Shown here one piece after another: positions 1-64,000 of a DNA stretch of 64,000 bases (positions are counted from its first letter, which is position 1; each line of letters starts with the position of its first letter). The notes beneath the pieces are model-generated. The model worked only from the letters and a program-made list of their open reading frames with translations, did no database searches and was not told the DNA's origin. Source of the stretch: Candidatus Bathyarchaeota archaeon (GTDB taxonomy: Archaea; Thermoproteota; Bathyarchaeia; Bathyarchaeales; Bathycorpusculaceae); the NCBI GenBank assembly GCA_963715865.1, contig OY970280.1, forward strand, positions 1,120,001 to 1,184,000, written 5' to 3'. A program made the translations under genes and the position numbers.

Positions 1-184
1 CGCAATGAAAGAAGAGAAAGGCCAAAATCTTTCCACAAGATTTATATTTGTAGTTACAATTTTCTTTTCCTATTATTTTTGTTATAAAATCTTTTAAGTA
101 AGTTCGTAACAACTGGGGTTCTGTTGGGCGAGAGCATTTACGCTTCTTGCTCAATGCAAAATAAAAATTAGAAGGAAAAGAAAA

Positions 185-2779
185 ATGCAAAATAAGAAAA
201 CTCTGATTGCTTTGATTTTAGTGGTAATTCTAACAACTCCAATGATGATGCAATTAGGCCAAGTATTTGCTCAAACGACATTGAATGTCCCAGACTATCT
301 ATATGTCAATGCATCACCTAATCCCGTAGGCGTCGGCCAAACCGTATACGTTAGCCTCTTCTTCTCTAAACCTATACCCATAATCAACGGTACCAGTTTC
401 TTCTTGGCGGCAACCCAGTACATAGGTTTAAAAATTAACATTGTCAAGCCAGATGGAACTAATGAGACTCTCGGACCATATACATCTGATACAACAGGCG
501 GTGTAGGTGCAGTAGAATTCGTGCCCGCTGCGGTCGGGAACTATACCTTCCAAGGTATATTTCCTGGACAATCATTAGGGACGGACCCTACTGGTACGAC
601 CTATAATATGGACCCAGCTATTAGCCCTGCAGTTAAACTAGTTGTGCAGCAGGAACCGGTAACGACATATTCTAGTCCTCCGCTTCCAACAGAATACTGG
701 ACACGCCCATTATACGCATCAAACTATGGATGGCCGCAAACGATTGGTGGAAACTGGTATGGCTTAGGAAGACCCGGATTCGACAATACTGGCGGATATG
801 ATGGTTCTGGAAACAACTTCCAACCATACAGCACTGCACCAACTACTGCTCACGTACTTTGGACTAAACTGACAACAACAGGGGGTCAACCTGGCGGGGA
901 AACTCCCGCTAACGAAATGAGCGCTTACACGGCATCTTCCCCACTATACCACTTCTTTGAACCGATAATTCTCAACGGAATACTATACTACAATTGGTAC
1001 GCAGCTCAAACCGATGTGGCTGGCATTGCTGCAGTGAATCTCCGCACAGGACAAACACTGTGGGTTCAGAATACTACTGACATATTAATTTACGGTCAAG
1101 TGATAACATACCACACAGTTGAGGAATTCGGCTCTCAAGCATTTCTATGGACATCGCATTTAGCCGGCTATGGCGCTCCCGGGATGTTTGGCCCCACTGC
1201 CCTCTACGATTATAACATACTGGATCCAGTGACTGGAAATCAGATGGCCACCGTAACCGATATTCCTAGCAGTATAGCTAATCTCTTCGGAACATCACCA
1301 AATGCACTTATAGATTCGAATGAAAGCAACTGCGCAGGATCAATACTAATCTGCTATGTCGACTACAGCAATAATCTCGTAATGTGGAACTCATCCCTAT
1401 GTCTTGCTGGTCCAATGGCAAGCGGTGGATTAGCAGAAATTTTCACAGGTAATTTTAAGCCAACAGGCTCCTACAACTTTACACAGGGCATAGAATGGTC
1501 AGTACCGCTTCCAACTGCAAATCCAGCATTTGGCATCGCTAAAGAAACTAACCAAGCAATACTCTTGAGTTCACACCCAGCTGTCCTTTCGACGTTTGCC
1601 AACCAGTTTGGCGCTTCTTACGCTACAGATGTAGCGTACAATCCTATTACGGGAGCATTATTATGGGGACCAAAAAACCAGACGTTGACGAATTTTGATG
1701 ACATAGGAATAGTAGCTGCAGGCGACGGCGTATACGTGAGACATGACAAAGACACAAATCAAGTATATGGTTATTCAATGACAACTGGTCAGCAACTCTG
1801 GGGACCAACTCAACTTGTAGGAAACGCTTTGAGTACTATCTATAGTGATGCTGCTATCGCTTACGGTCGATGCTACATCTGGGACATGGGTGGTTACGCG
1901 AACGCTGTTGATCTTGCAACCGGAAAACTTGACTGGACCTTCACCCGCGGATCCGCCGGATATAACACACCATACGGTATATATCCTAACTGGGTCTTCG
2001 GTGTGGGAACCCTTGCTGACGGCATGCTATTCCTTTCTGAAGGTCGTTGCTATGATCCACCGCTGTTTCCAGGCGGAGAGAAACTTGCGATAAACTGCAC
2101 TGATGGCTCGCTTGTCTGGGAAATAAGCGGCGCTTTCCAGAGATCTCCATCTCCTGTTGCGGACAGCGAAATGCTTGGATGGAACGGTTATGACGGTCAA
2201 ATATACGCCTTCGGCACTGGACCAACCAAAACTACTGTCACCGCACCTGACGTTGGCGTAACAACCGCAACACCAGTGACGATAACGGGCACAGTAACGG
2301 ATATCTCTGCTGGCGCATCGCAAGAAGCAGTTGCAGCGAACTTCCCCAACGGGTTGCCTTGCGTATCTGACGCTAGCATGACTCCGTTTATGGAAGCCGT
2401 TTACGAGCAGCAACCAATGCCGACCAACGATACGGGAATCCCAGTGACAGTAGCTGTTACGGACTCTAACGGCAACTGTTACGACATAGGCACTGTCACA
2501 ACCAGCCCAACCGGCACCTTCGGCCTAACATGGACACCTATTATCTCAGGCAACTTTACAGTTACTGCAACTTTCGCGGGCACACAATCATACTATGGAT
2601 CTTCAGCTACAGCATACTTCTATGCCAGCGCAGTAGCACCAACAGCTGCACCAACCGCTACACCTCAATCAAACCTTGCAACCACAGCAGACCTAATGAC
2701 GTACATGGTCGCTGTAGCAATCGCTATAATCATTGCAATAGCCATAGTCGGATTCCTCATACTCAGGAAACACCCATAA
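185..2779 (+). CDS. Secreted PQQ-like beta-propeller repeat protein with C-terminal membrane anchor (cell-surface protein)
   Basis: 864-aa ORF. N-terminal signal peptide, repeated 'G..LW' propeller motifs (TGQTLW, TGALLW, TGQQLW, TGKLDW, DGSLVW), Ig-like C-terminal region, P/T/A linker, TM helix and basic tail (LRKHP). Confidence 0.85.
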   Translation: MQNKKTLIALILVVILTTPMMMQLGQVFAQTTLNVPDYLYVNASPNPVGVGQTVYVSLFFSKPIPIINGTSFFLAATQYIGLKINIVKPDGTNETLGPYTSDTTGGVGAVEFVPAAVGNYTFQGIFPGQSLGTDPTGTTYNMDPAISPAVKLVVQQEPVTTYSSPPLPTEYWTRPLYASNYGWPQTIGGNWYGLGRPGFDNTGGYDGSGNNFQPYSTAPTTAHVLWTKLTTTGGQPGGETPANEMSAYTASSPLYHFFEPIILNGILYYNWYAAQTDVAGIAAVNLRTGQTLWVQNTTDILIYGQVITYHTVEEFGSQAFLWTSHLAGYGAPGMFGPTALYDYNILDPVTGNQMATVTDIPSSIANLFGTSPNALIDSNESNCAGSILICYVDYSNNLVMWNSSLCLAGPMASGGLAEIFTGNFKPTGSYNFTQGIEWSVPLPTANPAFGIAKETNQAILLSSHPAVLSTFANQFGASYATDVAYNPITGALLWGPKNQTLTNFDDIGIVAAGDGVYVRHDKDTNQVYGYSMTTGQQLWGPTQLVGNALSTIYSDAAIAYGRCYIWDMGGYANAVDLATGKLDWTFTRGSAGYNTPYGIYPNWVFGVGTLADGMLFLSEGRCYDPPLFPGGEKLAINCTDGSLVWEISGAFQRSPSPVADSEMLGWNGYDGQIYAFGTGPTKTTVTAPDVGVTTATPVTITGTVTDISAGASQEAVAANFPNGLPCVSDASMTPFMEAVYEQQPMPTNDTGIPVTVAVTDSNGNCYDIGTVTTSPTGTFGLTWTPIISGNFTVTATFAGTQSYYGSSATAYFYASAVAPTAAPTATPQSNLATTADLMTYMVAVAIAIIIAIAIVGFLILRKHP

Positions 2780-3070
2780 AAACAGCACAACCAAAAAATT
2801 CACTTTCCCCTTTTTTAGTCTCAAAAAGCAATGGAGAAAAGATACAGGGCTGAGAAGGCTCTGGTAAAATTTACCATACAATCGTGATTAGCATTTGCAT
2901 TCTTTTCTTCTCCTTAAAGAGTGTTCCAGAGCCCCAGCAAACCCCACGTAAAAGTCAATTATGTAACTAGATTTTCACTTTCACTTACCTCTCTACTGCT
3001 TAGCTGAGTCGTTTGTTCACTTTCCTTTTAAGCAATCTGAGCCATATGCATGAGCCCCAAGTGAACGCGT

Positions 3071-3298
3071 ATGAAAAAGAAATTAGCTGTTTTAGCCACA
3101 GAGGAAGATCTCTTAGTAGATTTGACTTTTCATGGCGTTCCAGCTTTGCTCATTAGCGACTTTGCGGAAAAAATCGTTAGACCTTACTTCAACGGCAACT
3201 TGAACGCTGCCATCCAAGACCTAATCCACAAAGCACTCGCAGAACAAGGCTTCGTCTTATCCCACATAACGCATGCCCGAAATTCTGTGGAGGCTTAG
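3071..3298 (+). CDS. Small hypothetical protein
   Basis: 75-aa ORF with ATG, filling an otherwise empty gap, with protein-like composition; no family recognised. Confidence 0.6.
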   Translation: MKKKLAVLATEEDLLVDLTFHGVPALLISDFAEKIVRPYFNGNLNAAIQDLIHKALAEQGFVLSHITHARNSVEA

Positions 3299-3382
3299 AA
3301 GATGGGCAAATGTATTCGAAAAATTTGCTCTCTTCCAACACTTTTATGCTAATCTAATCATATTATACAGTGGTGGCTCTTC

Positions 3383-3991
3383 ATGAACGTGAAGGAAGCC
3401 TTATCTAAGCTACAAAGTTACTCGAAGGAGCTTGGCCTCGACTTAACTAAAGCCGAGGATAGGTTCAAATGGTTCTTGGCTTCGATACTTTTTGCCAAAA
3501 GAATCTCAGCTGAAACTGCCAAAGAGACTTATCTGTATTTTGAACAGGAGGATTTGACGAGCCCGGACGCCATATTGGAAGCTGGGTGGGACCGCTTGGT
3601 GGAAGTTCTTGACTCTGGGGGTTACACTAGATACGACTTCTCCACAGCCACAAACCTTCTGGGAATCGCAAAAATGCTGAAAGAAAAGTACGGCGACCTT
3701 GAACACCTTCATGCAGAATCTAGCAGCCCCGCAGACTTGGAGAATCGCCTGCAAGAGTTCAAAGGTGTTGGCCCTGTAGGTGTAAACATATTCCTAAGGG
3801 AACTGCGGGGAATCTGGGAAAAAGCAAAACCCAAGCCTTCTCCCTTAGCAGTTGCAACCGCACAGAAAATTGGTCTTAACCGAGAAGATGTGGAACGCTA
3901 CGAATCTCAACTCGTTCGATTAAACCTTGAGTACTGCAAGAAACACCGAAGCTCAGAATGCCCGCTTAAAGAGGAATGCCCAGATAAGTAG
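3383..3991 (+). CDS. HhH-GPD superfamily (endonuclease III-like) protein
   Basis: HhH motif EFKGVGPVGVNIFL, N-terminal 'FKWFLASILF' helix, C-terminal Cys cluster CKKHRSSECPLKEEC. Confidence 0.75.
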   Translation: MNVKEALSKLQSYSKELGLDLTKAEDRFKWFLASILFAKRISAETAKETYLYFEQEDLTSPDAILEAGWDRLVEVLDSGGYTRYDFSTATNLLGIAKMLKEKYGDLEHLHAESSSPADLENRLQEFKGVGPVGVNIFLRELRGIWEKAKPKPSPLAVATAQKIGLNREDVERYESQLVRLNLEYCKKHRSSECPLKEECPDK

Positions 3992-4057
3992 GCACTCAAT
4001 AGCGATTTACACTGGGGCACCAATCCAATTTAGCACTAACTTGCGTTTTCATTTATT

Positions 4058-5410
4058 ATGTCCAGATTTGGAAAAGTCTTATTAGATCAGATTTTTCACT
4101 CTAGACCAATGAAATTCAAGCAATTGACAGTTCTGCTTATTCTTCTGTTGATTTTACCACTTTTCCTAAACTACGGTTTGCCGACCAAAGCGGTCACAAC
4201 ACAAACTTCACCAAGTCTATACGTTGGCGTTGATGTTGCCTACGAAAGCATAGCTGCAACTGAACAATTAATTGATAACATTAGTTCTTACACTAATTTC
4301 TTTGTAATTGGATGCACTGGAAACTATAATGAAACCAGACTTACTATCATCAGCCAATACGTCTATGACAAGGGCTTGACCTTCATAGTTTACTCCGATA
4401 TACCTAGGTATCCCTCGAGACAATGGCTTGAAGATGCCAAGAACAATTGGGGTAACAGTTTTCTGGGAATTTATTACTATGATGAAGAAGGTGGAAAGCA
4501 ACTTGACCAGTCCAATTACCCGTTTGTCACAGCGGCAGTTAACTATAGTGACGCGGCGGAGAGCTACGTTAATACCATGAATTGGCGGCTACGCAGCGGA
4601 CCGTATGCAATTACCAAGAATTTTGCTTACCCAACAGAATATCAATTGTTCACCTCAGACTATGCGCTTTACTGGTATGATTATGAGGCAGGGTATGATA
4701 CGGTTTTCGCGGAGTTTGGCATGAATTACAGCCGACAACTGAATGTTGCTCTCTGCAGAGGTGCAGCCACTGTTCAAAACAAGGATTGGGGTGTCATGAT
4801 AGATTGGACGTACACCCAGCCGCCCTATATTGAGTCAGGTCCAGAACTTTATAACGACATGGTGCTGGCATATGAAAATGGCGCAAAATACATCATCGTG
4901 TTTGACAGCAACAAAAATTGGACTCAAAACATTCTACAGCAAGGACATCTTGATGCTATGAAGCAGTTCTGGCAGTATGCCCAAGCCAACCCCAGAACCA
5001 TCAGCCCAGTAAGCGACAGAACAGCATATGTTCTTCCTGAGGATTATGCCTACGGTTTTCGCGGACCAAAAGACAAAATCTGGGGACTATGGACAAATGA
5101 TTCACTTACCCTTGACATCAGCATGAGCGTAGCCACACTCTTCCAAATGAGCGGCAACAACCTAGACATAGTTTACCCAGATGGACCGCAAACGATAGAA
5201 TCTGTAGGATACCGCAGCATCATCTACTGGAACGACACAAGACTTATACCCAATATGCCCACCATGCAATCCCCAAGCCCTATCCTACCTACGCCATCAC
5301 CTCACCCTCAACAAGACCCTTCCTTGCTGTTTTATGCGATTGCAACATGCATCCTAGTTACTGTTGCGGTTGCTACCGCAGTTTTAGAGGTTCGAAGAAG
5401 ACGCCGATAA
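4058..5410 (+). CDS. Secreted, membrane-anchored hypothetical protein (possible glycoside-hydrolase-like barrel)
   Basis: Signal peptide (probable start MKFKQLTVLL...), Tyr/Trp-rich body with YYDEEGG motif, Pro-rich linker, C-terminal TM helix and RRRRR tail. Confidence 0.7.
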   Translation: MSRFGKVLLDQIFHSRPMKFKQLTVLLILLLILPLFLNYGLPTKAVTTQTSPSLYVGVDVAYESIAATEQLIDNISSYTNFFVIGCTGNYNETRLTIISQYVYDKGLTFIVYSDIPRYPSRQWLEDAKNNWGNSFLGIYYYDEEGGKQLDQSNYPFVTAAVNYSDAAESYVNTMNWRLRSGPYAITKNFAYPTEYQLFTSDYALYWYDYEAGYDTVFAEFGMNYSRQLNVALCRGAATVQNKDWGVMIDWTYTQPPYIESGPELYNDMVLAYENGAKYIIVFDSNKNWTQNILQQGHLDAMKQFWQYAQANPRTISPVSDRTAYVLPEDYAYGFRGPKDKIWGLWTNDSLTLDISMSVATLFQMSGNNLDIVYPDGPQTIESVGYRSIIYWNDTRLIPNMPTMQSPSPILPTPSPHPQQDPSLLFYAIATCILVTVAVATAVLEVRRRRR

Positions 5411-5512
5411 TCTGCATATTTTTAAGCGAAGGCAGATGTTTTCAGATAGATAATTTAAATAGGGCACATCTTTAAAATTAATCTTGGAAAATGCCCAGTA
5501 AGCTGAGAACGT

Positions 5513-6211
5513 ATGAGCAGGAAAACAATTTACTTCCAGCATAGCTTTCTATTCTTCGCATTCCTACTGGTCTTATTGTTTGTTGTTGTTGCGCTAGTTT
5601 TTGTTGGGGTCATAAGCATTGCCTTCGCAGATGTCGGCTTCACTCCTGTTATTATCTTGCTGATTTTGGTCGGAACCTTGATTGGAAGTTTTATCAACAT
5701 TCCATTGCTGAAACTGAGAACCGCCATGCCCGTTGTACATGAAGATTATGTCAGCTGGTTCGGCATGACCTATCGAATTCCCCATGTGGAGTACGGAGAA
5801 GCCATCACAGTGGTCGCAGTTAACGTTGGAGGCGCCCTGATACCAACCGCTGTGAGCATTTACCTGCTCAGCAAATCCCCGCTCTCAACGATTTTTCTCA
5901 GCTTCATAGGCGTCTTAGCCGTTGCACTGGTAACCCACGCCGTAGCCAGACCCGTAAAAGGCGTAGGAATAGCCACCCCAGCGTTCATCCCTCCAATAGC
6001 CGCAGCAGTAGCTGCAATCATCCTTTTGCCATCGCAACCGCGAACAATCGCATACGTCGCGGGCACACTTGGAACGCTCATAGGCGCTGACCTATTGAAC
6101 CTTCGGAAGATTCCCAAGCTCGGCGCGCCAGTTGCCAGCATAGGCGGAGCAGGCACCTTCGACGGCGTATTCTTAAGCGGCATAATCGCAGTGTTGTTGG
6201 CTGGACTGTAA
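5513..6211 (+). CDS. DUF1614 family membrane protein
   Basis: Motifs GSFINIP, AVNVGGALIP, GTLGTLIGADLLNL and SIGGAGTFDGVFLSGI are characteristic of DUF1614. Confidence 0.9.
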   Translation: MSRKTIYFQHSFLFFAFLLVLLFVVVALVFVGVISIAFADVGFTPVIILLILVGTLIGSFINIPLLKLRTAMPVVHEDYVSWFGMTYRIPHVEYGEAITVVAVNVGGALIPTAVSIYLLSKSPLSTIFLSFIGVLAVALVTHAVARPVKGVGIATPAFIPPIAAAVAAIILLPSQPRTIAYVAGTLGTLIGADLLNLRKIPKLGAPVASIGGAGTFDGVFLSGIIAVLLAGL

Positions 6212-6358
6212 AATAAAAACAGGGATTTTTTTTTTAACGGGAAACTTGAAAACTTTAGCTGAAATTCATAAGTAATAAAAACGGACCTTCCAAATTTCTA
6301 TCTGCGTCAGCTTAACCAAGGACGATAATCAGAATAACTAATAGTTGAGGAATAACAT

Positions 6359-6604
6359 ATGGGCAACGGGGCGTTTGGTGGATATCTCTCGTTATTTGGC
6401 TTTGTTCTTTTAGTCATAGGTATCTTAGTAGCTTATTCATCAGTGGGCATGGTTCAGCAGAATTCTTTTAGTTCAGATTATTCAACGCTCTCAGATGCGT
6501 CTTTAATACTATTTATAGGCGCTATGGTTGGAGTAGTTGGAGCAGTGCTCTTATTAATTGGGTTTCTTTCACCAAAACGTGAACTGAGACACCTATACTA
6601 TTAG
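6359..6604 (+). CDS. Small membrane protein (2 TM)
   Basis: 81-aa ORF with two hydrophobic helices, preceded by GAGG SD-like sequence. Confidence 0.65.
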   Translation: MGNGAFGGYLSLFGFVLLVIGILVAYSSVGMVQQNSFSSDYSTLSDASLILFIGAMVGVVGAVLLLIGFLSPKRELRHLYY

Positions 6605-6730
6605 CGCTATGAGCGCGGTTTCTTCCTTTTTTTGTTGACTCAGCGTTGTTATTAGTTACTGAGTTTGAATCTTTATTCTGAATTATCAAAGTTTATTTTG
6701 CTATTTATAGAGAAGTAATCAGGTGCAAAG

Positions 6731-6937
6731 TTGGCAACTTCAAAAGGCAAACGCAAACGCAATAGAACCATGATAATTATGCTTCTTCCAGCACTCATCG
6801 TCATATTTATTATTGGATGGTTCATGTACTGGATGGGCGACCAAAAAAGAAGTGACAAGATACAGCGTAAACAACCCAAAAAAGACTACGTAACCATTAT
6901 GCCCATAGTTTTTGAAGAACCACAAGAAAATGCATAA
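6731..6937 (+). CDS. Small single-TM protein
   Basis: 68 aa, basic N-terminus then TM helix; TTG start after GGTG. Confidence 0.6.
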   Translation: MATSKGKRKRNRTMIIMLLPALIVIFIIGWFMYWMGDQKRSDKIQRKQPKKDYVTIMPIVFEEPQENA

Positions 6938-7056
6938 TGCAAAATGCAACAGCTTTTTTTCAATCATTTGCCACTTTTAAGCTAAATTATGCGTAAAGGG
7001 TGGTAAAGAGTTATTGGTAAAGGATAAGGCTGTTTTAACCTTATTTGGGGAAAATA

Positions 7057-7133
7057 TGGCGCCGCCGAAAGGATTCGAACCTTTGACCGACTGGTTAACA
7101 GCCAGCCGCTCTACCGGGCTGAGCCACGGCGGC
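7057..7133 (-). tRNA. tRNA-Asn (GTT), 3' CCA genome-encoded
   Basis: Reverse complement GCCGCCGTGGCTCAGCCCGGTAGAGCGGCTGGCTGTTAACCAGTCGGTCAAAGGTTCGAATCCTTTCGGCGGCGCCA folds as a cloverleaf: acceptor stem GCCGCCG/CGGCGGC, GTTCGAA T-loop, GTT anticodon. Confidence 0.97.
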
Positions 7134-7201
7134 AAAGCACAATGCATATGCCACTGTGGAGTTTCACAAAAGTATTTAAGTTTAGTCTTCTCGAAAACCA
7201 G

Positions 7202-8665
7202 TTATTCTATCTGCCGCACTTTGGACTTTGCTATTGCCGAGAAGCCTTTGTAGAACTCTTTCATTATGCGCTGGTACCATTTGCCTGAGAATGACCAGTC
7301 AAGCAGATTATCAACCCAGCGAAAGTCATGTTCAGCGCATTGAATCAAAAGTTGTTTGTGAACTTCGCTTAGCTTTGTTTCTGTAAACCAGTCTTCACTT
7401 TTCAGTTTGCCCAATGGAACAAAGAATAATGGCACAATGAGACTTCGCATTTCCTTTAGGTCATCGACTAACTCCATTGTTTTAATAATGTCTGATTCTT
7501 GCTCCTCAGGTAGCCCAACAATCAACGTGCAGGCGGGAACAAGCTTGTTGTCATGCATTAAACCCATGCCACTGCAGACAACATCATGCCAATCTTCAGC
7601 TTTAAACGGGTGAGCTTTCGCAGGCATAATCTTCTTTGCTATTTCTGGAGAACCAGTTTCTATTCCTACTTCGGCTCCCCACCACGTTTGATTCTGAAGG
7701 ATAAGCTCAGATAATTTCGAGATAAGTTTGGGTTTTGATGCTACCGCAGCTAAGGAACAGTGGCTCCAACTTATACCTTTGCACCTTTTCGTTACTAATT
7801 CATGCAGTTGCACCAGTTTCTCGTCGTTAGGCGTTGTATTTTTCGAGCCGTAAAGCATGACATCTTCAGCGTGAATACATGCACCGGTGACTTTACCTGA
7901 ATAAAGATTAACGCTTAATTCACGATCAATTTTTTCAATCGGATACCATCGCAGAGGTCTTAAAGTAACATTGCAAAATTGGCAACCTCTGCAACAGCCT
8001 CTGCCAATCTCAATCAAACCGTTAATTGAAGGCTGAACAATGTCAGGGATTTCTTCTAAACTGGGTGCTTCATCAATTCCAACTTCATAATGGCTTGGGA
8101 TTTCTTCTCCTCCGATTGCTGCCCTGAAAAATTTCCCAATCACATTTTCTGCTTCTCCTTCAATGACGCAGTCAATGCCTAAATCCTTAACGGCTTTTTC
8201 TCGGTAACGAAACTGCCATGCCCCAGGTCCACCAACAATAACCTTTAACCCATTTTGTTTCGCTTTTTTAACGGTTTGGCTTTTTAGCAAAGCTTGAAAG
8301 TGCTTTGCAAGGTAGGGTTCCTTCTTGAAAATAGAAGCAAGAGTTGAAGAAGCTGGACCAAGCCCAAACGGATCCATAGTGTAAACGCCAAGAACTTTTG
8401 CGTCATTAAGATAGCTACGTAAATGGTTTGGACTTACTGTCTCAACTTTAAAGCCTTCTTTTAAAAGTTGAGCTTCAGTTTTTCTTAAGCCGTAAGGCGC
8501 AGTCCAAGGACGACCATTTCTTGTTTTTAATGGTGGAAAGAAAAGGTAGCTATAGAGCCATTCTGGAATAAAGTTTGGAGGAGCACACGTACCAAACCCG
8601 AGGAACTCGTTATTGTGGTAATTACTCATTAAGGTTCTGTCAGCAGTTAAAAGTACCTCTGCCAT
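7202..8665 (-). CDS. B12-binding-domain radical SAM protein
   Basis: CxxxCxxC motif (GRGCCRGCQFC), N-terminal cobalamin-binding-like region (VIVGGPGAW), ETGS motif. Confidence 0.88.
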   Translation of the reverse strand: MAEVLLTADRTLMSNYHNNEFLGFGTCAPPNFIPEWLYSYLFFPPLKTRNGRPWTAPYGLRKTEAQLLKEGFKVETVSPNHLRSYLNDAKVLGVYTMDPFGLGPASSTLASIFKKEPYLAKHFQALLKSQTVKKAKQNGLKVIVGGPGAWQFRYREKAVKDLGIDCVIEGEAENVIGKFFRAAIGGEEIPSHYEVGIDEAPSLEEIPDIVQPSINGLIEIGRGCCRGCQFCNVTLRPLRWYPIEKIDRELSVNLYSGKVTGACIHAEDVMLYGSKNTTPNDEKLVQLHELVTKRCKGISWSHCSLAAVASKPKLISKLSELILQNQTWWGAEVGIETGSPEIAKKIMPAKAHPFKAEDWHDVVCSGMGLMHDNKLVPACTLIVGLPEEQESDIIKTMELVDDLKEMRSLIVPLFFVPLGKLKSEDWFTETKLSEVHKQLLIQCAEHDFRWVDNLLDWSFSGKWYQRIMKEFYKGFSAIAKSKVRQIE

Positions 8666-8940
8666 AGCCCCGCCCCTTCACACCTTCATTTAAAATCATC
8701 TAAAGGTGCTACTTCTAGAAAGTGCGAGGCAGATATAACTTTATTGCTCGCTTGGTTAACATACTTTCAAACACTTTTTAGTTAACTAACCTGATTTAAC
8801 AATATTATAAGGATAAGTTTTGTCAACTTCAAAAAGCGCAACTTTTACATTAAAGTATGAAATTAATACTTTCTCTAGAAAAATGTATATCTGGCTTTAG
8901 TGGCGATTTCTCCCGCACGCTTACCTTCCCTTTTTCTTTT

Positions 8941-9075
8941 TTGTCTACAGCAGCCAAGAGGATTCTTATTGAAGCAGAAGGAAATTGAGGCGGCAGTAGT
9001 TTGCATGCGGATTTTCCTTGCTGAGTTGACGAGGCACTCTGCTTGATTAGAAAAAGCAGAAGACTTAGGCTATGG
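8941..9075 (+). pseudogene. Possible decayed receiver (REC) domain remnant
   Basis: Frame from 8941 reads LSTAAKRILIEAEGN*...*VDEALCLIRK. It resembles the adjacent kinase REC segment LEVSKQILEVENN...VEEAFKRM and has two in-frame stops. Confidence 0.3.
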
Positions 9076-9116
9076 ATTGACAAGAACGTATATTTTTAAT
9101 TCATAAGTGATTAATA

Positions 9117-11444
9117 ATGAAACATACCTCTTCTCAGGTTAATGACATCAAAATGAGTGAACAAACTGCAAGTTTATCCCTTGCTGAAGTTTCCTTGAAC
9201 GAAAAACCCATGTCGAAGATCAGAATTCTCCATGTTGACGATGACCCTTGCATTCTAGAGGTTTCAAAACAGATTCTGGAAGTTGAAAACAATTTCGAGG
9301 TTGACACCGCATTATCCGTTGAAGAAGCCTTCAAGAGAATGGAAAAGCAGTCTTTTGACGTGGTAGTCTCGGATTATGTAATGCCCCAGAAAAATGGCTT
9401 GCAGTTCTTACAGGAACTCCGCGAAAAACGCAACAGCATTCCTTTTGTCATTTTTACAGGGAAAGGCAGAGAAGAAGTAGCGGTTGAAGCGTTGAATTTG
9501 GGCGCTGACAGATACATCAACAAAAACGGTTCTCCTGAAACGGTCTATTGTGAATTAGCAGATGCCATAAACAAGACTGTGGAGCATAAGAAATCAAGAC
9601 AGCAGCTTGCTGCGTCAGAGTCAAAGTATCGCATGCTGGTGGAGAAATCACTTCAGGGAATACTAGTCACGAAAGTAGCTCCGCTCAGGCTGATTTTTGC
9701 CAATGATGCTATGGGAAAAATCTTGGGTTATTCTCTTCAAGAGTTGCTGTCACTTTCGCCCGAAGGAATTATGGGCTTGGTGCACCATCAGGATAGGGCT
9801 GTTTTCTTGGCTGTTTTCTTTAAGCGTATGGAAAACCGCTTTCGGGGTGAACCGGCTGAGTCTTGCTTTGAGTTTCGTGCGGTGCGCAAGGATGGCTCGT
9901 TAATCTGGTTGAGCGCGCTCTCAAATCGAGTTGAGTATGATGGGCAACCGGCTGTGCTGGGTATGTTCTTGGATGTTAACGAACGCAAAAAGGCTGAAGA
10001 GGTTCTGAGAAGAAGTGAAGAGAAGTATCGAGAACTGGCAAATTGTTTGCCGGAGATTGTTTTTGAGATTGATCTAACTGGAAAAATTACGTTCTTCAGT
10101 CAACGAGCTCTTGAAATAACAGGCTTTACACGAGAAGAGCTCGAAAAAGGCTTCAATATTTTGTCGGTCGTTGTTCCTGAGGAACGAGAAAGAGCAATGG
10201 AAAACATAAAGAAGTCGTTGGCTGGAGAAGACCATGGAGCTAACGAATATACGCTCTTCAGAAAAAACGGCGCCACTTATCCTGCGCTTGTGAGGACCAC
10301 TCCCATTTTTTCCGAAAACAAGGTAACAGGGCTGAGAGGGCTGGTCATAGACATCACTGAAGGTAAGAAAGCTGAAGAAGAACGAGAATCAAGCGAAAAC
10401 TACCTCAAAGCAATATTCAAATCAGTTTTAACAGGAATTATTATCATAAACGCTGAAACTCACGAAATCGTTGATGTCAACCCACAAGCCTTGGAAACAT
10501 TGGGCACTTCTAAAGAGCAGACTGTTGGAAAAATCTGCCACAAATTCGTTTGCCCCGCTGAAAAAGGAAAATGCCCAATCAGCGACCTCGGACAAGTCGT
10601 GGACAAATCCGAACGCACCTTACTATCACTCGACGGCGAAAAGATCCCAATTCTGAAAACTGCCGTGGAGATGAGTTGGAAGGGCCAAAAGTACTTGGTG
10701 GAGAGCTTCATTAACATCACTGATCGCAAAAAAGCCGAAGAAGCCTTGAACCAGGTGATGGATCAGTTGGTGTTGGTTAATGAAAAAGTGGAGGTTGTGG
10801 GCAGCTTGACTAGGCATGATGTTCGAAACAAACTTTCAGCGATGACTGGATATGCGTATTTGCTTAAGAAGAAACATGCGGACCAAGCCGACATTGTAGA
10901 AGGATTGGGTAAGATGGAGCAGGCTGTTAAGGATATTGTAGCAATTTTTGACTTCGCCAAGATGTATGAACAGTTGGGAGTTGAAGAGTTAACATACATC
11001 AACGCCGAGAAAGCGCTAAACGAGGCAATAGCGCTTTTTTCAGGTTTATCCAGTTTAGAATTTATCAATGATTGCCATGGACTAAGCTTGATGGCGGACT
11101 CGCTATTGACGCAATTATTCTACAACTTGATTGATAATTCGTTGAAACATGGCGAAAAGGTCACAAAGATACGAGTACATTATGAGAAAGCGGATCAAGA
11201 TAAGCTGATTGTGGTTTATGAGGATGATGGCGTGGGGATTTCGGCTGAGAACAAGTCAAAACTCTTCAAGGAGGGCTTCAGCACCAGCGGCACATCTGGG
11301 CACGGCTTATTTCTATTGCGGAAAATGATGGGCGTCTATGGCTGGTCGATTCAGGAGAATGGTGAACCTGGCAAAGGAGCAAAATTCACAATGACAATTC
11401 CACGGATTAACCAAAACGGAAAAGAGAACTTTCAAATTGTCTAA
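9117..11444 (+). CDS. Hybrid sensor histidine kinase (REC-PAS-PAS-PAS-HisKA-HATPase)
   Basis: REC motifs (ILHVDDD, VVSDY, FTGKG), three PAS/PAC units, H-box LTRHDVRNKL, N-box NLIDNSLKHG, G-boxes DDGVGI and GHGLFL. Confidence 0.93.
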   Translation: MKHTSSQVNDIKMSEQTASLSLAEVSLNEKPMSKIRILHVDDDPCILEVSKQILEVENNFEVDTALSVEEAFKRMEKQSFDVVVSDYVMPQKNGLQFLQELREKRNSIPFVIFTGKGREEVAVEALNLGADRYINKNGSPETVYCELADAINKTVEHKKSRQQLAASESKYRMLVEKSLQGILVTKVAPLRLIFANDAMGKILGYSLQELLSLSPEGIMGLVHHQDRAVFLAVFFKRMENRFRGEPAESCFEFRAVRKDGSLIWLSALSNRVEYDGQPAVLGMFLDVNERKKAEEVLRRSEEKYRELANCLPEIVFEIDLTGKITFFSQRALEITGFTREELEKGFNILSVVVPEERERAMENIKKSLAGEDHGANEYTLFRKNGATYPALVRTTPIFSENKVTGLRGLVIDITEGKKAEEERESSENYLKAIFKSVLTGIIIINAETHEIVDVNPQALETLGTSKEQTVGKICHKFVCPAEKGKCPISDLGQVVDKSERTLLSLDGEKIPILKTAVEMSWKGQKYLVESFINITDRKKAEEALNQVMDQLVLVNEKVEVVGSLTRHDVRNKLSAMTGYAYLLKKKHADQADIVEGLGKMEQAVKDIVAIFDFAKMYEQLGVEELTYINAEKALNEAIALFSGLSSLEFINDCHGLSLMADSLLTQLFYNLIDNSLKHGEKVTKIRVHYEKADQDKLIVVYEDDGVGISAENKSKLFKEGFSTSGTSGHGLFLLRKMMGVYGWSIQENGEPGKGAKFTMTIPRINQNGKENFQIV

Positions 11445-11551
11445 TAAAATGTCTCCTGTACACGGGCAGTTACGCTTTTCTTAAACATTAGTTTCTTTAA
11501 TGTCTAGACTGCGTTTGGTTTCTTCATGCAGAGTGCTCTTTCTCTTTGTTT

Positions 11552-11650
11552 ACAGCTATGACCGTAGAGGAAGCTTGCAAGCTAATTGAAGTTGGCTTTG
11601 AATACGTAACTGAAGTAGAAGGCGTAAAACTATTTAGGAAGCGAAAGTAA
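11552..11650 (+). pseudogene. Isolated 3' end resembling an archaeal site-specific tyrosine integrase
   Basis: Reads TAMTVEEACKLIEVGFEYVTEVEGVKLFRKRK*, matching from memory the C-terminal tail of Bathyarchaeia-type integrases. No catalytic domain lies upstream. Too short for the ORF track. Confidence 0.6.
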
Positions 11651-11723
11651 AAATGAGAACAAAAATACCTAGATATGTAAAAAACTTCGTAGAAAAATGT
11701 ATATCAAGGTATTCGACAATTAA

Positions 11724-12320
11724 ATGAGGAAACATTTCATGGGAGAAGAGGATTGCTTGAAAAACATGGTAGAGTTTAGATGGCATGGTAGAGGCGGTCA
11801 AGGAGCGTGGACCGCGAGTGAATTACTGGCAAGAACAGCCCTTGATGAAGGCAAGTACATTCAATCATTCCCCGAATTTGGACCGGAACGAATGGGTGCG
11901 CCTGTGACTGCTTTTACAAGAATAAGTACTGAACCAATAAGGTTACATTGCGCAATTTACGACCCTGATGTTGTTGTTGTTTTAGATAACACTCTGCTGA
12001 AAACGGTTCCAGTTACAGCTGGATTAAACCGCGATGAAGATGTACTAATTATTAATTCTACCGAGGAACCAGTTGCTTTGAAAGAAAACCTTAGGGTGAC
12101 AAAAGGCAAAGTTTGGACGGTTCCAGCAACCGAAATTGCCCTGAAAATTTTGGGGGCACCAATAACCAGCACAGCGATGCTGGGCGGTGTTGCTAAGGCA
12201 ACTGAAATAGTCACCTTAGAAGGCATCGAGAAAACGTTGAAGGGACGTTTCAGACCGGAGTTAGCGGAGAAAAACTTCATGGTTATCAAGGAAGCGTATA
12301 AGGAGGCAAAAACGATTTGA
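11724..12320 (+). CDS. porC: Pyruvate/2-oxoacid:ferredoxin oxidoreductase gamma subunit
   Basis: EFRWHGRGGQG and FPEFGPERMGAPV motifs; first gene of a gamma-delta-alpha-beta operon. True start may be ATG 11766. Confidence 0.93.
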   Translation: MRKHFMGEEDCLKNMVEFRWHGRGGQGAWTASELLARTALDEGKYIQSFPEFGPERMGAPVTAFTRISTEPIRLHCAIYDPDVVVVLDNTLLKTVPVTAGLNRDEDVLIINSTEEPVALKENLRVTKGKVWTVPATEIALKILGAPITSTAMLGGVAKATEIVTLEGIEKTLKGRFRPELAEKNFMVIKEAYKEAKTI

Positions 12321-12598
12321 GTCGAGAAAAAAGTTGGAAAGAAATCTCTATTGCTGCAGTATGTCCAAAGTCTAGCATCGGATTCATGACAGGTGACTGG
12401 AAAACTTACATGCCAGTAAGAGACCTAGAAAAATGCACATTATGCTTAACATGCGTAATGTTTTGCCCTGAAGGAGCAATAAAGTGGCATCCAGACATGG
12501 GCAAAATCGAGTTTGACTTCAGCTTCTGCAAAGGCTGCGGAATATGTGCTAATGAGTGCCCAACTAAAGCGATAACAATGAAAATAGAAGAGGAGTAA
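12317..12598 (+). CDS. porD: Pyruvate/2-oxoacid:ferredoxin oxidoreductase delta subunit (2x[4Fe-4S])
   Basis: GDWKTYMP plus CTLCLTCVMFCP and CKGCGICANECP ferredoxin motifs. Confidence 0.93.
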   Translation: MSREKSWKEISIAAVCPKSSIGFMTGDWKTYMPVRDLEKCTLCLTCVMFCPEGAIKWHPDMGKIEFDFSFCKGCGICANECPTKAITMKIEEE

Positions 12599-12603
12599 AA
12601 AAC

Positions 12604-13836
12604 ATGAAACAACAAGCTAAACAGGAAACCATTGCTTTAAACGGAGATGAAGCAGTTGCCTACGCGGTTAAACAGTGTGATGTTGACGTAGTTGCTGCTT
12701 ACCCAATTACACCTCAAACAATCATAGTTGAAAAATTCAGCGAGTATGTTGCTAACGGAGAAGTTCAAACAGAGTTTGTCTGCACTGAATCAGAGCACAG
12801 TGCCATGACCGCTTGCCTTGCAGCGTCTGTAACAGGTGCGCGAACGTTTACCGCTAGTGCTTCAGCAGGTTTAGCGTTGATGCATGAGATGCTTTTCGTG
12901 ACTTCGGGTTCACGTGCTCCAGTTGTAATGGCGGTAGCTAACCGTGCTTTATCTTCGCCGCTTAACATTCATGGTGACCAATCTGACAGCATGGCTGAGC
13001 GAGACAGTGGATGGATTCAGATTTACGTTGAGAACGCTCAGGAAGCATACGACTCTATTATTCAAGCGTTCAAAATTGCCGAGGATCTTGACGTGTCTTT
13101 GCCGATAATCGTCGGCTTAGACGGGTTCACGGTAAGTCACACGCTGGAGAACGTTGATGTACTAACGGAAGACACTGTGAAACAATTTATTGGAGACAGG
13201 CAACTGCCAAATGTACTTACGCATGAAGGTAAAACAGTGCCGTTTAAGCTTGATCCAGAGAATCCGATGACGATGGGACCGATTGCTTTTCAAAACTACT
13301 ATTTTGAGTTTAAACGCCAGCAGGAAGAAGGCATGAAGAACGCGTTAAAGCGAATACAAGAGGTCAACAGTGAATATGCTAAAGTCAGTGGCAGAAGCTA
13401 TGGCAACGGGCTCATAGATGCTTACAAGCTTGAGGACGCTGAAATTGCAGTGGTTTGTGTTGGCTCAACCTCTGGAACACTAAAAGTAATTATTGACGAA
13501 CTAAGGCAAGAGGGCATTAAAGCTGGGCTTCTACGACTACGTACGTTCAGGCCACTACCGGTCGAAGAACTTCGAAAAGCATTAGGCAATGCCGTTGCAA
13601 TTGCGGTTATGGATAAAAGTATGAGTTTCGGCGGTTTTGGCGGTGCAGTTTTTGGTGAAGTTCGCCATGCGCTTTACGATGATAAGAAGCATCCGACCAT
13701 TGTGAATTACATTTATGGTTTAGGTGGGAGAGATTCAAGTCCACGTGAACTGCGAAGAATCTTCGAAGAGCTTACGCATATTGCAAGGACTGGGCATGTT
13801 GAAAGCCAAATTCATTATTTAGGGTTAAGGGAGTAA
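12604..13836 (+). CDS. porA: Pyruvate/2-oxoacid:ferredoxin oxidoreductase alpha subunit
   Basis: AAYPITPQT, ESEHSAM and NRALSSPLNIHGDQSD motifs. Confidence 0.95.
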   Translation: MKQQAKQETIALNGDEAVAYAVKQCDVDVVAAYPITPQTIIVEKFSEYVANGEVQTEFVCTESEHSAMTACLAASVTGARTFTASASAGLALMHEMLFVTSGSRAPVVMAVANRALSSPLNIHGDQSDSMAERDSGWIQIYVENAQEAYDSIIQAFKIAEDLDVSLPIIVGLDGFTVSHTLENVDVLTEDTVKQFIGDRQLPNVLTHEGKTVPFKLDPENPMTMGPIAFQNYYFEFKRQQEEGMKNALKRIQEVNSEYAKVSGRSYGNGLIDAYKLEDAEIAVVCVGSTSGTLKVIIDELRQEGIKAGLLRLRTFRPLPVEELRKALGNAVAIAVMDKSMSFGGFGGAVFGEVRHALYDDKKHPTIVNYIYGLGGRDSSPRELRRIFEELTHIARTGHVESQIHYLGLRE

Positions 13837-13852
13837 ATTAGGAGGAAAAAAA

Positions 13853-14818
13853 TTGACAACTCAAGAATGGAAATTCACAGCCAAAGATATTGCGTCTAAA
13901 CCAGATTTGTTCCTTTCAGGTCACAGGGCATGTGCAGGTTGCGGACCAGCAGCAGTGCTGCGTTTGATAATGAAAGCTACACGTGGACCAACAATTGTGA
14001 CTGAAGCAACTGGCTGCATGGAAGTAGTCTCATCAATTTACCCTTACACGTCCTGGGCTGTGCCATGGTTGCACACGGCTTTTGAGAATGCCGCTGCAAA
14101 CGCTTCAGGTATTGATGCTGCATTGAAAGCTATGCGTAAGAAGGGCAAAGTGAAGCAAGAGCACATTGATATTATTGCGATTGCTGGTGACGGTGGAACT
14201 TTCGACATTGGCTTACAAGCGTTGTCTGGTGCTGTTGAACGTGGACATGACTTCTTGTTTGTACTGTATGATAATGAAGCTTACATGAACACTGGCATCC
14301 AACGAAGCGGTGGAACACCGATTGGCGCAGCAACGTCAACTACTCCTGCTGGCTCAGTTGTGCCTGGAAAACTCGAGAAGAAGAAGCCTATTACGGAGAT
14401 TATGTTGGCGCATGACATGGAGTACGTGGCTACTGCATCACCATACTACTGGAAAGACATGCTAACGAAAGTTCGCAAAGGCTTAGAAGTGAATGGACCA
14501 GCGTTTCTGCACATATTTGCTCCTTGTCCAAGGGGTTGGCGTAGTGAACCAGGCAAAAGCATTGAGTACTCGAAGTTGGCGGTGGAATCATGCGTGTTTC
14601 CAATTTGGGAAGCAGTAAACGGCAAACGGCAACTTTCAACGCCAAGTAAACTGATTGCTTTGGCACCGCAAAAGAAGAAGCCAGTTAAAGATTACCTTGC
14701 AGGCCAAGGCAGGTTCAGGCACCTGTTTACTCCGCAAAATAAGCATGTGCTGGATGAGATTCAACGTTTCACTGATGAACGTTGGGAACGGCTTCTCCAA
14801 AAATGCGAGACAGCCTAA
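13853..14818 (+). CDS. porB: Pyruvate/2-oxoacid:ferredoxin oxidoreductase beta subunit (TPP-binding)
   Basis: GHRACAGCG, GDGGTFDIG, DNEAYMNTGIQRS and PCPRGW motifs. Confidence 0.95.
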   Translation: MTTQEWKFTAKDIASKPDLFLSGHRACAGCGPAAVLRLIMKATRGPTIVTEATGCMEVVSSIYPYTSWAVPWLHTAFENAAANASGIDAALKAMRKKGKVKQEHIDIIAIAGDGGTFDIGLQALSGAVERGHDFLFVLYDNEAYMNTGIQRSGGTPIGAATSTTPAGSVVPGKLEKKKPITEIMLAHDMEYVATASPYYWKDMLTKVRKGLEVNGPAFLHIFAPCPRGWRSEPGKSIEYSKLAVESCVFPIWEAVNGKRQLSTPSKLIALAPQKKKPVKDYLAGQGRFRHLFTPQNKHVLDEIQRFTDERWERLLQKCETA

Positions 14819-15057
14819 AGTTTTTCTTTCTTTTTTGTTTTTTGCTTTTTGCGATCTATTGCTCTGGGAAAGTTTATAGCCCTTGCATAAGGCGGTTATA
14901 GAACGCTTTTGAAATAAAGAGTATTGAATAATTGAAAATGGCAATTTTTGAAATGCTTAATTATTAGTGTACCAATTAAATTAGTGGTGTTTTGGTTGAT
15001 TTTTAATCAGGGGTGAGTTAAATTTTTAGAGAATTTGTAAGAAAAACAGCGGATTCC

Positions 15058-15678
15058 TTGCGTTCGACAAAGAAAAGCGATTTACCTTTCGACCACATGC
15101 TTACCAGGCCTGCCTTCTTTTTGTCTCAGGAACCTCAGTATTCAAGTTATTCCGTTGGCAAGTTTTCTTACGGAGTAAATTCGCCCCTTGTTTTTAGTAA
15201 TGCAACGGGAGATAAGAGCGGTTCATTGAAGATTGGCAAGTTTTGCTCGATAGGTTCAGGTGTTACGATTCTGCTTGGCGGGGAACATAGGCCTGATTGG
15301 GTTACAACCTACCCTTTTAGTGTCTTATTTAAAAAGTTTGATGATTTTCATGGCGCTTCAACTACTAAGGGTGACGTTGTTATTGGAAATGATGTTTGGA
15401 TTGGCATGAACGTCTTGATTTTATCGGGTGTTACGGTGGGTGATGGAGCGGTTATTGGAGCCTGCAGCGTGGTAACGAGGGATGTGGAACCTTATGCTAT
15501 TGTTGTGGGAAACCCTGCGAGATTGATAAGGAAACGGTTTGATCAAGCGGTTATCAATAAGCTTTTGGAGATTAAATGGTGGGATTGGGATGCTGGCAGG
15601 ATTACGGAGAACATGCCTTTTTTGCTTTCAAATAGGATAAATGAGTTTGTTGAGAAAAATAGTGCCAAGAAAAGTTAG
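15058..15678 (+). CDS. CatB/Vat-like hexapeptide-repeat O-acetyltransferase
   Basis: [44 protein letters not shown] and WWDW motifs. Confidence 0.9.
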
Positions 15679-15929
15679 GTTAGCCTTCCGCCTAGTTTCT
15701 CTAGGTAATCCAGAAACTTCTCCAGTTCAACCTTGTCCATGTTCACGAGTTCAGCGTGTTCCGCTTTAACGTACTTGCGAAAAGATTCCAAACATAGACT
15801 AGCACCAGTGTTTTCTTTAAAGGTGCGTACCTGCTCGCGCTCAATCTTAATTCTATACAGCGTAGCCAAAAAGGTTGCAAGAACAACCAGTGTGTTGCTT
15901 ACAATAACGATTAGTGAAATGTCAACCAA
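15675..15929 (-). CDS. Small hypothetical protein with N-terminal TM helix
   Basis: 84-aa ORF downstream of GAGGGG SD-like sequence, convergent with the acetyltransferase. Confidence 0.55.
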
Positions 15930-16018
15930 TTGAACATCCCCTCTCGCTTATGCATATTAAGACTTAGGTTATTTTCTCTTTCGCTCAATAGAATATAATC
16001 AAAAAGTTCAGTGGTTAT

Positions 16019-17239
16019 TTAGTGGTTGTTTTCTGGGATTATTTTTAGTATTCTAAGGATTTTTTTGAATTCTTCCTCTTTCAACGAGGCTCTTCTGCCG
16101 TTCGCGTACATGTCTTTTATCCTTTCTACTACTATGGCTACGGTTTGGTCGTCTGGAGTGTTTCCTGCCAGCTCTGTTATTTTGTGTTTGATTATGCCTT
16201 TTCCCGACTGTTTCCCAATCGTTAAACGCCTTGTGTTGCCTACCAGTTCAGGCGGGTAAGGCTCATACGTCCACGGGTCGTTCAAGACGCCGTGCGTGTG
16301 GATTCCTGACTCATGCGCGAAACCGTAGTCGCCAACGATTGCCTTGTTAGGCGGAACCACGTAGCCTGTTGCTTTGCCAATGTAGTCGGCGGTTTGCTTT
16401 AGCTTCTGGGTTTTGCCTTCAAACTTTTTGACGCCGTAATGCAAGTACAAGTTCAACAGTACCTTCTCGGTTTCAGCGTTGCCTGCACGCTCGCCAATGC
16501 CAAGATACGTTGTGCTAGCGTACACCTTATCCCATACGCCTGAAGCTGCCCTAATCGCCGCCATCGTGTTCTCAACAGCGTTCCCAAAATCGTCATGCGC
16601 ATGAATCTCAATTGCGCCAATTCTAGTTTCCTTCTTGATGGCGACCACTTTGGCTGGAACACCGTTGGGCAAAGGCGCCGCTGGATCAGACAAGCCAATT
16701 CCGACAGTATCGCAGATACGGTAACATTCCGCGCCAGCGTCGGCAACGGCGTTGATGAAGCGTCTCTCAAAGTTCCAGTCTGCACGTGTACTGTCTTCGC
16801 CATGAACGAAGGTTCTCAATCCGCACGTTTTAGCTGCATACTCAACAACGTCAACCACATTAGCTAAGATTTGCTCTTTGGTTTTTTCAGGCCACTTAGC
16901 CTTAAAATGCAAGTCGGAAACAGGATGAGAAATTCCGACCTCTTTAAACCCGCATGCCATAGCGCTGTCAATGTCCTCTTTTAATGCTCTGCACCAGCCA
17001 GCAACGCGCAAATCAAGATGCAAATCCCCGATAAGCTTTGCTGCTTTCTTGTCTGGCTCCTGATAATGGAACAGTTCGATGCGTTCGACGCCGATTTCGC
17101 TGAGGAACTGGACTATTTTTGCTGAGTCTTTTGGTCCAGCAGCTAAGCCGGGCATTTGAATACCGTCACGCAATGTGGTATCGTCTATTATTGGCTCGGT
17201 TTTTAGGGGCAATTTGAAATAGAAGTCTTGTAAGTCCAT
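16019..17239 (-). CDS. Homocitrate synthase / Re-citrate synthase-like enzyme (DRE-TIM, LeuA family, no C-terminal regulatory domain)
   Basis: DTTLRDG, CDTVG, HAHDDFG, GERAGN, HESGIH and GKQSG motifs; 406 aa. Confidence 0.85.
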   Translation of the reverse strand: MDLQDFYFKLPLKTEPIIDDTTLRDGIQMPGLAAGPKDSAKIVQFLSEIGVERIELFHYQEPDKKAAKLIGDLHLDLRVAGWCRALKEDIDSAMACGFKEVGISHPVSDLHFKAKWPEKTKEQILANVVDVVEYAAKTCGLRTFVHGEDSTRADWNFERRFINAVADAGAECYRICDTVGIGLSDPAAPLPNGVPAKVVAIKKETRIGAIEIHAHDDFGNAVENTMAAIRAASGVWDKVYASTTYLGIGERAGNAETEKVLLNLYLHYGVKKFEGKTQKLKQTADYIGKATGYVVPPNKAIVGDYGFAHESGIHTHGVLNDPWTYEPYPPELVGNTRRLTIGKQSGKGIIKHKITELAGNTPDDQTVAIVVERIKDMYANGRRASLKEEEFKKILRILKIIPENNH

Positions 17240-17424
17240 TTTGCACTATGCTGTCCTTTTTATGCTTCTCCCAAAGCGTTTTTGTAACGTTAATTAACGC
17301 TTACATGCAGTTGATAAACATTTCTGTACTACTTTTGTAAGTTTGTCCAAGAGAATACGTGACTTAACTGCAAAATGTCTTATCTAAAAGCAAACAAAAC
17401 CTTTACACATAAACAAGCAAAATG

Positions 17425-17739
17425 CTATCTTGCGCTCGCATACAATGCTTTTAGCGTGCCTGAAACAGCCAAAACATGCACCGCAGCCTCTCTGCCCCCG
17501 ATGCTGGTAACTGTAGTCAACGAAGCTCTCACCATACCCAAAGCGACCAGCGAAACGCGAACCACCGCAACTTTCCGTTCCAAATCAAAGTCAATCAAAG
17601 TTAAACCAGTTAAACTTGCGCCAACTTCACCGTAAAGCTTCGTTACGGCAGCCCAAATTGCATCCATTAACTCGCGTTCAGTAGGTACGCCTTCGCATTC
17701 CAGTTGCAGGGCTAAGTAGCGCCGTTTAATCCGCTTCAA
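17425..17739 (-). CDS. rnp2: RNase P protein subunit Pop5/Rpp14
   Basis: KRRYLA motif; overlaps the Rpp30 gene. Confidence 0.9.
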   Translation of the reverse strand: MKRIKRRYLALQLECEGVPTERELMDAIWAAVTKLYGEVGASLTGLTLIDFDLERKVAVVRVSLVALGMVRASLTTVTSIGGREAAVHVLAVSGTLKALYASAR

Positions 17740-18470
17740 GGAGTTTTGCCCTCCTTAATTACGTTTATGCCGGGTGCAATAAACCGGCTGCTGAGTTTTT
17801 CACGGTTACGCTTAACGATTGCCGCTGGATTAGTTGAAACCGAATCTAAAGCTGAAGCCTCATCTAACCCAAACAGATAAGCTAAACTTGCCATGTCCCT
17901 TGGCAACCGCATAAACCGCTCCTCGCCAACACCGCTAGAAACAATCAGGGGCACGCCGAATTCGCGTGCAACAGCGACTTCGCGGCGCAAACTCGAAAGC
18001 AACCTAACCCTCGTTGGACCCTCCAAAATCAAAAGCGGTTTAACATCCACTTCCAACGCTGCTAAGCAGTTGCTGGCTAATTCGGCTTCTGCACGGTCAA
18101 AAAACCGTTTGCGATAGTCAAGGCTGGGAAAACTTAGGAGGTCAACGCGCCTGTCTTTTGCTGCTTGCCGTGCAACCTCCTTATTGTCGCATGATATGCA
18201 TATGACTTCGAAACGCCGCCTAAACTTGCGCAAAAAATGCGTTAGTTCATTTTCTGTTTGCGGATGGAAATCGGCTCGTGAAACAAAATCTAAGCCTGCT
18301 TCGCTGCATGTTGCTTTGAGCTTGGCGATTTCGTCTTCGCGTAATGCTGAAGTGAATGGGATAGAAATTAGGCGGTAGCCGAACTTTGCAGCCCTGTTGA
18401 TTAGTCGTTGAGTGGCCTGTTGGTCTTTGGGGTTAATGCGTAAATGCAAGTCGGCGAAAGCTCGTGTCAT
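17736..18470 (-). CDS. rnp3: RNase P protein subunit Rpp30
   Basis: PHP-like FADLH start, RQAAKDRRVDLL and PLIVSSG...RLPRD motifs. Confidence 0.92.
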   Translation of the reverse strand: MTRAFADLHLRINPKDQQATQRLINRAAKFGYRLISIPFTSALREDEIAKLKATCSEAGLDFVSRADFHPQTENELTHFLRKFRRRFEVICISCDNKEVARQAAKDRRVDLLSFPSLDYRKRFFDRAEAELASNCLAALEVDVKPLLILEGPTRVRLLSSLRREVAVAREFGVPLIVSSGVGEERFMRLPRDMASLAYLFGLDEASALDSVSTNPAAIVKRNREKLSSRFIAPGINVIKEGKTP

Positions 18471-18926
18471 GGCAGCAACCCAGTATCCTTGAGAATATCC
18501 ATTATTTCTTGAGGGGATTTATTTTTAAAATGTATTTTGAAGTGGACAGGATCATTTTGCGAGAATTTTGAGCGTTCCCAAAAAGGCAGATTGCTTGTCG
18601 AATCGGAGGTATAAGTTTCGCTTTTCCAAATGTAGCTTTAAGTCGCGACATAACTCTTCCTTGTCTAACGCGTTTAAGCCTGCGCCTATTTTTTCAAGTG
18701 CTGCTGGAAGGGTTTTTTTGTCTGTTAGTTTGGCTGTAAAAATGATGATGGGATTTCCATGATGCCCCGTTAAGCTTGTTTTTTGGAAAACAAGGGTTTG
18801 CGCCAGTTCCTCTGGCAGCAGGTTGCGTACTGCAGTTTGGACTTTGTCTGTGTCCTCGGTTGCGTGCGCAAATACTCGAATATCTATGAAGCCAATTTCG
18901 CTGGTGAAGACACCATCTCCGTGCAT
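18467..18926 (-). CDS. DUF54/UPF0201-type RNA-binding protein, frameshifted (one extra A at 18566-18569)
   Basis: RVFAHATED, GHHGNPI and LYLRFDKQSA motifs. Removing one base restores FSQNDPVHFKIHF...LLP*, whose stop overlaps the rnp3 ATG. Confidence 0.85.
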
Positions 18927-19151
18927 AAACTTTCCCTTTTTTCTTTCTTTTTTATGCTTACTACGATTAAGAAGGCTTTTAGTTTTATGGTGAATGCTGA
19001 CCGGGTTAAGAAGAAAATCCCTTCTCTGCTTGTGAATGGTGACACGTCTAAGCGGAAAAACTATAATGCGTTCTTTCGGGAGCGTTATCGGCTTCAACAA
19101 CTTAAGAAGCGTCGAACCGTTTTAAAATTTGAAGTTAACTTGTTGATATTT

Positions 19152-19187
19152 GAAACAAAAGAAAAGGGGAAATTTGGTTTTTCCCTT
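19152..19187 (-). terminator. Putative terminator after the second beta-propeller gene
   Basis: Minus strand has an AGGGAAAA/TTTCCCCT hairpin-like arm pair followed by TTTCTTTTGTTTC, directly after the stop at 19196. Confidence 0.45.
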
Positions 19188-19195
19188 GTGTGGGT

Positions 19196-22045
19196 TTATG
19201 GTCGTCTTCGCAACGTTAGCATAAGTACTGCGCCGATTATGATGATTACGATTATTATCGCGACTGCTGAAGCTAAGACATACGTGTCAGTCATTGATGC
19301 TTGTGGTGCGGCTGTTGGCGTGGGAGTGGCGGCAGGTGATGAAACAGCAAATGCAGTCTCTGAGTATGATGGCCAGTAACCGTTAGTGCCAGCGAAAGTT
19401 GCGACAACAGTGAAATTGCCTGGAATGTCAGGTGTCCATGTGAGGCTGAAGGTGCCCGTTGCGTCAGTTGTTGCAGTGCCAATGTTCCTGTAGTTGCCAT
19501 TAGAGTCAAGAACATCTATTGCCACTTGAACACCAGTGAAGTTTGTTGGAAGTGGTTGCTGTTGGTAGACATAGCCCATCCACGCAGCCATGCTTGCATC
19601 AGATGAGACTGGAACGCCGTTTGAAAAGTCGGCTGCTTGCTGGGTTTGCATTGTTCCAGCAGATTTGTCCATCACTGTACCGCGTATTACCACGTTCTGT
19701 CCGGAGGCTAAACCTGAGTTAGGCGCTGTAACGGTTGTTGCACTTGGTCCTCTACCTACAGTGTAGATTTGTCCATCGTAACCGTTAAACCAAGTGTTGA
19801 ATCCGTCTGCGATGGCATAGCTCATTGAAGTGAATTCGCTGGTATAATCTGAAATTGTCCAGATTTCTGCACCTGTTGTGGCATTGATGGCTCGTGCTAA
19901 TGAGCCTTTGTAGATTGGGTCGATTACAGTGTGCTCAGTTGTAACCAAGTAGATCACACCATTGGCGCCAACTGCCTGTATGAATGTCGGGTAATCGCCG
20001 TAGGGTGTGTTAAATCCTGCGAGAGTGCTGTTGCCAGATCCGCCGTTACCGTATGTCCATTCTAGCTGTCCAGTTGAATCATTGTAGCAATATACCGTTC
20101 CGCCGAATGCGCTGGTGTATAGGTTACCAAAGGCGAGTTGACCGCAGAACTCGTTTGGCGCTGTTTGTCCATAGTAGTCAAGCGACTCCATAGCTGGAGT
20201 TGGACCCCATATCTTTTGTCCTGTTAACAGGCTGTATCCAATCCAATTCAGGGTTTCATAGTTTTCTTCTATGAAGACATTTGTTGTTGGGTCGACTCCC
20301 GCGTAGTAGACTGTGACGTTGCCTGCTACTGGTTGCAGTGTGTTTATCCATTTGAATGAACCGATTTGGCCTGCGGATGGGTTTAGGTTGAATGCCATGT
20401 AGGTGTAAGGTGTATAGCTGCCTGGTCCAGTAAAGCTTCCTGGTGATGCTGGTAGAGATCCGTTCAAGGTAAGCAAAACGTTGTTGTACATTCCTGCAAT
20501 TACTGAGGGTGTTGGTCCGCCTGGGTTGTTTAGTTGAGGTACTGTAACGTTCCAGTCATATGTGCATTCTGATGGGTACTGAATAGAGTTCAAAAGTGTA
20601 CCTGCTACAGTGGTGTTAAATCCTACGTTTGCTTGGACAATGAGCGTATTTTGAACGGCTGCTTGATTGGAAGCTGGGAATATTGTTGTAAGTGCATTTG
20701 CGTTGCTTTGATTGATGATTGCTGGTGAAACACTTCCTGCGCCTGTGAATGGGTTAATGTCGTATTGCCAGATTCGTGATGAATTCCATTCTGCCAAGTA
20801 CCAGTTTGGATTTGCAGTTGTACCTTTGTTCTGTAAGACGTATCGTAGTTGTTCGCCTGATGGGCCCGCTGCAACATAGCCTGTTGGAACACCAGTCACG
20901 TTAAACAGTACGGTTCCAGTGAATCCATCGACCATTTCCCATAATGCTCCGTTCGGGCAAATTAGTATTGGTGGGAAGGTTCCGTGTTCGTCTGGACTCC
21001 AGAGGTTGTATATGTAGCCGAATGATGGCGCTGGTAATGTATTGCTGGTCCAAACAACTTGTCCACTTTGCAGATTAAGGGCAACTAGTGGTCCATAGCT
21101 TGGAGCATCGAATCCTAATGGTGCCATGTAGTAGAGTATGCCGTCCATTATTATCGGGTTTACGTATCGTTGCTCGTATGCAGTGCCTTCGTAGTAGCCG
21201 ACACCTTGACCTGTTCCTGGATATCCACCGCCAGCATAGTACGCGTTGCCTCCGACGACTCCGCCACTTTGAATCGGCTTAGTCCACATTACGTGGCTAG
21301 TCAAGGATCCTATGGCGTCACCTGGATTTCGACTCATGATTGCGCCCCACATGCTCATTGGGGGGCCTGTAGAGAAAGCAGAGACCGCGCCTGAACCTAC
21401 TGCGGGGTTAACCGCTGAGCCTGCGCCCAGCCAGTTTGAGGATATAGTCCACCAGTCACTGTTTTCACCGTAGATTGGACGTGTCCAGTAAGCGGTCGGC
21501 AATGGAGAGCTGCCTACAGCAGCTGGAATTGGTGTTTGCTGCACAGTAACTGTTGTTGACGCAGAGCTGGGCATATAGGTGTCGTTGACCAATATACTGT
21601 TTGGATTACCGTTGCTTGCTGTGTATGTTTGTCCTGGGAAGCTGAATATCAGTGTGTATGTTCCGACTTTGTCGGGGGTGAATGATGTTAGCTGGTTTGA
21701 AGTGGTGTCTTGAACTGTGTCGAAAATTTTTGTTGTAACGTTGCCGTCTGGGGCTACGATGGTGAAGTTGTAGTTGTGGAATCTGTAGTTGTTGGATAAT
21801 AGTGCATAGCTGTTTGATTCACCCAAGCCTACTCCGAAGATTTGGTTGAGCCACATGAAAACGTTAACTGTCTGGCCGACACCGACTGGGTCCGGATGAA
21901 CGGAAATGTAAGCAAATGTTGGAATTTGGTATCCTGGAGCGGGGTGTGCGCTAACTTGTGGTATAAGAATTGTAGAAGCTGACATTGAAAGCATTAAGAA
22001 TATAGCAATCGCAATAGCTGTTGTTTTATTTTTAGTCATATGCAT
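19196..22045 (-). CDS. Secreted PQQ-like beta-propeller repeat protein with C-terminal membrane anchor (paralog of 185..2779)
   Basis: Same architecture and shared blocks (P.PVGVGQTV, LPT.YWTRP.Y..N..W, GYDGQIY..G.GP..TTVTAP, YQQQP.PTN); TM helix plus RRRP tail. Confidence 0.85.
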   Translation of the reverse strand: MHMTKNKTTAIAIAIFLMLSMSASTILIPQVSAHPAPGYQIPTFAYISVHPDPVGVGQTVNVFMWLNQIFGVGLGESNSYALLSNNYRFHNYNFTIVAPDGNVTTKIFDTVQDTTSNQLTSFTPDKVGTYTLIFSFPGQTYTASNGNPNSILVNDTYMPSSASTTVTVQQTPIPAAVGSSPLPTAYWTRPIYGENSDWWTISSNWLGAGSAVNPAVGSGAVSAFSTGPPMSMWGAIMSRNPGDAIGSLTSHVMWTKPIQSGGVVGGNAYYAGGGYPGTGQGVGYYEGTAYEQRYVNPIIMDGILYYMAPLGFDAPSYGPLVALNLQSGQVVWTSNTLPAPSFGYIYNLWSPDEHGTFPPILICPNGALWEMVDGFTGTVLFNVTGVPTGYVAAGPSGEQLRYVLQNKGTTANPNWYLAEWNSSRIWQYDINPFTGAGSVSPAIINQSNANALTTIFPASNQAAVQNTLIVQANVGFNTTVAGTLLNSIQYPSECTYDWNVTVPQLNNPGGPTPSVIAGMYNNVLLTLNGSLPASPGSFTGPGSYTPYTYMAFNLNPSAGQIGSFKWINTLQPVAGNVTVYYAGVDPTTNVFIEENYETLNWIGYSLLTGQKIWGPTPAMESLDYYGQTAPNEFCGQLAFGNLYTSAFGGTVYCYNDSTGQLEWTYGNGGSGNSTLAGFNTPYGDYPTFIQAVGANGVIYLVTTEHTVIDPIYKGSLARAINATTGAEIWTISDYTSEFTSMSYAIADGFNTWFNGYDGQIYTVGRGPSATTVTAPNSGLASGQNVVIRGTVMDKSAGTMQTQQAADFSNGVPVSSDASMAAWMGYVYQQQPLPTNFTGVQVAIDVLDSNGNYRNIGTATTDATGTFSLTWTPDIPGNFTVVATFAGTNGYWPSYSETAFAVSSPAATPTPTAAPQASMTDTYVLASAVAIIIVIIIIGAVLMLTLRRRP

Positions 22046-22141
22046 TTTTCTTTTTTCTTCCTTTCAATTTTATTTGAACGAAAGCGTAATCTTTTGCTCT
22101 CGCTCAGCAACCTTATTATCTATTTTTATTTATAAGACTTT

Positions 22142-22156
22142 TGCGGAAATTCCGCA
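22142..22156. promoter_or_regulatory. Palindromic operator-like site next to the promoter of the beta-propeller gene
   Basis: TGCGGAA-A-TTCCGCA perfect 7-1-7 inverted repeat, about 8 nt upstream (minus-strand sense) of a TTATAAATA TATA-like box. Confidence 0.5.
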
Positions 22157-22471
22157 TATTTCGTCATTATCTGTTCCAAAACATACAAAAAAAGTAAACT
22201 TTGTATGTAAAAGTATTTCAAATGTGGATGTGCCGAAACTTGCAAAACTGGTTAAGCTTGTTGGAATGCTTTTAACATAGTCGGATGCCCTTCCAAAGGG
22301 CTGATACCTTAGAAGAAACCATTAAACTTATGGAAATCGGTTTTGAATTTCACGCTGAAGTTGCGGGACATAAACTCTTTAGGAAGCGCAAATAATGAAA
22401 AAAACAATGGATGTCTATGTATTCTATTGGCGGTTTAGAAGACATTGAGCACCTATTTTGTTTTAAAGCTT

Positions 22472-22732
22472 CTATCTTTTAGCTTTTTTCTTCGGTTTTG
22501 GCTCGGTTTTTGGCGTTTTAGGTTTTGCTTCTGCTTTTGCTTTTTCTGCGTGCGCTTTTATGGTTGCGATGTTTTCGTCGTGTGATGATTTTCTTTTGAC
22601 GTCAACGGGTATGCCCATTTGTTTGGCTTGCTGCTTGTTTACGCCTGCTTTGGCTAATTCGGTTGGGCTAAATCCTCTTCCAGTGCTTTGTTTTCCGTTT
22701 TGCTTAGTTATTACTGCTTTGATGTGATGCAT
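22472..22732 (-). CDS. rpl13e: Ribosomal protein eL13 (L13e)
   Basis: GRGFSPTEL..AG and GIPVDVKRKSSHDEN motifs; directly follows eL15. Confidence 0.88.
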   Translation of the reverse strand: MHHIKAVITKQNGKQSTGRGFSPTELAKAGVNKQQAKQMGIPVDVKRKSSHDENIATIKAHAEKAKAEAKPKTPKTEPKPKKKAKR

Positions 22733-22735
22733 ATT

Positions 22736-23329
22736 TTACCATCTTTGTTTTTGCTTGTATCTTGCTCCTCTACGGTGGCTTGGTCTAACTTTTTCTGCTC
22801 CTCTTCCACGGTGATGTAAGCCTCTGACGTTTTTGCCTGCGCTTGTCAAGCTTCTGAAGACTCTGCTTGCGTGCTGTTTTTCAGTTATCCAGCTTACGTC
22901 TTTGTCTGTTTTTATGCCTGGAGCCTTTGGATCAAGCAGTATGACTTCGAACCATTTGTGTCGTCCGTCTTCGCCTACCCAGTAGCTGTTTAGGACTTCC
23001 ATGTTTGGGAATTTTTTTGCTGTGCGTTCTTCTGCTATGAGTCTTATGCTTTTGGCTGGTTTGAATTTGGCGACTCCCATGCGTTTGGGTCGTCTTCCTG
23101 AGCGCGGGCGTTTCTTTCTTAATCCGCCTCTGCGCACTTTTGTGCGTGCCATTACGAAGCCTTGTTTGGCTTTGTAGCCTAGTTTTCTTGCTCTGTCAAG
23201 TCTTGTTGGATGTTCGATGCGAAGGGTTGATGGTTGTTTTCGCCATTGCACTAGTCTTTCCCGCATGAGTTCTTCAACGAAGGATTTTTCTGGTTGAGAC
23301 CATTCTTCCGCTATGTACTTGTATGCCAT
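22736..23329 (-). CDS. rpl15e: Ribosomal protein eL15 (L15e)
   Basis: [38 protein letters not shown] and RGLTS-like (RSLTSAG) motifs. Confidence 0.97.
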
Positions 23330-23364
23330 TTTTCAATTTCCTCCTCAATGTTTTACTTGCTTAC

Positions 23365-23408
23365 GGTTCAGCCTTTCGGCCACATCCCAACGGACATGAT
23401 TGTCCGCC
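23365..23408 (-). ncRNA. Structured 5' leader of the eL15-eL13 mRNA (candidate ribosomal-protein leader / K-turn-like)
   Basis: Minus strand: GGCGGAC-AATCAT-GTCCGTT hairpin, then GGGATGT-GGCC-GAAA-GGCT-GAACC (GNRA-capped stem). It lies between a TATA-like box (23438-23445) and the GAGGAG SD. Confidence 0.6.
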
Positions 23409-23636
23409 TGCAATTTCACATCATAGTACCATGCAACAAAATAAACCTTTCCAGCAAACCATAGAATCTTAAGTCTATAGCCTCTTTGCATTAAGGGTTA
23501 ACTCCAAACCCAAACATTTAGAAGCTCAAATTTAGGTGACCGCACGGAGCACACACACTACGACGAAATATTTTTTTTAGTTTTTTAAAATTTTTATTTT
23601 TTGTTTAGTTCAAATTTTCCTTTGCCTTCCTATATA

Positions 23637-24770
23637 TAATTTAAACCCAAACCCAAACCGACTAAACTGACTCTCTCTCAAAAAAACACTTTTGGTCTAC
23701 GTTTTTTGTATGGTCCAAAGTCTTTTAAACAAAAACAATAGTATAAGAAACGGTGTTTAGTTGGTTGCGGTAGATTTGGGCATTATTACGTTACTGCTCA
23801 GTATTACAGCAATCGCAATTTCTATCTTGGTTTTCATAGATAACCGAAACAAGACCAAGATAATGAATAAACAGCTCCATCTTCTGGAGGAAGAATCTAA
23901 GGATAATATAAATAAGACCAAGATAATGAATGAACAACTTCTTCTTCTAAAAGAACAATCAGAAGGTAAACAAGACCTTAGGAACGCAGCCAAAATAGTT
24001 ACCAATGTGCGAGAAAAAATAGCTGCTCTCGATAGAATTAGGTATGATTGGGGCGCTTTTGGCAAATTTGCTAGTCAGAGTCTTCTTGAGCAGCTTCATG
24101 ATTCGGGTTCTCAAAAAATTACGTGGACCGTATATCCAAACATGATGTTTGGTCAGTTTACCATGTTGCTAGATAGTTTCAACAAATTTGTGAAGTTTTT
24201 TGAAGAGAAAATTCCTGCGATGAACAAAAACCCACAACCTGCTTTGTTTCCTATTTTAGAACCTATTGTTAATTTCTCTGCAACGCCGAAAATAGAAGAA
24301 AACCCAAACGTCACTGTGGAGAAAATCCTTGTCAAAGACTATGCCGGAGCGATATATTCCGTGAAAATAATGCATGATGAGCTGGAGAGTATAGCGAAAA
24401 CTATTAACTTATATGACAACTCGCTTATCGAAGAAATTCAAAAAATCTATCTTAAGATGCTAAAGGCTTTTTATGAAAGAACACAAAAAACCAGTGAATT
24501 GGAAATTTCTACTCAAATCAAGGCGAAAGAACTACCAGAATACATTCTGAGAATTGTGGCTTTTGATGTATGGAAACAATGCGTTAATGAACTGCGAGAA
24601 AAAATAACTCCACGATTGTGCGAGGTTGAAAAGCGCATTATGGCTTCTATTTAATAATGTTTTCAAAAACGACCAATCTTGTTAAGGCTTCTAAAATTAC
24701 GAGAAAAGTGTAGAATAAATTTTTTACTTAAAAAGAAGGAAATAATAATTTTAAACCCCAAACCCAAACC
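23637..24770 (+). repeat. Direct repeat TAATT(T)TAAACCC(C)AAACCCAAACC (23637-23659 and 24746-24770)
   Basis: Two near-identical copies, each about 100-150 nt upstream of one of the two island ORFs. A partial third copy (CCAAACCCAAAC) lies near 23504. Confidence 0.7.
23761..24654 (+). CDS. Hypothetical protein, N-terminal TM helix plus coiled coil with a 21-aa internal duplication
   Basis: 297-aa AT-rich ORF; NKTKIMN(K/E)QL repeated with 63-nt period (23848 and 23911). Confidence 0.75.
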   Translation: MVAVDLGIITLLLSITAIAISILVFIDNRNKTKIMNKQLHLLEEESKDNINKTKIMNEQLLLLKEQSEGKQDLRNAAKIVTNVREKIAALDRIRYDWGAFGKFASQSLLEQLHDSGSQKITWTVYPNMMFGQFTMLLDSFNKFVKFFEEKIPAMNKNPQPALFPILEPIVNFSATPKIEENPNVTVEKILVKDYAGAIYSVKIMHDELESIAKTINLYDNSLIEEIQKIYLKMLKAFYERTQKTSELEISTQIKAKELPEYILRIVAFDVWKQCVNELREKITPRLCEVEKRIMASI

Positions 24771-24922
24771 CTCGATGGGCAAATTATGGTGTGGGTATTG
24801 AATTAAAAATGCTTCTTTCGCTTATCGAGTAGTTAAAAACATAGAAGACTTTTGCAGTTTCCTTGTAAGCAACTTTTCCGATAGCCAAAAACTTAAAACT
24901 GAAACGGTGGAATAGCCTAAAC

Positions 24923-25816
24923 ATGGCAAACAAAAATAAAGACAACAGACCCGAGTTATTATCTAAACTTGACGATGTGACAAGAAAAAAGAACGCGCTG
25001 GATAGTGCTTGTCTCGAATTGAAGCTTGAGGCTAAAGCGACTCGGCGCAAATACGCTAAATTTCTTCCATACCTTATTGCATTGGTAGTCGCCCTTGTGC
25101 TGAGCTCCTACTTGGGTTACTCTTATCAGGGTTATCCTTATCGTTCTGAGATTGTGGCGTTGTTTTTTGCGGGTGATTATACTACAATCCTAATTGGCGG
25201 TGCATTTCTCATCATAATAATTAGAAAACTTGTAAATCCACTCAGCCAATCACAACGTGCTTTTCAAAAAATTGTAAATGCCATACAAACTCTTGACAAA
25301 TCTCAGGAAAGAATAGCGTATGAAGATGCTTATCTCAGTCTCAAAGGTGCTCTCAAAAACCTTGAAAAGCTGAGTTCATTTTTAACAGGCTTAACCTGGT
25401 ATGCTGGGATAAACAAAGAAATTAACCAATTCATAGAAGACATTAAGCTTATTGTGCTTCCATTAACTTTAGATTCTACCATTAAGAAAGCTGACCTCGA
25501 AGATGTTGCTCTCGCATTGTACAGCAAAAACGCTGATGAACTAAACAAAGTAAGCACAGCATTAGAAGAGAAATATCATAAGAGTGAACCTCCAGCTAAA
25601 CAGGAGACAATGTGGCATGAATTCAGTCAAACTCGTTTGGGAAGACTTGCTATTTCGCTTTGCCTTGGTTATGCTTTAATTTTGGTACTTAGTGCTTTTT
25701 ATGTTTTCTTCACTCAGCAAAATTTTGTGGTTTTTGCCAGAGGTAACCCCGACATAATAATTGTTGGAGGTTTAATAGCGTCTGGGATAACATTTTGGAG
25801 AGATAATCGAAAATAA
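24923..25816 (+). CDS. Hypothetical membrane protein (2 N-terminal + 2 C-terminal TM helices)
   Basis: 297-aa AT-rich ORF with hydrophobic pairs flanking a helical soluble domain. Confidence 0.75.
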   Translation: MANKNKDNRPELLSKLDDVTRKKNALDSACLELKLEAKATRRKYAKFLPYLIALVVALVLSSYLGYSYQGYPYRSEIVALFFAGDYTTILIGGAFLIIIIRKLVNPLSQSQRAFQKIVNAIQTLDKSQERIAYEDAYLSLKGALKNLEKLSSFLTGLTWYAGINKEINQFIEDIKLIVLPLTLDSTIKKADLEDVALALYSKNADELNKVSTALEEKYHKSEPPAKQETMWHEFSQTRLGRLAISLCLGYALILVLSAFYVFFTQQNFVVFARGNPDIIIVGGLIASGITFWRDNRK

Positions 25817-25844
25817 AAGAATATTCTTGGGAGCCAACTTGGCG

Positions 25845-26678
25845 CTACTTACTTCTCTTAAACATTTGTCTAACATCGTCAAGCTTTGAACCCACTATTT
25901 CTATGTCATCAATGCTTCCTAATCCTTTCTCGTACGCTCTTCTAATGTGAGAAATTTCCATGGGTTCAAATCCCATGATTCTGGCGGCGGTTGCGTCTGT
26001 TGCAACAACATCCTTCCCTGCAATTATTAAGTCCATTTTGACAGGCGTCCCGTCAGTTGGGCCTTTGCCCTCCATTCCTACGAACCCATCTATCAGTGTT
26101 AACGCAGGTTTGAGCACTGTATTGATATCCACTATGACTTTGCTTATGCCCTTTGCATGATATTTTCCTTTGAACTTGTCTGGCAAAAGACCAAACATGT
26201 TCTTCATGCCTAACGTGACTTTTGTTGACGCATGAGTTTTGAGTTTTGCAGCGCTTATTATGGCGGATTCTGTAACGATGCGCGGCACAGTAATGCTCCG
26301 CAATGTTTCACCGTTAGGAATGTCAATTTTGACTCTATCTTTTACATGCCGCAAGTTAAGACATTCAACGCCGTTTTGTTTGCATGTCTCCTTCATCCCA
26401 GTAGCTTCAAAGGCTTTGTCAGCATTAGTCATCGTCGCATCTGACTCGACAACGAAAATTTCAACGTGCAAATGTTTCAGCTTTTTTATTATAGCTTCAA
26501 CAACGATGGGGTCTGTTGTTGCTCCAGTGTCCCATGTTTGGGTGGTTATGAAATTAACTTTTATGAGGACCTTATTCCAACCGGATAGTGCTGACTCGTA
26601 GTCTATCAGGTCCAGCGCTTTGAAAACGGGCTCGTGCCCTCTTTCGCCTTTCACAATTGCGACTTTCGATTTCTCCAT
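25845..26678 (-). CDS. DUF362 family protein
   Basis: KVLIKVNF, KLKTH...TLGMKNMFG and IDGFVGMEGKGP..G.P...DVVATD motifs. Confidence 0.9.
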   Translation of the reverse strand: MEKSKVAIVKGERGHEPVFKALDLIDYESALSGWNKVLIKVNFITTQTWDTGATTDPIVVEAIIKKLKHLHVEIFVVESDATMTNADKAFEATGMKETCKQNGVECLNLRHVKDRVKIDIPNGETLRSITVPRIVTESAIISAAKLKTHASTKVTLGMKNMFGLLPDKFKGKYHAKGISKVIVDINTVLKPALTLIDGFVGMEGKGPTDGTPVKMDLIIAGKDVVATDATAARIMGFEPMEISHIRRAYEKGLGSIDDIEIVGSKLDDVRQMFKRSK

Positions 26679-27048
26679 TTACGACACAGTTCGCTCAATT
26701 AACTTTAACGAAGCTTTAAACGTTTATCTTTGGCGACACTGTTAAGTTAAGTTAAGTTAAGTTACCCAACATCAAAATAAACCTGCGAGCACTAACTTTT
26801 TGAAAGCTTTCAGTTCTTTTTTTGATAGTAGTCAGAAGCCTTGATTTAAAAGGCTTGTTATATTGTAATTTATATGCTGGAATTTAATAAGCGACTTAAC
26901 GGTTGTGATTGTCTGCTTACAGTCACAAAAGTTCTATAGCTATCGTCCGTTATTTATAAAAATAGATATAAATTGTCGCGGTTGTCTTTTTTTGTACGCA
27001 GTAAGCTTTAAGGGTGTTATCGTAAGTAGTAATATACCATCGATAGGT

Positions 27049-27420
27049 ATGTCCACCGTTCAACAATCGGTAGTCAGAAAAAGGTTAAATAGCAAGCAAC
27101 CGCATACTGCGGAATCAAAGGGAAAGGCGAAAAAGGGTATGACACTTGTTCAAATTGACAAAAAATCAGAGTTTGCGCTGAATGACATGCTTGCCGAAAG
27201 ATTTTACAGACTACAAAAGGACTATGAATGGATTCTTAATCATAGAGACAATCTTACAAACGAGTTTCCAAATAAGTACATTGCAGTTGAAAACGGAGTA
27301 GTGCGATTTGTAGGCGATACTGTTGAAGGCTTAATGAGCGAAATTTCCCGTAATCATGAACAAGTTGAGAATTTCGCTATTGACTTTTTAAGTCTGTATC
27401 CCCAAAGCTTTCTTTTTTAG
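27049..27420 (+). CDS. DUF5678-like small protein
   Basis: YEWILNHRDNLTNEFPNKYIAVENGVVRFVGDTVEGL pattern typical of DUF5678. ATG 27049 is preferred over the 26905 ORF start. Confidence 0.7.
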   Translation: MSTVQQSVVRKRLNSKQPHTAESKGKAKKGMTLVQIDKKSEFALNDMLAERFYRLQKDYEWILNHRDNLTNEFPNKYIAVENGVVRFVGDTVEGLMSEISRNHEQVENFAIDFLSLYPQSFLF

Positions 27421-27431
27421 GAAAAAATTTA

Positions 27432-27887
27432 TTGAAAGTAGTGGCAAAACTAGATAAAAACTACCATGCACAACTAATGGTATATTTTTGGTGCTCTCAG
27501 TTCGATGACCCAAAAGCTGTTAATTTTTTTATTGACACAGGCTGCACAACCACCACTATTTTGAATGATGATGCAACTCTTCTCGGAATAGATTGTTCAG
27601 CCCTTAATGCAGGATGCTCAGTCTCAACAGCTAACGGTAATGTAGTTCCTTACGAAATACCAGAAGTTATCTTAATTTTCCAAGCTAGGTATGGTTTGTT
27701 CAACCTTTCAAAGGGCTTAAAGGGTACTAAATTAACAAAGGTTCACTGTCATGTTCCAACAAACCCTCTCTTAATGACCCAACAAAGAATAGACAATGCA
27801 TTTAGTCTCATAGGAATGGATTTCTTAAAAAAATTCAAAACGTGGAAATGGGACTATGATAAAAAGCGATTAGTTTTAAGCACATAA
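27432..27887 (+). CDS. Retropepsin-like (clan AA) aspartic protease
   Basis: Catalytic FFIDTGCTTT, flap VSTANG and C-terminal SLIGMDFL motifs; single-lobe 151 aa. Confidence 0.88.
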   Translation: MKVVAKLDKNYHAQLMVYFWCSQFDDPKAVNFFIDTGCTTTTILNDDATLLGIDCSALNAGCSVSTANGNVVPYEIPEVILIFQARYGLFNLSKGLKGTKLTKVHCHVPTNPLLMTQQRIDNAFSLIGMDFLKKFKTWKWDYDKKRLVLST

Positions 27888-28126
27888 AATTGTGAAAATG
27901 TTGGGTAACTTAACTTAACAGTGTCATCTTTGGCGCAACAGATTTATCTGGACTAGACGATTATCAGAATTCTCATTGTTACAAGTTCTTCAAATTGTAT
28001 GTATAGCCTAATAACGTCGTCTATGCTCAAGTCTTTGCAGGCTGGATTGTTTGAACAAAACTTTTACGCGATCGAACAAATGTCCCTATCCTTTGAATCT
28101 CTACTCCTTATAGCAAAGCATGATAA

Positions 28127-28939
28127 CTAAAGAAGCGGAATGATTAACAAACCAGTGATTAATCCACCTGCTAACCCTAACATGATTGGAAAAGGCAAGC
28201 CTGGAAAGATTCCTTTCCTCTCAAGCATAAAAAAAGTTATGACAGAGCCTACTAAGATGCCGATTACTGACATTATGTATGGTAGAATGTTAGGTAAGAA
28301 GGTGAAGAGCATGACTCCAGTCAGCATGGAGTAGAATACTAAGTCGCCTAGTCCCATCTGAATATCTTTAAATGCGAAAGTCAAGCCCTGAAGCTCGTCG
28401 AGTCCTGTCTGAGCAATTTTTCCCACTGGACCACGATAAACCGCAATTACGTCGTATACTGCTAGAAAGGCGAGAATTAGCACTGCGCTGTATAATGGAA
28501 TTGAGAAGCCGAAGAAAATGCCCAGTGCACCGCCTACGCAGATTACAGCCGTGTTTCGCGCGATGCTACCTAAACGGAAAATGACAAGGTCAAACAATAT
28601 TGTAATGGCTATGGACAGGGGTATTACTAGGATGCCCCAGCTTGGAAAATAGGCGAAGACCGCGGACAAGTAAATCATCGACAACAACAAGGATGCAGTC
28701 GTCATAGCAACAGTGATTATTCCTTTGATGATTCTTTTGCTTCTCCGCTTAATCAAAATATAAAACACTGTCGCGGCTACAGCCAAAAGAATGACAAAGT
28801 AAAAAGCGTTGCCAAACGGTCCTGAAGGAGTATTCTCAGGGAAAGGCGTTACAGGAATAACCTCTGGTTGCTGAGGCAACAGCAAGTAAGCACAGCCTAA
28901 ACCGAAAATTAAGCTTGCCAGTATCGGAACCAAATACAC
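28127..28939 (-). CDS. Presenilin/signal-peptide-peptidase-like intramembrane aspartyl protease (GxGD)
   Basis: Multi-TM protein with AVYD, MGLGD and PGL (PAL-like) motifs. Confidence 0.88.
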   Translation of the reverse strand: MYLVPILASLIFGLGCAYLLLPQQPEVIPVTPFPENTPSGPFGNAFYFVILLAVAATVFYILIKRRSKRIIKGIITVAMTTASLLLSMIYLSAVFAYFPSWGILVIPLSIAITILFDLVIFRLGSIARNTAVICVGGALGIFFGFSIPLYSAVLILAFLAVYDVIAVYRGPVGKIAQTGLDELQGLTFAFKDIQMGLGDLVFYSMLTGVMLFTFLPNILPYIMSVIGILVGSVITFFMLERKGIFPGLPFPIMLGLAGGLITGLLIIPLL

Positions 28940-28978
28940 TATCTGAAATTTGAATTTATCTTGCTCAGTTACAGTTCC

Positions 28979-29530
28979 TCACCCTAAATTGCTAATAGCT
29001 AATGCCGCTTGCAAATAACATTGGCCACAGAATAAGCTTTGTTTTCTGTCCGTGTCAAAAATCGAGTTAGAAAAATGCATAATACACAAAGACCTCGGAC
29101 AATGCTGCAAACTCAACGTGTGTCCCAACTCATGAACAGCCTCCTTCAACGTCCTCAACGTTAAAACAGCCGAACCAGCGTTTTCACCGTAAAATTCAGG
29201 TTTAAGCCTCCACAACGAAATCAAAGCAACCCTGCCTGGAGCATACGCTTCACCAAACACATAATTCAATCCAGACGCAAAAATGTCAACATCAACCACA
29301 CCCAAAACCCGATGGTACTCTTCACTTTTAGCCGCGAAAGCCCTGATTTCGTTAAGAATCACACTTGAATTGTACTGGTTACGTTTTTTATCAAAAGATA
29401 GCTGAGGAACAGGCAAAACCTCCTTAATAACCGAACAAGCGGTATCAGGAAAAGTTTTAACCAAACCCTGCTGAAGCCCAGCCAACACCTCTGAATCTAC
29501 GTGCCCAACAGGCAAAATACCAATCTTCAT
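28979..29530 (-). CDS. amzA: Archaemetzincin Zn-dependent metalloprotease
   Basis: HELGHTLSLQHC...CIMHFS...D.K...FCGQC (HExxHxxGxxH variant plus Cys4 site). Confidence 0.9.
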   Translation of the reverse strand: MKIGILPVGHVDSEVLAGLQQGLVKTFPDTACSVIKEVLPVPQLSFDKKRNQYNSSVILNEIRAFAAKSEEYHRVLGVVDVDIFASGLNYVFGEAYAPGRVALISLWRLKPEFYGENAGSAVLTLRTLKEAVHELGHTLSLQHCPRSLCIMHFSNSIFDTDRKQSLFCGQCYLQAALAISNLG

Positions 29531-29539
29531 AGCAACAGC

Positions 29540-30796
29540 CTAAATTTGATAGGTTTCTCCAGTCCTCGGCGCCACAGCATCCAATCCCAACTCAGTTTTC
29601 GCCCAATTCGCAAAAAGCTCACAATTACCCTCGGCACCGTGAACAACGAAAACTTTAGGTTTACCCCCAAGCCGCCGCAACCCTTCTTTGAGCTGACTTG
29701 CTCCACAATGAGAAGAGAAATCAAAATGCCGATACTGCGCCTTAATCTTACGCACTTTCCCATCAATCGTACAGATACCCTTCTCCAACAACTGTTTCCC
29801 AGGCGTCCCAGGAATCTGATAACTAACCAAAAAGACCGCATTACTCGCCTTCTTACCTACTTTAGAAATATAAAACGCTGCAGGACCACCCTTCAACATA
29901 CCCGCAGGCGAAATAATCACGCCAGGAGACTTCAACGCTCTTCGTCGGTCTCGCCAGCCATCAACCCAATCCAGCGAGTGCATGGCATTCACAAAAAGCC
30001 TCGGATCCCTAAGGAACTCTTTGTAGTTCATTATTATTCTGCTAGCTTCCCGAGCCATCCCATCCAAAACAACAGGGTACTCAAAATGATTCGCTGCCAA
30101 AACACAAGCCATCTCCTGCGCGCGACCCACACCGAACGCTGGCACCAGAACAGTCCCACCATGCTCTACTATCTCAGTCGCAGCCTCAACAAAACTCCTC
30201 TCAAGCTCGGGCCGCAAAGTATGATCCTCACTCGCATAAGTGCTCTCTGTCACAACTGCATCTAAATCTCCATAATCCATCGAGGCGCCCGTTAACAATT
30301 TACTGTCTTCCATGTTGTAGTCGCCAGTATAAAGAATCTTCTTGCCATCCGCCTCAATCAGCACCTGAGCGCTCCCAGGCGTATGACCAGCATCAAACAG
30401 TTTAACCTTCATGTCCCCGATGGTTTCTTCAACGCCGTAATCCAAATGCCTATTATTATGCATCATAGCATCAAGCTCAAGATACTCAAAAGGCAAATAA
30501 TAACCAGACAAATGAATAAAATCCTGAATAAGAATCTGCGTCAATTCCAAATTAAGCTTGTTCGTATACAACGGTTTCTTATCGTTAATATAAAAGATTG
30601 GTATGGCGCCTGAATGGTCAAGGTGACTGTGAGTTAAAATTACCGCATCAACTTCTTTCGGCGGAACATGCATCGGAAAACCCGGTTCATGGTCAAGCAT
30701 GACACCGTAATCTAACACAACCTTACTTTTCTCAGATTTAACAGTTATACCAATTCGGCCAACTTCTCTGGCTCCACCTAAAAATCCAACCTGCAA
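29540..30796 (-). CDS. MBL-fold beta-CASP ribonuclease (aCPSF2-like)
   Basis: LTHSHLDHSG, AGHTPGSA, YTGD, ESTY, PAFGVGRAQE, FSSH and VHG motifs. Confidence 0.9.
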   Translation of the reverse strand: MQVGFLGGAREVGRIGITVKSEKSKVVLDYGVMLDHEPGFPMHVPPKEVDAVILTHSHLDHSGAIPIFYINDKKPLYTNKLNLELTQILIQDFIHLSGYYLPFEYLELDAMMHNNRHLDYGVEETIGDMKVKLFDAGHTPGSAQVLIEADGKKILYTGDYNMEDSKLLTGASMDYGDLDAVVTESTYASEDHTLRPELERSFVEAATEIVEHGGTVLVPAFGVGRAQEMACVLAANHFEYPVVLDGMAREASRIIMNYKEFLRDPRLFVNAMHSLDWVDGWRDRRRALKSPGVIISPAGMLKGGPAAFYISKVGKKASNAVFLVSYQIPGTPGKQLLEKGICTIDGKVRKIKAQYRHFDFSSHCGASQLKEGLRRLGGKPKVFVVHGAEGNCELFANWAKTELGLDAVAPRTGETYQI

Positions 30797-30849
30797 TCAG
30801 ACCAATCCTTGTTGTTAACAGTTAACGATTAAAAAGGAACTATGCTGTT

Positions 30850-31455
30850 TTAAAAACGTATTGACCCTCTCGTCACCTGAGCAGACAAAGAACCCTTCTT
30901 AATCGCCTTCAAAATCTCATCAACATCCAAAGAAGCATCAACCCGCGAGTAAACACTAAACAACTCAGACAACTGATGCGCATCGCTACCCGCTGTCCCA
31001 GGCAAACCCATACTCTTAGCAAGCTCCCTTGCCTGATTATTCGCCGCTGCCGTGGACCCGCCATTCAGAACCTCAATAGCATCAACTTTGTAGTTTCTTG
31101 CTAAATCGCCCATGCCATACTCACGATAAGGATGCGCCACAATAGAAACTCCGCCTATGCTTTTTGCGTAATCAACGAGAACTTCAGGCGTCCATGGCCT
31201 TGGCGGCAACTCGCAGGTACCCAAAATCACCATATCGCCATGCTGCGTGCTAATTTCAACACCTGGAATAACCAAAATGTCAGGGTAAGCCGAAGCCAAC
31301 TCAACCGTAGCCTTGCATCCTCTTACGCTGTCATGATCCGTCACGGCTGCAACCTTAATAAAACTGTGCGCTACAAGCTGGTCAACGAGAGTTTTTGGTT
31401 GAATAACGGAGTCCGAAGAATAAACCGTGTGAATATGTAAGTCAGCTTGAATCAA
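30850..31455 (-). CDS. PHP domain protein
   Basis: DLHIHTVYSSD, TDHD, PGVEIS, AHPY and GSDAH motifs. Confidence 0.9.
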   Translation of the reverse strand: MIQADLHIHTVYSSDSVIQPKTLVDQLVAHSFIKVAAVTDHDSVRGCKATVELASAYPDILVIPGVEISTQHGDMVILGTCELPPRPWTPEVLVDYAKSIGGVSIVAHPYREYGMGDLARNYKVDAIEVLNGGSTAAANNQARELAKSMGLPGTAGSDAHQLSELFSVYSRVDASLDVDEILKAIKKGSLSAQVTRGSIRF

Positions 31456-31457
31456 TG

Positions 31458-33083
31458 TTATTCGCTCAACTGTTTCCGCAAAATGTTCTCTAAACGACTT
31501 AAAATCTCTTTGCTTCCTTCCACACTAGCATCAACAGAATCAAACGCTAAACCCTTCGCTTTGCAGGCTGACTTGCATGCTTTTTCAACAGTGTTTTTCC
31601 AAAGTTTAGCATCGTTAAGCAAAACAACACTTGCATATGCCGTTCGCTTGATGTATTCACGGGTTTGGCTCGCGACGTAATTCACGGTTTCCAAGTCAAG
31701 CGGCAAAGTAGCCTCATGCTGGCTCAGCGGATAAACCTCATCAAGCTCCAGCGGAATAACGCCGAATGGAGCAGCGTAGACGCAGATGTGGATTTTCGAT
31801 GAAAGCTGTTCGCCTAAACTGCGGAAAAGTTGCCTTATCTTCTTAAACTCAGGAGCTTTATGAAACGGCTTATTTCGGGTTTGCGGCATAAGAAAAAGAA
31901 CTTTCGCATTATTTGGCGGGTCATATCGTTCGTTTAATCGTTTCCGGTAATGAGTGATTTCTGGACGCGCCAGCCCAACTGGGTCGAAATAGAAGAATCC
32001 GCTGCTTTTCACCGTTGGACTAAACTTTTCGAGGAAATCGGCGTGGCTTCGTAGTTTTTTGAGTGCTGAAAGCAACGCTGGATGACCATGAACTCGCATT
32101 TCCGTGTGCTCCCACAACCTGCCTTCCCTTATGGCTTGCTTTATGCGTTTTAACTCCGCTACGCAAACGTAAAGGTTGTGCTCAGCCAAGAAAACTTCGC
32201 GTTCTTTTTTCGCTTTCCTTTCCAGTCCCCTCGGCGTTTCAGATGCGCATCTGGGGCAACTGCATGGGAAATAATCCAGCTCCTCAAGCCGCCACGTACC
32301 GTTCTCAGTCATGTAACGGTTTTCTCGAGCGTACAAGGCGTAAGCGGCTGAATCGAAAAGGTCGCATCCCAGCGCCACTGCCAACGAGAACATGGCTGGG
32401 TGCCCCGCACCAAACAGATGCAGCGGACGCTCGAGGGGTAAGCCTTTTTTCGCTGTCAGTATCATGTCAGCTAAAACGTCGTAGCGGTAGCTTTCCATCA
32501 CTTCAGTTGGGCTTCCAAGCGCGTGGATTTGGAAGGGCAGCTTTCCCATTTCAACCGCTGAGTTAGCGACGAGGTCAAGGTGTCTTCCGCCTTGCACTGG
32601 CCCCACCCACAAGATGTCGTCTCGCGTTTTGGTTTTGAAAAAGTCTTTTGCTCTCCGCAGGGTTTCAGCCACGGTTTTTTCGGCTTGTTCTTTGGTTACT
32701 TTCCAGCCTGTTGGAATATCAAGCATGGTGGCGATGTCGCTGCCGATGCCTTCTTGGTAGGCCACGATTTCTTTTTGGCTAACATCCACCTCGCCGTAAA
32801 CGAGGATTTGGTAGGCTCCTGAATCAGTCATCACGGCGCCATCGAAATCAAGAAATTTATGCAAGCCCTCATCTATTGGCTTGTTTTGGTAGCGTTTTTT
32901 TAGTATGTAAGCGTTAGTTATGATTGCTTCAAAACCGAACGTTTCCTTGAGCTTTCTCGGCGGAACAGGCTGAATGCTGGGGTTAATTACTGGGAATAAG
33001 AGTGGAGTTTCCACTGTTCCGCTTTTAGTTTTTAGTTTGCCTATTCTGCCTAGTAGGTCTTTTTCTTTTATTTCGAAACTCAA
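31458..33083 (-). CDS. tgtA: Archaeosine tRNA-guanine(15) transglycosylase
   Basis: ETPLLFPVIN, MTDSGAYQIL, PVQGG, HLFGAGHP and GCDLFDSAAY motifs; Zn site CSCPRC...H. Confidence 0.93.
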   Translation of the reverse strand: MSFEIKEKDLLGRIGKLKTKSGTVETPLLFPVINPSIQPVPPRKLKETFGFEAIITNAYILKKRYQNKPIDEGLHKFLDFDGAVMTDSGAYQILVYGEVDVSQKEIVAYQEGIGSDIATMLDIPTGWKVTKEQAEKTVAETLRRAKDFFKTKTRDDILWVGPVQGGRHLDLVANSAVEMGKLPFQIHALGSPTEVMESYRYDVLADMILTAKKGLPLERPLHLFGAGHPAMFSLAVALGCDLFDSAAYALYARENRYMTENGTWRLEELDYFPCSCPRCASETPRGLERKAKKEREVFLAEHNLYVCVAELKRIKQAIREGRLWEHTEMRVHGHPALLSALKKLRSHADFLEKFSPTVKSSGFFYFDPVGLARPEITHYRKRLNERYDPPNNAKVLFLMPQTRNKPFHKAPEFKKIRQLFRSLGEQLSSKIHICVYAAPFGVIPLELDEVYPLSQHEATLPLDLETVNYVASQTREYIKRTAYASVVLLNDAKLWKNTVEKACKSACKAKGLAFDSVDASVEGSKEILSRLENILRKQLSE

Positions 33084-33250
33084 CGCTGAAGCCTAAACAA
33101 GAATCGTTACTCGCTTATAAAAAAGATAAGGTAAATTTTTTTAAATCAAAAACATTCTTGTCAGCTCGCAAGTGAAACGCGATTGCCATTTGGATTAGAC
33201 ATCCTTATATCGCATAATTTGTCTAATACCGAGAAGAGAGATGCGAAAAC

Positions 33251-34003
33251 ATGGTTTGCTCAATAGACATAAGCGAAAAACCAAAACTAAACGACCCAAT
33301 CCTAATTGAAGGGTTGCCCGGCATAGGGTTTGTAGCTAATATTGCAGCGTTACATTTGATAAAAGAGTTAAAAGCTAAACGGTTCGTCCAAATATTTTCC
33401 TCGTCATTTCAGGATTTTGCAGTAACAACCGAAAATGGTGGAACGCTTTCGCCTATAAATGAACTCTATTATGCTAAGCGAGAGGATGGTGGACGCGACT
33501 TGATTATTTGGTATGGGAACACTCAGGCGCTGACAACTGTTGGGCAATACGAGCTATGCGGCAAAGTGCTTGATTTAGCGCAGGAGCTTGGCTGCCGCTT
33601 AGTAATATCTATCGGCGGCTTCAAAAAAGACGAAGCTCAACCTGTACCAGCAATTTACAGCACAGCCACGGATTTGGACACAATGAAAGAGGCGCTTGAT
33701 TTAGGAACTAAAGTGATGGTTGGACATGTTTTTGGCATTGCTGGTTTATCCATTGGATTAGCAAGGATTAGAGATTTGAAGGGTTTCTCTCTTTTGGTAG
33801 ATACGCCGGGAATGAATCCTGACGTGAACGCTGCGCGGTTCGCATTGACTACAGTTGGTAAATACTTGAACCTTAACATTGACTTATCAAAACTTGAAGC
33901 CAGCAGTGGCGAGATTAAGAAAATTTTAGAATCCTTTGGCATTATTAGAAGCATAACAGAAGAAAAGAAGAAAGAGGAAGAACAACTGCGCTGGTTTATT
34001 TAG
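33251..34003 (+). CDS. PAC2 family proteasome assembly chaperone-like protein
   Basis: LIEGLPGIGFVANIA start, GNTQA and ISIGG motifs. Confidence 0.88.
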   Translation: MVCSIDISEKPKLNDPILIEGLPGIGFVANIAALHLIKELKAKRFVQIFSSSFQDFAVTTENGGTLSPINELYYAKREDGGRDLIIWYGNTQALTTVGQYELCGKVLDLAQELGCRLVISIGGFKKDEAQPVPAIYSTATDLDTMKEALDLGTKVMVGHVFGIAGLSIGLARIRDLKGFSLLVDTPGMNPDVNAARFALTTVGKYLNLNIDLSKLEASSGEIKKILESFGIIRSITEEKKKEEEQLRWFI

Positions 34004-34422
34004 GGTTTAACTTCGCTCATGAATTGTTCGTATACTTTTTGCACTCGGTCGGCAGCTGGACCTGAGCCTTCAACAACGCCTTTTTCTGTTAATTTCACTT
34101 TGTCCATGACCCAGATGAAGCCCTTGTCTTCGTATAGTTTAACCATGGTTGGGAAGACTTTTTCAAGTCTTGAGGCTAAGGCTTTGAGGTCGAAGGGTTT
34201 TTCTGCGCTTGATATTTGAGCAACCACGTTCCCGTTTAAGAATACTCGGTGAAGTAAGTTTCCAGATTCGTCTTTTGCATCGGCTATGCAAAGACTCATA
34301 TTGTCAGGGTTAATGCCGATGAGTGTACCTTTGAATGTTTTTCCAGTAGTTGTCACTACAGACACGGTTTTATCTGCTAACGCCGCGATTTCAGTGAAAT
34401 ACTTTCTTTGCACTACAGACAA
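34000..34422 (-). CDS. Lsm/Sm-like protein with C-terminal extension (SmAP3-like)
   Basis: Sm fold (GKTFKGTLIGINPDNMSLCIADA) plus a C-terminal domain. TTG 34422 follows AGGAG. Confidence 0.85.
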   Translation of the reverse strand: MSVVQRKYFTEIAALADKTVSVVTTTGKTFKGTLIGINPDNMSLCIADAKDESGNLLHRVFLNGNVVAQISSAEKPFDLKALASRLEKVFPTMVKLYEDKGFIWVMDKVKLTEKGVVEGSGPAADRVQKVYEQFMSEVKP

Positions 34423-34662
34423 GTTTATTTCTCCTTTAAAGTAACGAGATTGCACTACCACTATTTATCTTTGATTTATATAGCATACTAGAAAACGGTC
34501 GGCGGCTTGATTTTTCATGCGACAGCTTTGAAAATTGGTTGCTATCTGCACTTTAGTTGGTAATTGCTAATCTGCAAGTTCAAAGTTTATTAGGCTTTAA
34601 GTCATAGTGCTCTTTCGCAAAAGTAATATTCTTAGTAAGAAATAGTATTGTTGCTGGTTTAA

Positions 34663-35082
34663 ATGCCCGTTAACGTGAGCCAAATTAAGCAGAGGATAAC
34701 TGAAGTTTTAGATGCAAAGGCAGAGTTAAATAGGTTGACTTTAAAGCCTTACGCTGAACTGAACGTGGAAGAGAAATACGCCATCAGGTACCACATCATA
34801 GTCATTGCAGAAGCTTTGGGAAGCGTATGCCTGCACATAGCTAAAGAAGACCTTCAACAAGAACCTTTATCGTACTCTGAATGCTTTAGACTTCTCGATG
34901 AAGAAGGCATAAGTGACAACTGTGCCAAAGAGTTAACTGTATTAGTGAGGCTTAGGAACTTACTAACCCACCGATACTGGATAATAGATGATAGTCAAGT
35001 TTACAACTCAATTAAAAACGACTTTAAAAGCGTCAATAAATTTTTAAAGAGTGTGCAGGAAAAATATGCAATCGACTTATGA
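34663..35082 (+). CDS. hepT: HepT-like HEPN ribonuclease toxin (DUF86)
   Basis: RNLLTHRY is an Rx4HxY motif; overlaps a downstream MNT gene. Confidence 0.85.
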   Translation: MPVNVSQIKQRITEVLDAKAELNRLTLKPYAELNVEEKYAIRYHIIVIAEALGSVCLHIAKEDLQQEPLSYSECFRLLDEEGISDNCAKELTVLVRLRNLLTHRYWIIDDSQVYNSIKNDFKSVNKFLKSVQEKYAIDL

Positions 35083-35416
35083 CAGAATACAGTATTACAG
35101 GATAGGGCAGAAAGAAAAGGAAGGCATTATCAGGAAACTTAAGGCTTTACTTGCCAAGGAGAACCAAGTTAAGCTTGCTTGGCTTTTTGGTAGCTTTTGC
35201 CGGCGAGACAGTATAAGAGACATAGACTTAGCCATCCACTCGGAACCAGAACTTTCTTTCAAAGAACTCCTTAACTTAAACGCGCAAATAGAGCTGGAGT
35301 TGAGCTTGCCTGTGGATATGGTAGAGATAGCGAGAGTTCCCAAAGTTCTTAAAGAAAAAATTTACACAAGCGGCGTTCTCATTAAGGGAACCAAAAAGGC
35401 TCCAGCATTAGGTTAA
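35066..35416 (+). CDS. mntA: Minimal nucleotidyltransferase antitoxin (MntA-like)
   Basis: WLFGSFCRRDSIRDIDLAI (GS...DxD) and VDMV motifs. Confidence 0.85.
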   Translation: MQSTYDRIQYYRIGQKEKEGIIRKLKALLAKENQVKLAWLFGSFCRRDSIRDIDLAIHSEPELSFKELLNLNAQIELELSLPVDMVEIARVPKVLKEKIYTSGVLIKGTKKAPALG

Positions 35417-35503
35417 AAGGAAAATCGCGCAAGCTTCAATTTTTCAACGCTTCACAGGGGTATGCGTTTTTGGGCTATTTTTATACAGAACAACTAAACG
35501 TTT

Positions 35504-36784
35504 TCAGGTTTTCTTTTCTTGTATTTCGCAGTTCTGCTTAAGGAACGCAACCGAGTTTGCAGGCAAATCGCGCTCAACCATTAAGTTTGGTCCCACCCAA
35601 CTGTTTACGCCTACCTTTACTCCGGGCATAAACAGCGACTTAATCCCTGTTTTCACGTTGTCGCCAAGGACAGCGCCGAGTTTTCTTCTGCCAGTATCAA
35701 CCAGCTGGTCTTTTACCATCATTTTGATTGGCCCAGCGTCTAAACGGTAATTAGCCGTGACGGTACCCGCGCCCAGGTTGCAGTGCTCGCCAAGGATGCT
35801 GTCGCCAACGTAAGACAAGTGCCCCACATGCGTGTAATCCATGATGATGCTGTTTTTGATTTCGCAAGCGTTGCCTACACGCACTTTTCTGCCTAAACTC
35901 GTGCCCGCTCGAATGTAACAGTTAGGTCCCACATCGCATTCTTCGTCGATAAAGCAGGGTCCTTCAATGTAGGCGCCTGAGCGGATGCGTGCTGATTCTG
36001 CAACTGAAACTGGACCGATAAGGTGGGCTCCTTGCTCTATCGTGCCTAAAAGTTGGTGCTCAATGCGTTTTAAAGCCCAATTGTTAGCATCCAGCAAATC
36101 CCAAGGCCTCCCCACGTCAAACCAGTCATCCTTCGAAATCTCGGCAGCCAAAACCGTTTTGCCTTCTTTAGCCAACAACGTTACGGCATCGGTGAGCTCC
36201 CATTCATTGCGGACGGAAGCTTTTGTTTGCTTTATTTTATTAAAAATCTCACGGGAAAACACGTACACTCCTGCATTAGCCAAGTTTGACGGCGCTTTCC
36301 CAGTAGCAGGCTTCTCCACGATGCGCTTAACCTTTTTCTCCTTGTCTAACTCGATTATTCCGTAGCTTTCAGGCTTCTCCACGGGCACGACACCCATGAC
36401 GGCAGCGGTTTTTCCGCGCTTGTACGACTGCAAGACGTTTTTTACGGCGTCTGGACCGAACAATAAATCTCCGTAAACAAGAATAAAATCATCGTCAACA
36501 TAGGGTTCAGCCACGCTGGCGGCGTTTCCTGTGCCAAGCGCTGCTTTTTGCTCAACATAAATGATGCGTAAGCCAAGTTTTTCGCCGTCTCCGAAGTATT
36601 GGTGAATCGCGTCACCCATGTAATGCGTAACAATTATTGCCTCGGTTATTCCAGCGTTTTTTACCGCTTCCAAGCAGAACTGCAAGATTGGTTTTCCGCC
36701 AACCTTAATCAAATGCTTAGGACGCGTCGCCGTTATCGGCAAAAGCCTAACGCCTTCCCCAGCCGCTAACAATACAGCCTTCAT
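35504..36784 (-). CDS. glmU: Bifunctional sugar-1-phosphate nucleotidyltransferase/acetyltransferase (archaeal GlmU-like)
   Basis: LAAGEGVRLLP..RPK N-terminal domain plus hexapeptide left-handed beta-helix; follows glmM. Confidence 0.88.
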   Translation of the reverse strand: MKAVLLAAGEGVRLLPITATRPKHLIKVGGKPILQFCLEAVKNAGITEAIIVTHYMGDAIHQYFGDGEKLGLRIIYVEQKAALGTGNAASVAEPYVDDDFILVYGDLLFGPDAVKNVLQSYKRGKTAAVMGVVPVEKPESYGIIELDKEKKVKRIVEKPATGKAPSNLANAGVYVFSREIFNKIKQTKASVRNEWELTDAVTLLAKEGKTVLAAEISKDDWFDVGRPWDLLDANNWALKRIEHQLLGTIEQGAHLIGPVSVAESARIRSGAYIEGPCFIDEECDVGPNCYIRAGTSLGRKVRVGNACEIKNSIIMDYTHVGHLSYVGDSILGEHCNLGAGTVTANYRLDAGPIKMMVKDQLVDTGRRKLGAVLGDNVKTGIKSLFMPGVKVGVNSWVGPNLMVERDLPANSVAFLKQNCEIQEKKT

Positions 36785-38146
36785 TTCATTTCAGCCTCAA
36801 TTTGCTTCTTTATTAGTGCTGTTGCCTTTTCGGTTATATCATTTGCCACTGCTAATGATTCTCCTTCAACAGTTAAGCGGATAAGCGGTTCCGTTCCAGA
36901 AGCCCTAACCAGCAACCAACCGTCTTTTAGCGCTAACCGGACGCCGTCAACCGTGGAGAAATCAGTGTAATCTGGAAACGCCGTTTTTAGGGTAGCCCCA
37001 ATTTTTGCCACCGCCTTGTACTTTAACTCCTTTTTGCAAGTAACGTTTTCCCGCAGCGTAATGTACTCGGGAACCGCACCGACAAACTCAGATACACTTT
37101 TGCCTTCATCTTCCAAAGCTTTCAAGAACAACGCTGCAGACAACGGCCCATCAGGACAATAATGAAGCTGCGGATGCACCCAAGCGCCGCATGGCTCCCC
37201 TCCGAAAACAGCACCCGACGCGCTTGATGGCTTCTGAAATGTAAATGTCCCCAACTTTAGAGCGAATGACTCTGCCGCCCTGCGTTTGCGCCATCGTTTC
37301 AACACACATTGACGCTTCAACATTTGTTACCACTGTTCCACCGCCACTCCGCTTAAGCGCATAAGCAGCATACGCAGCCAGTGAACGGTCAAAGTTGACA
37401 AAAGCGCCTTTCTCATCTATGAAGGCTACACGGTCGCCATCGCCATCAAAAGCAATGCCTGCATCAGCGCCAAGCGTTTTGACAACCTTTGCCAAATCCT
37501 TGAGCGATTCAGCGGTCGGCTCAGATTTTCGGGCTGGGAAATACCCGTCTGGGTGAGCGTTAAGAGCAGTTACCTTGCAGCCCATGGCTTTCAACATTGC
37601 AGGGGCCACGTCGAAGGTGGCGCCGCATCCTGGATCAACAACAATCTGCCATCGCTTGCGGAGTGCAACAGCTTTCAGCGCCATTTCCATGTAAACTTGG
37701 CTTGCATCGATGGGGGTGGTTTTGCCGAGGCTGCGCCAATCTGCCAACGCAAAAGTCTCCTCAGCCACTTTTTTCTCCACTGCGTTTTGGTCCTCGTCGG
37801 TATAAGATAAGCTATCGCCATTGAAGACTTTTATTCCGTTATACTGTGGTGGATTATGCGAGGCAGTAAGCATGAATCCTGCATCCGCCCCAAACGCTTT
37901 AGTGGCATAAGCTAGAGCAGGCGTGGGAACTATGCCAGCCAAAAGAACTTCGGTGCCACTTGATAGCAAACCAGAAACCAAGGCATCCTCAAGCATGCTG
38001 CCGCTAACTCGCGTGTCACGGGCTACAACTGCTTTTTTGGCTTTTGCATATGTAGCCACCGCTAAACCAACCTTGCAAGCTAGCAATGGTGTTAAGTCAA
38101 CGTTTGCTAAGCCTCTTACGCCTGAGCTTCCAAACAGTTTAGCCAT
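36781..38146 (-). CDS. glmM: Phosphoglucosamine mutase, frameshifted (one extra base at about 37214-37221)
   Basis: LFGSSGVRG, TASHNP and FDGDGDR in one frame; GGEPCG and VRASGTEP in the next. Span is 3n+1. Confidence 0.9.
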
Positions 38147-38220
38147 CTGTGCCCACTCTTGACAGGTAATCGTTACTGCATGGTTAAGGATAGTTGCTTA
38201 AAATAATTTGGCTACAAGCC

Positions 38221-39306
38221 TTAAGCGTTATCCCTAAGGAACATGGAAAGTTTACTCTTGGTGGGATGCTTGCCTTCGGGGTCTGAGAGGTAGCAGGCTG
38301 AAACCGCGTTTGCCAGCATTAAACGGCACTCGTCTGAAAGACCGTTTCTATCGCCTAAGATGTTTCCTGCGTTCCAAGCGTCACCCGCGCCAGTTGCCCG
38401 TAAAACCTTAACCTTAAAGGTAGGGACCACAACCTCTGTTTTGCCCTTTAAAGTGGCGGAGAAAACCGTGGTATGCAAGTCAATTCTTGCTGGTAGGTGC
38501 TTTGCTAAAATTCGTGCGGCTTCCATTGCTAACTCCGCAAACCCTAAATGCTCTTTTTTATCATTCAAAGTCTTATCAAGCAAAGCGGCGTAAATGATTG
38601 CTTCGTTCTCGTTCAGGCTTAAAATGTCCACTTGATTAGATTTCAGAACCATTTCCATCAATTCAGCGATTGCGCCGCTGTTAGGCGTGGGGTCTGCCGT
38701 GTCATAGTAAGTTTTGCCTTTGCCCTTCGTTTTTGCTCTGCCGAAAACCGCTTGAGCTAGCGCCGTGCCGAATTTTAATGTGCCAGCCCAGTTAAAGAGG
38801 CACGTGTAATCCGCATCCTCTATCAACGCGTAATCGCTCTCGTTGAGGCTTGCTGGACCAAAATCTGCTAGTGCACCTAAGTCTCTGAGCATAACGTTTG
38901 TTTTCTCATTTTTGTTTTTGAACTCTAAAGCAGTTGTTATTGAAGCTTTATCATGGATTTTTATGTGCGAAGTGTCGATTGGAGTGTCTTTGAAGTGGTA
39001 TTTTATTTGTTGTAAACCGAACTCGCTTGTGCAAACAATCGGTGTAACCTTGGCGCCTAGGTTGGCTAGGGCTGATGCCACGTTGATGGCGTTTCCTCCG
39101 CGGATGTCAGTTTGGTGGATGCCGTCGATGCTGCCACCTTTCCGTTTAGCCACATCTGCAATTAGCCCTGAAAACTCTGAGGCGTTCCAGTTCAGGTTTA
39201 TGAGTCTGTCAAGGAAGAAATCAGGCAAAACGACGACTTTGCATTCTTTGGGCTTTTCCTGTTCTAGAAAGTTTTTCAGTTCTTTTTTGCACTGCGCCAT
39301 GGACAT
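38221..39306 (-). CDS. PfkB-family carbohydrate kinase
   Basis: GGNAINVASALA and ATGAGDAWNAG motifs. Confidence 0.88.
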   Translation of the reverse strand: MSMAQCKKELKNFLEQEKPKECKVVVLPDFFLDRLINLNWNASEFSGLIADVAKRKGGSIDGIHQTDIRGGNAINVASALANLGAKVTPIVCTSEFGLQQIKYHFKDTPIDTSHIKIHDKASITTALEFKNKNEKTNVMLRDLGALADFGPASLNESDYALIEDADYTCLFNWAGTLKFGTALAQAVFGRAKTKGKGKTYYDTADPTPNSGAIAELMEMVLKSNQVDILSLNENEAIIYAALLDKTLNDKKEHLGFAELAMEAARILAKHLPARIDLHTTVFSATLKGKTEVVVPTFKVKVLRATGAGDAWNAGNILGDRNGLSDECRLMLANAVSACYLSDPEGKHPTKSKLSMFLRDNA

Positions 39307-39399
39307 TGAGAGGCTCCTATTAGTGTATTTCCAAAAAGCTAAAATACCTTTTGATTTAATGTTGTCTAAAGGGTATCTTGGAAGAGGGAGAAGAGCAGT

Positions 39400-39618
39400 T
39401 TGCAGTTTAAAACTGAAGTTTGCCTACTAGCCTTGGCAATTACATTGTTTGTGGTAAGCGCTTTCTTCTTTTCGTATCAAACTGGCAGCGCAACTTTTAA
39501 TCTAAATTGGTCTTATCCATACCGTGGATACGCCCTCGCGTTTGTCGGTTTTGGCTCAGTTCTTATGGTCACTGCATCCGTCTCTTATTCAAAACGCAGC
39601 AAAAGCATACTTCAATAA
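39400..39618 (+). CDS. Small 2-TM membrane protein
   Basis: 72 aa with two hydrophobic helices (YPYRGYA linker). Confidence 0.6.
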   Translation: MQFKTEVCLLALAITLFVVSAFFFSYQTGSATFNLNWSYPYRGYALAFVGFGSVLMVTASVSYSKRSKSILQ

Positions 39619-39630
39619 TCTTTTTGGTTT

Positions 39631-40452
39631 TTAGCCGAGGATGAATCGAACAAGCAACCAGACCATATCGCCAAACAGTAAGGCGACAATTAAACCTAAA
39701 GTTATGAATATTAGCATGGGTAAACCAGGCGTTGCCCACACATAGGCATCGATTTTTCCTGCCTGAGCTGCGTTAGATAAGCGTTCAACAATTTTATCTC
39801 GCCCCTCATCACGTGGAACAACTACTAGTTTTCGTTTTAAAGCGTTCTCGCCGTCATCTTCCACATCTTCCATAGGAAAAACGTGCCATTTCTCCTTTAA
39901 CTTGGCAACAGTCACTTTGTAACCAGTTATCAAGATAACCACTTTTTTCCATAGTGATTCATGTGCGAGTGTTCCTGCGAACATTTTTTTGCCAGTTTTT
40001 TTGTGCCAAACCAAATTGCGCAGAATCATGTATATGCCGCTGGCTGCTGCGAACAAGACGGCGTTGCTGAATATGGTTAACGGGAATATGAACTGTGAGA
40101 TGGGTGATAAGCTTCCACCTCCCAAGATGGGGGAGAATAGGTTTTCAGGAGCGAAGGGCAAGGCAAAGGCGATGCACATGAGGGCTTTTGAGTCAGCGCC
40201 GCCAAACGCACCCGAATAGAACAACAAAAACGCCAACCCGACGGTAAAGCCTACGCTAATGCCGAAAAGGGCAAGTTTTGAGGAGTCATAGAGGAGTAAC
40301 TCTGCAAGTGAAAGCGCGACTGCAATAGGTGCATAGATTGCCCAGACGCGGTTGCTTACTTCTCGGGTTTTGTAGTCGCTCCATGATGCATAAATGAGGA
40401 AGGCTGCTGTAACTGACACCCTTGCCGCAGTGAAGATTACTTGGAAGGTCAA
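39631..40452 (-). CDS. pibD: Prepilin/preflagellin peptidase (A24, PibD/FlaK-like)
   Basis: SWSDYKTREV, FGGADSKAL and C-terminal WATPGLPML motifs; ends the pilus-like operon. Confidence 0.88.
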   Translation of the reverse strand: MTFQVIFTAARVSVTAAFLIYASWSDYKTREVSNRVWAIYAPIAVALSLAELLLYDSSKLALFGISVGFTVGLAFLLFYSGAFGGADSKALMCIAFALPFAPENLFSPILGGGSLSPISQFIFPLTIFSNAVLFAAASGIYMILRNLVWHKKTGKKMFAGTLAHESLWKKVVILITGYKVTVAKLKEKWHVFPMEDVEDDGENALKRKLVVVPRDEGRDKIVERLSNAAQAGKIDAYVWATPGLPMLIFITLGLIVALLFGDMVWLLVRFILG

Positions 40453-40563
40453 TCTAATCCCTTGCTGTTATTTCTTTTGACTTACCCATTTTAAAAAACC
40501 GTCTGCTTAATATTTATTATATGAAAGGTAAATACTTAGCAAAAATAAGTATTGAAAATGTGG

Positions 40564-43500
40564 CTAGTTTTCAATGTCTATAGTTATTGTTGGCGGCAGC
40601 TCAGCCAGTATCCAGAGTCCAGGTTGACCGTATCCGCTATAAATTGGGGGAGCGGAACCATCAAAAGTTGCCACTGCACCATACCAAGTCACATCCAAGG
40701 CAGTTTGGAATGAAACGGGGCTAAGCGTCACGGGAAGCAACGAGATTGTTTGAGCTGAGGAGTCCGCTTTAATTGCTCCTGTAGCATTTGCGAGAGACAT
40801 GGCGTCAAAGACGTAAAGCATTTGGTTAGCTTGGTCAGTGAACATTATGCCTGCACCTTTTGTGCTGTCGGTGAATTGGCTCCAGTGATGCACCGAAGTT
40901 CCTGTGGAGTTGCTGAATGTTTGTGTGCCGCTTGCAACAACCGGGTCGCCGTTCAAAGTCCCGTTTTCAGTTTGCAATTGTCCTACATTTGAAGTCATGT
41001 TAATTGGGCATAGGTCGGTTATTGTGCGGGTTTGCGTTGAATTGATAAACATGAGACTAAGTTGATAAGTGTAGTAGGTTGCGTTAGCAGGTAAAGTGAG
41101 CACCATGTCAGCGTAGAGGTTTGGACAATTATTAACTCCGTTGTTCCATTCGGCTTCCTGTTGCACTATGTCTCGAACTACGCCGTTGTATATGACATAG
41201 TCTATTCCAGATCCGTAAGTGCTATCTTGATTGTTTATTCGCATGAAACTTGCCGTGCTCGAGGTGCTGGTACCAACAACTGTTGAAGTTACGATGAAAC
41301 CGCCGCTGAATTGGAGACTTAACTTCCCATTGCTAAGCAAGTTGCCACTTGGATTGTCGCTAGTAAAGTACGTGTTCGTATAAGCCAAGGGAGTTTGTGC
41401 TGCTTGGTCGCTGCCGTTCCACCACACAGTGAAATCTGAAACGTGAGTGTTTACAAGAAAAACAATCATTTGCCTGTTACCAAAAACCGTTGTGTTATCT
41501 GTTAATCCTAACGGAACAGTGTAGGAAGATGCCCAGTCTTCAATTTGGAAGGGCACTTGTTGATTGACGCCGTCTATGGTTTCGTTAACGTGAATGGCTT
41601 TCACGGGAACAGGCGGAACAGGAACAGTTTGAGTCGTATTTTGCAGGTTTTGACCTAACCAGATCATAGTTCCATTTTGAAGGAGCTCGACGGCAACTGT
41701 TGCTGCTGGATTTTGTAGTGACAAGAATAGGTCTTGATCAGACTGTGGTCTAAGAAGAGCCGCATCTATCTGCCACCCTTTCGGTATTATAGTGTTGCTG
41801 GCGCTGAATCTGATTGTAAAATTAGGCGAGGTTAAATATGAACTGATGGAAAGGTTGTTCCAGCCGCTAACTAAAGAATTTGAGATAGGCTGCCATGCGC
41901 CACCGTTCCAAGCGTCAACCGCCAATCCTGCAGGTGAAGATGCACCTGTGTTGATGCAGAGGACTGGGTGAGAATTAAAGTAGGTTGCATTCACGTCTGT
42001 CCATTGTTCTTGGAGGTTAAGCATGTAGCTAGGAACATCTGGACTATACTGCACCATGTCCAGATTCAGGTTAAACTGCGTCGTAGTTGATTTAGTGGCT
42101 GTAATCATGACTTTCCAGTATCCGCTACTGTTCAAAAAGCTAGTCGGGATAGCAGTGATTGTTTGAGTATTTAATGAATCGCTGGTTCCGATTGTAGCAG
42201 TCATGAATCCGTCACCGCTGTTTGGGTACAGCCCTGTGCCCCAGTTGTAAAGCTGGAAAGTGGCAGTTACGCCGCTGATAGAAGCTAAGCTGTCTATTGT
42301 CCAAATAAGGTCATTCCAAGGGGTAGACGCGCTTGATTGCCCAGTGAACTCAACCTGTGCAGTGTATTGGTTTGCTGTTGAGTAAGTGCAGTAGATGCTA
42401 TACGCTCGTTGGTTACCTTGACCTTGATCACTAAGAGATGTTGGCCAAGTTGGGTAGCTTGCAGAACCTCTGAAGTACTCAGCCGTGCCCGAATCGTAGT
42501 ATATGTTGACGCTTGTATCCGAGGCTTCAACCGCCAAAACATAGTTTGTGGATGCCATCAAATTTAGTTGAGATATAAAGTTGAATGTAACCCAACCATT
42601 CACAGTGGTTAATACATTTTCTTGAGTACTTGCGATTAGTGTACTGCCATCACCAGAATAGATGCCAGCCTGCGCTTTGAACGCGGTGAGATAGTTGCAT
42701 CGAATGGAGTATTGATTGGAATTCGATGAAAAACTTGGGGAGGATGGCCAGTTGCTGCCATAAGTTGATGAGACGTACCGGCCACTACCGCCAGAAGAAG
42801 AACGATAAAGGAGTGCGTCGCCACCAGTTCCAGAGTCAGACCAAACAACCAGTATGTAATTCGTATTTGCCGTTAAGGTTGGTTTAGGATCATTGAAGAC
42901 AAAATTTTGTGAGCCAGTGCCTACCGAAATTAACTTTTCTTGCGTTGCACCAATAAAATTGCCGTTTGAGTCGTAAATAGCTGCTTTGATGTGCTTTGCG
43001 CTCACTGTGACAGATATGTAGGCGTCTATGCTTTGAGCGAGGGCGAGAGTTGCTCCAGATGTAAATGATCCGGAGTTAAATATGCTGCCTCTAAGGGTGT
43101 TAAGGAGAGTTGGAGTTCCCGATGAACCGCCGCCTGTGTTGGTTGTTCCAAAATTGTTTGATGATGACGTAAATGTTAGATACGCGCTTATGCTGTTGGC
43201 TAGACCCGCTTGGGTTATTGTAAAGCTGGAACCCCTAACATAGTTAAAGCCGCTTGGAGATTTGCCATTGGTGACATAGCCGAAAGTGTTGGATGCCCCC
43301 GAAAAATTAGACCCGTAAGAGTGGAAACTCATGTACACGCCGTTGCAACTTTGCAGGTCATTTGTTGTACCACTAGCCCAAGTTGTTGAACCTATCGGGT
43401 TCCAGTATATGGGGTAGCTTGGTTGTGGCACTGTTCCGGAGGTTGCTTCTGTCATGGTGTCATATATAGCGTCTGGACCTTGCTGTTGTGCTGTAAAGTT

Positions 43501-44325
43501 GCTGTGGGCACCTTGATCGGGAATAGAATCTATGCTTGAGTTATATTGGTCTACGTAATCTCCGCCGCTCACTACACTGCTGTTGAATATTAGGCTTCCA
43601 GTGTAGTGGCTAAATGAGGAAGCTGCAACCGTGATGCCGCGGGTGTCTTGCACCTGAATGGCGAAGCCCTGTGGGTTTATTCCAGACGGGATATCAATAA
43701 TGTAGGTACCGTTGCTGGAAGAGGCGGGCTCATCGGGCGGGTTCGCCATTGCCCAGGACAAGTTATTATATTCATAAAGATAAAATTTGAAACTTGACAT
43801 GCTTAAACCGACTACAGGCGTATTTTCGTCTTTGACAACGGTTAGGGAAACTTGATTGTTGGAGGAAGAGGGATTAATCTGGACATCTAGTCGGCAGGAT
43901 GCTGTGTATGCTATGCCACAGATGCCTAGCCCTGTTAGGTCGTATGTGACGTTTAGGTTTGCTTGGCTATAGCTTGCGTTCGTAAACCAGTTAGTGCCTA
44001 GCGACAGGTTAGCGACGTTGAAGGAGGCGCCCCACTCGGGTTTTATGTCAGCCACGTTTTCTAAACCGCTGTCCAAGTATTTTGTGGCAAGCGTTTGGGC
44101 ATATGACGAGTTACCTGTAACTTGCATAACGGAGCCGTAGTAGCCTACGGTGAAGCCTAAAATTTGTTTCAGCGCCAAGTTAGTTTCATCTATGGCGCTT
44201 AAGATTTGGGGTTGATCTTGAATTGGGCTATAGCGTATTGCAGCGTAGGTTGCCGTGACTGAAGCTACTAGAACTATTGCAACCAGCAAAGCGGCAATAA
44301 TTGAAAACTGTCCCTTATTGTTCAA
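40564..44325 (-). CDS. Large pilin-like surface adhesin with class III signal peptide
   Basis: NNKG|QFSIIAALLV class III-like N-terminus (TTG 44325 after GGAGG); S/T/N/G-rich beta-sandwich repeats; about 1,250 aa. Confidence 0.8.
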   Translation of the reverse strand: MNNKGQFSIIAALLVAIVLVASVTATYAAIRYSPIQDQPQILSAIDETNLALKQILGFTVGYYGSVMQVTGNSSYAQTLATKYLDSGLENVADIKPEWGASFNVANLSLGTNWFTNASYSQANLNVTYDLTGLGICGIAYTASCRLDVQINPSSSNNQVSLTVVKDENTPVVGLSMSSFKFYLYEYNNLSWAMANPPDEPASSSNGTYIIDIPSGINPQGFAIQVQDTRGITVAASSFSHYTGSLIFNSSVVSGGDYVDQYNSSIDSIPDQGAHSNFTAQQQGPDAIYDTMTEATSGTVPQPSYPIYWNPIGSTTWASGTTNDLQSCNGVYMSFHSYGSNFSGASNTFGYVTNGKSPSGFNYVRGSSFTITQAGLANSISAYLTFTSSSNNFGTTNTGGGSSGTPTLLNTLRGSIFNSGSFTSGATLALAQSIDAYISVTVSAKHIKAAIYDSNGNFIGATQEKLISVGTGSQNFVFNDPKPTLTANTNYILVVWSDSGTGGDALLYRSSSGGSGRYVSSTYGSNWPSSPSFSSNSNQYSIRCNYLTAFKAQAGIYSGDGSTLIASTQENVLTTVNGWVTFNFISQLNLMASTNYVLAVEASDTSVNIYYDSGTAEYFRGSASYPTWPTSLSDQGQGNQRAYSIYCTYSTANQYTAQVEFTGQSSASTPWNDLIWTIDSLASISGVTATFQLYNWGTGLYPNSGDGFMTATIGTSDSLNTQTITAIPTSFLNSSGYWKVMITATKSTTTQFNLNLDMVQYSPDVPSYMLNLQEQWTDVNATYFNSHPVLCINTGASSPAGLAVDAWNGGAWQPISNSLVSGWNNLSISSYLTSPNFTIRFSASNTIIPKGWQIDAALLRPQSDQDLFLSLQNPAATVAVELLQNGTMIWLGQNLQNTTQTVPVPPVPVKAIHVNETIDGVNQQVPFQIEDWASSYTVPLGLTDNTTVFGNRQMIVFLVNTHVSDFTVWWNGSDQAAQTPLAYTNTYFTSDNPSGNLLSNGKLSLQFSGGFIVTSTVVGTSTSSTASFMRINNQDSTYGSGIDYVIYNGVVRDIVQQEAEWNNGVNNCPNLYADMVLTLPANATYYTYQLSLMFINSTQTRTITDLCPINMTSNVGQLQTENGTLNGDPVVASGTQTFSNSTGTSVHHWSQFTDSTKGAGIMFTDQANQMLYVFDAMSLANATGAIKADSSAQTISLLPVTLSPVSFQTALDVTWYGAVATFDGSAPPIYSGYGQPGLWILAELPPTITIDIEN

Positions 44326-44326
44326 T

Positions 44327-45670
44327 TTAGGCGCCTCCAGCCAGTCCAAGTTGTAAAACTACCAGTCGGGAAGTTCCTGATGCTGTATATTCCGAAGGGT
44401 AGAGACTAGGTTGATAATCGGACAATAAGCCCAGTGCTGTGAGTCTGATGTCTGGAGTTCGCGTTAAACCTAAAGCGTAGAATCCACCTTGGTATTGTGA
44501 TGTCTGGTTAACCGTAATAAAGTGCCGATAAATCGCGCCTGGGTTCCAACTGCCCACAGTGTTAAAAACGTAAGTTGTCACATTTAGGTGATAACTGTTT
44601 AGAATAGAGGTTGGTAATGCTCTCGTCGAAGTCTGAGTTTGTGATGGATAAATACCATAATAGTTGCAGCTTCCCAAGGCTTTATTGGACAGATTTACTA
44701 AGCCAGGACTGCCAGTAGTGCTATCACCATATGAATAGGTCTGATTGTCTATCCCTTGAAGGAAGGCGGTTAATCCTGCTGCACCGTCACCACCGTTCTT
44801 GCCGATCATATTCATACCATATATGCCCCAAGTGTTCTGGCTGTTGGAAAACAAAGCAACATTTGACACGTAATAGAATGGCCACCCAACTATGCTGGCC
44901 CATGTCCAATTGTACTGCAAAACTCTCTGACCTATTGTATAAGCATAGCGTGTATAGGAACTGCTGGCAGAATCATAACCGACTCCTGTGCTCTGGTAAT
45001 AACCAGACGGAATAGGCACTGCTTCTCCGCATGTGTTAATGATTACGGCGTTCTGAACTGCTTCGCCTTGCAGTGCTGTCCCGTTTAGTATCTGTGCAAG
45101 CTGTGCAGTATTCTGCACCATTATTGTGTTAACAAAATACGGCGATAATAGATTGTACAAGTCTTGAGCTAAACTTTGCGCGGTATAACCGGTAATCCAC
45201 CAGCCGTTTGCATCACTGCAATTCAAAATGTATAGTGTTCCGCCGTTGCCGTTCTCACCTATTTTCTGCGGTGTAAAATTAAAAGTCACGTTTGAAGAAG
45301 CTACTGTGTACGTTGAAACATCGGAGGTTGCACCTAGAGTCTCAGCGTTTGAAATAGAAGTTACATCACTGTAAAGTGGCACTCCGCCAGCGTTTACATC
45401 ATAGACTGTTAGATTGTATATGATGTTCGGTGGCAGTGAAGCTGAAAGAGCAACTTGTAGCCCACCCCAAAGCGTTGAATTATCCGTTTCAAACGCTGCT
45501 TTACTTAAATCATAATCAGAATCAAGCAGTTGCAAAGTCGTTAAAGACAGGCGGTTAAGATTTATTGGCGAAACCTGTCTTGGCGCCGGCAAAACAGCAA
45601 AGTAGGAAGCTCCTATGAATGCGCCAGCGAGAATTATTATTACGAATAACACTTCGATTGTGCGAATCAT
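44327..45670 (-). CDS. Pilin-like secreted protein (447 aa)
   Basis: N-terminal MIRTIEVLFVIIILAGAF hydrophobic helix with Glu; translationally coupled in the operon. Confidence 0.7.
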   Translation of the reverse strand: MIRTIEVLFVIIILAGAFIGASYFAVLPAPRQVSPINLNRLSLTTLQLLDSDYDLSKAAFETDNSTLWGGLQVALSASLPPNIIYNLTVYDVNAGGVPLYSDVTSISNAETLGATSDVSTYTVASSNVTFNFTPQKIGENGNGGTLYILNCSDANGWWITGYTAQSLAQDLYNLLSPYFVNTIMVQNTAQLAQILNGTALQGEAVQNAVIINTCGEAVPIPSGYYQSTGVGYDSASSSYTRYAYTIGQRVLQYNWTWASIVGWPFYYVSNVALFSNSQNTWGIYGMNMIGKNGGDGAAGLTAFLQGIDNQTYSYGDSTTGSPGLVNLSNKALGSCNYYGIYPSQTQTSTRALPTSILNSYHLNVTTYVFNTVGSWNPGAIYRHFITVNQTSQYQGGFYALGLTRTPDIRLTALGLLSDYQPSLYPSEYTASGTSRLVVLQLGLAGGA

Positions 45671-46925
45671 TTAGCCAGCCACCTGTACGCCTTGATTCCA
45701 CAATTCAAGTTTTGCTTGGTAGGCGATGCCGCCGATTGTTACTTGACGTATGTCAGTTGCAACCCACTCTTGCCCCTGAGGATTGCCCCCGAACGTTACT
45801 GGAAAAGCTAGAGAACTGATGCCCCAAGGCATCATTACTACGCCGCCTTGAGTGGAGCCCTCTTGTTGGTAGGTAACTATCAAAATGCCGGTTGTACATG
45901 TTGGCAAGGTAATAGAGTGATATGGGTTGCCAGGGCCAGAAATACTATAGTTCGCTATATCTGGATTGTTGGAACCTTCAAGAGACAACTCGCTAAGTGT
46001 ATAATCTTCTTTTAAGATAACAAAAGTGGCGTTATACTTTAGGGTACTTCCCTGTTGACCTGAATTGTTTAGGTCATAATTATGCGCCAATACAACTGTT
46101 TGCGAGCCCATATCCTGTACGATAGGAACGATGTATTGGTCGGTAGCTGAGACACGCGTGTGGTAGCCTACTCCTACAATGCCATCCAGATGTGCGTAGG
46201 CAATGAATGCATAATTTTGGTTTACATCTGTTACAGTTGGGAATAGTACGTTAGCCATACCTATGCTGATTAGTGGTGATGGCACTAGTTTGTATGGTGT
46301 AGGATGGATAGTCGGCGTCAGTTTGAGCCATTGTAACTAGGATGAGGCAGTAGTTTATGGTTGCACCGGCAAATGGAAAGCCTGTTCCACTTGCGCTTAT
46401 TAATAGATTTAACGGTGAGCCAAGGACGTTCGTTTGATTTACGGATACAGTAATGTCTGGAGTGAGTGTTAATTGGAAGCCGTATGTATTGTTTATTCCA
46501 AGCAGTGTCAACGCTGTGGAATAGTTAAGTGCTTGAGCGTTTGGCGTTAGCAGAGAGGCGCCAAATCCTAAACTTGCGTTGTTATAGTATATGCTGGGGC
46601 TGGTTTTGTCATATTCAACCATGTTTCCTGTTGAAGAACCCAGCCGCATAAGTGAAAAGGGACTTAGTTGATACTGGGTAAACTCTGGGTCCTGCAATCC
46701 GAAACCTGATGGTATACTACCATCGGTTCCCCAAGTGGCGTTTATGCCTGGATTCAAAAGTATGGTATCTAAAAGGTCGCTAGTTTTTGTTGACAACGAG
46801 CTGTGGCTTTCGTAAACAATTGCGGTTTGAATGGGTTGACTGAAAAGCCCGATAAAAATCAGGATAGCAGCGATGAACACTATGAGCGATACCATGTGGT
46901 CCAATGTTGCACTTGCCATACTCAA
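45671..46925 (-). CDS. Pilin-like secreted protein, frameshifted (one extra base at about 46263-46265)
   Basis: ORFs 46251..46925 and 45671..46285 join after TTNQ into IGMANVLF. N-terminus SATLDH plus TM helix. Span is 3n+1. Confidence 0.7.
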
Positions 46926-47410
46926 GTGCCTCCTTGAAAAGACAGCGAAATGATACCTGACGCTTTAGTGGCGCTTATGAGCGAAATATTGTTACTTTTA
47001 AATGTTGAATTGTTTTGCCAATAAGCATTTTGCCCCAAGGTAACGAGTGTTGAAGCTTTACCGCTGGCACCTATGAGGCTAAGAGTTAGGTTCATAACCT
47101 CAACCTTACTATTGAGATTTGTAGCATTGCTCAAAGTTATCATGTAATTGTAACCGTTATTACCATCTTCTATTGTAGTCGGCACGTCCAACTTGGCGGT
47201 AAGTGCACCGCTAGAAATCGACGCATGATTCATAGTGTAATAAAGCTGCTGGATAGAACTGCCTAAATGCCCCGATACCTCTTGAAGTTCCAATGTCATC
47301 CGTGAATTAGACCAAGCACCCATAATTGTTGTGGCAGCGATTGGAAAAAGGAAAATTTGCAGAATCAAAATCGGAACCATAATCATGTATTCAATAGTTA
47401 CCTGCGGCAA
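46922..47410 (-). CDS. Minor pilin-like protein
   Basis: MPQVTIEYMIMVPILIL N-terminus (Q-x-T-x-E pilin pattern); SD GGAGG. Confidence 0.75.
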   Translation of the reverse strand: MPQVTIEYMIMVPILILQIFLFPIAATTIMGAWSNSRMTLELQEVSGHLGSSIQQLYYTMNHASISSGALTAKLDVPTTIEDGNNGYNYMITLSNATNLNSKVEVMNLTLSLIGASGKASTLVTLGQNAYWQNNSTFKSNNISLISATKASGIISLSFQGGT

Positions 47411-47427
47411 TTTTCACCCTCCATGTA

Positions 47428-48280
47428 CTATACTTGCCCTTCAGCAACTTGCACCTCACCGAAGTAAAATTCAACAACCGAATTAGAAATGTTGAGTGTT
47501 ACAGTGTTGCTAGCAAAATTGAAAAAGGAAGCGTCAAATCCAGAGTTTGCGTTTGGACTAACACTAATAATTACTTTATTGACGCCAGTTTCAGTAATTT
47601 TTGTGACGTTTTCTCCAGTCAACGTTACAGATGGGGAACTAGAAAATGTTGTGCCACCCTTGGTCAAATATGGTATATAAAACTTGAAGTAACTTGTTGG
47701 CTGGGCACCCGTAATTGTAGAATTAAGCACTCTTATGGTAGGCACTAGGACTATTCGGGTATAGCTTGTGGCATTCGTGGATAGTTTTTCCTCGCAAAAT
47801 ACTTGACTTACTGGCGCTGAAGAACCACTTTGCAAAAATGAGCCGTTGGCAGAAATGGGAACTCGTTCAAAGTAATTGTTGCCTACTGAATATGAACTTA
47901 CAGGCATATTGTATAGAATGATTCCTGTTTCAGGCGCGGTGAAATTTACCCATCCTGAACTGCTGGTGTAAAGTTGAAAGGTGTAATTTAGCACTGATTC
48001 ATTAAAATTTAGGACTCCGTACTTGCTTGAGTAGGTAACCGTCTGTGTTCGACCAATCGTCCAAGCTATGTCGTCTATTTGCTGTCCAGTCGTTTGCATG
48101 AATTGTTGGTTAGTGCTGAATTCGTTCTGAGCCATCTGTATATTCAAGGTATTATACGCGTAACTCATGGCTACTAAAATCATGACGATGCCAGCAGCAG
48201 TAAGTATAACGGTTGAAATGGCGGGACTAATTGCTCTCTTGTCCTTTCGTAAACTTCGGTGACAATTTCTCGTATTTCAC
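47428..48280 (-). CDS. Pilin-like protein with class III signal peptide, probably frameshifted near the 5' end
   Basis: In-frame upstream of the annotated ATG is HRSLRKDKRA|ISPAISTVIL. GTG 48280 after GGAG is one base out of frame (AAA run 48266-48268). Confidence 0.7.
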
Positions 48281-48286
48281 TCTCTC

Positions 48287-50020
48287 CTATCCGAGTTTTA
48301 CGAATTGTGGAATTAGCTTTGCTGCTATTACTGAAATAAGTACTAGAATGGCTGCATGCTTGAAACCGGCTCCGATAGACTCTTCACTTATTTTTCCGCC
48401 AACAATTCCTATAAGGTAACTGTTGAAGATAACTGCTGTCATGAATATCGTTTGCATCAAGCCTTTGCTCTGGGATGCTGTTTGCGTAACTCCCGCAGTT
48501 GTTGCGCCAAACCCTGTAGTAAAACTCATCATCATAACAGTTGTTGCAACAAGAAGGATCGATGCTAGATACGGCATCATAACGTATGGTCGCACTGACA
48601 TCTTCTTTTCCTTCTCTACATCTTGAGTAAGATTGTTAAAGCTGGCAAGAGATTCAATCATGGCGATGGTGCCGCCGCCCACATCTATGGTTTCAACTAG
48701 GAGAAACATTACTATTTGCACCATCCAACTGCGCGTACGGTGAAGAAAATCCATCATTACCCTTTTGATTGGGATACCCCACGAAATCTCAGAGCTAATT
48801 TTGCGAAGTTCTTTGCTAAAGGTGCCATAGTCACGTTTTGATAGGCTTTCGATGCATTTTTCAGGCGATAAACCTGTTTTTCGTACTTCCGTGAGGTCTC
48901 TGAGAAAACTTGTGACGCCCTGCTCCATGCTGTTCTTGGTTTTTGACAATCTTATATGCACGATGGCTGCTGGCGCAGTAGAAATAAACAAGGCAACAGA
49001 TATTGCTATGGGCAAATCAACACCCCACGCTTGCAAGGTGCTGAAAAAGGGAAGCTGAGTAGCGCCCATGAAGTTTGTTAGCAGTAAGAAGACGATTATG
49101 CCTATTACGCTACAGACGCCGAACACTTTGTAGGGGCGCATTTCCACCATCGGCGTTTTCGGCTGCATGCTGTGAGCTAGATATATGAAGAGCATTGAAA
49201 GCATTGGAGTGAAGAGGAAAGTGTACATGAGTATACCTGAGTAAGAGGATAAGTCGGTGCCGGTAGTAGTGTTGGTTCCAGTCTGGATTTGCTGTACGGC
49301 GAAAAGTATGTAAAAACAAAGAGACATCATCACCATGACAATGATGAATGTTTCAAGTAACATTCCAAGGCGTTCGGCAGCCGCTTTAAAGCGTAAAGCG
49401 CGGGTTTTGAATATGTCTTCAGCTTTCCGCTCAAGGAAGTGCCCGATGTCGCCGCCGATGATTACGGTTGAAGCGTAACCGCCTAAGAAGTCTTTGAACA
49501 TGTCCAGCGGCGTCTTTTTTGCAGCTCCTTCTAGGGCTGACAGCGGGTCAACGCCGAAGACTTCAACGTCCTTCATTATGTCTCTGGCTTCTTTACGCAT
49601 TGCTGGCATGAGGTCTACTTCTGATAGGCGTTTGAAGCTAGTGTATGGCGCTATGCCTCCGGATGCCATGACGCTGATGTATGCTGCTGCAAAAGGCATT
49701 TCGCGCTCCAAGTTTGATGATCTGTCGCTGGCATTTGACATTGGCACAACTAAGAAGCCGCCGACTACAAAAAGCGGAACTGGTACCAAAATAAGCAGGG
49801 GTATAAAATGGAAGAGCAAAACCATCACTATAGCCAGCACTGATACTGGAAGAGTTAGCATAGCAGTGAAGAACATTAGCGAAATGTAGGTGTCAGGGTA
49901 AATTTTTACCCGTCCCTTTTCCAAGGAACCTTTAACGTGGAAGACATTTTTCTGAAAGTATGGCGCTATGCGTCCGAAGAGGCGAAAGGACAGGGCTTCA
50001 AATTTCTCTAGAAACGGCAA
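48287..50020 (-). CDS. Type II secretion system F / TadC-ArlJ-like membrane platform protein
   Basis: Two T2SF-like repeats (LEREMPFAAAYISVMASGG; FLRDLTEVRKTGLSP) with multiple TM helices. Confidence 0.9.
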   Translation of the reverse strand: MPFLEKFEALSFRLFGRIAPYFQKNVFHVKGSLEKGRVKIYPDTYISLMFFTAMLTLPVSVLAIVMVLLFHFIPLLILVPVPLFVVGGFLVVPMSNASDRSSNLEREMPFAAAYISVMASGGIAPYTSFKRLSEVDLMPAMRKEARDIMKDVEVFGVDPLSALEGAAKKTPLDMFKDFLGGYASTVIIGGDIGHFLERKAEDIFKTRALRFKAAAERLGMLLETFIIVMVMMSLCFYILFAVQQIQTGTNTTTGTDLSSYSGILMYTFLFTPMLSMLFIYLAHSMQPKTPMVEMRPYKVFGVCSVIGIIVFLLLTNFMGATQLPFFSTLQAWGVDLPIAISVALFISTAPAAIVHIRLSKTKNSMEQGVTSFLRDLTEVRKTGLSPEKCIESLSKRDYGTFSKELRKISSEISWGIPIKRVMMDFLHRTRSWMVQIVMFLLVETIDVGGGTIAMIESLASFNNLTQDVEKEKKMSVRPYVMMPYLASILLVATTVMMMSFTTGFGATTAGVTQTASQSKGLMQTIFMTAVIFNSYLIGIVGGKISEESIGAGFKHAAILVLISVIAAKLIPQFVKLG

Positions 50021-51725
50021 CTGGCTTTACCTCCTCACCTGCAAGGATTTTTTGATAGAATTCTTTTGGCCTTGCGTAGTATTCTGCGATTATTGAGGCT
50101 ACTTCTTTGTAGCTTCTGATTTTTTGTTCTCGCATCCAGTGCAGGACGTCGCTGCGTCTTTTCATTTCGTCAAGTAAATCCTGTGTGGTTATGCCTAACC
50201 GTTTAGAAAATGATGATAACAATGCGCTGTTGTCGACGGCAATTATTTGCTCATCTTTGAGTGGATCCCATCGGAAAGGATTTAAATAGTTTTCATAGCC
50301 AACGATTTCGTTAACGGAAAGTATGCGCCTGTAAGCTTTCTTTACGCCGTTCTTAACTAAATGGACGCGCTGCACGGATATGACGAGATTCATTAATGGA
50401 ATATATGCTGGAGAAATTTCCATGGGTTTCTGGGTTAACCGTTTTACGGCTGAATCCAAGTTTTCAGCGTGCATGGTGCACATGCCACCGTGACCAGTGG
50501 CTAAGGCCTGGAAGAGAACGTATGCTTCTTGACCTCGCACCTCGCCTACAATTAACATGTCAGGGCGGTGACGCATGGAAGTTTTTACTAGGTCAAAGAG
50601 GGCTACCTCGCCAACGCTGTTTCCGCCTAAACCGTAACTTTGCCTTGCGATAAGTGAAACCCAATTTTCATGGGACAAGTTTAGCTCTGCGGTTTCTTCT
50701 ATAGTGATGATTTTGTTGCCTGGCTTGATGAGGCATCCTAATGCGTTTAGTGCAGTTGTTTTACCTGCGGCTGTTCCACCGAGAATCATGATGGAAGCAC
50801 GATTTTCTAGGCAAATCCATAAGTAAGCAGCCATTTCTTCCGTGAATGTGCCTGTGTTGATTAAATCTATTATTGAGTAGGGGTCATCTCTGAATTTTCT
50901 GATTGTGAATGCTGTTCCGAAAGGCGTGATTTCTCGCCTGTAACATACGGCTAACCTGTGTTTTCCCGGAAGGGAAGCGTCAACTATTGGGAAGGCAGAA
51001 CTGACGTGTTTTCCAGCCATGTGAACAAGTTTAACGACCATGTTATCGAGGATTTCGTCGTTTTCAAATTGCACATTGGTTTCTATGCTTTCGAAGGTTC
51101 GATGCCAAATGTAAACTGACTTGTTTACTCCGTCGCATGAAATGTCTTCTATGTTTGGGTCGCGCATTAATGAATCGATTTTGCCAAAGCCGACAAGGTC
51201 ACGTTCTGCGTGGTAGAGGATTTTGTACCATGAAACATCGGGTAACCAGCCTAAGCTGATTCGGTATTTGTCTACTATTTTTTTGGCTTCTTGGGCGAAG
51301 AATTTTCTTGGGTCTGTTATTTCTTCTTTTGGTGATTCTATTTCTGCCAGCAAGATTTCAAGGATGTGATTGTATATTCCTCGTTCCAGTGGGTCAAGTT
51401 GAAGTTCGTCTAGTATGTATTTGTATTCGCCTGTTTTGGGGTCTTGAACTATTGCAACTTGGGAAAATGGCTCGTATAAGGGGTATTTTTCAACTATTTT
51501 AATTCCTTTTGGTAAGGATTTGGATGCTAAGGGAATTGCTGGTTCAGGCGTTTTCTTTTTAAAACTTAGGTTGATTTTTGGCAATTTTATAGAGACACCT
51601 TTTTTGCCTGAGCTTTTTTTGCTTTTTGTTGGTGTTTTGAAGCGTGATTTGATTGCGTTCCCAGCTAGGCGTAGCTTGGCAATAGATTCTTTGAGCGATT
51701 GCTTGAAGCGAGGTAGCTTTGGCAT
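49998..51725 (-). CDS. Type II/IV secretion system ATPase (VirB11/ArlI-like)
   Basis: IEDISCDG, TIRKF, Walker A GGTAAGKTT, RHRPDMLIVGEVRGQEA and TMHA motifs. Confidence 0.93.
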   Translation of the reverse strand: MPKLPRFKQSLKESIAKLRLAGNAIKSRFKTPTKSKKSSGKKGVSIKLPKINLSFKKKTPEPAIPLASKSLPKGIKIVEKYPLYEPFSQVAIVQDPKTGEYKYILDELQLDPLERGIYNHILEILLAEIESPKEEITDPRKFFAQEAKKIVDKYRISLGWLPDVSWYKILYHAERDLVGFGKIDSLMRDPNIEDISCDGVNKSVYIWHRTFESIETNVQFENDEILDNMVVKLVHMAGKHVSSAFPIVDASLPGKHRLAVCYRREITPFGTAFTIRKFRDDPYSIIDLINTGTFTEEMAAYLWICLENRASIMILGGTAAGKTTALNALGCLIKPGNKIITIEETAELNLSHENWVSLIARQSYGLGGNSVGEVALFDLVKTSMRHRPDMLIVGEVRGQEAYVLFQALATGHGGMCTMHAENLDSAVKRLTQKPMEISPAYIPLMNLVISVQRVHLVKNGVKKAYRRILSVNEIVGYENYLNPFRWDPLKDEQIIAVDNSALLSSFSKRLGITTQDLLDEMKRRSDVLHWMREQKIRSYKEVASIIAEYYARPKEFYQKILAGEEVKPVAVSREI

Positions 51726-51916
51726 TGTTGGTCAGTTTAGGTATTTGCGTTGAACGCTTATTAAATATTACGTCTCACTATACGATAATGCTGAAGTGTT
51801 GAACAACACTACAACAAGCAAGCAACAAACATACGCCAAAAACCGTTGGCTCATCAAAACAATTTTAAACCAATAAACCATGTCATACTCAAACACGTTA
51901 ATGGAAGTATTGTAAC

Positions 51917-52612
51917 TTGAACCAAACCTCAAAAATCATCAGCCAAGCCAAAAAAGAAGGCAGAAAAGCCCTTCTGGAAACCGAAGCCAAAACCATCTGC
52001 ATGGAATACGGCATTCCAGTCACCAAATTCAAATTAGCATTAAACGAGAAAGAAACGGCAAAACACGCCGATGAAATCGGGTACCCCGTTGTTCTAAAGA
52101 TTGTTTCGCCAGACATAATCCACAAATCAGACGCGGGAGGCGTCATGGTTAACCTGAAAAACCCAGCCGAAGTCACCAACGCCTACAAAAAAATCATAGA
52201 AAACGTAAAAAAATACAATGCAAAAGCAAAAATCGTCGGCGTTTTAGTGCAGGAAATGGCGCCTCAATCAACCGAAGTCATCGTGGGAGCAATCAAAGAC
52301 CCCCAGTTTGGGCAGACAATCATGTTCGGGTTAGGCGGAATATTTGTTGAAATCCTCAAAGACGTAAACTTCAGAATTGCACCCTTAACCCTAGACGATG
52401 CAAAGGAAATGATTACAGAGCTTAAAGCCTATCCTCTTCTGAAGGGTTACAGAAACACGCCGCCCGCAGACATCGATGCCATAGTAAACATATTATGCAA
52501 CACTTCACGCCTTGTAATGGATAATCCAGAAATCAAGGAACTAGACCTGAATCCAGTAATGGCTTACCAGAAAGGCGCAAAAACAGTCGACGCAAGAATA
52601 ATACTCGAATAA
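51917..52612 (+). CDS. acdB: Acetate--CoA ligase (ADP-forming) beta subunit, ATP-grasp
   Basis: YPVVLKIVSPDIIHKSDAGGV, VQEM, DPQFG..IMFGLGG and ELDLNP motifs. Confidence 0.9.
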   Translation: MNQTSKIISQAKKEGRKALLETEAKTICMEYGIPVTKFKLALNEKETAKHADEIGYPVVLKIVSPDIIHKSDAGGVMVNLKNPAEVTNAYKKIIENVKKYNAKAKIVGVLVQEMAPQSTEVIVGAIKDPQFGQTIMFGLGGIFVEILKDVNFRIAPLTLDDAKEMITELKAYPLLKGYRNTPPADIDAIVNILCNTSRLVMDNPEIKELDLNPVMAYQKGAKTVDARIILE

Positions 52613-52724
52613 TCAGTATCCTCTCTCTTTTATATTGCAAAAAGTCAACAAAATACGTCTCGTTATTATAAGCAAAATGCATAACTTTAATAATTTTGCT
52701 CTCTTTCTCTCGAAATGATAAAAA

Positions 52725-53828
52725 ATGAGCGAAACTCCCCAATCTGATGCCAATTTAAACTTAAACATTAATAAAATAGTCAACGATGCCTTAAGAGTCT
52801 TCTTCAAAGATGCCGTGAGAATTGCCCTCACCAGCCCATCTCAGTCGGTTTTCTTTTTGCGAACGCTCAGGTGGCAAAATAAAGCAGCTAAAACAAGGCA
52901 GAAGCTGGAAGGCGAAGGGCTACATGTTCCACCAGTCTTAGTTATAAGCGTAACCAGCAAATGTAACCTGCATTGTGAAGGCTGCTACCATCAAGCATTA
53001 AGAAGCAAATCTGATGCTGAAATGAGTGATGAACGCATCGAAAAATTAGTGGATGAGGCAAGGGAACTCGGCATTTCTTTTATTGTGCTTGCAGGCGGAG
53101 AACCCCTCATGCGCGCAAACATACTGGACATCTCTAAGAAAACCCCAGAGATAATGTTTATGATGTTCACAAACGGATTACTGCTCAACGACCAAGTGCT
53201 CGAGCAAATAGCCGCAAACAAAAACATCGTTCCACTACTAAGCCTTGAAGGTTACGAAATTGATACTGACGGCAGACGCGGCACAGGAGTATATAACCAA
53301 CTGCTCAAATCGATAAGCAAGCTAAAAAACAAAGGCTTATTCTGGGGAGCATCCCTGACCATGACAAGAACTAACTTTGAAGAAGTAACCGATGAAGCCT
53401 TCATCAAGCAACTCGTGGATTCAGGATGCAAACTCTTCATGCTTGTCGAGTACACGCCGGTAATTGCTGGAACCGAAGATTGGGTCCTCACGGAAGAACA
53501 AAAATCAAAAGTAATACCCACCCGAAACAGCTTCCGCAAAAAATTTCCAGCTATGTTCATCGCTTTGCCTTGGGATGAAGACGAAATAGGCGGATGCCTC
53601 TCAGCTGGACGCGGCTTCGTACATGTTAGCGCGGAAGGAAACGTTGAACCATGCCCATTCATCGCTTACTCAGACACTAACCTAAAAAACATGCCACTTA
53701 AGGAAGCGTTGCAGTCAAAAATGCTCAAAACCATACGGGAAAACCATGCGGAACTGAAAGAAATACAGGGCTGTGCTCTTTGGGAAAAACGCGAATGGGT
53801 TCAATCACTCGCCACAAACAAGCAGTAA
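52725..53828 (+). CDS. Radical SAM/SPASM-twitch domain protein
   Basis: CNLHCEGC, GGEP, FTNG and CLSAGRGFVHVSAEGNVEPCPF motifs. Confidence 0.9.
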   Translation: MSETPQSDANLNLNINKIVNDALRVFFKDAVRIALTSPSQSVFFLRTLRWQNKAAKTRQKLEGEGLHVPPVLVISVTSKCNLHCEGCYHQALRSKSDAEMSDERIEKLVDEARELGISFIVLAGGEPLMRANILDISKKTPEIMFMMFTNGLLLNDQVLEQIAANKNIVPLLSLEGYEIDTDGRRGTGVYNQLLKSISKLKNKGLFWGASLTMTRTNFEEVTDEAFIKQLVDSGCKLFMLVEYTPVIAGTEDWVLTEEQKSKVIPTRNSFRKKFPAMFIALPWDEDEIGGCLSAGRGFVHVSAEGNVEPCPFIAYSDTNLKNMPLKEALQSKMLKTIRENHAELKEIQGCALWEKREWVQSLATNKQ

Positions 53829-53870
53829 AATACCGACAAAAAATGAAAAGTAGCTGTTGATGCCTATCGC

Positions 53871-54092
53871 TTAGTTTTGCCTGATGTGAGCTCTGCGATT
53901 AACTGACTTGCGGGTTCGTATGTTATGTCTAAAGCTCAAGTTATACCGCCTAGTCCTTATAGTTTCTGAAAAGAAGAACAATAGTTCATCATCATCAACA
54001 ACAAGCACATATTGTGTACTGCCCCTTAGACTTGTGATTTCTATGGAAACGCTAGTATCATCAACATCATCAACAACAATTTGAAGAAGCAA
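53871..54092 (-). CDS. Possible small hypothetical protein
   Basis: 73-aa ORF with repeated VVDD motifs; support is weak. Confidence 0.3.
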   Translation of the reverse strand: MLLQIVVDDVDDTSVSIEITSLRGSTQYVLVVDDDELLFFFSETIRTRRYNLSFRHNIRTRKSVNRRAHIRQN

Positions 54093-54765
54093 CCGCTAAG
54101 TTGTTGGGGAAAAGAAAAACATCTAAAGCTTAACACGTACATAATTTTTACATGACAGCTTAGACGCGCTTAGCTTGCTCTTTACCTTAAGAGGGGATGT
54201 GTGTGCGCAAGCCGCTTCCTTGGTCAAGCTTTGAAGCTGTTAGATGCGCCTCTGAAGACCTATAGACGTTAGTTCGTTGCCGAAAACGCATTGTTCAAAC
54301 AATACACCTGCCTGATTAATGCTTGCTCTCTACTTGTAAAGTAGGTTGTTTTTATGAGTCCCCGGCATAGATTACCAAACTAGAGTTTACCTGAACCTCG
54401 CCGAATAAGTGAGCAACCAAACCCAACGCCCCACCTCGTTAAATCAACAAAATAAGCGGTTTTTTGGTCTCTGTGTGCGCAACAACCTACCCCCGGTCTA
54501 CTAGATGCTTCTAATAGGCTCCAAATATGATTCAACATAGTGTGCATAGAATTGAGGGCGCGCACTTTGCATGTAGAATTGCGTGCAAATTTGTTAACTT
54601 AACATCCTTGCCTATAAAATTGGGTCAGCGATGATTGACGATTGCTCACAGCTTAGGGCTCGAAGCCGTCGCCTCATATCATCCCAGTACCTAATTGGGT
54701 TTTGGGAGATTTATTTATTTTGATATTCAAAAATCAAAATGGTACTAAACCACTAAAAAAGCATT

Positions 54766-54918
54766 ATGAAATTTGATGGCTTTCCGGGGGAAAAGACAAT
54801 CTTATCCTTCAAGCTGGCAAATGGTGTAGTCTGGTTAACCACTCACCGCCTCATCATCCAACAAGAGACGCATAACCCGCGCTTTAACATCGCGCACGCT
54901 GGCTTGTCCCGAAAATGA
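54766..54918 (+). pseudogene. Short ORF resembling the N-terminus of a PH-like domain (truncated)
   Basis: MKFDGFPGEKTILSFKLANGVVWLTTHRLIIQQETHNPRFNIAHAGLSRK*; the 'GEK...G.VWLT.HRLII' pattern is PH-fold-like. Confidence 0.4.
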
Positions 54919-55069
54919 GTTAATGTTTACTGTTTTTGGACCTGTTAATCGTGGTATAACTTTATGTTCCCTTAAATTTTGCTTGAGTAAGGTCAAATCA
55001 CGAGTTAACTGGGAAAGAAATTGGAACTAACCTTGGAAAATGTTTACTAAAGGGGCTTACTCTCTCCCT

Positions 55070-55085
55070 CAATATTGCAATATTG
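55070..55085. promoter_or_regulatory. Perfect 16-bp palindrome upstream of the collagen-like gene
   Basis: CAATATTGCAATATTG, ending 27 nt before ATG 55112. Confidence 0.5.
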
Positions 55086-55111
55086 ATAATTAAAAGGATG
55101 GAGGTGAACAA

Positions 55112-55729
55112 ATGAAAATGAAAACTGCCATTCCAATAGCAATCATGGTAACTCTACTTCTATGTCTCGCAGCCATGGCTAACGTATCTGCGACTCCAAC
55201 ACTTACGGCAGCTCCAAGCAACAGCAACATATTCCAAATTGCTGGAGCAGGATTCACAGCTAATGAAATCGTAAACCTGACACTGTACAATGGAACTGCA
55301 ATCGTATTTAACTTCAACAATCTCACAGCGGATTCTACCGGCTCAATCAATGGAATAGAAATAATCCCAACAAGCATAGCGGGAGCGAACTACAACATTA
55401 CTGCAATAGGGTTAACAAGCAATGTTGCTGCTACAGTCGTAAACTACGCAGTACCCAACCTCATCGGAGCTACAGGTGCTACTGGAGCAAAAGGAGCAAC
55501 AGGAGCAACTGGTGCAACAGGACAAACAGGAGCAACAGGACAAACAGGAGCCACAGGAGCAACTGGTGCAACAGGAGCAACTGGACAAGCAACTAACATG
55601 ACTACCTCTTACATTGCCCTATTTCTTAGCTTCATAGCTATTGTCATAGCTGTCATCACAGCTGTCATCACAGTGATAAAAAGAAAAGCGCGCGCGCCCC
55701 CACCCCCACCCCCACCACCAATGCCCTAA
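55112..55729 (+). CDS. Collagen-like (Gly-X-Thr) membrane-anchored surface protein
   Basis: Signal peptide, Ig-like segment, 14 G-X-Y triplets (GAT/GQT/GAK), TM helix, cytoplasmic KRK plus poly-Pro tail. Confidence 0.85.
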
Positions 55730-56065
55730 CAGCTTCCAAATCCATTCCTTTTTCTTTTCACATCACATTCCAGTTTTCAAGAAGCTCTAATAATTAGGCG
55801 AATTCATATGCCAGAAATGCGATTGCAATTGAGAGCATACTTAGGGATCTCACAGAATCCAAGTATCGACGAAGTTTTGACCAATACGGCCCACCCGCGC
55901 CCTAACATCATGGAGAGACAAGACACCGAAATGCACCTTTTACGCGATTTTGAGAAAGCCGAAATAAAAGGATGAAAAGAAGCTTCCTTTCAGCTAGTTT
56001 TTTAAACCTTAGGAGGTTGGTTAACTTTGAGGCTGCCAAAACAGAAGCATAGGAGATAAAAAAAA

Positions 56066-57337
56066 TTATTGTTTTTTGGTTAATTCTTCAAGAATCTCTT
56101 TGGCTCTGTCCACTCGGACTTTTCGTTCCTTAACCATTCGTTCAGCCACCAAATCAACCAGTTCATCCTTTGCGCCCGCGGTAATTGCTATGTTTCTTGC
56201 ATGCAAGGACATGTGACCACGCTGAATTCCCTCATTCGCCAACGCTCGCAAGGCGCCGAGGTTTTGGGCTAAGCCGACAGCTGCTAAAACTTCGGCAAAC
56301 TCGTTGGCTGATTTGACGTTTAAGATTTTCATGGCAATCCTAGCTATAGGGTGAGTTTTCACTGCGCCACCGATTAAGCCTACAGCCATGGGTAGCTCGA
56401 TTGAGCCTTCTAAGTCGCCGTTCGCATTTTTGGTCCATTTAGATATGGAAGTGTATGGTCCTTTTAACGCAGCGTAAGCGTGAGCTCCAGCCTCAATAGC
56501 ACGATGGTCATTGCCAGTAGCTAAGATAACCGCGATAATCCCGTTCAAAGAGCCTTTATTGTGTGTGGCAGCACGGTAAGGGTCAGCAGCCGCAAAAGCC
56601 GACGCGTAAGCAATGCCGTCCACGACTGCTTCACCGCCCAGTGATTCCTTGGGCACGGTACACCATGCTTTCGCCAATCGTTTAGTCGCTAAGTTAGAGA
56701 TAATTCGCAGGTAAACATGACCGCCCGTAAGCTGCTCAATTAGCGGAGCCACTGCTTCAGCCATAGTGTTAACTGCGTTCGCGCCCATGGCATCTCGGCA
56801 ATCAACGTACAACTCCACAATCAACATTTGCCCCAATGATGTGTCGATGATTTTGGCGTCCATGTCTTTTGCTCCGCCGCCAAAAGAGTTTAGAACTGGG
56901 TCTTGGTCATTCGCCTTCTTGAGAATATCCGCTTTAGCATCTAAGACCTGCTTTTTAGCAATTTTAGCGTCTTTGATGCCGACGACTTGGATTTGCCCAA
57001 TCATAATTGGCGCAGTACTGCTGGTGTGGAACCCGCCACCGTCACGAACCATTTTAGCCGCATAACTGGCAGCCGCAATCACGCTTGGCTCCTCCGTAGC
57101 CATCGGAATCAAATAGTCTTTACCGTTAACTTTGAAGTTAACTGCAACGCCTAATGGTTCAGGGAAAACGCCGATAACGTTTTCCACCATGTGGTCAGCC
57201 ACGTCAATGGGCAAAGAGCCGGTGTTCTCGAGTAAACGAGTTTCCTCGTCGGTTAAGCCTGCAAAATCTTTAACAATTGCTAACCGCTCTTTCGGCGAAA
57301 GCTTATAGAAGCCTGAAATAACAGATGATTTGCTCAT
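56066..57337 (-). CDS. mvaA: Hydroxymethylglutaryl-CoA reductase, class II
   Basis: ENVIG, PMATEEPSVIAAAS, DAMGANAVN, THNKG and GHMSLH motifs of class II HMGR. Confidence 0.93.
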   Translation of the reverse strand: MSKSSVISGFYKLSPKERLAIVKDFAGLTDEETRLLENTGSLPIDVADHMVENVIGVFPEPLGVAVNFKVNGKDYLIPMATEEPSVIAAASYAAKMVRDGGGFHTSSTAPIMIGQIQVVGIKDAKIAKKQVLDAKADILKKANDQDPVLNSFGGGAKDMDAKIIDTSLGQMLIVELYVDCRDAMGANAVNTMAEAVAPLIEQLTGGHVYLRIISNLATKRLAKAWCTVPKESLGGEAVVDGIAYASAFAAADPYRAATHNKGSLNGIIAVILATGNDHRAIEAGAHAYAALKGPYTSISKWTKNANGDLEGSIELPMAVGLIGGAVKTHPIARIAMKILNVKSANEFAEVLAAVGLAQNLGALRALANEGIQRGHMSLHARNIAITAGAKDELVDLVAERMVKERKVRVDRAKEILEELTKKQ

Positions 57338-57427
57338 TCTTTCATTCCTTTGCTATCTTGTAAGTTGAAAGAGTAGTTTGATTTTTCGCTTTTAAGCTTT
57401 AACTAACCTTAGCCGAAAATCTAATGC

Positions 57428-58447
57428 TTACAGTGTAGTTTGACCTGGAGTTCTTGGCATGGCAACAGCGGAAACACCTAAACGCTTGCGGATTTCTTTA
57501 GCCAAAACTGCACCGTGGCTTACTCGGTAATTATCAGTGATAACCTGTTTTGCCCTTGAACGCTTCACGTATTCGATTAAACCGTCGAAATCCGAATGGT
57601 CACTTAACGCAACTAAATGTTCCCTATCACCAATCTGCCTGCAAGGCGAATGAAACTCCCAACCGCTAACGCAGATGCGCGAATTTTTCAAGCCGACATA
57701 CTGACGAGAATTCATGTGATAAAACGCCACGCATGGAAGGTTACCATCCAAAAGTTCATGCCCTTCCTTTTCAGTGGAAAGCGACAGGCAACCCAGCCGC
57801 ATACCATGCTGCTCGCAAACTTTAGTAACCTGATAAACTCTTTCAGGCATAACAAACGGCACGGACACATCTGCATTTCTTAGAAGTTGCATGATTTCTT
57901 GCAGTTTGCCATGGTAACCAAAAACGTAGACAGCGCCGCCGCGCAAGCGTTTCTCAATCATAGAAACCAAAAGCTCACGTACATCCACACCAAAGGAACG
58001 CCTGCATGATGGACTTCCATATGTTGCCTCAACAACCAAAACGTCACATTCTATAACTGGTGTGTCGTCAATCCTGAAGTCGCCAGTATAAGCAATCCGT
58101 ATTCCGCCAGCATCCTCAACCAGCACCTGCGCCGCACCCAAAATATGATCCGCCTTAACAAGCGTGACCTGTTCGTCACCGTACCTGATGGCTTTGCCAT
58201 ACGCGATAGTTTCTATTGGAGAATCCCTAAGTTTAAGCGAATCATTGAGTGCCTCTGCAATGTCTCTTGTAGCTTCAGTCATCAAAACCTTCTCACAGCA
58301 CCTCAAGCTTTTTCGTAAGCCGCCAAGATGGTCTGCGTGCGCATGAGTTACAATCCGCAAAGGCATAGACTCATCAAAAGCGTCACAGGCAACGCTGTCA
58401 CCTAACAGAACTGCGCCATTTTTAGTTACTTGAGCCCGTGCAGACAA
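57428..58447 (-). CDS. MBL-fold metallo-hydrolase (putative exonuclease, SNM1-like)
   Basis: THAHADHLGGL, ADHILGAAQ, YTGDFR, EATYG and LSDHSDF motifs. Confidence 0.85.
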   Translation of the reverse strand: MSARAQVTKNGAVLLGDSVACDAFDESMPLRIVTHAHADHLGGLRKSLRCCEKVLMTEATRDIAEALNDSLKLRDSPIETIAYGKAIRYGDEQVTLVKADHILGAAQVLVEDAGGIRIAYTGDFRIDDTPVIECDVLVVEATYGSPSCRRSFGVDVRELLVSMIEKRLRGGAVYVFGYHGKLQEIMQLLRNADVSVPFVMPERVYQVTKVCEQHGMRLGCLSLSTEKEGHELLDGNLPCVAFYHMNSRQYVGLKNSRICVSGWEFHSPCRQIGDREHLVALSDHSDFDGLIEYVKRSRAKQVITDNYRVSHGAVLAKEIRKRLGVSAVAMPRTPGQTTL

Positions 58448-58450
58448 TCT

Positions 58451-58864
58451 TTATCCTTCTCGGCTAACGGTTTTTTCTGCAAGCCACTCGATGAGCTGCC
58501 TTGGATTATCAGTTTCAATCGTTACTCGTATGGGACCTAGTGGTGATTCCGCTGTTTCCTCAGAAAAGGAAATGTGCCCTGCAAACGCTACTTGCTTGTT
58601 TAAGCAAAAACTAATAGTATTTCCTCTTGTGCTATGAAACAGTGCTTTTCTGGCAGCATCACGAATTCTATCATTGCGCAGTAAATTGCGAAGTTTAACA
58701 AGAGAATCCTGCCCCTTTGCATCAGCGTTCAATATGCTTCCCTTATGGGCGGGCTTGATTGTTATGGAAGCGTTGCCTAAAACATTAGTTACTGCCGTTT
58801 TTACCTTATCCTCGCTTTCCGTTGGGTTAATTTCAGCTTCAACGTGAACAGTTACTTCATCCAT
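58451..58864 (-). CDS. UPF0201/DUF54 RNA-binding family protein
   Basis: EINPTESEDKV, RIRDAAR and LNKQVAFAG...PLGPI motifs. Confidence 0.88.
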   Translation of the reverse strand: MDEVTVHVEAEINPTESEDKVKTAVTNVLGNASITIKPAHKGSILNADAKGQDSLVKLRNLLRNDRIRDAARKALFHSTRGNTISFCLNKQVAFAGHISFSEETAESPLGPIRVTIETDNPRQLIEWLAEKTVSREG

Positions 58865-59418
58865 TTTTCCTCAATCCTCTGCAAAGTCTCCAAAACTTTA
58901 GCTTTAACCTGCTCCATACTGTTATCGTTCACTATTATCTGCTCAGCCATCGCTATAACATTTCCCACGCCAACGCTAAGCTCACGCATATCCCGGTCAT
59001 GGAAAACTTCCCATACGGTTGGATCATCGCTTCTGCGTCGATTGAAAAGGCGTTTAAACCTTGTTTCGGGAGAAGCATGCACAGCTACAAGGGTAAACTT
59101 GGCAAAATGTATTTTGAAAGCATCAGCTTCAAACGGGCTTCTTAAACCATCAACAAGAACTTTAGTGCTATTTTGTTGTTCTATTTTGGGAATGCATTTC
59201 TGAGCGATTATGCTGTTTCCGCCCGCTTCTCGTAATTGAAGCATGACTTTTCCTACGTTCTGTGGAGTTAATTCTAAGCCGCGCTTTGCTGTTTCCTCTC
59301 TAATCACGTCGCCCATACCTACAATGGCGTAACCTAGTTCCTGTGCAGTTTCAACAACCAAGGATTTGCCTGACCCAGGCATTCCTGCTAAACCAACAAC
59401 TATCTTGTCAGCGTTCAT
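58852..59418 (-). CDS. UPF0200 nucleoside-monophosphate/dephospho-CoA kinase-like P-loop protein
   Basis: GMPGSGKS, MGDVIREE, DGLRS and RDMRELSVG motifs. Confidence 0.88.
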   Translation of the reverse strand: MNADKIVVGLAGMPGSGKSLVVETAQELGYAIVGMGDVIREETAKRGLELTPQNVGKVMLQLREAGGNSIIAQKCIPKIEQQNSTKVLVDGLRSPFEADAFKIHFAKFTLVAVHASPETRFKRLFNRRRSDDPTVWEVFHDRDMRELSVGVGNVIAMAEQIIVNDNSMEQVKAKVLETLQRIEEKWMK

Positions 59419-59510
59419 GACTTACCCTTTTATGGTTCATATTAGCAAGCGTTTCCATTAAAAAGCATTTATGAAAGATAATTGTTAAAACTATTCTGAA
59501 GGAACCTAAA

Positions 59511-60077
59511 ATGTCAGAGTCGATAAGAAGCTTCATTGCCTTCGACTTGGAAAACGAGCAGGTACTAAACAGGCTCTCAGCAGTGCAGAAACTTTTGGTT
59601 GAAACAGGCGCAGACCTCAAAATTGTACAGCCGCAAAACATCCACATAACCCTCCGTTTTCTCGGCGACATAAGCCCCATTATGGTAGAGAAAGTGTTTG
59701 AAGCGATGAAGAAAGTTCAGTTTACTCCTTTCAACATTCAAATTCGCGGTCTAGGAGTTTTTCCCAGCCTGAATTATCCGAGAGTTGTTTGGGCTGGAAT
59801 GACCGATGGTGTAGAACAACTCAAAAGCATTTTCAGCCAGCTAGAACCTCAGATACGTGCGTTAGGATTTGAGTCAGATGCTTACGGTTTCAGCCCACAT
59901 TTAACCATTGCACGTGTAAGATCCGGCGCAAATAAACAGCGCCTAGCTGAATTGGTAACAAAAAAAGCCGATTACGATTTTGGCTCAATTAAAGCCGACT
60001 GCCTGCGGCTTAAAAAAAGCCAACTGTCACCTAAAGGTCCAACTTACTCAACGCTTAAAGAATTCTGCCCAATATAG
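59511..60077 (+). CDS. thpR: RNA 2',3'-cyclic phosphodiesterase (2H family)
   Basis: RSFIA start and two HxT motifs (HITLRFLG, PHLTIAR). Confidence 0.93.
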   Translation: MSESIRSFIAFDLENEQVLNRLSAVQKLLVETGADLKIVQPQNIHITLRFLGDISPIMVEKVFEAMKKVQFTPFNIQIRGLGVFPSLNYPRVVWAGMTDGVEQLKSIFSQLEPQIRALGFESDAYGFSPHLTIARVRSGANKQRLAELVTKKADYDFGSIKADCLRLKKSQLSPKGPTYSTLKEFCPI

Positions 60078-60085
60078 TAACAAGA

Positions 60086-61516
60086 ATGATAGCTATGCAA
60101 GAAATAGATGTATTAACCAAACAAGTGCTGGAAAAAATTTCTCCAAAGAAAGAAGACTACGCAAAAGTCGATGCGTTAACCTGCGAGTTAGAGAAGAAAA
60201 TAACGTTAGCATGCCAGGAACAAGGCGTACCAGCAATTGTACGGGTTGAAGGCTCAGTTGCAAAGGACACATGGCTTAGGGAAAACCCTGATATTGACAT
60301 TTTCATGCGTTTACCAACGTCGATACCGAGAAAAAATCTTGGTGATATAGGCTTAAAAATAGCTAAAAAAGCAGCTGGCGCCTATGAGCAGATTGAACGT
60401 TTCGCTGAGCATCCTTACCTTGAAATTTTCGTTGAAGGTTACCGAGTGGATATTGTTCCTTGTTATGATGCTAAGCCTGGTGAATGGCAAAGCGCCACTG
60501 ACCGGACACCCTACCACACAGACTACATAAAAAAACGTTTAAGCAAGGACTTGCGTGGAGAGGTTCGGCTTCTTAAAAAATTCATGCAGGGCATAGGCGT
60601 TTATGGTGCGGAAATAAAAGTTGGCGGATTCAGCGGTTACCTATGCGAACTATTGATAATGAAATACTGCTCGTTCGCTGAAACAGTACGAGCTTTTGCA
60701 CAGTACAATCAACGAGTAGTAATAGACATCGAAAACTATTACGCAAACAGGGAAAACGAGCTTTCCCTGCTCTTTCCTGAACCTTTAGTGATTGTTGACC
60801 CTGTGGATAAGGGAAGAAACGTGGCTTCAGCTGTGCAACCACAAAAACTTTACAGTTTTGTTGGCGCAGCCAGAGCCTTTCTAAAAAAGCCAGATGCAGC
60901 CTTCTTTTATCCGCCTAAACCTCAAGCTTTACCAGTTGCTTCCTTGAAAAGTCAGCTTGAGAATCGCGGCTCGTCCATTGTATTTCTGGTTATAGATCAG
61001 TTAGACGCAGTTCCAGATGTTTTATGGGGGCAACTCTACAGAACAAAGCGTTCATTACATAAACTAATAGCGTTAAACGATTACAAAGTCCTCAAAGACG
61101 CAGTTTGGAGCAACGAAAAAAACCTCAGCATCTTCATATTTGAGCTTGAACAGCAAGTTTTGCCAAACATCAAAAAGCACCTTGGCCCACCGCTTGAGCG
61201 AGAAGTTGAAAGCGAGAATTTCTTAGCTAAATACGCTAATAATAAAAGCGTAATTTCTGGACCTTACATTGAAGATGGTCGCTGGATTGTTGAGGTGCCA
61301 CGCAAAACAACAGATGCAGTTGCGCTCTTAAAAGAGAAGCTTGCGGATGGAGGCAAAAATGCTGGTGTCGCTGAACTGATTGCGAAATCAATCCATAAAA
61401 ACCTCACGGTTCTGGTTAAGGACGAGATAGCTGCAGTGTATAAAGAAAATCATGATTTCGCTGAGTTCTTAACGGATTTTCTCTCTGGCAAACCCTTTTG
61501 GCTAAAAGTGGAATAA
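60086..61516 (+). CDS. cca: CCA-adding enzyme (archaeal class I)
   Basis: EGSVAKDTWL...DIDIF, AEHPY, VDIVPC, DRTPYH and GFSGYLCEL motifs. Confidence 0.96.
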   Translation: MIAMQEIDVLTKQVLEKISPKKEDYAKVDALTCELEKKITLACQEQGVPAIVRVEGSVAKDTWLRENPDIDIFMRLPTSIPRKNLGDIGLKIAKKAAGAYEQIERFAEHPYLEIFVEGYRVDIVPCYDAKPGEWQSATDRTPYHTDYIKKRLSKDLRGEVRLLKKFMQGIGVYGAEIKVGGFSGYLCELLIMKYCSFAETVRAFAQYNQRVVIDIENYYANRENELSLLFPEPLVIVDPVDKGRNVASAVQPQKLYSFVGAARAFLKKPDAAFFYPPKPQALPVASLKSQLENRGSSIVFLVIDQLDAVPDVLWGQLYRTKRSLHKLIALNDYKVLKDAVWSNEKNLSIFIFELEQQVLPNIKKHLGPPLEREVESENFLAKYANNKSVISGPYIEDGRWIVEVPRKTTDAVALLKEKLADGGKNAGVAELIAKSIHKNLTVLVKDEIAAVYKENHDFAEFLTDFLSGKPFWLKVE

Positions 61517-61781
61517 TGCCTTGCATTATCCGCTTAGTAGTGTTTCTTTGCATCTTTTTCTTTTGAATTACTTAACAAAAGATAGTGAGGGGAGGGAGGG
61601 TCAATTTTGTTTGTGAATTTGTCTATCAAAATTGAGGCAAGTAGGGTACTTTTTTCCTAGTGAAAATAGGTCTAAAAAGTAGGTAGGGTAGGCGCATTTT
61701 GTTTGGGCATTTGAGTAACAAAATAAGGGGAGAGGTAGGGGGTCCGCCAGCTTCTCAAAGAAGCCTTTGTATGATATTTTT

Positions 61782-62942
61782 TTATTGCGTTACGGAGTGG
61801 TACCAGCTGATTATGTATTCAGGAAGGTTCAGTCCTCTTTCTCTAAGGCGTTCAGCCAATTTAACTGGCAATGGACTTAAAACGTAAGCCGCTCTAGTAT
61901 AGAAGCGTCGCGGCGTGCTTGGTTTCACTTCTTCCGGCAGGATGAGTTTTAGGTCTGCTTTTTTTGCTAGGGTTGAGTCTTTTACGCCTGTAATTGCAAA
62001 TACTGTTCCAGCGAACTTTTTGATTACATCAGCCCAGATGATGACGGGTCTCGTTTCGCCTGAGAATGATAATAGGATTTCGAGGTCTCCTGCTCTCGGG
62101 TGAGGAGTGTTAACGCCTCTTGTTATGTAGACATTGTCGCCTAGGAAACTTTTGATGTGGAAGAGTCTTACGCCAGTCATTTTGGCGATTTCGTTAGCGG
62201 TGCCTTTTCCGCCTAAGAACACGTTTGTCCGTTTTTCGAGCAAATCGACGAGTTGTGTGTATGTTTCAGAGTTAACGTTAGAGTCTATCATGTCGCCGAT
62301 CTTTTCGAATTCTTCAACGCAAAGCCGAAACACATCGTCAACCTCAAGGTTTCGGAAGATAGCTTCAATCATACTGTTTAACAGTTCAAGAGTGCCTAAC
62401 TCGAATATGTCGCCCATCATGCCTGTTTCACTATACTCAAAGGATGGCTTGGATTTGCCGCGTCCTTTAAGCTGGACCACTTGACCATGCTTGCTTACTA
62501 TCTCCGCTAAAGGTGACCCATAAGCTGATGTTAAAAGACCCATTGAGAACTTGTTTGTTTTCTTTTCTTCGATATATTTGACTAGGTCCTGCGCCATAAC
62601 TAATGGGTCATCAGAATAACCGCTACCAGAATTTATCAAAAGCAAGGTTTTCTTGTAACGCCTTTCAAGGTCGGCTGCAGCATCATACATGCTTTTGCCC
62701 GGAAACCCCGGGTCATCAGGAGTTAAGACAACTTTGTTTCTCCAGCCAGCTTGGCTGAGGGCAATTTGACTCATGGCAGCGTTTAACGAATAAAGGGATC
62801 TGCCTGACCCTCCGCAGATAACGCAGTCAGCCGCTTTTAACTCATCGTATAATTGTGCGAGTTCTTTTCGTTTGATGCTTAGAATGTTTTCTTGGATTTT
62901 GTTGACGTATCCTATACTGCTGATTTTGCTTTTGATAGCAAC
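61782..62942 (-). CDS. Tandem SIS-domain protein (6-phospho-3-hexuloisomerase-like); 5' end extends beyond the annotated ATG
   Basis: The frame is open 56 codons upstream of ATG 62774 and includes GGSGRS. SIS motifs INSGSG and SFSGET each occur once per domain. Confidence 0.8.
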   Translation of the reverse strand, partial: VAIKSKISSIGYVNKIQENILSIKRKELAQLYDELKAADCVICGGSGRSLYSLNAAMSQIALSQAGWRNKVVLTPDDPGFPGKSMYDAAADLERRYKKTLLLINSGSGYSDDPLVMAQDLVKYIEEKKTNKFSMGLLTSAYGSPLAEIVSKHGQVVQLKGRGKSKPSFEYSETGMMGDIFELGTLELLNSMIEAIFRNLEVDDVFRLCVEEFEKIGDMIDSNVNSETYTQLVDLLEKRTNVFLGGKGTANEIAKMTGVRLFHIKSFLGDNVYITRGVNTPHPRAGDLEILLSFSGETRPVIIWADVIKKFAGTVFAITGVKDSTLAKKADLKLILPEEVKPSTPRRFYTRAAYVLSPLPVKLAERLRERGLNLPEYIISWYHSVTQ

Positions 62943-63126
62943 GGCACCTCAGTTCAAACATGATTTAATGAATCTCTATATTATCCTTGTGCTTGCTAGT
63001 TTAAAATGTTGTCAACTATTCCATTACTGCTTAGCACTGAACGCTTTTTAACAAAAATTTCTCAACATATTTGCTAAATGTTTATATCAAAAGAAACCAT
63101 CACGCAAGCAGAACAGTGAGAAATAA

Positions 63127-63763
63127 ATGTCAACTCAAACAGGCGCAGAGAAATTTGAGTTCCTAGCCAAGTTAGCTTTGGATAATGGTGCTGCCGACGC
63201 CAAAATCATCCCTGCAGAACAAAGTAGTCGTTGAAGACCGAGTCGTGCTCAAGTGCAAGGTAGGCTGCACCCATTATGGAAAAACGTTGGCTTGTCCACC
63301 GTACACGCCCTCAGCTGAGGAATTTAGAAAAATCGTTAGCGAGTACAGTTACGCTTTGTTTATGAAGTTTAAGTCGAAGGCAGAAGCCGACCCTGAAGTG
63401 TTAAAGAAGCTTATGGTGGCTGAAACCGACCCGTCCGTTCCGAAAGAAGTTAAGGAGAAAGCGGCAAAGTTTTGGGCAGACTGGAAAGATGACAAGCGAA
63501 AAATGCTTCAAAGCGTGGTTGATTTGGAGAAGGCAGCGATGAGCAAAGGCTACTCCCTAGCAATAGCGTTTGTTTCTGGGCATTGCCAACTCTGCGAAAA
63601 ATGCAACACAGAAACGCGGATTTGCGTGCATCCAAATTTGGCGCGTTGGTCTGAAGATGCCGTTGGAGTGAACGTGAGAAAAACTGCTAATAACGCTGGT
63701 ATTCAGGTTAGTTTTCCGTTTGCGAAGAATCCTGAGTCTTTCGCTTTGCTCCTCATAGATTAA
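63127..63763 (+). CDS. DUF2284 metal-binding protein, frameshifted (one extra base at about 63218-63220)
   Basis: MSTQ...AKIIPA in one frame joins KVVVEDRV.LKC..GC..YG..LACPP...GHCQLCEKC in the next. Span is 3n+1. Confidence 0.85.
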
Positions 63764-63826
63764 GACGCTTGTGCCTAAAGGGAAAGTCTAAATAACTTAA
63801 ACAGTAAAAATGAAAACGGAAGTTCC

Positions 63827-64000
63827 ATGAAGATTCTGTTAGACGAAATGTACGCTGGCTTAAAAGAATATTTTGAAACCTTGGGTTACGAAGTGTTAAC
63901 TGCGCAGGAAGCAGGTTTAAAGAGCGCTAAAGACCGAGACATTGTGGATTACGCGGGCAAGCATAACTTGATTCTTGTAACTCAGGATCAAAAGCCTGCT
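63827..64000 (+). CDS. DUF5615/Mut7-C PIN-like protein (partial, runs off the window)
   Basis: MKILLDEMYAGLKEYFETLGYEV...DRDIVDYA...LILVTQD. Confidence 0.8.
   Translation, partial: MKILLDEMYAGLKEYFETLGYEVLTAQEAGLKSAKDRDIVDYAGKHNLILVTQDQKPA

What the first reader, a model, noticed from the sequence alone, without database searches (positions are those of the whole stretch)
26726..27934. Transposase-less TIR element with 9-bp TSD mobilising a DUF5678 + retropepsin gene pair
The 1,191-bp unit is bounded by inverted repeats starting GACACTGTTAAG and flanked by an exact ATCTTTGGC duplication, the signature of DDE transposition. It holds two intact passenger genes and no transposase. The ends resemble IS6-type GGCACTGT termini, while a 9-bp TSD is more IS256/Mutator-like, so the family is unresolved. 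This looks like a non-autonomous cargo transposon in an archaeon, recent enough to keep a perfect TSD. The predicted empty site is ...CGTTTATCTTTGGCGCAACAG....
Basis: seen in the sequence. Interest (0 to 1): 0.85.

Follow-up and report, generated by a model that had tools for sequence, protein, structure and literature searches.

The report
Transposase-less archaeal IS6-type cargo transposon
A 1.2-kb jumping-gene cassette in a Bathyarchaeia genome has lost its own transposase, keeps the ends of an archaeal IS6-type transposon family that carries extra genes, sits just upstream of a gene's promoter, and carries a small protease gene with a partner gene.

Summary

- **The element.** Window 26735-27925 is a 1,191-bp element. 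Its 28-bp inverted ends are perfect apart from a TTAAG-repeat indel. An exact 9-bp duplication (ATCTTTGGC) flanks it. Congeneric genomes show the uninterrupted site.
- **The family.** The unresolved family is now assigned. Of 23 convergent end pairs starting GAYACTGTTAAGT, 22 from congeners and one more from this genome, 17 have perfect 9-bp duplications. All ten elements of 3.5 kb or more carry a 303-aa IS6-family transposase plus cargo, much of it restriction or defence genes. The 13 smaller ones, like this one, have no transposase.
- **Mobility here.** The window's genome holds no cognate transposase, only relatives of 32-34% identity. The cassette is probably stranded.
- **Target choice.** Insertions lie about 5 nt from a TATA-like box. 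Here that is the DUF362 gene's promoter.
- **The cargo.** It is a retropepsin-like protease and a weakly DUF5678-like partner. The same pair recurs beside ends of this family and inside a different IS6-like transposon. A model supports binding of the two proteins.

The scan has found this apparently undescribed Bathyarchaeia transposon group before, on other DNA. This is a new variant of a known kind.

The parts
26726..26734 (.). Left copy of the 9-bp target-site duplication, ATCTTTGGC
   Evidence: Relatives carry a single copy at the uninterrupted site.
26735..26772 (+). Left terminal inverted repeat: GACACTG, then (TTAAG)x4, then TTACCCAACAT
   Evidence: The terminal 13-mer is shared with about 150 ends in the genus. 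The pentamer copy number varies from 1 to 4 among sibling ends.
26953..26964 (+). TATA-like box TTTATAAAAATA, a possible internal promoter for the cargo pair (inferred)
   Evidence: Read from the sequence. It lies about 30 nt upstream of the start inferred from the homologue alignment. Not tested.
26992..27420 (+). Cargo gene 1: a weakly DUF5678-like protein. The likely start is TTG 26992 (142 aa); the alternative is ATG 27049 (123 aa).
   Evidence: Homologues of 138-142 aa align from this region, with conserved LNSKQAHT and a conserved C-terminal P..LLF. DUF5678 is hit by 5 of 7 members, best E 1.6e-4, all below the Pfam cutoff. AlphaFold2 gives pLDDT above 90 for residues 50-115; Foldseek finds no PDB match.
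27432..27887 (+). Cargo gene 2: a single-domain retropepsin-like aspartic protease of 151 aa
   Evidence: PF13975 E 3.5e-9, above cutoff. TIGR02281 E 3.7e-12, below cutoff. PDB ApRick protease E 1.5e-8. D35 and G37 of the D(T/S)G motif, and the LLGMDFL block (its L and M nearly so), are invariant in 12 homologues.
27898..27925 (-). Right terminal inverted repeat: the same sequence with (TTAAG)x2
27926..27934 (.). Right copy of the 9-bp target-site duplication, ATCTTTGGC
26716..26721 (-). TATA-like box TTTAAA of the flanking DUF362 gene (ATG at 26678, minus strand). The insertion lies 4 nt beyond it, which is the target context.
   Evidence: Read from the sequence. The same geometry holds in 16 of 22 sibling insertions against 13% of background sites. 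It held in a hold-out set of 27 single ends. The ORF start lies 47 nt from the duplication.

Best explanation
The 1,191-bp unit is a non-autonomous cargo transposon. In ISfinder terms (from memory) it is a 'mobile insertion cassette': two IS ends around passenger genes, with no transposase.

It belongs to an archaeal IS6-type transposon family that is widespread in Bathyarchaeia. A family transposase supplied in trans (about 303 aa: an InsA-like zinc ribbon plus an IS240-type DDE domain) recognised the GAYACTGTTAAGT... ends. It inserted the cassette with a 9-bp staggered cut, a few bases upstream of the BRE/TATA of the DUF362 gene.

This genome now has no cognate transposase, so the cassette is most likely stranded.

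Its cargo is a two-gene module: a dimeric retropepsin-like aspartic protease and a partner protein that is modelled to bind it. By analogy with the defence and toxin-antitoxin cargo of sibling elements, the module is probably an addiction or defence unit.

Shown: the ends, the duplication, the empty site, the sibling elements with and without transposase, and the target bias. Inferred: mobilisation in trans, the chemistry of transposition (IS6-like copy-in followed by resolution, versus cut-and-paste), and the function of the cargo.
For: 1. Structure: the TIR and the exact 9-bp TSD are present, with 0 matches to the end expected by chance.

2. Empty site: in at least 10 congeners the DUF362 and presenilin-like genes lie 9-313 nt apart, measured between the aligned blocks. 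G003 and G020 align across the junction with one copy of the target.

3. Family census: the end 13-mer occurs about 150 times in 62 of 120 genus genomes, against about 9 hits for the reversed control. It occurs in 51 of 201 genomes sampled across the order, in 22 of 79 genera.

4. Sibling insertions: of 23 convergent pairs, 17 have a perfect 9-bp TSD and 4 match at 8 of 9 positions, each at a different site.

5. Transposase: all ten elements of 3.5 kb or more carry it, at 71-100% identity to one another, and three copies are broken. The 13 elements of 386-2,543 bp carry none. It scores PF13610 E 9e-20 and NF033587 (IS6) 130.5 bits against a cutoff of 125. The IS1 and IS256 models fall below their cutoffs.

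6. Ends: GACACTGTT matches the IS26-type GGCACTGTT at 8 of 9 positions and holds the family's cTGTt motif (PMC7986276). The archaeal member ISPfu5 has GA tips and a 9-bp TSD (PMC6807381).

7. Mobility of this very cassette: a copy 94.5% identical lies on contig L077 with a different right flank.

8. Cargo pair: homologues of the pair at 60-61% aa identity lie directly inside a right end of this family in G087 and G078.

9. Binding model: protease dimer plus partner scored ipSAE 0.67 (median of three runs); the best control scored 0.19. The runs agree in at least 74% of their contacts. Partner pLDDT is at least 71. The interface lists the catalytic D35/G37 of both protease copies and the partner's conserved C-terminal residues 117-123.
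Against: - No cognate transposase is in the window's genome. The only relatives are 34% identical (intact, 1430282-1431175) and 32% identical (a pseudogene), and neither has recognisable GAYACTGTT ends nearby. Mobilisation in trans is therefore inferred, not seen.
- The cassette is single-copy in this genome.
- Canonical IS6 members make 8-bp duplications, are about 800 bp long and have GG tips. Harmer and Hall question whether archaeal 'IS6' elements belong to that family at all (PMC6807381).
- The two ends differ by a 10-bp indel.
- The cargo function has no experimental or database support: PADLOC gave nothing and the partner's fold has no PDB match.
Confidence: 0.88

Rival explanations
1. 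The cassette is still mobile in this genome. The resident, distantly related IS6-type transposase at genome 1430282-1431175 (34% identity) would cross-mobilise it.
For: That resident gene is intact, at 297 aa, and passes the IS6 model at 131.6 bits. The same cargo pair sits in L079 inside a transposon of that second lineage, so the two lineages exchange cargo.
Against: - The second lineage uses different ends (GGTTCTGG..., 56 nt).
- No such ends, and no GAYACTGTT ends, flank the resident gene.
- Only one copy of the cassette exists in the genome.
Confidence: 0.08
2. The element is autonomous: one of its two proteins, or the pair, is an unrecognised recombinase that moves it.
For: Both genes are intact and conserved. 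The partner protein has no known fold.
Against: - Twelve other transposase-less elements with the same ends carry unrelated cargo: Fic, a C39-like peptidase, DUF2299 and unknowns.
- All ten elements of 3.5 kb or more carry the IS6-type transposase.
- Retropepsin-like proteases are not known to act on DNA (established knowledge).
Confidence: 0.02
3. The family belongs to IS1 (its ISMhu11 subgroup, which carries passenger genes and makes 8-9-bp duplications) or to IS256, not to IS6.
For: The transposase has an InsA/IS1-type N-terminal zinc ribbon (NF050000, 40 bits, above cutoff) and hits the IS1 model at E 3.8e-19. From memory of ISfinder, IS1 and IS256 make 8-9-bp duplications.
Against: - The IS1 model scores 69 bits against a cutoff of 100, and the IS256 model 26 bits against 150. 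The IS6 model passes.
- PF13610 is the best Pfam hit.
- The ends carry the IS6 ACTGTT motif at the IS26 positions (PMC7986276).
Confidence: 0.05
4. This is not a transposition product. The inverted repeats and the direct repeat arose by chance or by site-specific integration (att sites).
For: The 9-mer alone is not rare: it occurs 3 times in the window against 0.86 expected.
Against: - Shuffles give 0 expected matches to the 20-nt end.
- Twenty-one sibling insertions have different 9-bp duplications, perfect or one base off.
- There is no integrase, and the repeats are inverted rather than direct.
- Relatives carry the empty site.
Confidence: 0.01

Closest known systems
IS6/IS26 family insertion sequences, especially the archaeal group (ISPfu1, ISPfu2, ISPfu5, ISSis1)
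   Same: - The partner transposase passes the NCBIfam IS6 model and matches Pfam DDE_Tnp_IS240.
- The ends hold ACTGTT at positions 4-9, as in IS26.
- GA tips are recorded for ISPfu1, ISPfu2 and ISPfu5, and a 9-bp TSD for ISPfu5 (PMC6807381).
   Different: - Canonical members are 700-890 bp with one ORF and 8-bp repeats.
- The family review lists only one passenger-carrying member (ISDsp3) and two MITEs (PMC7986276).
- Here every autonomous member seen is 3.5-5.8 kb with several cargo genes, and transposase-less cargo derivatives are as common as autonomous copies.
- The transposase is longer (303 aa) and has an N-terminal zinc ribbon.
- Insertions lie next to TATA-like boxes.
Mobile insertion cassettes (MICs) and other non-autonomous IS derivatives, e.g. 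the IS231-related MIC231 of the Bacillus cereus group (from memory, not checked here)
   Same: Two IS ends bracket passenger genes without a transposase. A target-site duplication of the parent family's length flanks them. Mobilisation by the parent transposase in trans is presumed.
   Different: - The parent family here is archaeal and IS6-type.
- The host is an uncultured archaeon.
- The parent is absent from the same genome.
- A 2019 survey stated that transposons with passenger genes had not been detected in archaea (PMC6563490).
MITEs
   Same: Non-autonomous, TIR-bounded and flanked by a TSD. The same family also has gene-poor members of 386-745 bp.
   Different: This element is 1,191 bp and carries two conserved protein genes, so it is not a MITE.
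Retropepsin-like bacterial proteases such as Rickettsia APRc (PDB 5c9b, 5c9d)
   Same: A single retropepsin-like domain with D(T/S)G, and a profile match at E 1.5e-8.
   Different: Here the gene is always paired with an upstream gene of 138-142 aa, whose product is modelled to bind the protease dimer. The pair travels as transposon cargo.

Membership tests
IS6 (IS6/IS26) family | An IS6-type DDE transposase | tested here: met
   Met for the family's autonomous members: NF033587 scores 130.5 bits against a cutoff of 125, and PF13610 gives E 9e-20. The window element itself encodes none.
IS6 (IS6/IS26) family | Short terminal IRs with GG tips and cTGTt/caaa motifs (PMC7986276) | tested here: inconclusive
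   ACTGTT is present at positions 4-9, and GACACTGTT matches the IS26 GGCACTGTT at 8 of 9. The tip is GA rather than GG, as in the archaeal ISPfu group (PMC6807381). No caaa motif is present.
IS6 (IS6/IS26) family | 8-bp target-site duplication | tested here: not met
   The duplication is 9 bp here and in 17 of 23 sibling pairs (perfect), with 4 more matching at 8 of 9. ISPfu5 is recorded with 9 bp (PMC6807381).
IS6 (IS6/IS26) family | A compact IS of about 0.7-0.9 kb with a single ORF | tested here: not met
   Autonomous members are 3.5-5.8 kb with 2-7 extra ORFs.
IS6 (IS6/IS26) family | Replicative cointegrate formation | not testable with these tools
   This needs a transposition assay. Only end products (simple insertions) are visible.
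Non-autonomous cargo element (mobile insertion cassette) | The same ends as an autonomous IS, no transposase, passenger genes, and a TSD of the parent's length | tested here: met
   The ends are shared with transposase-bearing elements. tblastn finds no transposase remnant. There are two conserved ORFs. The TSD is 9 bp.
MITE | Small (below about 0.5 kb) and non-coding | tested here: not met
   The element is 1,191 bp with two conserved genes.
Retropepsin-like aspartic protease (Pfam gag-asp_proteas / clan AA) | Family model above cutoff and a catalytic D(T/S)G | tested here: met
   PF13975 scores 37.6 bits against 28.2. D35 and G37 are invariant in 12 homologues. TIGR02281 is below its cutoff, 46.5 against 57.95.
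DUF5678 (PF18929) | Family model above the gathering cutoff | tested here: inconclusive
   The window protein scores 15-16 bits against a cutoff of 23.2. Five of 7 homologues hit the model, best E 1.6e-4.
Toxin-antitoxin or defence module | Two adjacent genes whose products bind, one toxic and the other neutralising; or a match to a known defence model | tested here: inconclusive
   The pair is conserved. The model supports binding: 0.67 against a best control of 0.19, a mark reached by 58 of 80 solved complexes and 2 of 110 mismatched pairs. There is no PADLOC hit. Toxicity was not tested.

The most novel reading that the evidence does not exclude
The family's transposase reads archaeal promoter architecture. 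It would recognise DNA bent by TBP and TFB, or the BRE/TATA sequence itself, and insert at a fixed distance of about 5 nt from the TATA-like box. Cargo cassettes such as this one would then be parked just upstream of host promoters without breaking genes.

This would be a target-selection mode not described for IS6 elements. It would also make these elements a major, undescribed vehicle for defence and addiction genes in Bathyarchaeia. The retropepsin-partner pair would be a new protease-based addiction or defence module, with the partner's C-terminal tail plugging the active site.
Probability: 0.3. Interest if true: 0.8.

Novelty: new variant of a known kind. Interest (0 to 1): 0.6.

Why it matters
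Transposons that carry passenger genes were reported as not detected in archaea (PMC6563490). The IS6 review lists a single passenger-carrying member and two MITEs (PMC7986276).

Here one end sequence defines dozens of elements in an abundant sediment and soil archaeal order. They are autonomous cargo carriers and transposase-less cassettes in roughly equal numbers. Their loads are rich in restriction and defence genes. They also show a strong preference for insertion beside TATA-like boxes.

That gives:
- a concrete, testable system for how archaeal defence islands and small gene modules move;
- a ready set of natural mini-transposons;
- a candidate new protease-partner module.

I found no description of these elements in the searchable literature.

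Tried and rejected
- **Cognate transposase in the window's genome.** Only relatives of 32-34% identity turned up. No inverted repeat longer than 13 nt lies within 8 kb around them, and no GGTTCTGG-type ends flank them.
- **Second end pair in this genome (973498-975579).** It has good TIRs but no TSD, so it was left out of the target statistics.
- **Left ends in G087 and G078.** None was found within 1.5 kb of the cargo pair, and L078 has only a degenerate left end.
- **Gene orientation at promoters.** An outward ORF starts 47-52 nt from the duplication in 5 of 22 sites. The rest were unclear with 400-nt flanks.
- **Defence models.** PADLOC gave nothing for the cargo pair.
- **Partner fold.** The AlphaFold2 model of the partner was good over residues 50-115. 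Foldseek against the PDB found no match at E 0.001 or better.
- **RNA families and signals.** Rfam found nothing in 26500-28300. The bacterial-type promoter and terminator scan is uninformative for an archaeon.
- **Literature.** A search for DUF5678 gave one irrelevant paper.
- **IS256/Mutator and IS1 assignment.** Rejected on model scores.

Full report
**1. The observation**

ATCTTTGGC occurs at 26726-26734 and at 27926-27934, flush against inverted ends.
- The left end, 26735-26772, is GACACTG, four TTAAG pentamers, then TTACCCAACAT.
- The right end, 27898-27925, is the same with two pentamers.
- So the TIR is a perfect 28 bp plus a 10-bp microsatellite indel, and the unit is 1,191 bp.

The 20-nt end occurs only at these two places in the window, against 0 expected in shuffles. 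It occurs nowhere else in the 2.35-Mb single-contig genome. The element has two ORFs and no trace of a transposase.

**2. The empty site**

The flanking genes are a DUF362 gene (25845-26678, minus strand) and a presenilin/SPP-like gene (28127-28939, minus strand).
- In at least ten genomes of the same genus these two genes lie 9-313 nt apart, measured between the aligned blocks.
- The closest relative, G003 (80% nt identity), reads GCTTTAAACGTTTACCATCGGCTCAACAG. The window with the element and one repeat copy removed reads GCTTTAAACGTTTATCTTTGGCGCAACAG.
- G020 and G012 also run through the junction with a single copy of the target.

**3. The family**

The end 13-mer GAYACTGTTAAGT occurs about 150 times in 62 of 120 genomes of the genus, against about 9 hits for the reversed control. 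It occurs in 51 of 201 genomes sampled across the order, in 22 of 79 genera.

I took 22 further convergent pairs, 386 bp to 5.8 kb apart, plus the window element.
- 17 of the 23 have a perfect 9-bp duplication, each of a different sequence.
- 4 more match at 8 of 9 positions.
- One, this genome's second element at 973498-975579, has none.

Only the outer 13-14 nt are constant. Further in, the ends fall into several subtypes, and the TTAAG count varies from 1 to 4.

**4. The transposase**

All ten elements of 3.5 kb or more encode a protein of about 303 aa, 71-100% identical among themselves. Three copies are broken. The 13 smaller elements have none. The protein has an InsA-like zinc ribbon and a DDE_Tnp_IS240 domain (PF13610, E 9e-20). 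It passes NCBIfam's IS6 model at 130.5 bits against a cutoff of 125. The IS1, IS256, IS3 and IS481 models are below cutoff.

The ends agree with IS6. GACACTGTT matches the IS26-type GGCACTGTT at 8 of 9 positions and holds the family's cTGTt motif (PMC7986276). GA tips are recorded for archaeal IS6-group members, and a 9-bp duplication for ISPfu5 (PMC6807381).

Record titles show that the hosts are Candidatus Bathyarchaeota/Bathyarchaeia MAGs. Relatives of 44-58% identity, and in one case 72%, occur in Nitrososphaeria, Methanomethylicus and Methanolobus vulcani.

**5. Autonomy**

The window's genome has only two distant relatives of this transposase.
- One is intact, at 1430282-1431175 (34% identity).
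- One is broken, at 623550-624305 (32% identity).

Neither has recognisable ends nearby. They resemble the transposase of a second IS6-like lineage with GGTTCTGG... ends. The cassette is therefore most likely stranded here. Mobilisation in trans is an inference from the shared ends.

That this cassette has moved is supported by a copy 94.5% identical on a contig from another sample (L077), with a different right flank.

**6. Target choice**

I tested this here.
- In 16 of 22 sites an all-A/T 7-mer (TTTAAA, TAATAAA or TTATAAA type) lies 4-6 nt from the duplication on one side. The figure is 13% for random intergenic-like sites of this genome (binomial p about 4e-10).
- Because I chose that measure after looking at the data, I repeated it on 27 single ends not used before. 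8 of 27 were positive, against 6.6% background for one orientation (p 2.6e-4).
- In the window the box is TTTAAA at 26716-26721, 38-43 nt upstream of the DUF362 start codon, and the duplication begins 4 nt beyond it.
- In four further sites an outward ORF starts 47-52 nt from the duplication.

The insertion thus sits just upstream of the BRE/TATA of the DUF362 gene. How the site is recognised is unknown.

**7. Cargo in the family**

Autonomous elements carry:
- type I/IIG-like methylase and specificity genes;
- methylase-Mrr fusions;
- GmrSD, NYN, DUF3800, ParB_N and an SDH-type protease;
- UPF0175/wHTH proteins.

Transposase-less elements carry Fic/DOC, a C39-like peptidase, DUF2299, wHTH proteins and many unknowns. 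This genome's second element carries a SocA/Panacea-domain protein.

**8. This cassette's cargo**

Gene 2 is a single-domain retropepsin-like protease.
- PF13975 is above cutoff.
- A profile of the homologues matches the ApRick protease in the PDB at E 1.5e-8.
- D35, G37 and the LLGMDFL block are conserved in 12 homologues.

Gene 1 is only weakly DUF5678-like, below cutoff in every member. Its homologues are 138-142 aa, which points to a TTG start at 26992. They share an invariant C-terminal P..LLF.

The pair is rare: the large protein collection held 9 and 3 homologues. It is always a pair. It lies directly inside right ends of this family in G087 and G078. In L079 it lies inside a transposon of the other IS6-like lineage.

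A complex model of the protease dimer plus the partner supports binding but does not show it.
- The score was 0.67, the median of three runs. The best control scored 0.19.
- That mark was reached by 58 of 80 solved complexes and by 2 of 110 mismatched pairs. These counts hold only roughly, because I used my own alignments and a three-chain job.
- The runs share at least 74% of their contacts. Partner pLDDT is at least 71.
- The interface lists the catalytic residues of both protease copies and the partner's C-terminal tail.

I read the pair as a protease with a bound partner, either inhibitor or substrate, and possibly an addiction or defence unit. That function is a hypothesis.

**9. Comparison and novelty**

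The kind is known: a non-autonomous IS derivative with passenger genes, of an IS6-type family. What departs from the described IS6 family:
- a 9-bp duplication;
- autonomous members of 3.5-5.8 kb that always carry cargo;
- many transposase-less cargo cassettes;
- insertion beside TATA-like boxes.

The IS6 review lists one passenger-carrying member and two MITEs (PMC7986276). A 2019 survey said that passenger-carrying transposons had not been detected in archaea (PMC6563490). A 2026 archaeal IS survey does not mention passenger genes or Bathyarchaeia, and I found no paper on these elements.

The scan itself has met this Bathyarchaeia group several times on other DNA. I rate this a new variant of a known kind, of moderate to high interest.

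Noticed in passing
window about 28035-28100 (genome 1148035-1148100): A conserved intergenic repeat with the core GGCTGGATTGTTTGAACAAAACTTTTACGCGATCGAACAAATGTC occurs at 20 or more further places in this genome, at 80-98% identity. It is absent from the short intergenic spacer of G020. No Rfam match. Its nature is unknown: regulatory site, small RNA or MITE remnant.
   Followed up: partly
genome 973498-975579 (L007:3498-5579): A second element with ends of the same family (AGATACTGTTAAGTCATTTGTGGT, 24 nt, 96% complementary) but no target duplication. It has a second, nested right end 26 nt inside, and the same double end is seen in L061. Its cargo is a SocA/Panacea-domain protein and a 127-aa unknown. 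It cuts into an ORF next to a terminase-like gene (L007:6294-7685), so it may lie at the edge of a provirus.
   Followed up: partly
genome 1430282-1431175 (L025:1462-2355) and 623550-624305: One intact and one broken IS6-type transposase gene of a different lineage, about 33% identical to the family described here, with no recognisable terminal repeats within 8 kb.
   Followed up: partly
L021 (G003:C1:5001-9800): In the closest relative, the same intergenic region holds a different 2.2-kb insert just to the right of the empty target. It contains a 105-aa ORF (unannotated) and a transporter-like membrane-protein ORF split in two. The spacer may be a hot spot.
   Followed up: no
L079:1332-7001: A 5.7-kb transposon of a second IS6-like lineage: 56-nt ends starting GGTTCTGG and a 376-aa transposase. 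It carries a methylase-Mrr fusion and a decayed copy of the same DUF5678-like/retropepsin pair, so cargo is shared between transposon lineages.
   Followed up: partly
L128 (Methanolobus vulcani B1d, NZ_VIAQ01000015.1:116034-124876): A cultured methanogen carries a transposase 51% identical to the family's. It could serve as an experimental host.
   Followed up: no
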